Part shown: positions 1 through 27,315 of the stretch, piece after piece
Position numbering within the stretch: position 1 is the stretch's first letter
Layout of the letters: each line of letters starts with the position of its first letter
From: a virus
Taxonomy: Duplodnaviria > Caudoviricetes
Reading direction: 5' to 3' (one strand)
DNA length: 27,315 nucleotides
Virus record (IMG/VR): IMGVR_UViG_3300031519_000174
Location: 1-27,315 of that record
The notes under the pieces: generated by a model
The model's input: only the letters and a program-made list of their open reading frames with translations
Told to the model about the DNA's origin: nothing
Databases searched by the model: none
Translations under genes and position numbers: made by a program

Positions 1-102
1 TCCTACTCAAATTAGTTTATTGTTAATTATTGATTGAATTTTTGTTATGTCAAGTTATTGATGAACTACTATCCTTGACAATTCAATCCTGTATTCATCT
101 AC

Positions 103-112
103 TATAAATATC
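103..112 (-). promoter_or_regulatory. GATATTTATA putative phage promoter
   Basis: Exact copy just after the GH6 stop, pointing to a gene beyond the left edge of the window. Confidence 0.6.
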
Positions 113-116
113 ATAT

Positions 117-953
117 TTATTTTTTATTATGTATTAAATCAAGGGCCAAATTATGTGAAAATCTACCGGCCTTGGGGCCACCATTTACCTTACCATCACT
201 TTCACCAGGTACCTTTATCCAAAGGTAAGCATCTACTATTTCATCACAAGTTTGAGTGGTTGGTGGTTCTCCTATTGAACGACCAAATGGATTAAAGTGT
301 TCTGAATTAGCACCATTACCATTTCTTGAGGTGTCTATTACGAAGTGTGTATTATTAAGTCGTTTTGAAATCTTTTTTCCATATTCATAACAAGTAGTGG
401 TTGCATAATAGTTACTCGTGTTGAGTGCAAAACCTTTTATTTTGTGAACATCACATAAATCTAAATAACTTACAGCCTTGTCGGTGGATAACCATTTTGG
501 ATTTCCTATATCTATGTAAACTGATGCACTTGTTCTACTCAATAATTCAATACTTGCCTTGATGAGTTTCATCCTATCTAATCCATCAACCACCCCCATT
601 TGTTCCATATGTGGAATACAATCAGGTTCGTATATTACAATTGGAGATTTATCACCGAGTGCATTACAAAATTCTTGAATGAATTCTAAATACTCATCAT
701 CAGAATCTGCACCACCTTTTGAATGGTGACCTAAGTCTCGTTGTGGAATTGAGTATATGACTAATGTGGGTAAATATGGATGTGCTCGTTTGAGTAATCG
801 TTGTATGGAATGTTTGGTCTTTCTAATGGTTCTTTTAGGCCCGACTCCATACCAAAAGGCTATCGGTTCTTTTGTAATCTCTTTTATTTGTGGATATTTA
901 AAACAAACATCTTCTCTACTATTCCAATCTGGATAATAAAACCTATAATTCAT
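117..953 (-). CDS. Glycoside hydrolase family 6 (cellulase-like) catalytic domain
   Basis: GH6 signatures in order: YSIPQRD...S.GGA, VIYEPD (catalytic acid Asp), YIDIGNPKW, GFALNTSNY, FVIDTSRNGNG, NP.GR.IG.PPT, DAYLWIKVPGESDG. No signal peptide or CBM. Overlaps the upstream ORF by 11 nt. Confidence 0.92.
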   Translation of the reverse strand: MNYRFYYPDWNSREDVCFKYPQIKEITKEPIAFWYGVGPKRTIRKTKHSIQRLLKRAHPYLPTLVIYSIPQRDLGHHSKGGADSDDEYLEFIQEFCNALGDKSPIVIYEPDCIPHMEQMGVVDGLDRMKLIKASIELLSRTSASVYIDIGNPKWLSTDKAVSYLDLCDVHKIKGFALNTSNYYATTTCYEYGKKISKRLNNTHFVIDTSRNGNGANSEHFNPFGRSIGEPPTTQTCDEIVDAYLWIKVPGESDGKVNGGPKAGRFSHNLALDLIHNKK

Positions 954-1374
954 CTTTTAATTTTTGATCAGTCTCCCAAGTATCTACATTTACAATCGTG
1001 TGAATTCGTGTTTTAATTTTATTCAACCCATCATCATTTACTAATAATAATGTGTTCTGATATTCTTCCCAAGGCACAGGAAATGTTTTATCCAATACAC
1101 CATTGTTTCTCTCTCTGATAATCTGATTTAACGAATTAATGGTATAAAGTGTATTGGTTTGTTTCTTTCTATGAAGTGCTATTGTATCAACACCTTCTAT
1201 AAAATTATCTTGGTTTTGTGGTATATTGTATGTGCAGATTAGTGAATGACTATCTTCTTCATTTTGAAACACATAAACCTTATTAAATACTATATCGTGG
1301 CACTCAATAATCAAACCTACGGTTTCGTAGAGTCTATTTCGTTTAGTGAATGTGCAGAGTAGTTGAGTTCTCAT
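943..1374 (-). CDS. Phage hypothetical protein (TQLLCTF...HRKKQTNTLYTIN type)
   Basis: 143-aa ORF coupled to both neighbours (TAATG overlap at 1374). Function not recognised. Confidence 0.75.
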   Translation of the reverse strand: MRTQLLCTFTKRNRLYETVGLIIECHDIVFNKVYVFQNEEDSHSLICTYNIPQNQDNFIEGVDTIALHRKKQTNTLYTINSLNQIIRERNNGVLDKTFPVPWEEYQNTLLLVNDDGLNKIKTRIHTIVNVDTWETDQKLKDEL

Positions 1375-3578
1375 TAGTTAGTTTTACCCTTTACGTATGC
1401 TTCTTTTACGCGGGATTTTGTACCCTCAAATACCCAACTAAAACCAGCATCACCGTTATTAGTACCTACTCTATTTTCAGTATACTCCGCTCCATCTTCT
1501 CCGATACCCTCTATAAACCAAATCGTAAATGTATAAAAATTTTTAGAACCACCTTTAGTAATACCAGTTCCAAGTATTATTTTATTTCCCACTTCACTTA
1601 CTTTTAATGCCTCTTGGTCAATAAATTCTACACTACCACCATAATATGAATGGGGAGCTGTACTATTCTTTTCATTTCTACCATATACTTTCCATATTGG
1701 AAGAGAGCTTCTACCAAACTTCATTTCCTTTTCAAGTTTAATAAAATCATTTAAAAGTGATTGAACATCTTTTGTTTTTTTCTTTCCATCCTTTACCATA
1801 GAAATTAATAAATCGGCGGTAACGTAATTGGACATTAGTTTGTAAATACTTACTAAGTCCATTGACACTTTTGTCTTTAAGTCTGATTCTTTCTTAACAG
1901 CTATTGCCGATGGAGCTGATGTTTTTACTAAACTATCTACCATACTCTGTGTCAATGTAATAGCATCGTCTAATGCCGCTTGGTCATTAGCTAAAACTTT
2001 TAATTTCTCATCAAAACTTAACTTACCAGCAGTTTTCTCAAGTAATAAATTATCGTCTTGATACTCCCCCTTAACTATACCCTCTTTTACCGCTTTCTTA
2101 ACGGCACCTCTAAACTTTTTATTTTTCTTAAAAAAATTATTTATAGTACTTTTCTTTCCTTTCTTACCATTCCATTTATTTAAAAATTTATTTCCTATAT
2201 TAAATACTTTAGAAGCAATATCTGTTATTTTAGAAATTACAGACTTTCCTATTTGTTTTACTTTATCAAATGCTTTACTTAAAAACCCTTCACCTAAAAA
2301 ATCAATTATATATTCCGTATTTTTTTTCATTCCAAAATGTACTCTAACCAATGCACTAATTTTACCCAATTGTGCTCCACCAGACTTTGCCTTCATTGAC
2401 ATTTGAATAAATTCCGTACCAGTCTTTTTTGTGTCCTCATTAGGTCCATCGTGTATATAACATACACCACTTGACTTATTATAACTTATATGTCGGTAAA
2501 CACCTGGTGATATAGGATCTCCTATCTCTGCTACCAAAGCATCATCAGTGCTGGCATTTGTAAGAACCATGTCTGCTGTATTTTTTTTAGAGCCCGAAGT
2601 ATCAACTGACGCATTAGCTCTAAGAGCTTTATAATAATCTTCTATTTTTGCATGAACAATTGTTGTACCCACATTATTATGTTTAAAATCAATCATACCG
2701 GCCGCTAAAATGGCTAAACGATACCAATTATCTATTGAAGCTGAATCTAATTTTGACTTAATAGCACTAACACCCTTCGAAGCAAAATTACCTTTACCTA
2801 ATGAACTTTGCACATCGTCTGTAAGTTCTTTTTGGAGTTTACCTACTTTTTTTTCATCTTTTGATGCCATTGCGGTTGCTAGGGGAGTAGCATAATCTTT
2901 TTTTAAATAAAGACCTAATCCTTGAGCTGTTTCTAATGATGCATCCATCCAATCAATCGCATTAGCTGGTTTTGCCTTTGAAAATTTAGCCAAGTTATTG
3001 TTAACCGAATCAATAACATAAGTAACTCCATCATCACCTTTCATAGTAACTTGTGTACCACCCCCTTTAATCTTTACATAATTTACACTTGACTTTTTAA
3101 TATCTGTAATGTCATTTTGTTTTATAAAAAGTTGAGAAGCATTAAACTTTTTTCCACTATCTTTAAAATCACCAGACTCTTCATCATAATTCAAAATAGT
3201 CTGACCATCAAAAATAGATAAACCAGCATCACTTGTTATTTGAAATGCATCACCAGATGAATATTTTGATTGGTAAATTCTTGCCTCGGTAACAAAATCA
3301 TCATCTGAAAGATTCTCTTCTAACCAAGAATAAAACTTATCATCAAGGACAATCTCTTTAGACTCTAATCTATTAAATTTATCATCATCACTTATTTCTT
3401 TTCCATTCCTTAAATTACCAATAAACTCATTTAGAGCATAGGTGTTTTTCCTAAACTCATCATCGTGTTTTATTATGGATTCTCGTAACCAGGCAAGGTG
3501 ATTGGAATTAGTCAAATCCAAACCATCTTTCCCACACTTGTGTGCAAAATCTTTTAATATTTTATTCCAATTTATCAT
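1374..3578 (-). CDS. Large hypothetical protein, possibly an internal virion protein with a PD-(D/E)XK-like nuclease motif
   Basis: 734-aa ORF with an ATGA overlap with polA. Contains NTADMVL...IQMSMK and several [L/V]xE sites. The ORF is secure; the function is inferred. Confidence 0.6.
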   Translation of the reverse strand: MINWNKILKDFAHKCGKDGLDLTNSNHLAWLRESIIKHDDEFRKNTYALNEFIGNLRNGKEISDDDKFNRLESKEIVLDDKFYSWLEENLSDDDFVTEARIYQSKYSSGDAFQITSDAGLSIFDGQTILNYDEESGDFKDSGKKFNASQLFIKQNDITDIKKSSVNYVKIKGGGTQVTMKGDDGVTYVIDSVNNNLAKFSKAKPANAIDWMDASLETAQGLGLYLKKDYATPLATAMASKDEKKVGKLQKELTDDVQSSLGKGNFASKGVSAIKSKLDSASIDNWYRLAILAAGMIDFKHNNVGTTIVHAKIEDYYKALRANASVDTSGSKKNTADMVLTNASTDDALVAEIGDPISPGVYRHISYNKSSGVCYIHDGPNEDTKKTGTEFIQMSMKAKSGGAQLGKISALVRVHFGMKKNTEYIIDFLGEGFLSKAFDKVKQIGKSVISKITDIASKVFNIGNKFLNKWNGKKGKKSTINNFFKKNKKFRGAVKKAVKEGIVKGEYQDDNLLLEKTAGKLSFDEKLKVLANDQAALDDAITLTQSMVDSLVKTSAPSAIAVKKESDLKTKVSMDLVSIYKLMSNYVTADLLISMVKDGKKKTKDVQSLLNDFIKLEKEMKFGRSSLPIWKVYGRNEKNSTAPHSYYGGSVEFIDQEALKVSEVGNKIILGTGITKGGSKNFYTFTIWFIEGIGEDGAEYTENRVGTNNGDAGFSWVFEGTKSRVKEAYVKGKTN

Positions 3579-4846
3579 AATCGCTCCGTTATATCAACCA
3601 TCTCGTGATAGTTTGTCCCCTTACCTGACTTTGTAGGAAATAACCCATTACTTTCAATAATTTTTTTAATATCTTTCAAAAAATCAACTCCATCTTCTAA
3701 GTTAAAGTCGAATAGAAAAGAATCATAACTATATAAGATTAACTTACTCTTATATGATTCCATAAATGGAATAAGGTTAGTTAATATCTTCATATTGTTT
3801 TCAGTTTCCATCAACTGAATCATATAATTAAATATCTTATTCCGATTCATATCGGCTTGGTTTTTTCTATATATCTTCTTACTATAAATATCAGATTGTA
3901 TAAATTTTTGGTCTTTATACAACTTCCAAGTCTCATTAATATAAGTATGTACTTTTTCAAAGAATGGGTTGGTTTTTACGACTTCTTGTGGAATATGACC
4001 ATATAAATACTTAAAAGACAGATTCTTAGACTCTTGGTAATCACATCCATAATACTTAGACATATGTTCATGAACTGAACCACTTGGAAAAGAATAATTT
4101 AATAAATTTCCAATTAATCTCAAGTGATACGCATCATAATCAAATTCGACCAACATACCTTTATCAAATCTACTCTTAAATGGTTTTCTTGATTCATCTG
4201 ATTTGTTTAGAGCTGCAAAGTTAATCCCACCAAACCTATTAGATGGACGACCTGTTGATGTGTATGGATTGTATTCAGAATATACCATCTTGTCATCATG
4301 TCTCAACCCAGCACTTTCTATATAGGTTAAATTATCAATTATCTCATCATTATACTCTTGATGAACTTCCAAGTCAATATATTTTTGATACTCATTGGAT
4401 AACTTTCTACATAATTCTAAATGTTTTAATAGTGGAATTACACGATTTATATTTTTTGACTTATAATACTTCCTGCTAAAATAATCATGTGAATTTGTAC
4501 TGATGTTTTCAATAGAAAGTGGTTTATTGTATTCCATATAGTATTGAAGATTAATATCTATAACATTATCCCACTTAACTATATGATTGAATTGTTTTTT
4601 ATCATAAACATATTTCTTACATTGTGAATTTAACTTACTGAATACCGATTCATCAAGATTTATTGATTCTCCGTGACTAAATGGCAAAATATACTCACTA
4701 CCATCTATCAATTTAATATAAATGGCACACAATGTGTTCTCTAAAGGATGTAAATTAATATCAGATAATATTGGAATTATAATACAATCTGATTCTTTGT
4801 ATTTCTCTAAAAAACTCTCAAACTCTGTTGGGTTTTCTATTATCAT
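3575..4846 (-). CDS. polA: Compact family-A DNA polymerase
   Basis: TSTGRPS (TGRLS-like), motif A LVEFDYDAYHLRLI, motif B ESKNLSFKYLYG, NYMIQ..E, motif C LILYSYDSFLFD. The N-terminal region resembles a degenerate 3'-5' exonuclease fold. Confidence 0.85.
   Translation of the reverse strand: MIIENPTEFESFLEKYKESDCIIIPILSDINLHPLENTLCAIYIKLIDGSEYILPFSHGESINLDESVFSKLNSQCKKYVYDKKQFNHIVKWDNVIDINLQYYMEYNKPLSIENISTNSHDYFSRKYYKSKNINRVIPLLKHLELCRKLSNEYQKYIDLEVHQEYNDEIIDNLTYIESAGLRHDDKMVYSEYNPYTSTGRPSNRFGGINFAALNKSDESRKPFKSRFDKGMLVEFDYDAYHLRLIGNLLNYSFPSGSVHEHMSKYYGCDYQESKNLSFKYLYGHIPQEVVKTNPFFEKVHTYINETWKLYKDQKFIQSDIYSKKIYRKNQADMNRNKIFNYMIQLMETENNMKILTNLIPFMESYKSKLILYSYDSFLFDFNLEDGVDFLKDIKKIIESNGLFPTKSGKGTNYHEMVDITERL
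3883..3892 (-). promoter_or_regulatory. GATATTTATA putative internal promoter within polA
   Basis: The 13-mer TGATATTTATAGT is identical to the copies at 101-113 and 17035-17047. Confidence 0.45.
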
Positions 4847-4936
4847 TATAACCTATTTTTTCTTTACATATATAACTATATGTTGGAAAGTTCTTATGTC
4901 GATATATTTTCTATTCTCAAAAAACCAAGTGAGGAA

Positions 4937-5632
4937 TTATTCCCACCCATTCACTTCACTCCATATTTCAGTTGTTTTTGGGAAAACATCAAACATTAAC
5001 TTCTGTAATGTTTTAGCATATTCTTGGATTTCCCATTGAGATGTCTTTTCGGCTCTTAACTCTATAAAGTTCATAATAGCTTGAAATGATGCTGTCCAAT
5101 AAACTTCCGTGTATTGATTCAATGGTAGGATAGCTCTTGCTTGTTCTTTACCCACACCCATATCTAACAAAGTTTGGTATTGTTTTTTAGAGTGATACAT
5201 GGCCATTTCCCAATGATGTAAAGCCTTATCTTGATCCTCAATAGCACCTTCTGTTGCTTGTTTGTTATCTTCTGATTGTTTTCTAAATACAGATGGTGTA
5301 TAGAAATCTTCTACTGGTACATACCGACCACTAATCTCATTCCAAGCGTGGTCTTTAGTAGCCGAGTTAGATGTAGTCTCAATACCAACAACGTGTTTAT
5401 ACCATTGTCTCATAACGAACTCTGGTGCCTTAACGTGAAATTGAACTTGAAGATGCCTAAATGGACTAAAGTGTTTATATTTAGCAAGATAGCGAACTAA
5501 ACGTTCATCTGATTTGTCAAATTTTTCTTTTCTTTTACCAAATGATACACGAGCAGAATTAACTACTGTTAAATCATTACCAAGTGAATCTACAACCTCA
5601 ATAAAGCCCTTATCTAAGACTTGTTTTTTCAT
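4937..5632 (-). CDS. thyX: Flavin-dependent thymidylate synthase ThyX
   Basis: VNSARVSF, H.SPF.H, APEFVMRQW.KH, WNEISGRY, EQARAILP, LR, QWEI. Confidence 0.95.
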   Translation of the reverse strand: MKKQVLDKGFIEVVDSLGNDLTVVNSARVSFGKRKEKFDKSDERLVRYLAKYKHFSPFRHLQVQFHVKAPEFVMRQWYKHVVGIETTSNSATKDHAWNEISGRYVPVEDFYTPSVFRKQSEDNKQATEGAIEDQDKALHHWEMAMYHSKKQYQTLLDMGVGKEQARAILPLNQYTEVYWTASFQAIMNFIELRAEKTSQWEIQEYAKTLQKLMFDVFPKTTEIWSEVNGWE

Positions 5633-5656
5633 TTTATAACCCTTTATTTAATAATA

Positions 5657-5675
5657 ATATATATTAAGTAAAAAT
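5657..5675 (-). repeat. 19-nt intergenic element ATTTTTACTTAATATATAT, copy 1 (upstream of thyX)
   Basis: Exact match to 20391-20409. Confidence 0.6.
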
Positions 5676-5688
5676 TTCAAAATACAAA

Positions 5689-6471
5689 TTAATATCCAGA
5701 ATTTCTCCTAAGATTTCGAGTAGGAATTGATGTACCACTACTTGTGGTTATCTCGTCATTTCGTCTAAGTGAATTAAGATATTGTTGATGTGTTGCTCCT
5801 GGCATCACACTTCCGTCTGGCATAGTATGTGTTCCACTTAATCCAAGTGCACTTCCAACATTACTTGCATCAGATTGATGTCCATATGTGTGTGGGTTGT
5901 GTAGTAGTCTTTCGAGTAAAGTTTGTTTTTTACTTTCTAATGTTTCTTCTCCAATATAGAATTCAAGTGGATCTAAATAATATCTCATTCCTTCCATTTC
6001 TTCTTCTGCAACTTCGAGGGACTCTGTATTTTTTTTCTGTACGTTTTCTTTTATACCTGATATTTCCCATTGAAGTGATACATAAGTATAAACATCTGAA
6101 CTGCCTACTAGACCAGTATCTATTTCAATAATAGACTTATCCACATCAAGTAGATATTTTGCAAATGACCTACCAATACTATTTTTTTTCCTCATGGTAT
6201 TGGTGATGATTGGTTGGGATGATTTTAAGTAAACCTCTCGTTGTAAATTATCTTTTGCTTCCTTATATTTACTAAATAAAGTTTTATCTGATGGATTTTT
6301 TGCAAATATAGGTTGTGTATCAACATCTACAAACATTTCAATTTTATCTTTAGTGTAGACTAGATAAACTAATCTATCTTCCCTAAGTGGATATCCATCT
6401 TGATATACAAATTGGTGTTTGACTGACTTATATGGTCCCAATACCCTTTCAAATTCATCATTAATTGCCAT
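5689..6471 (-). CDS. Hypothetical protein at the end of the tail/baseplate operon, with a His/Met-rich C-terminal motif
   Basis: 260-aa ORF starting 11 nt after the hub-gene stop. Contains HTMPDGSVMPGATH. Confidence 0.7.
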   Translation of the reverse strand: MAINDEFERVLGPYKSVKHQFVYQDGYPLREDRLVYLVYTKDKIEMFVDVDTQPIFAKNPSDKTLFSKYKEAKDNLQREVYLKSSQPIITNTMRKKNSIGRSFAKYLLDVDKSIIEIDTGLVGSSDVYTYVSLQWEISGIKENVQKKNTESLEVAEEEMEGMRYYLDPLEFYIGEETLESKKQTLLERLLHNPHTYGHQSDASNVGSALGLSGTHTMPDGSVMPGATHQQYLNSLRRNDEITTSSGTSIPTRNLRRNSGY

Positions 6472-6482
6472 ATTACTTCCTA

Positions 6483-9400
6483 TTAATCCATCGGTTCACG
6501 AAAATTAAATTGTCTAGCCACATCTGCAGAAAATCCGGTTGTATTGTCATTATAAGCCACTGCCTTTATTTCTCCTGTTGGAGTTGATACGGACTTTGTT
6601 ATCTTTTTTGTTTTCTTTTCTGTTTTCTTTTTGGTAAATTTAGCCTTGAGACTCTCATAAAAAGACATTTCTGAATCTTTTTTCTTCAATATTTTCTCAA
6701 ATGAGTCCAAGTCGTTTTGCATTTCTGGTGTAATTTTAACACCTTCATCTGGATAGTCTCGGTTCTCAGTAAGGTCTGGTAATCCACCAGGCAACATTGA
6801 TCCAGGATCTAATCCTTGTTCTTTAGCATACGCTTTCTTCTTTTCACGAAGATCATTACCCGGCCTGATACTATTGATGTTTTCTTGTATTTCAGCTTCT
6901 GATGGAATTCTGAGTTTATCTAATCCAGCAACTCTCATTTGTCCTTTCAGAGTGGTAGTCCATCCAGCTGAATCTATTTTATGTGAGGCACCTATAACTT
7001 GAAAACACATTCTCTCCATATAGGATTGAGGTAGATAGGAACTGTGAAATGAATTACCAGGAAATATACCACCCGTTCCATCTATTTCAATCTCAAGTTC
7101 TATTGGAACAAGCGGATCAGTTGTTTTTACTATTCCTCCATCTTCACCCTTTAGTGTTGATTTCAGTAGTGCGTGATATTCTGCTTTCATTACTGGCCAT
7201 TTATTGTGTTTAGCACTATTCGAGTTATGATTTACTGTTACACCTGAATATTCCACTATATTGTCATAAAGCAACTTCATCGCACCCTTATTGGTTGTTG
7301 TTGAATTAAAGGTATCTATTTGTTTCTCTGCTTCGTTCTGCTGCTTCTCCAAACTCCATTCAGGTCCAAAAAAACCACCAGAGATACTTTTATCGTATTC
7401 TGCTTGAGTCTCAAATCCTGATGATTCGAATAATCTTTTTTTGAATTCTTTCGTTAAAAATACATCCATTACCTCATTTATACCCTTTCCAAAGCTATCA
7501 TTTAGGACAGATAAGTCTTTATCACTTAAATCTTCGTAAATATCGGTAGTGTTTACTGATTTTCCAACTTTCCATTGTAATGGTTTATTATCATTGGCAG
7601 TAGCATTACCAAATGTAAATTGATTACCTTTCTCTCCTCGCCTAAATGGTTCTTCTACACTTCCCAATAAAGAATCTAACAATTTTTGTTCTTTATTTTC
7701 ATCTTCCTCAACTTCTCTTTCGTTTCTTCCCATTGCAATTGCTCCCCAATCTTCCATCGTGTCTATGAGACCATCACCAACTTCTGGAGAATTATTACCA
7801 TACATTGCTGCAACCTGCATCCTACTTGGGAGTTTTGCACTTAAATTTTGACTTTTTACGATTGAGTTTTTTTCCCATATTGGAAAAACAAATACTCCAT
7901 CATTTTGGTATCCCGCATCTACTGATATTGGATTACGACTTGTGTTTTCTAAAACTTTTGAAACTTTTTTACTGGCAAATTCCCTATCCTTAATCATCAA
8001 CCTACCTTCTTTATCATCAAACTCTATACCAAAATCGTAAATGCCACCATATGCTGCAGAAAACTTACTCCAAACCGAATCTATTCCTTCTTTTATTGTT
8101 GATTTATCAAAACACTCGGTTAAAAATTCATGCCCAAAGTATATGTTTCGAATCACCCCATTAGAACTTGTATCGGTTTTAAATGGTCTAAAGTATGCCT
8201 CATCATCGTTCCATGTAGCAGTTTCACTTCCTAAAAATGATTTTTTCCATCTGTAAGTAACTGTACCTTTATCATCTTGACCTTGATAAAGTCCATTTCC
8301 ACTAACATTGGCCTTTTGTAAATAAGGTGGTGCAAACATCAGTTTGAAAGCTCCAAGAGTCGTGCTCTCATGATATGAGTTAAGTTCAGGAATTAATTTA
8401 CTATTATCTTGTCTTAGTGTCGTGTTTTTCCAAAAATTTTCATCATCAGATACCTGTTCGGGATAAACCCAAAACCAACCCTTTGGACTAAAATCGATAG
8501 GCAAAATTTCTCGTGAAACCCTCATCAATGTTGGTTGAACATCAATTTGTTTACCCTCATCATCATATATGTTTTCAATACTACGAAATTCACCAACTAC
8601 AGTATTCTTATCTGCGTTTATTTGACCTGCAAATCTACTCAGAACATTATCTTCGAACCAACCCCAAGTACAATATGGTGTATCTCCACCCAATATGTAG
8701 GCTATAGAACCTTTAGAATTTAATGCATTTAAATGTAAGTGTCCTTCTAACGACATCATATATGATTTAAAACTATAATAGGGATTTTTATCTGCTATTT
8801 GACTTGAGGAAGATTCATCAGTTTTTAGCCAATAAGTCTTAGGGCTTACAATAGGAAGATTTGCAATATGACCATCTACACTTTCCTTAGAATCCATCTT
8901 CCGCATAGTATTAACTCCCATCGAAACCAAGTCTGTTGTACAATCAAATCCACCAGTTTCATTAACACTAAATTCAAAGTTATTTATTGTTCCCAATACT
9001 GCATCATAATGTCCTTTTTGTTCTAATATAAATTCAGGAATTTTTTCCTGTAATGAACCAGATGCTGCACCAGCTCCATTAATTAAATCTTCATTTATTT
9101 CACCATTTTCTTTTATGATGTCTAACATCATCGGTGCATCCGAACCTTGAAATCCCCATCCAAATTCTATCAGAACATTCTTACCATGTGTTAAGAAAAA
9201 TGGTTTGAATTTTTGTAATTCTTCCCATGTCCAACAAGTCCAACTGATAGATGTTTTTCTCGTGGCACCTATCTTCATACCACCACCAGCATATTCAACA
9301 TTTACATCCTTCACTCCTGCCATTGGTCGTAAGTTTGGATTTTCTTCCTTTACCCCACCACTTTTTGGCCCATAGACCGACAATCCCTTTCTATACTGGC

Positions 9401-9632
9401 CTTCAAATAACTCTCCACCCATCAATACAATAGGTTTGTTATTACGAGTCAACAAAGAAGTCATTCTTAGAAATACACTTCTGGCAAACATATAGTTTTC
9501 CTGTGGAACACCACCATCTCCAGTTGTGGGTTCATTAATTCCAGTCTGATTTGAGGGCACCTTATCTAACATTTTCATCTTCTGATGTAATGTTTCTTGG
9601 ATAAGTTTTTGAATTGGACTAAATGTAATCAT
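6483..9632 (-). CDS. Putative baseplate hub protein (T4 gp27 / P2 gpD-like)
   Basis: 1049 aa, directly after the LysM gene. N-terminal RPMAGVKDV...VLIEFGW...YDAVLG.I.NFEFS...GGFDCTT and C-terminal ELEIEIDGTGGIFPG...FQV....HKI....WTTTL are typical of contractile-tail hub proteins. Confidence 0.7.
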   Translation of the reverse strand: MITFSPIQKLIQETLHQKMKMLDKVPSNQTGINEPTTGDGGVPQENYMFARSVFLRMTSLLTRNNKPIVLMGGELFEGQYRKGLSVYGPKSGGVKEENPNLRPMAGVKDVNVEYAGGGMKIGATRKTSISWTCWTWEELQKFKPFFLTHGKNVLIEFGWGFQGSDAPMMLDIIKENGEINEDLINGAGAASGSLQEKIPEFILEQKGHYDAVLGTINNFEFSVNETGGFDCTTDLVSMGVNTMRKMDSKESVDGHIANLPIVSPKTYWLKTDESSSSQIADKNPYYSFKSYMMSLEGHLHLNALNSKGSIAYILGGDTPYCTWGWFEDNVLSRFAGQINADKNTVVGEFRSIENIYDDEGKQIDVQPTLMRVSREILPIDFSPKGWFWVYPEQVSDDENFWKNTTLRQDNSKLIPELNSYHESTTLGAFKLMFAPPYLQKANVSGNGLYQGQDDKGTVTYRWKKSFLGSETATWNDDEAYFRPFKTDTSSNGVIRNIYFGHEFLTECFDKSTIKEGIDSVWSKFSAAYGGIYDFGIEFDDKEGRLMIKDREFASKKVSKVLENTSRNPISVDAGYQNDGVFVFPIWEKNSIVKSQNLSAKLPSRMQVAAMYGNNSPEVGDGLIDTMEDWGAIAMGRNEREVEEDENKEQKLLDSLLGSVEEPFRRGEKGNQFTFGNATANDNKPLQWKVGKSVNTTDIYEDLSDKDLSVLNDSFGKGINEVMDVFLTKEFKKRLFESSGFETQAEYDKSISGGFFGPEWSLEKQQNEAEKQIDTFNSTTTNKGAMKLLYDNIVEYSGVTVNHNSNSAKHNKWPVMKAEYHALLKSTLKGEDGGIVKTTDPLVPIELEIEIDGTGGIFPGNSFHSSYLPQSYMERMCFQVIGASHKIDSAGWTTTLKGQMRVAGLDKLRIPSEAEIQENINSIRPGNDLREKKKAYAKEQGLDPGSMLPGGLPDLTENRDYPDEGVKITPEMQNDLDSFEKILKKKDSEMSFYESLKAKFTKKKTEKKTKKITKSVSTPTGEIKAVAYNDNTTGFSADVARQFNFREPMD

Positions 9633-9932
9633 TTAGAAAGATAATTCTTTTAATTTATTCATAATGGGTTCTATTTCGGTTGGTATTCTAATCTGTTTAT
9701 CCACCTCAAGTCCAATGTGTGCCTCATCTAAATTATTCGCCTTGGCAATAATCCACCACATTGAAACATCCTTGTAATACTTGTATGCAAGATTATCTAA
9801 TCTATCACCGAATTTAGGATAGATAAATATATCACTATCACGGATTGGGATTTTAGGATAAAGAGTTGGTCTAAAAACCCTTTTACCATCTCTGTTTAAT
9901 TTGATTCTTGTGTGTTTGTATCTGCTTGGCAT
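9633..9932 (-). CDS. LysM-domain baseplate protein (P2 gpX / T4 gp53-like)
   Basis: GDRLDNLAYKYYKDVSMWWIIAKANNL...QIRIP is a LysM/gpX motif. Position in the tail module fits. Confidence 0.88.
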   Translation of the reverse strand: MPSRYKHTRIKLNRDGKRVFRPTLYPKIPIRDSDIFIYPKFGDRLDNLAYKYYKDVSMWWIIAKANNLDEAHIGLEVDKQIRIPTEIEPIMNKLKELSF

Positions 9933-9951
9933 TGTTTAATTCCTAAGTTAC

Positions 9952-12858
9952 TTATGAGTCTATGAAGTCATTAAGATCATTGGGAGACAAATAAAATGTA
10001 TCGGTTGGTGGTGACGTACTCTTATCCTGTGCACCAAATTCGTCAAATAATTTTTGTTTTCCTATTCTAAATGGTGCTGGAGTTTCTCTAATATCACCAC
10101 CATCTGCTACTTTAAAAGTACCAACGTTTTTACTTCCATCAGTATTTACTCCATATCCCTTATCCTCTAACCAATTTAATCCATAATGTAATCCTAACAT
10201 GGATGGTTGATGATTACCAATGTAAGTATAGGAACATTGACAGGTAATATGCTTTGGAAATTGTAATCCTTCATCGGTTTCCCAAGTTGTTGTATCGTTA
10301 ACCTCTACACTTAGACTATCGAGAAATCCAGGAGCTTGGTTTAACATATCACCGATGGTTAAATTTATAAATGGTGCTATCATTCTATTGTTTTCTGCAT
10401 AAGATGGATAACACAACCCAACTAAGTAATTTAATTTTTCTAATAGTATTGGAAATTCTTGTTTTGTCTTTGGGTAGATATCAAATGAAAAACTTATCTT
10501 TCTCTCCGCTCCCGTATAAGTGTAAACTTGGTCAGGACGACCTATATATCTAGTACCATTCCATTCAGGTGAAATACTATCCGATATACCACTTAATAAT
10601 GCTCTAAATATAATAAATTTATTATTTACCAAATCCTTAAATTTAAATTTTATATAATCACTTACACCTTCTGGTAAATCATGACCGTATGGTGTTGAAT
10701 TAACCCTATCGACAGCCATACTTTTGTAACCATCTCCACCCGCTAAATCTGTTTTTATTGTGCCAAGACCTGAACCTGCTTTATCATCTACCTTTTGGGT
10801 AAACGCGTTTGACAACCTACCAGGATCACCAATTCCACCTAATTGTTTAACTGCAATTTTATTTTTTCGATGAAGTTCAGCTGTGAGTTTTTTTCTTGTG
10901 GGTTCATCTATCTGTTCATTAAAATATAATTTATTGTTTTTTACTTGAGCAAGAGATAAATCTTTCCATGTTTCATTTGATTGATCCAGTAGAGATATGT
11001 TACCCTCTTCATCAATTTCTGCACCAAGTCCACCTAACAAACTCTGAACTGATTGATGAGTTATAGGTGAAAGTGCTGGAGCTTTAATTTCCTTACCTAT
11101 ATCCCCATATAATGTGCTGTGATATTTTTTTATTGGAGTTTTTGATAATTGATTATCTGCTAAATTCTGTTCACCAAAGGGACCCCTTTGACTAAATACA
11201 GTTTGTGTTGGTATTTTTGGTGGTCGTCCAAATAGTGATACACCATTTCTCAAGTCTGTTAAATTTATCGAACCAAGTGATCCTAAACTAAACGGAGTAC
11301 CTGTTTCACTACCTGCAACCATCGTGTTCGTCAAAAATCTTAATCTACCACCCTTTTTATTAAAATTAATATTACCTAATGTATCATTGAGGACACTCAA
11401 TCCACCTACCAATCCGGCAAGACCATCTGTTGCCCATTCAAATTTACCTGTTAGTTTTGCAAAACTTGGATGTGAAGTAATTTTATCACCTAAGCTGCCC
11501 TCGGCAAAACCTTGATCCGATGGTTCTGAATCCCCATCATATATAGGTCCAAAGTCTGCAACCGACATATAAGTATCACCACCAATATGACGATTAAAAT
11601 GCATAAAAGGTGGAATGGAAAGTTTTTGTGATTGTAAACTAAATGTTCTTGTTTCTGCTCTTGGATTTAATTCTTGTAATACATTTTGTTTACCAATCCA
11701 CAATTGACCTTTTGGTGTTCCAAACCACTTTGTTAATCTTTCGGTGTCATCCTCGGTTCTCTTGGCTTGTAATACCATATAATTTTCTATCGGGCCTCCT
11801 TGTGAATACCTTTCTCCCACATCCTTTATGATTAGTGGATGGTCATTAAACCCACCATTAGGACCGGTTGATTTTGGATTTTGATAAGGAAGGACTCCAT
11901 ATGGCCAAATTCCTCCAGTATTACCGAAATTTCTTAAAAATTGTAATGATAGGTAACTTGGTGCATTATAATTAGGTTCACTACTAATGAAAAAATCTTG
12001 AGCTACGTGCTGTGTTTGTTGTGAATCAGGCAATGGTGGATAAGAATCAGGTGTGGCACTTTGACCACCGCCTCCACCACTATCAATTTGGTCTCTTAAT
12101 GTATCAAGTTGTTTAAATTCTCTCCACGGAGTTCCGTGACTCATTAAATATTTACTTTGATTACTCCAACCAAACTGAGAATTTATACTAAATGCAAAAT
12201 CATTTCTTGGATATGAATCAGGAACTAAAAATGTTTTTTGGTTATCCCCAAATGGAACAGGTTGAGTTGGTGTGGTATATTTTCCCTCACCATCTTGAAA
12301 CTGAGATTTTCTACCTGCTATCACACTAATGTTACCATAATAGGTATTATTACCACCTATTGCACCGAATGGAATATCTTCGATTGGCTGTCTATTGGAA
12401 TATGTTGAGATTGGTAAAGTATCAACTCCGTATGCTCCTTTTGCCTGTGGTTCAAGGTTTAGTTCTTTTTTACCCACTTGACCATAGGATAGATTTGAAG
12501 TCACTCCTGCTATATTATGAGATAACGGTGTTATGGATAATTCATTACCGATTTCTAATTCTGATTTATTGTGAAATAAATCCATATCTTTGGTGAATCC
12601 AAATGGAGCTATACCAGGTTTTATAAATCCCCTACCTTGTTTAGTTCCATCCATTGTATCGGAAACTCCATATGGACCTCTTGAGGGTGGTGATGTGTCT
12701 AGTAGACCAAATTTACTTTCCATTTGTTCTAATGATTTTGGATTAGGTCGTTCAAAGTAAGGTGTCTTGTCTGTCTGTGGTGATTTACCAGTTCCAGCCT
12801 TGGAATATTCTGTCCAATTAAAATTTGATAAATCTTTTGTTAAATCTATTAAGCTCAT
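9952..12858 (-). CDS. Large tail protein with a C-terminal tube-initiator domain (gp48/gp54/P2 gpU-like)
   Basis: C-terminal FRALLSGISDSISPEW...YIGR....YTY.GAER.ISFSF...LNYL.GLCYP.Y...P...LTIGD...TWE...P. Lies between the tape measure and LysM genes. Confidence 0.7.
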   Translation of the reverse strand: MSLIDLTKDLSNFNWTEYSKAGTGKSPQTDKTPYFERPNPKSLEQMESKFGLLDTSPPSRGPYGVSDTMDGTKQGRGFIKPGIAPFGFTKDMDLFHNKSELEIGNELSITPLSHNIAGVTSNLSYGQVGKKELNLEPQAKGAYGVDTLPISTYSNRQPIEDIPFGAIGGNNTYYGNISVIAGRKSQFQDGEGKYTTPTQPVPFGDNQKTFLVPDSYPRNDFAFSINSQFGWSNQSKYLMSHGTPWREFKQLDTLRDQIDSGGGGGQSATPDSYPPLPDSQQTQHVAQDFFISSEPNYNAPSYLSLQFLRNFGNTGGIWPYGVLPYQNPKSTGPNGGFNDHPLIIKDVGERYSQGGPIENYMVLQAKRTEDDTERLTKWFGTPKGQLWIGKQNVLQELNPRAETRTFSLQSQKLSIPPFMHFNRHIGGDTYMSVADFGPIYDGDSEPSDQGFAEGSLGDKITSHPSFAKLTGKFEWATDGLAGLVGGLSVLNDTLGNINFNKKGGRLRFLTNTMVAGSETGTPFSLGSLGSINLTDLRNGVSLFGRPPKIPTQTVFSQRGPFGEQNLADNQLSKTPIKKYHSTLYGDIGKEIKAPALSPITHQSVQSLLGGLGAEIDEEGNISLLDQSNETWKDLSLAQVKNNKLYFNEQIDEPTRKKLTAELHRKNKIAVKQLGGIGDPGRLSNAFTQKVDDKAGSGLGTIKTDLAGGDGYKSMAVDRVNSTPYGHDLPEGVSDYIKFKFKDLVNNKFIIFRALLSGISDSISPEWNGTRYIGRPDQVYTYTGAERKISFSFDIYPKTKQEFPILLEKLNYLVGLCYPSYAENNRMIAPFINLTIGDMLNQAPGFLDSLSVEVNDTTTWETDEGLQFPKHITCQCSYTYIGNHQPSMLGLHYGLNWLEDKGYGVNTDGSKNVGTFKVADGGDIRETPAPFRIGKQKLFDEFGAQDKSTSPPTDTFYLSPNDLNDFIDS

Positions 12859-12861
12859 ATT

Positions 12862-14892
12862 TTATCTCTGTGAAAAAGAATTGTTCATATCTCGACCAAG
12901 TTTCTTTGTCTGTACTTCTGCCTGTTCATTTCTCATTGACATCAAACTAACTAACTTATCAAGTTTTGAATTAGTATGAGCCATATCTCCGTATTGCATT
13001 GTTCCTTCCGCCATACGTGGAACTGATGGTAATATATTACCATTAACACCTGGAACAAATAATTCAGGTCGTTTCTCTCCAACCACATAAGGACTGCCAG
13101 ATCTAACAGGACCTCCTCGTTCTCTACCAGCCGCGTACCCAATACCACTACCAATTATTGAACCACCTGCAACCATTGTTGCCCCCATTATTAAATCTTT
13201 TGAACCACTAAGAATTCCAGCAAAAGGATTTACAATTCCTTTCATCACGGTTTTCATTGCAACAAGTAATCCGAATACTCCACCGAGAACTGCCCCATAC
13301 ATTGCAAAACTCTTACCAGTGTTTTTAGCACCATCCTCTTGTGTTTTCATAAACTCTGCTAAATTTGCACCACTCAATCCAATGGCATCTCCTAATGACT
13401 GCCGTTGCACTACACTCATCCTTGCAAATTCAGCTTCACCACCTGCTTGCATCTTAACCTCTTCCATCATTTGTGCTAAATCTCCACTAAATGCAAGACT
13501 TCTGGCCTTATCAAGATTAATTGACCTACCAAGTAACATACTTGCTTCTTGTTCTGCCGCTATTGATGATTCGAAATCTAATAATTTTTCTGCTACCGAA
13601 TTAGTAGCACTTAAATCTAATCCCATTTTGGCTGCCTGTTTGGCAGCTTCTTCCATATTTTTACCACCAGCTTTCGCGAAGTTTGCAAACATATCAGCAT
13701 TAGAGGCTAAATCACCCATTACTTTGGAAGCTGATAAACCTTCTTTCTTAATTTCTTTCAGAAACTTGTTTTGTCTATCTAAAGCCATTCCTTTGGTTTC
13801 ATTAGTAATCGATGTTTGTAACATCAATACCTTTGCCATATCAGTTGCCTGTGCTCCTGTAAAGAATGACATCAATTTCATATCTAAAAGTACTTCGTTA
13901 CTTACTCCTCGTAGGCTACCAAATTCATCTAATAATGCCTTTGTTTGATCTTTGAATAAAATTGCAGAAATATTTAGTTCACTAAAAGAAACTCCTAATT
14001 CTCTTGAGAAATTAAATGTAGATACTGTCCATGCTGCTATAGCTCCACCAACTGCTAATGCTGCAGGTGCCATTCTCTTCATCGCTGCAGCTGCTTTGTC
14101 TTGAGATTTAGCAAATTTGCCTGTTGATTTACTTCTTGACTTTCCTTGGTCATCCATATAGATATCTGGATTTGACATTCCACTTTTAACGGACTCGGTG
14201 AAAGCATCAGCCATGTTTTGACCTTTACCTTTCAAATCAAGTTTCGATGAAAGTAACTCCCCAATAAAAGGAATATTTTTAACCATACTATCTAACTCAT
14301 CAAATGGTTTTTTAATTAAATCAGATTGGGTATTAATTTCTGTATTTAATTTTTTCTGTATATCATACTCGGCCTTCATTTTTCTTAAAAATAGTTCTTC
14401 ATCACCAAGTTTTAATTTTATAGACTGTCGTATCTGTTTGCTAAAATCAAGACTTCTAAATTCTTCTGTTCCAACGGCATCCATATTAGAAAGATACTCA
14501 CCTGAAATATCAACTATTCCTTCCAAAGACTTAATTCTTTTCTTACTTAATATATCACCTTTTTGATCTAACGATAGTGATTTTGCACCTATACTTAATA
14601 ATGATTGTTGGGTTGATACACTTGATTTGGAATCTTTACTAAAAGCTTTAAATGCCTTGGCATGTTCTCGTGCAAGATTACGAGTTTCTTTTGCAGAATC
14701 TGATGCCTTCTTGGTAGTTTTTACGAAATCCTTTGAAGTTGCCAATGCCCTTTGTTCGTATCCAGTAAGGTCTTTCCATAGTTCTTTATTGAGCACCATC
14801 CAACTTTTAAAGTTTGCGCCTATTTTCTCCCACGACTTTTCATCGAAGCCAAAGTCTTTAGGATTTACTTTTGGTGCTTCTTTCTTGGCCAT
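12862..14892 (-). CDS. Tail tape measure protein
   Basis: 676 aa, helical and Ala/Lys/Met-rich, with hydrophobic Gly/Ala segments and a C-terminal RERGGPV...YVVGEKRPELFVP motif typical of tape measure proteins. Lies downstream of the tube and chaperone genes. Confidence 0.85.
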   Translation of the reverse strand: MAKKEAPKVNPKDFGFDEKSWEKIGANFKSWMVLNKELWKDLTGYEQRALATSKDFVKTTKKASDSAKETRNLAREHAKAFKAFSKDSKSSVSTQQSLLSIGAKSLSLDQKGDILSKKRIKSLEGIVDISGEYLSNMDAVGTEEFRSLDFSKQIRQSIKLKLGDEELFLRKMKAEYDIQKKLNTEINTQSDLIKKPFDELDSMVKNIPFIGELLSSKLDLKGKGQNMADAFTESVKSGMSNPDIYMDDQGKSRSKSTGKFAKSQDKAAAAMKRMAPAALAVGGAIAAWTVSTFNFSRELGVSFSELNISAILFKDQTKALLDEFGSLRGVSNEVLLDMKLMSFFTGAQATDMAKVLMLQTSITNETKGMALDRQNKFLKEIKKEGLSASKVMGDLASNADMFANFAKAGGKNMEEAAKQAAKMGLDLSATNSVAEKLLDFESSIAAEQEASMLLGRSINLDKARSLAFSGDLAQMMEEVKMQAGGEAEFARMSVVQRQSLGDAIGLSGANLAEFMKTQEDGAKNTGKSFAMYGAVLGGVFGLLVAMKTVMKGIVNPFAGILSGSKDLIMGATMVAGGSIIGSGIGYAAGRERGGPVRSGSPYVVGEKRPELFVPGVNGNILPSVPRMAEGTMQYGDMAHTNSKLDKLVSLMSMRNEQAEVQTKKLGRDMNNSFSQR

Positions 14893-14911
14893 TTAGGTTT
14901 TCCGTTTTGAT

Positions 14912-15148
14912 TTATAAATCTTCGAGGTCCTTTGCGAGTTTTTCATAATCTGGCTCGTCTTGACCTTGTAACCTTGCAACTAATTTGTCTTGAAGTTTTT
15001 CTGCCTCACGAGATAGTTTTTGAAGTTCTTTATCGTTTGCAAATAAATTGCTTATAAATTTACTTCCCCTTCTCTTACCTGCATTTTTCCAAAAGGAATC
15101 CATAAACTCGTATAGAACTCTTTCGTTTTTTATTTTGTACTTAGGCAT
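14912..15148 (-). CDS. Small helical hypothetical protein
   Basis: 78 aa with a GGAG RBS, and a GATATTTATA motif upstream at 15193-15202. Confidence 0.75.
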   Translation of the reverse strand: MPKYKIKNERVLYEFMDSFWKNAGKRRGSKFISNLFANDKELQKLSREAEKLQDKLVARLQGQDEPDYEKLAKDLEDL

Positions 15149-15192
15149 TTTGTGTTTCTCCGAGTGATTAAAACTGAATAATTCTTATCAGT

Positions 15193-15202
15193 TATAAATA
15201 TC
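15193..15202 (-). promoter_or_regulatory. GATATTTATA putative phage promoter
   Basis: Exact intergenic copy upstream of the 78-aa ORF and tape measure gene. Confidence 0.65.
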
Positions 15203-15216
15203 AAAATATCTGAAAA

Positions 15217-15438
15217 TTACTTTCTTCTTGGAGTGTTTGATTGAGATTTTTTAGATGCTTCATCGTAAGCCTTATTCTCATCATCGTACTGAGCCTGTAA
15301 ACGTTTTAAATAATAAGTTCTTAGATAAATGGGCATATTGTAAACCTCACTAAAGTGGAATCCACCTTTAGCGTGATATATTAAAAGAAATATTTGGTTG
15401 TGTATTTCTGGTTTATCAACCGGCAGAAGGCCAAAAAA
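15217..15438 (-). CDS. Unannotated gp51-like extension of the tail assembly chaperone (predicted frameshift product)
   Basis: Open frame FFGLLPVDKPEIHNQIFLLIYHAKGGFHFSEVYNMPIYLRTYYLKRLQAQYDDENKAYDEASKKSQSNTPRRK*. It is +1 relative to the upstream gene, begins at a U7 run and has no ATG before its mid-point. The F.E..NMP..R..Y...L pattern resembles T4-type gp51. Confidence 0.75.
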   Translation of the reverse strand, partial: FFGLLPVDKPEIHNQIFLLIYHAKGGFHFSEVYNMPIYLRTYYLKRLQAQYDDENKAYDEASKKSQSNTPRRK

Positions 15439-16189
15439 ATCGAGCGGTTATTGGAACCGCTACCTCCTCGAAGTCTCCATTATCAAATTCAATTGTATCT
15501 GATAAATCAACATCAGGAGTAACAGAAGTCAAAAACGTTCTGTATGCAAATGAGTCTATTGAGAGAAATTCAGTTTCTACGAAATTATTTATAAATTGTC
15601 TTTCATCATTACCATCTACTGATAGTATGGAAGCCTTTAAACGAGTGGTTATTTCAGGATCAATACCTGAACCCTTCGTTATCTTTCTCATTGCCTTTAA
15701 TTCAGCATCTATATTTTTTTCTTCTCGCTGTGTTAGAATTTTAAAAGTAATCTTTTTCTTAGACGCGGGTAATTCAAATAGAAATTCATTTTTACCCTTA
15801 GTGTGTTTCTTAAAGTCTATCTTTTTGTGTTCTAATTTACTTAAATCTACCGAATGAGTTTTCTTCTCATTATTACTTGGATCAGTATATTCAAATTCAT
15901 AATCTTTACCATAGGCCAATACTCTTGATGCTACCATTATTGCATTTTTATCACCGATGAGTACATCGTCAAGATTTACTCCTTCTGAAACTACTAATGC
16001 CTCTAATAGTCTATCCAACACTATACCTTTCTGTATTAGATTGGCTGATGTTAGTATATCTTCTTCTTTAGCCGTCATATACTTGATTTCTACTTGACCA
16101 CTTGATAACGGACTACCATCTGGATAAAAATATCCCTTAGAAGGTAAATCTATCACCTCGGTGGGAAATTGGCGTTTTTCTTCTGCCAT
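15416..16189 (-). CDS. T4 gp26-like baseplate hub / tail assembly chaperone
   Basis: IDLPSKG...IKYMTAKEEDIL, internal ELPASKKKITFK.LT..EE, C-terminal FFWP. Has an AAGGAG RBS and lies between the tube and tape measure genes. Confidence 0.85.
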   Translation of the reverse strand: MAEEKRQFPTEVIDLPSKGYFYPDGSPLSSGQVEIKYMTAKEEDILTSANLIQKGIVLDRLLEALVVSEGVNLDDVLIGDKNAIMVASRVLAYGKDYEFEYTDPSNNEKKTHSVDLSKLEHKKIDFKKHTKGKNEFLFELPASKKKITFKILTQREEKNIDAELKAMRKITKGSGIDPEITTRLKASILSVDGNDERQFINNFVETEFLSIDSFAYRTFLTSVTPDVDLSDTIEFDNGDFEEVAVPITARFFWPSAG

Positions 16190-16257
16190 TGTATTCTCCT
16201 TTGTATTATTTTTCTATTGTATTGTATACAATATAACCATTTTTATAAAACTATAGT

Positions 16258-16283
16258 GCTGGGTATCGATTAAAATACCCAGC
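16258..16283 (-). other. Perfect 9-bp stem-loop downstream of the holin-like gene
   Basis: GCTGGGTAT-N8-ATACCCAGC. No adjacent U-tract on the minus strand, so it is more likely a stability or processing hairpin than a strong terminator. Confidence 0.55.
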
Positions 16284-16294
16284 CTTTAAATTAC

Positions 16295-16489
16295 TTACTT
16301 TACTTCGGGATTTGATTTCCCAACAGCGTCTCTAACGGAATAAAGTCCGAAAGATGCTAATATTGTCCAAACTAACTCAGGTACTTGATCTACTACACCT
16401 GCTGCTTGAAGAACACCAACTGCACCAGCTATTACTGATGTCCAAATGGTTTTTGATTTCCACCATTCTTTGTCTGATATTACTGCCAT
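16295..16489 (-). CDS. Small membrane protein, putative holin
   Basis: 64 aa. KEWWKSKTIW followed by two hydrophobic segments and a charged C-terminus. AAGGAG RBS. Confidence 0.65.
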   Translation of the reverse strand: MAVISDKEWWKSKTIWTSVIAGAVGVLQAAGVVDQVPELVWTILASFGLYSVRDAVGKSNPEVK

Positions 16490-16514
16490 GATTGACTCCT
16501 TGTATTATTGTTAT

Positions 16515-17006
16515 TTAGAATTGTAAGATTGCGTAATCGTATCTCAATGTAAGAGTAATGTCTGCAGGATCAGTAGTGTTTGACCAATCCAAGTCATTAA
16601 AATTAGCGTTTACAATCCAAGTTCCCTTTAATGTCCACTCCTCTACTTTATCACCAACGGGTCCTAAAACATTGATAGTTACGTCTTTCTTATAGAAATC
16701 GGAATAACCATCTCTACCTGTTACGGACTCGTGACCTAATCTAACCCACTCCATTACGGCTTGTGCTCCACTCGGAACAATCGGGTCATATAAAGTTATT
16801 TCTAATTCTTCCCATGCTCCCTTACCTTTAACATATCGTTTGACATTGATGTGGTCAAGTTCGATAGTTTCAAAGGCAATTGAAGGTCTGTTTGCTGTCT
16901 TAATAAGATAAGATGGAATACCCTCTATATACATAATGTACCGATTTTTCGTTTTCGGTTCAAACGGTGTAAACATTATCTCGGAAGGATCTAATAGTTC
17001 TGCCAT
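16515..17006 (-). CDS. Tail tube protein (T4 gp19-like)
   Basis: 163 aa: FEPK..NRY, W.ELEITLYD, EW, YKKD..I..LGPVGD.VEEWTLKG.W, L.LRYDY. Directly after the sheath gene. Confidence 0.93.
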   Translation of the reverse strand: MAELLDPSEIMFTPFEPKTKNRYIMYIEGIPSYLIKTANRPSIAFETIELDHINVKRYVKGKGAWEELEITLYDPIVPSGAQAVMEWVRLGHESVTGRDGYSDFYKKDVTINVLGPVGDKVEEWTLKGTWIVNANFNDLDWSNTTDPADITLTLRYDYAILQF

Positions 17007-17036
17007 TGTTAATCTCCAATAAATTTTTTCTTCAAC

Positions 17037-17046
17037 TATAAATATC
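17037..17046 (-). promoter_or_regulatory. GATATTTATA putative phage promoter for the tail tube gene
   Basis: Exact copy 30 nt upstream of the tube ATG and downstream of the sheath terminator. A second variant copy lies at 17112-17121. Confidence 0.7.
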
Positions 17047-17125
17047 AGTTTTTATAAAAAACATCACATTCATTATTCATAGTTTTATAGAAGTTATATT
17101 TTAACCTCATATATAAATATACAAG

Positions 17126-17160
17126 GCAACAAAAAACCCCTCAAAAAGAGGGGCTTTTGT
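17126..17160 (-). terminator. Rho-independent terminator after the tail sheath gene
   Basis: Minus strand GCCCCTC-TTTTT-GAGGGGT followed by TTTTTGTTG, about 25 nt after the sheath stop codon. Confidence 0.85.
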
Positions 17161-17182
17161 TTTATTAATCTATCGATTAAAC

Positions 17183-19915
17183 TTACTCAGGAAATGCTGC
17201 TCCTGTAGGTTGTACTATGAAGTCCAATACAATAAACTCAGCTGTCCTTGTTGGTTGGATAAATATCTGTCCAACAAGTTGATTTCTATCAACAACATCT
17301 GGTGTATTATTAGTATCGTCCATTACTACTCTGAATGCTGACAAACCACTATTGGCTTGAACTGATTCTAAGAAAGGATTCACGATATTCATAAAACGAT
17401 TTCGTGTTCCTGCAGTATTTTGTTCAAATACTAAATACCTACTTGAAGATGCAATAAACTTTTTAAGTTTAATTAACAATCTACGAACATTCACTCTATC
17501 AAGTGCTGATGGTCTAGCCTGTAAGGTTTTTTGTCCCCACACACATACACCTTGACCAGGGAAAGAAGCGATTGGATTAACTCTTTCTTCATAAAGGTCA
17601 TCCCTTTCTGAATGAGTCAATCTTGTTTGTGCTTCTAACACACTTGTCAATCCACCACGATTCAAACCTGCTGGTGCGAACCATTCGTGGGCTACTTTAT
17701 CAGTAAATGCTATTACTCCAGGTAATACTACTGATGGCGGAACCCATACAGGTAATGATGTATTTCTATCAACAATCTTTACCCAAGGATAATAGGTTGC
17801 TGCGTAGTTTGTATCGAGTGCGGCTACAGCTGCTGTTGCAGTTGCTATTGTATCACCATACTTAGTAGCGTCCATTACATAGAAAGTATCACCACGAGCT
17901 TCACACTTAGAAATAGCGTGATTGGTAACCTTAGAATGTAATCCGTGAACTACTCCAGGAGTTACCAACATATTGATATCAAATTCATCAGGATTACTGA
18001 TTGCGTTAATAGCTTTCTTATAAGCTACTGAACCACCACTTGATGAGGTTGAAATATCAAACCCTTGTGTGTTTGCACTTGTAATGTCTGCTCCTACTAA
18101 CTTTGGTGCTGCTGGATTAACACTATCGAATCCACCTTGAAATGGAACAACGAACTTTCTCTGTTTAATATGAGAAAGTGTTAAGTTGACCTTTTCTGAT
18201 GCATCTGAGAATGTATCACCGAGTGTTGAAGCGTCTGCATGACCACTAAATTCTTCAATACTCATAGTAGTATGATTTCCACTACCAAAGTTATTTATTG
18301 GTGCCAAGTATTGTCCTGCGTCTGCGTTACCAAAATCATGTCCAAAGAATATATTACTATCAAATTCACCATTACTATTAACCTGTGTGTCTTTAAATGA
18401 CCAAGTTGGAATGGTTGTGTCTGAACTACCGAATGGATTTGATATTGCTGAGTGTCCCATTGGAACTACAGATACAGGCACTTCATTATCTGCAATTGCT
18501 TGGAAATCAAATACATAAATGTATTTAGACATATTTGGCCAATCACCATTATAAGTGAGTTTTCCATTTGCGTCTATGGTTACATATCTATCACCAATTC
18601 TTCTTGCAAAATAATTAGTACTTGTAGGATCAAAATTCAATCCATCAAATTGTTCTAATATATTGTCTTTGGTTTGATTATTATCATTTAATCCTGTCTG
18701 TCTTACTTGTAATGAAAACGAACCAAAATCACTACCAGCTATTGTACCGGCCTTCTTAACATTCAATATTGCGACTTTGTATTTGTTATTAACATCACTT
18801 CCATGTGAACGAGATTTAACTTTAAACAAGTTATACTTAGAATTGTTTATAGTTTGTGATTGTATAGATGGTGTACAAGCGTTATCATAAGTTGTTGCTA
18901 ATGAAATTGTTCCATCTTCTACACTCAAGTCATCAGTTGTTGTCCAAGCCTTTCCACTTTGTTCATACTTGAAGTTCTTATACAGATAAGCTGCTACTGT
19001 ATTTGTTCCAGATTTAGCTACTTGTGCATCCGTGCTAAATACCTCATCAATATATGATGCGTAAGTACTTCCTGTGTGAAATCCAAAAGTATAAGTTCTT
19101 GAGGTCAAACTATTTAATCCCCAATTACTACCACTTAATACAAGTGAAGCTGATGCCCAATTACCAGTAATCGTACTACCTTCTAAATCAGCTGCTCCAT
19201 TTGCTCCACCCCTTGATGGTGCCAATATTGCAAGTGTTGTAGATCCTACTGAAGCTGCTCCACCAGTTAATGTAGTAGTTGTACTACCTGAAGTAAATGT
19301 GAAACTATTTCCTGCTGTATTTGCACTAGATGCACTTATATGTAAGAAACCTGTTGCACGTGCTGCAGTTACACCGATAGTATTTGCTACTGCTGTCATT
19401 TTTGCTGCCAAATTAACAACACCAGTACTTCCAGTTGCTGCCAACGAAGAACTACCAACAAAGTAAAAGGTATTACCTACATCAGCAGGTACTGGTGCAT
19501 CCGATGCAATGAAATTGAACGATGTACCACCGAGTCCGACTAATGTAAATGTATCACCATCGCTCATGTTTGTAATATCAACACTACCAACCGCAGGTGA
19601 TGCTGCTGTAGTTGAACCTATCTTGATTGCCAATGAATCTGCTGTATATCCAGATGTGTTAAGAACACGAACTATCGTTACTTGTCCTGCACTTCTTAAA
19701 TATTGTTCGACTGCGTAAGGTGTGTAAAAACGTTTATCTGTTGATCCAAACATTTCTTCAAACTCAGGAAAATTCCTAATAATTGTAGGTACAAAAGCTG
19801 GGCCCTTTAAAGTAGGTCCAATTATTGCTGCTCCAATTTCTGCAATTCCTTGAGGAAGAAAAGATAAATCACGTTCTCTCGTAAATACACCCGGACTTAC
19901 GATTCTTTCTGCCAT
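17183..19915 (-). CDS. Tail sheath protein (T4 gp18-like)
   Basis: N-terminal SPGVFTRERDLS and GP..KGP. C-terminal YYPWV, VPPS, WFAPAGLNRG, NPI, WGQKTL, DRVNVRRL, QPTRTAEFI.LDF. Confidence 0.97.
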   Translation of the reverse strand: MAERIVSPGVFTRERDLSFLPQGIAEIGAAIIGPTLKGPAFVPTIIRNFPEFEEMFGSTDKRFYTPYAVEQYLRSAGQVTIVRVLNTSGYTADSLAIKIGSTTAASPAVGSVDITNMSDGDTFTLVGLGGTSFNFIASDAPVPADVGNTFYFVGSSSLAATGSTGVVNLAAKMTAVANTIGVTAARATGFLHISASSANTAGNSFTFTSGSTTTTLTGGAASVGSTTLAILAPSRGGANGAADLEGSTITGNWASASLVLSGSNWGLNSLTSRTYTFGFHTGSTYASYIDEVFSTDAQVAKSGTNTVAAYLYKNFKYEQSGKAWTTTDDLSVEDGTISLATTYDNACTPSIQSQTINNSKYNLFKVKSRSHGSDVNNKYKVAILNVKKAGTIAGSDFGSFSLQVRQTGLNDNNQTKDNILEQFDGLNFDPTSTNYFARRIGDRYVTIDANGKLTYNGDWPNMSKYIYVFDFQAIADNEVPVSVVPMGHSAISNPFGSSDTTIPTWSFKDTQVNSNGEFDSNIFFGHDFGNADAGQYLAPINNFGSGNHTTMSIEEFSGHADASTLGDTFSDASEKVNLTLSHIKQRKFVVPFQGGFDSVNPAAPKLVGADITSANTQGFDISTSSSGGSVAYKKAINAISNPDEFDINMLVTPGVVHGLHSKVTNHAISKCEARGDTFYVMDATKYGDTIATATAAVAALDTNYAATYYPWVKIVDRNTSLPVWVPPSVVLPGVIAFTDKVAHEWFAPAGLNRGGLTSVLEAQTRLTHSERDDLYEERVNPIASFPGQGVCVWGQKTLQARPSALDRVNVRRLLIKLKKFIASSSRYLVFEQNTAGTRNRFMNIVNPFLESVQANSGLSAFRVVMDDTNNTPDVVDRNQLVGQIFIQPTRTAEFIVLDFIVQPTGAAFPE

Positions 19916-19982
19916 TTTATTTCTCCTATTAATATTATGATTTAAATAACTTTATTAGCCCAAAAAGACTATGAATATTTTA

Positions 19983-19992
19983 TATAAATATC
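19983..19992 (-). promoter_or_regulatory. GATATTTATA putative phage promoter for the tail sheath gene
   Basis: Exact intergenic copy upstream of the sheath gene. Confidence 0.7.
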
Positions 19993-20030
19993 GTCTAAGT
20001 TTCTCAAACGATAGGTTTGATTGAGTTTAT

Positions 20031-20330
20031 TTAAATAGTCTCTGTAGTTTTTTCAGGTGTGGGTGTGAATACACCAGTTGTTGGATCTAAATTTCCAGGA
20101 CCATATTTTTCATTTAAACTTTTAACTAATGTTCGTTCACCTTCCTGAATTCCAGCATAATCAACTTCTAACTGAGCTTCTTGATTTTCTATTGTATCGA
20201 GTTGCTGTTGAACTAATAGTTTTTGAACTTTTAGTTGTCCAAATTGTAGTTGTTTTTGTTGATATGTTGTCTGAAGTTCCTTTAAAGATTTCAATTCATC
20301 TTCTGTGAATTTTATCTCTTGATTTGCCAT
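20031..20330 (-). CDS. Small coiled-coil phage protein
   Basis: 99 aa, Gln/Leu-rich heptads, ending KYGPGNLDPTTGVFTP. AAGGAG RBS. Confidence 0.8.
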   Translation of the reverse strand: MANQEIKFTEDELKSLKELQTTYQQKQLQFGQLKVQKLLVQQQLDTIENQEAQLEVDYAGIQEGERTLVKSLNEKYGPGNLDPTTGVFTPTPEKTTETI

Positions 20331-20390
20331 AACTTGTTCTCCTTGTTACTATTAATGGGTTTTAGTATAACTTATATACTTCTATTGTAT

Positions 20391-20409
20391 ATATATATTA
20401 AGTAAAAAT
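20391..20409 (-). repeat. 19-nt intergenic element ATTTTTACTTAATATATAT, copy 2 (upstream of the 99-aa ORF)
   Basis: Exact match to 5657-5675. Confidence 0.6.
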
Positions 20410-20411
20410 CT

Positions 20412-21122
20412 CTAATTCACTTTTTTCTTGAGAATTTCTACCTCTTGTTTTAATTCTTTGATTGATTCTATTAATAACGGAACGATTCTCTTGTAATCTA
20501 CTCCTAAATAACCATTTTTTCTCTCTATTACGATTTCAGGAATAATTTTTTGAACTTCTTGTGCAATAACTCCAACATCGTGTCCTCTTTCTTGTGCCCA
20601 AGCGGGTGATTTGTCATTCCAATCGAATTCCACACCTCTAATCTCACCTATCTTATCCAATGAACCTTGTATAACTTCTATATTGTCTTTAAGTCTTTCA
20701 TCTGATGAATTATATGCCACTACATCACCATCTGCTACTATATCACCACTTGAGGATATTTGTGCCATAGTGAGATGTGAAGCTGATGAACCACTTACAT
20801 CACCGGTGAATAATGCCTTACCGGCCTCTGACATATCCAATGTTAACGCGGTGATTGTTGATCCACCATCTTGTCCTTTAAATACAATATCTTTATTATT
20901 AGTAGCAGATTTTATAATGAAATCAGAAGCGTCTCTTTTAAATCTACCGAATTCAGTTCCATCATCTTTTAATATAACATCAGCACCATTGGCATCAAGA
21001 GAGATATCACCTACTACATCAAGTGTAAAATCACCTGCAATATTTGCAATATCTCCACTTAGTGTTAAATTATTTAGTATGGCATCACTACCAGATACTA
21101 TTACTTTTTTCCAATTTGGCAT
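20412..21122 (-). CDS. Short tail-fibre-type protein with a C-terminal peptidase S74 intramolecular chaperone
   Basis: SSDERLKDNI (auto-cleavage site), GVIAQEV, VDY..IVPLLIESIKEL coiled coil. GGGAG RBS. Confidence 0.9.
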   Translation of the reverse strand: MPNWKKVIVSGSDAILNNLTLSGDIANIAGDFTLDVVGDISLDANGADVILKDDGTEFGRFKRDASDFIIKSATNNKDIVFKGQDGGSTITALTLDMSEAGKALFTGDVSGSSASHLTMAQISSSGDIVADGDVVAYNSSDERLKDNIEVIQGSLDKIGEIRGVEFDWNDKSPAWAQERGHDVGVIAQEVQKIIPEIVIERKNGYLGVDYKRIVPLLIESIKELKQEVEILKKKVN

Positions 21123-21141
21123 TTAATTTATCTCCCTACGG

Positions 21142-21191
21142 TTGGATACTCTTTCGAGCCCACTTCCCAATGTCGCCAAACATCAGGCCAA
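21142..21191 (-). ncRNA. Candidate structured cis-regulatory RNA (three-way junction)
   Basis: P1 UUGG/CCAA; P2 CCUGAUGU/ACAUUGGG; junction AAGUGG; P3 GCUC-GAAA-GAGU. A GC-rich island in AT-rich DNA, ending 5 nt before the RBS. Confidence 0.6.
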
Positions 21192-21196
21192 TAAAG

Positions 21197-21484
21197 TTAA
21201 TCTTTTATCCAAAGTTCTCCATCTTTCACTATATTATTTTTGGATACTTTGTTATCAGAATTTTGTTTGTATTTTTTTAGTGAATCCGTTACTTCAGTTT
21301 TACTTCTACTTAAAATTCCTAACTGATTTTGTAATTTTTGAACTACTCTATTACCTAAACTCAAGTATTTTCCAGGTACCATTGAATTTGTTATGATATT
21401 CAGTAAAAACTCAATATCTTCTTTACTTAACTGAGATACTTCATCTTCAATTATTCTTTTTTTTCCATTAGTTGTAATTCCCAC
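21197..21484 (-). CDS. Small hypothetical protein between the two fibre genes (possible fibre chaperone)
   Basis: 95 aa with a GTG start and GAGGT RBS. Function inferred from position only. Confidence 0.7.
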   Translation of the reverse strand: MGITTNGKKRIIEDEVSQLSKEDIEFLLNIITNSMVPGKYLSLGNRVVQKLQNQLGILSRSKTEVTDSLKKYKQNSDNKVSKNNIVKDGELWIKD

Positions 21485-21502
21485 TTTGTAACCTCTTAAT
21501 TA

Positions 21503-23164
21503 TTATGAATAAATCCAAATAGTTCCATCGTTATTTATTGCTATTTCTCCTACTCCATACTCTTTGTCACCCTCTACAGGTGCACCATCATCACCAAGTG
21601 CCTTTGCAGTAACAACAAACTCTAATGGGGTAACTGCTGTTGCTGTATTCTTTACTTGTTTTGCTACAGACCATCTTTGTGAGTTAATGTCGTGATATAT
21701 TGCTGAACCACTATCTACAGCTGAACCACTTTGAACAATTAAACCGGCATCAACATTTGTTCCAGCTGAACCTGTTGCTGCAAATATAAATGCATCTCCA
21801 ACTGCAAGATTTGTTGTAGAGAGTGTTGTGGTATCACCATTAACTACCAAATCACCTTCGATAGTTGCGTTACCCGAAACATCAAGTGTTCCAGTTACAT
21901 GAACACCAGCTGTATCGGTATGTAATCTTACCGTATTTGCTGCTGATATTTTTACACTATCATCCGTTCCGAAATCTATAAATGTATCTGTTGCAGCTCT
22001 ACCAATTTTAAGTCCGGTATTGTAAATCGATGTAATAGTGGTTTGTGCTGCGTCTATATCGATTACCAACGTTCCATCACCTACTGTTGCTGTTAATCCA
22101 CCACCTGCTAAATCTGCTGGTGCTTCTACAGCAGGACCATTAGTTCCACCTACTAATATCACACCATTTGTAGACATTGCCAATGAACCGATGGCGTCTG
22201 TTCCACTATCTTGTGAAATCAATACTGCTTTATCAGTTAATGCACTGGCTCCTGTTCCACCTTCTGCCACTGCCAATACTGTATCTAATACTAGAGAATC
22301 AAAAGTTGCTGCTCCACTTGCACTTATCACAGAACCCGTTAGAGCTCCTACTGCTTCAAATTTTCCTCCGACATATCCATCGTTTGCTACATACAAGTCT
22401 CCACTTGCAGTAATATGTGTGGAAGCGTTAAACGAACTTGCTGAAACATGAAGTCCACCTACTATACCACCTTGTGCATTAAAATCAATATCATCTACAA
22501 ATAATTTTCTAAATGCTGTTCCACTTATACCCAAATCAATTGAACTATCGGCGTTTGGTTTTACATTTGCTCCACCTGCTGCCAATGTTATGTCTGCTGC
22601 TGCAGTTATTACCATATCCGTAGATACATCAATGGAGTCGTTAGCACCATCTATTTCTAACTTATCTACTCGTGTGCTTCCACCCCCTATTGTGAGTAAA
22701 TTTGCTGCATGAGTTAAGGTGATGTCACCTTCATTAAAATTAATAACTGCTCCAGTACCAAGAAATATATCACTAAATCCTGTTCCACTAACACCAAGTG
22801 CAATAGTATTATCAGCATTTGGTTTTACATTAGCTCCACCTGCTGCTAAAGTTATGTCTGCCGCTGCAGTTAAAACCATATCTGTGGATACATCAATGGA
22901 GTCATTTGCCCCATCTATTTCTAATTTATCTACCCTTACATTTCCACCTGCTATTGTGAGTAAATTTGCTGCGTGAGTTGCAGTTACATCACCACTATCA
23001 AAATTTATTACAGCACCACTATCTAAGAATAAGTCACTCCAATTTAAAGTTGTAGTTCCTAATGCCCCACCATCTGTTATTGTAGGTACTAAATTTCCAC
23101 TTGAACTTACGTGATTTAATTCGGCGGTGGATCCCGAAACTATCACTTTTCTCCATGTTGCCAT
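21503..23164 (-). CDS. Tail fibre / virion fibre protein with an internal duplication
   Basis: 553 aa, Gly/Ala/Thr-rich. Contains VAEGGTGA and L.V.GN..I.GDL.VNG.TTT fibre motifs. AGGAG RBS. Confidence 0.8.
   Translation of the reverse strand: MATWRKVIVSGSTAELNHVSSSGNLVPTITDGGALGTTTLNWSDLFLDSGAVINFDSGDVTATHAANLLTIAGGNVRVDKLEIDGANDSIDVSTDMVLTAAADITLAAGGANVKPNADNTIALGVSGTGFSDIFLGTGAVINFNEGDITLTHAANLLTIGGGSTRVDKLEIDGANDSIDVSTDMVITAAADITLAAGGANVKPNADSSIDLGISGTAFRKLFVDDIDFNAQGGIVGGLHVSASSFNASTHITASGDLYVANDGYVGGKFEAVGALTGSVISASGAATFDSLVLDTVLAVAEGGTGASALTDKAVLISQDSGTDAIGSLAMSTNGVILVGGTNGPAVEAPADLAGGGLTATVGDGTLVIDIDAAQTTITSIYNTGLKIGRAATDTFIDFGTDDSVKISAANTVRLHTDTAGVHVTGTLDVSGNATIEGDLVVNGDTTTLSTTNLAVGDAFIFAATGSAGTNVDAGLIVQSGSAVDSGSAIYHDINSQRWSVAKQVKNTATAVTPLEFVVTAKALGDDGAPVEGDKEYGVGEIAINNDGTIWIYS
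22490..23090 (-). repeat. 88-aa (264-nt) tandem duplication inside the fibre gene, about 2.3 units
   Basis: HAANLLTI.GG..RVDKLEIDGANDSIDVSTDMV.TAAADITLAAGGANVKPNAD occurs twice. The DNA word ATTGTGAGTAAATTTGCTGC starts at 22689 and 22953. Boundaries are approximate. Confidence 0.9.
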
Positions 23165-23193
23165 TATTACTCTCCTATATATAGAATGTTATT

Positions 23194-23203
23194 TATAAAT
23201 ATA
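23194..23203 (-). promoter_or_regulatory. TATATTTATA variant promoter for the 553-aa fibre gene
   Basis: Intergenic copy with one mismatch to the consensus. Confidence 0.55.
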
Positions 23204-23226
23204 AACATTCTAAATTTATGTTAATT

Positions 23227-24204
23227 TTATTCTGGTGGATTCTCATATCCTAAATACCAGGCATTTGAACCACTATATATCAACCCACCTGCTACCGCCG
23301 TTGGCATCGCACCATTTACTTCACCCAATACTAAAGCCTTTTCTTGGGTTGCCTTAAATACTAAATTATCCGAATTATCTTTGAAGATAAACAAATCACC
23401 ACTACCTACCGATGATTTAAATTCCCAACTCGAACCTGTTAGTTCATTGACACCACTTGCTTCTTTCCAAGTTGATGCTCCGTACTTAAATGCTGTACTA
23501 TCTAATAATAAACTTCCTGTTATCTGATGAGTTGATATTGATGGGTTATACCCAACTTTAGTCGAACCACTAATATTCAAACCAGTTGCTAAGGAAGTTC
23601 CTACATACTGGTATGTGGTCATATAAACATACTGAGAATCAGTTGGATCTGTATCTCCGTTTAGAAATTGAACGATACCAGTTTTATAATCAAAAACATA
23701 ATCATTAGTGGAAACGATATCACTCCCAGCCAAAGAACCAGTCTGTAAACTATGACTTACAGCAGTTGATTTATACAATACTGCTAAATATCCTGGTGTT
23801 GTATCTTCTGTGGTTGAACTTGCTAAAGATGATGCACCATATTTAGGTGATATAAAATTAGTTTGTTGATTAGAACTAATTAACTGAGCACCTATTCCAG
23901 CATCACTTCCTGTTGGATTTAGAAAGAACCAAACTTCATTGTTAAGATTTGATTTAGTCATTTTCTGTCTAAACCAATATTTCATTATATTGTTACCATC
24001 ATCTTGATAAATAGAACTGATGTCTGCACTCGAACTGAATGGTAATCCAGTCGATGGAATCTTGGATGCCTGTGTGAATATCTCTGATGCACCTAAATCT
24101 AATACATCTGTAAATGCCTCTTGGGCAGTAGTAAAGGTATTATGAGTATACCTTCTCGACGCGAGTAATCTACCTGATTTTGATCCTGAATCTATTAATC
24201 CCAT
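23227..24204 (-). CDS. Virion structural protein
   Basis: 325 aa, Ser/Thr/Gly-rich. DYVFDYKTGIVQF...YQYVG motif of the type seen in large-phage structural proteins; recurrent TGS/SGS. Confidence 0.65.
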   Translation of the reverse strand: MGLIDSGSKSGRLLASRRYTHNTFTTAQEAFTDVLDLGASEIFTQASKIPSTGLPFSSSADISSIYQDDGNNIMKYWFRQKMTKSNLNNEVWFFLNPTGSDAGIGAQLISSNQQTNFISPKYGASSLASSTTEDTTPGYLAVLYKSTAVSHSLQTGSLAGSDIVSTNDYVFDYKTGIVQFLNGDTDPTDSQYVYMTTYQYVGTSLATGLNISGSTKVGYNPSISTHQITGSLLLDSTAFKYGASTWKEASGVNELTGSSWEFKSSVGSGDLFIFKDNSDNLVFKATQEKALVLGEVNGAMPTAVAGGLIYSGSNAWYLGYENPPE

Positions 24205-24213
24205 TCTCTACCC

Positions 24214-26418
24214 CTAACTAAAACTCAAAGTTATTGCAGATATTGGTGCTGGATCACCCTTATATCTAACTATTACATAAAGTTCATTATCATCTGAATC
24301 TAAATACATACCATCACCATTTCGTATTGGGATGGTGTATGTTCCACTTGAAATGCCACCTCCAGTATTTCCGTATAAATCTATTGATGTTGCAAATGGA
24401 TTTTTAATATGGTCTTGTGATATATTGGCCTCTATTAAGTTACTTGTTGTTGCTGTTGGATCATAAATCCTTGCTCTACCCAATGCTGCATTATTACCAC
24501 TATTTTTTCCGGAACTCTCAAACAATATAGCACATGCTATACTATCAGCCGTAGTTGCGTTCCAAGCAACTAATGTTTTACTACTTAAATTGACCGTCAT
24601 ACTTGTTTTTGTATCACCATCGGTTTGAAATCTTCTAATGTAATATCTATATCCTGCACTACTTGCAGCTAAAGTATGATTCGTAAACCAATATCCATTA
24701 CTACCAGTTGGATCTACTAAGAATCCTGGTTTTACTTGTAAGTCATTTCCAATTAAAATTGCATCTCCATCATCATTGGTCTTATAACTATCGGTTGTAA
24801 AATATGCTCCATTGAATAGTTGAACATTATCTGCCAATACTATTCTAAAATCTTCTCCTGTAAATGTTTCTGTGGTATCTTGTAGTGCATTTGAATCATA
24901 TCCTTGAGCTCTACCATATACTCCTAAACTTCCACTATCAGCGTGCTGTCCAAATGTTCCTGCAGTATGGTATGAAATTGTCTGTGTGTCTAATGTGGTC
25001 TGTGATGACTCTCTATTTCTAGCCTTTGTAGCAACTGTAAATGATGTATCGGTTAATGTTCTTGAGGCCTGTATGGTATCACTCGTTCCACTATCGTATG
25101 AAACAGATGCTGAAAGTATTACAACATCATCATATCTTGGAACTCCACTATTTACAGCAGTAGTTCCATCACTTTCAAATACCCTACCACTTGTTTGAAT
25201 TGTTCCACCATTTGTAGAAGTTGTATCGTTGGATATGGTTGCAGTTCCTGTTACCGAACCAGCTGACATATCAGTTAAAGTTGTTGATGATGCATACAAC
25301 GGATTAAACAATCCTGTAATCTTCGTGGTTACTTCATATGTGGTGTCTAATAAATAAGGTGCACCACTTAAACTTCTTGATGTTGCAGTTAATGCTTTAT
25401 GTGTTGTTCCGACATCTGCAAGTGAATTGAGTCCTATTGCAGTATTAATCGTATCTCTTGGTGCCCAAAATCTTGTTTTTGTTGTCCCATCATTAAACAT
25501 AAAATCTGATTGTGAACCACTTTTTATTCCAACTTTTAAATCATGAAAACTATAATACCCACTCGATGAAACACTTGTAAACAATCCTTTGGATGCGTGG
25601 TATTTTCTCGTTAAAGAACCACTCATATCAGTTCCACCTACATCTATAAATTTACCATCTTGAAATGCTGCTGGTATAACAGCAGGTTGTGATGTTGCTA
25701 TTTTAGCTAAAGTTAATCCGTCTGTCGTTCCAAAAGAACTTACGGTATATTCGTGTGAGGATTGTGTGGTAAATGTATTTGATGCTGCTGTTGGTGTAGC
25801 TACGCTTCCTGTATCACTAAATGATTGTGATGCTATGACTCTGACGGAATATGGGGTTGCTGTACCATTTGTCAATGTTCCAAAACTAAATAATTCTGCG
25901 TCAGCTGAGGATTGAATAGTTGTTGAACCACCACTATTAGAATCAAAATCTATTTTATATGTCCCACCATTGTCGTGATATACTGAAATACCAGTAAAAA
26001 TTGTTCTACCTTGTCCTGACCAACCCCTATGGACTAAATAATCAATTGTGGCGTTACTCAATGAAGCGTGTTCCAATGGTAGATATCCAGATATTGTTGC
26101 AGTTGAACCTAAACTTGTTTCATTTGTATCTACACTATCAATAAATTTTGTATTTGGTGATGCATCTGATACATCTAATGAATGACTCATAGCACCTGCA
26201 ATAAATCTTAAAATTTCACTTACATTGGTTTCGTGTGTAAAATTATTAAAGTAACTTCCATCGAGACTTTCACCCCAATTATTCGAAGTAGGATATCCAT
26301 TCGTAATATTATTGGTAGTTATTGCCGCTGATGCAGAAGCTGCACCTAAATCAACAGTTAATGTTGATCCTGTTACAACTAATGGTGTTTTACGGATTTC
26401 CTTACCAATATATTTCAT
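24214..26418 (-). CDS. Large Ser/Thr-rich virion structural protein
   Basis: 734 aa, beta-strand-like S/T/G-rich composition, within the structural operon. Confidence 0.65.
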   Translation of the reverse strand: MKYIGKEIRKTPLVVTGSTLTVDLGAASASAAITTNNITNGYPTSNNWGESLDGSYFNNFTHETNVSEILRFIAGAMSHSLDVSDASPNTKFIDSVDTNETSLGSTATISGYLPLEHASLSNATIDYLVHRGWSGQGRTIFTGISVYHDNGGTYKIDFDSNSGGSTTIQSSADAELFSFGTLTNGTATPYSVRVIASQSFSDTGSVATPTAASNTFTTQSSHEYTVSSFGTTDGLTLAKIATSQPAVIPAAFQDGKFIDVGGTDMSGSLTRKYHASKGLFTSVSSSGYYSFHDLKVGIKSGSQSDFMFNDGTTKTRFWAPRDTINTAIGLNSLADVGTTHKALTATSRSLSGAPYLLDTTYEVTTKITGLFNPLYASSTTLTDMSAGSVTGTATISNDTTSTNGGTIQTSGRVFESDGTTAVNSGVPRYDDVVILSASVSYDSGTSDTIQASRTLTDTSFTVATKARNRESSQTTLDTQTISYHTAGTFGQHADSGSLGVYGRAQGYDSNALQDTTETFTGEDFRIVLADNVQLFNGAYFTTDSYKTNDDGDAILIGNDLQVKPGFLVDPTGSNGYWFTNHTLAASSAGYRYYIRRFQTDGDTKTSMTVNLSSKTLVAWNATTADSIACAILFESSGKNSGNNAALGRARIYDPTATTSNLIEANISQDHIKNPFATSIDLYGNTGGGISSGTYTIPIRNGDGMYLDSDDNELYVIVRYKGDPAPISAITLSFS

Positions 26419-26419
26419 A

Positions 26420-26743
26420 TTAGGTCATTTCCAATATACTCGCAAAGGCTTCTAAATCACCTGTAGCTGATGCAATTGCTTTTAGAATGTCACCAGCTTC
26501 TAAATTAATTGGTTTCTCTATTACCAAAGTTGAATCTGCTGGCACATTTACCGTTTTCATTATATGAAATGTAGTACCAGCACTTGTATCTGTTACGGTA
26601 ATATCTACTGTGGCATCATTAGTTCCATCTATATTACTGATGTAGATTGCATGAATAATTCCAGTTGTTGCTGCTGGTGCAGTGTAAAGAGTTGTAGCAC
26701 TATCACCGATGGCTACTCCTGCATTTTTAAAAGTATTAGCCAT
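26420..26743 (-). CDS. Small beta-rich virion protein (MANTFK...LEAGD type)
   Basis: 107 aa: MANTFKN, TLYTAP, VPADSTL, LEAGDIL, SILE. Follows an ORF ending AMAIVFGG, a pairing I recognise from marine phage structural modules. Confidence 0.75.
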   Translation of the reverse strand: MANTFKNAGVAIGDSATTLYTAPAATTGIIHAIYISNIDGTNDATVDITVTDTSAGTTFHIMKTVNVPADSTLVIEKPINLEAGDILKAIASATGDLEAFASILEMT

Positions 26744-26745
26744 TA

Positions 26746-26967
26746 TTATCCTCCAAAGACTATTGCCATCGCCGTAGCGTGGTCTACTACTGATGAACCT
26801 TGTTCAAAAACTCTACCAGTTCCATGTGTATTAATACTACCACTTGCGGTCAAAACATATTGACCTATGGATGGATTATCACTACCCGATACAAAAAATG
26901 ATCCAGTAGCTACCGAAAATGAACCCGAAAGTATCGGATTTAGTTGTTTTCCTTTTAACTTTGCCAT
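26746..26967 (-). CDS. Small structural protein with SGS repeats and a C-terminal AMAIVFGG motif
   Basis: 73 aa. Its terminal GGA GGA codons also form the RBS of the next gene. Confidence 0.7.
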   Translation of the reverse strand: MAKLKGKQLNPILSGSFSVATGSFFVSGSDNPSIGQYVLTASGSINTHGTGRVFEQGSSVVDHATAMAIVFGG

Positions 26968-27245
26968 TTATTAAAATCCCTATATCTTAAACTTTCCTTT
27001 TCTTTTTTCTCTTGCCACCATACAGTCATTCCTTGTGAAATATTCTTTTTATGTTCTTTTGCTTTTGGTTGTTTCATTTTTTCAATGGTTTCCATAGCAA
27101 GTTTTCTATCAGATTGTGCACAAGATTTACATACAGCGTTATTTCCCATTGCACGGTCAAAAGTATCCTTTCGAGTATAATAGATAACTCTATTACAATC
27201 AGGACACTTTCTATTTTTTCTATCTGACCAAGTTCGTTTTCTCAT
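26955..27245 (-). CDS. Zn-finger (CxxC...CxxC) plus NUMOD3-like DNA-binding protein; no nuclease domain seen
   Basis: CPDC...CKSC followed by ETIEKMK...EHKKNIS. I reassigned the start to the ATG at 27245, because the longer start at 27260 lies upstream of the promoter-like motif. Confidence 0.65.
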   Translation of the reverse strand: MRKRTWSDRKNRKCPDCNRVIYYTRKDTFDRAMGNNAVCKSCAQSDRKLAMETIEKMKQPKAKEHKKNISQGMTVWWQEKKEKESLRYRDFNKWQS

Positions 27246-27248
27246 ACT

Positions 27249-27258
27249 AATAAATATC
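27249..27258 (-). promoter_or_regulatory. GATATTTATT variant promoter
   Basis: One mismatch; 3 nt upstream of the ATG at 27245. Confidence 0.55.
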
Positions 27259-27315
27259 AATTATTAAAAAATAGTAGAAGAAAAGTGGAACATTAAATCA
27301 AATCTTCGACCATCT

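Follow-up and report, generated by a model that had tools for sequence, protein, structure and literature searches.

Known examples of virion structural genes that are controlled at translation come from few model phages. In the account of T4 given in PMC3014915, the operators of gene 32 (a pseudoknot) and gene 43 (a hairpin) enter a translational off state that is stabilised by gp32 and gp43, respectively, and hairpins hide the start of the late genes e, soc, 49 and I-TevI. The GP20-a and GP20-b motifs (RF02991 and RF03003; PMC10690425) are candidate cis-regulatory RNAs before one phage gene family. The tables of the same study (Fremin, Bhatt and Kyrpides 2023, PMC10690425) also list DNAVirus_1847, an 85-nt candidate RNA of aquatic phages with 366 sequences, 333 of them marine, which lies within 25 nt of Peptidase_S74 (130) and adhesin-like-domain genes and has one covarying pair; DNAVirus_1845 is its opposite-strand companion. 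Our literature search returned no paper that describes such a motif upstream of tail-fibre genes, the PMC5737381 supplement and the PMC10690425 alignments lying outside that search.

The window, by which we mean the whole 27,315-nt stretch of DNA that was analysed, is a phage fragment of 27 kb whose minus strand encodes tail sheath, tail tube and baseplate proteins. A 74-nt gap (21123-21196, minus strand) separates a 95-aa ORF from a 236-aa Peptidase_S74 ORF and is GC-rich, as the initial annotation had noticed, with a GC content of 0.45 against 0.11-0.34 in the window's 11 other intergenic gaps of at least 15 nt. The same annotation had placed a compact RNA at 21191-21142 (minus strand), where the sequence is as it described, but this extent is too small: the outer stem of P1 reaches 21196 and 21134, and the element is a three-way-junction RNA on the minus strand from 21196 to 21134. 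The features of the locus, in the direction of transcription, are as follows.

21197-21484, minus strand: gene for a 95-aa helical protein; its stop codon ends 7 nt 5′ of the P1 GG
21188-21196, minus strand: 5′ strand of P1, with outer CUUUAU (21196-21191), a bulged base (21190) and inner GG (21189-21188)
21166-21187, minus strand: P2 hairpin, with two conserved junction pairs, variable above, and loop UUGGCG (21179-21174)
21174-21179, minus strand: loop L2, complementary to UGCCAA across the start codon; a predicted loop-start pseudoknot
21163-21165, minus strand: junction strand J2/3, AAG, nearly invariant, although rare variants exist
21143-21162, minus strand: P3, with UGG/CCA at the junction, a 2-nt bulge on the 3′ side (21147-21146), a GCUC/GAGU stem and a GAAA loop (21155-21152)
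21142, minus strand: J3/1, a single invariant A
21134-21141, minus strand: 3′ strand of P1, CC-GUAGGG, covering the first three bases of the Shine-Dalgarno (SD) sequence
21132-21136, minus strand: SD-like sequence GGGAG
21123-21125, minus strand: UAA abutting the fibre AUG; 74 of the 88 copies of the SD type have UAA or UAG here
20412-21122, minus strand: gene for a 236-aa tail-fibre-like protein with an MPNWKK start, a C-terminal Peptidase_S74 chaperone domain and tail-fibre PHROG matches

The fold was evaluated on an alignment of 100 of 150 distinct motif copies. Its order in the family is P1, P2 (with no J1/2), J2/3 AAG, P3 and J3/1 A, where P3 consists of UGG/CCA, a 2-nt 3′ bulge, G-U and C-G pairs and then a free arm. 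Under this revised fold 94.9% of cells are paired, compared with 27-50% in slid control alignments, and double-sided changes occur in 12 of 18 pairs; RNAalifold recovers the same fold unaided. The P2 hairpin, the GAAA-capped stem and the SD GGGAG (21136-21132) had been described correctly. The P1 proposed with them, UUGG/CCAA, was rejected by pair counts against the revised P1, as it shows a single double-sided change over four pairs in the 100 copies, with the U-A broken in 25, one G-C changing to G-U only (16) and the other G-C broken in 5. The covariation joins GG to the final CC of CCAACC, and the junction UGG to CCA. This UGG/CCA helix had been offered as an alternative pairing; it is real and conserved, but since covariation selects it, the two folds are not competing states. 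Its middle pair is G-C in 84 and A-U in 16 of the aligned copies, so that UGG/CCA and UAG/CUA replace each other with Watson-Crick pairing intact. The energy in the window is -17.4 kcal/mol for the revised fold compared to -12.5 for the earlier one.

Changes counted on a tree (5′/3′/joint) were 14/14/14 for a P3 pair, 34/33/36 for outer P1 and 2/2/2 for inner P1; these counts are rough because the coarse FastTree protein tree (270 rows) is short. The bulged base of P1 is fixed in position and free in identity (U in 208, A in 45, C in 17, never G), and one copy (L614) has a U-A pair inserted on both P1 sides. The core is nearly invariant and both arms vary freely, with only four unpaired bases conserved, and no covarying pseudoknot was found inside the core among the columns tested. 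One pair alternates between U-A and U-G (43 and 53 of 100), 89 of 100 copies retain a G-U pair, and GNRA tetraloops cap 99 L2 and 42 L3 arms in 286 copies. The U-A/U-G toggling and the GNRA loops place the RNA on the mRNA strand, as the opposite strand would have mismatches. The element is thus a conserved, covarying three-way-junction leader RNA, kept by compensating mutations. A single sequence would not have revealed this: the 50-nt piece alone has a z score of -1.70, with 10 of 200 shuffles folding equally well, which is within chance, while the evidence from the family is beyond it. The pair probability of inner P1 exceeds 0.5 in 51 of 280 copies, a marginal predicted stability that fits ligand dependence, but the energy model's treatment of multiloops alone could cause it.

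In loci fetched by the fibre protein, the three blocks recur ahead of genes that start MP(N/S/A)W(K/R)K, and the blocks UUGGCC and CCAACC, which had been predicted, are conserved between variable arms. A scan by start codon only, blind to the motif, gave 121 matches with 117 distinct upstream regions and 105 family starts. The motif is present in 159 of 167 distinct upstream regions from pooled loci that were in part motif-selected. Among the eight regions without it, three have the motif about 120 nt farther up, three have an intervening endonuclease-like ORF (with the motif upstream of the ORF in two), and two lack it, namely L225, which is itself the upstream paralog on its contig, and L283, which has similar upstream sequence. 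Scans anchored on the motif confirmed the tie to the fibre gene that had been suspected: an MP.W gene follows 107 of 112 distinct viral copies, the rest preceding two endonuclease-like ORFs or, in three cases, no callable ORF, and 111 of 118 metagenome copies, the rest being one HNH-like ORF, three contig ends and three GC-rich, likely chance matches. The fibre genes behind the motif range from 98 to more than 1650 aa, and of the complete ones 10 of 53 carry S74 and 5 carry collagen repeats; such variable length and domain content behind a fixed start indicates that the motif tracks the fibre N-terminus, not the S74 domain. Endonuclease ORFs of the HNH/NUMOD type lie directly behind the motif at L010:1443-1646, L138:1573-2175, L333:1550-1795 (minus), L388:4259-4984 (minus) and in L506; four of them keep an MP(N/D)Y start, and the fibre gene restarts downstream with codon 2 CCC or CCU.

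By our estimate, some 720 stretches of viral and 2,900 of metagenome DNA carry the motif, and in marine and freshwater phages alike this one small fold is kept almost without exception before a hypervariable fibre gene. Strong copies occur once per genome, and the window holds no further copy (next-best model score, 11.8 bits); a weak second model match was seen at G003:C1:79681-79722 (minus strand; 17.5 bits, E 0.012). Among cultured phages, Flavobacterium phage immuto 2-6A carries a single copy (59 bits), which precedes the tail-fibre-like gene immuto26A_219; this phage forms, with Flavobacterium sp. LMO8, a cultured pair for direct tests. A search for copies in Microcystis phage Mel-JY01, RM378 and LR756508 found none. 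Mel-JY01 is the closest cultured relative by tail tube (69%) and encodes ribosomal protein bS21 (L449:12184-12411). In the 185,579 bacterial genomes of GTDB there are seven pattern matches, of which three reach 58-65 bits and lie before the same phage gene, on what are probably phage contigs in the bins of metagenome-assembled genomes, three score 18-23 bits with broken stems, and one is without a model match. Contigs from RNA libraries span the element, one without differences, with strand and ends not readable from the contigs and a DNA origin possible.

Rfam 15 gave no match in the window at gathering score, and with E values up to 10 allowed, neither the surroundings of the element nor 20 diverse loci yielded a credible one, in line with the initial annotation; this leader RNA is real, strongly conserved and uncharacterised, and absent from Rfam. 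Glutamine riboswitches (glnA and Downstream-peptide) are small three-stem junctions with a purine-rich junction strand and an E-loop at the junction. The present element resembles them in its small three-stem junction with a purine-rich junction strand, but the matching stretch covaries as Watson-Crick pairs with no E-loop, and there is neither an Rfam match nor a context of nitrogen metabolism. Like GP20-a and GP20-b (PMC10690425), it is a candidate cis-regulatory RNA before one phage gene family, though a different one and without an Rfam match. DNAVirus_1847 may be the same RNA, a comparison made on its table description; it is unlike the present family in that the table lists only the one covarying pair and a marine origin for 333 of its 366 sequences (PMC10690425). 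An intrinsic terminator was rejected, as the sequence after P1 is purine-rich and, as already noted at the outset, has no U-tract.

The motif occupies a fixed place 12-33 nt 5′ of the fibre AUG, and its structure overlaps or abuts the initiation region as that of an operator would: of the 97 copies with an SD, 69 have it covered by P1, and the end of P1 lies a median of 11-12 nt before the AUG across all copies. Two types of leader are found, and the same RNA serves genes with and without SD sequences. In the window's type, the SD is present, there is no upstream TATTTAT box and P1 overlaps part of the SD; among promoter-less SD copies with a called upstream ORF, the upstream stop lies 4-12 nt before the P1 GG in 74 of 84. 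The other type has a TATTTAT box just upstream of the motif; such a box is present in 171 of 303 copies and ends a median of 6 nt short of the P1 5′ end. It is found in 98 of 398 upstream regions and in none of the matched in-gene stretches; judged by this placement, the box probably serves as a late promoter, and the motif would then stand at the transcript 5′ end in those loci. Promoter-like ATTTAT boxes also lie in the gaps 15149-15415, 17007-17182, 19916-20030 and 23165-23226 of the window, on the sense strand upstream of structural genes; the family consensus is ATATTTATA. Readthrough or frameshifting into the fibre gene and a conserved leader peptide were rejected because gap length modulo 3 is uniform (30/29/25).

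Besides P1, the loops may take part in hiding the start. Of 208 copies, 75 have a loop with complementarity to the start region, compared to a mean of 5.7 and a maximum of 13 for shuffled loops (200 shuffles) and 29 of 208 for an in-gene control region. Three unrelated loops match the start: L2 UGGCR with UGCCR (the window's case), L3 GGCAU with AUGCC, and L3 CUCACU with AGUGAG upstream of the AUG. All 72 L2-UGGCR copies have a purine opposite the loop U, while other groups tolerate pyrimidines (pooled scans with mixed selection). A strict rule of CCA or CCG at codon 2 was considered (250 of 266 beside the motif against 7 of 14 without) but is weakened by genes with CCU/CCC starts, as 51 of the 73 such loci scanned have the motif; only in the L2-UGGCR clade does it hold. 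In three long leaders of about 120 nt (L213, L293 and L299), which look like one lineage, a conserved downstream helix pairs with the P1 strands and excludes the junction, being 9-11 kcal/mol more stable. With the junction enforced, 7 start-region bases are paired versus 3 and 0 in two of these leaders, and 7 versus 7 in the third. This helix and the start-region hairpin are a candidate expression platform from the folding model. All of these read-outs would agree in that a folded junction hides the start, with the 133 of 208 copies that have no loop-start match relying on P1 alone.

We consider it somewhat better than an even chance that the element is a translational off-switch of one fibre gene, which would hide the start when a partner, probably a protein, binds the junction. 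We infer that the folded state is the off state, that a ligand stabilises it and that this ligand is a protein. A protein partner is favoured because only four unpaired bases are conserved, the gene is a virion gene and the T4 operators, as described in PMC3014915, provide a precedent. Thus, a partner, probably a phage protein, would bind and stabilise the junction, and the stabilised closing stem would keep the ribosome off the start site, with pairing between loop and start codon added in many copies. In the window's clade, a ribosome terminating upstream would open the unbound stem, given that the upstream stop is mostly 4-12 nt before inner P1, and so couple translation of both. The stem would be locked by an excess of unassembled fibre or by some other tail component, which would keep fibre synthesis in balance with tail assembly. 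The arrangement would resemble the T4 gene 32 and gene 43 operators, structured leaders at the initiation site of a phage gene, with a protein-stabilised off state proposed here by analogy; unlike them, it is a three-way junction and precedes a virion fibre gene, not one for a nucleic-acid-binding replication protein (PMC3014915). If the element is a ligand-gated switch, it shows fibre supply being kept in step despite a more than tenfold change in fibre length and content. Of the functions suggested in the initial annotation, a translational switch is therefore the one best supported; a processing or recombination signal is little supported, given the free G-U wobbles and the RNA-library contigs that span the element. 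A broader reading, less likely than not, is that of a phage-specific riboswitch-like sensor in which an invariant junction with at least four start-hiding modes would bind either tail-fibre protein not yet assembled or a small molecule of the host, and would set the dose of receptor-binding fibre on the virions of a broad group of aquatic myoviruses; if true, it would represent RNA-level feedback on virion assembly or host recognition.

The proximity of the upstream stop would also suit a device that needs no ligand, in which the fold lowers initiation or ties it to the upstream ribosome and the conserved bases serve tertiary packing, as the four conserved unpaired bases, which flank G-C pairs, could do. 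We regard this dampener as unlikely: any hairpin would suffice for it, yet the core is nearly invariant and the arms are free, the same core is found in promoter-proximal leaders without an adjacent stop codon, and a mutually exclusive helix is kept in the long leaders. A true riboswitch, with a metabolite or ion of the host as junction ligand and fibre synthesis shut off or lowered according to host state, is quite unlikely. An invariant core, variable arms and several start-hiding read-outs are the anatomy of a translational riboswitch, but very few conserved unpaired bases are available for a pocket, the element is tied to a structural gene and never to metabolic genes, the three strong matches among the seven in GTDB precede the same phage gene, and no Rfam riboswitch matched at E up to 10.

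The compact fold and the bulged P1 base, fixed in place and free in identity, could be read as a self-cleaving ribozyme or a signal for nuclease processing, with the fibre mRNA being matured at the bulge, for instance. We hold this to be very unlikely. No Rfam model of the known small self-cleaving ribozymes matched, the tested columns of the core gave no covarying pseudoknot, and the motif is probably already at the transcript 5′ end in many loci; the RNA-library contigs that span the element intact are weak evidence in the same direction, being strandless and possibly DNA-derived. Timing of the T4 gene e type, a mechanism known from T4 (PMC3014915), would have early long transcripts fold and stay silent and late ones start inside the 5′ strand and be translated. 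The present leaders do share with the e, soc, 49 and I-TevI hairpins an SD or AUG within a helix and a promoter-like box near many copies. However, the T4 late promoter lies inside the stem, whereas the box here ends before the 5′ strand of P1 by sequence and is absent from the window's gap and clade, and the mechanism described for T4 needs no invariant junction core such as is found here, which makes this timing highly improbable. Finally, a DNA-level recombination anchor for swapping fibre modules, or a mere homing-endonuclease target, is barely credible, for although hypervariable fibres follow a fixed start and HNH/NUMOD-type ORFs are inserted behind the motif in the five loci named above, the U-A/U-G alternation and the kept G-U pair would mismatch on the other strand, the arms carry GNRA loops, and there is one strong copy per genome.

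Returning to the proposed off-switch with a protein partner, its simplest form, autoregulation by the fibre itself, is complicated by a 553-aa paralog (21503-23164, minus strand; start MATWRKVIVSGS), whose N-terminus is near-identical to that of the fibre but which has no motif. Position 2 is Ala in 74 of 90 paralog starts and Pro in 305 of 305 motif-adjacent starts. The UAA or UAG abutting the fibre AUG in most SD-type copies occurs in 2 of 28 SD-bearing paralog starts; no frame is kept across the gap.

The small-protein family represented by the 95-aa ORF precedes the motif in 190 of 195 loci. It belongs to no Pfam or PHROG family, matching only unnamed Atlas clusters, and its structural model (pLDDT 68) has no PDB or viral structure match at E below 0.001. 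Members are present, too, where the motif is absent, namely in Mel-JY01 and in five loci where the family directly abuts an MPSWKK gene. As a candidate ligand the small protein therefore finds no support, having no family or fold match and occurring without the motif. In L579, L587, L593, L623 and L644, two tandem small-protein matches abut the MPSWKK gene, making these natural motif-less loci. Elsewhere in the window, a 278-aa ORF (117-953, minus strand) matches glycosyl hydrolase family 6 (E 2e-45), which is unusual for a phage.
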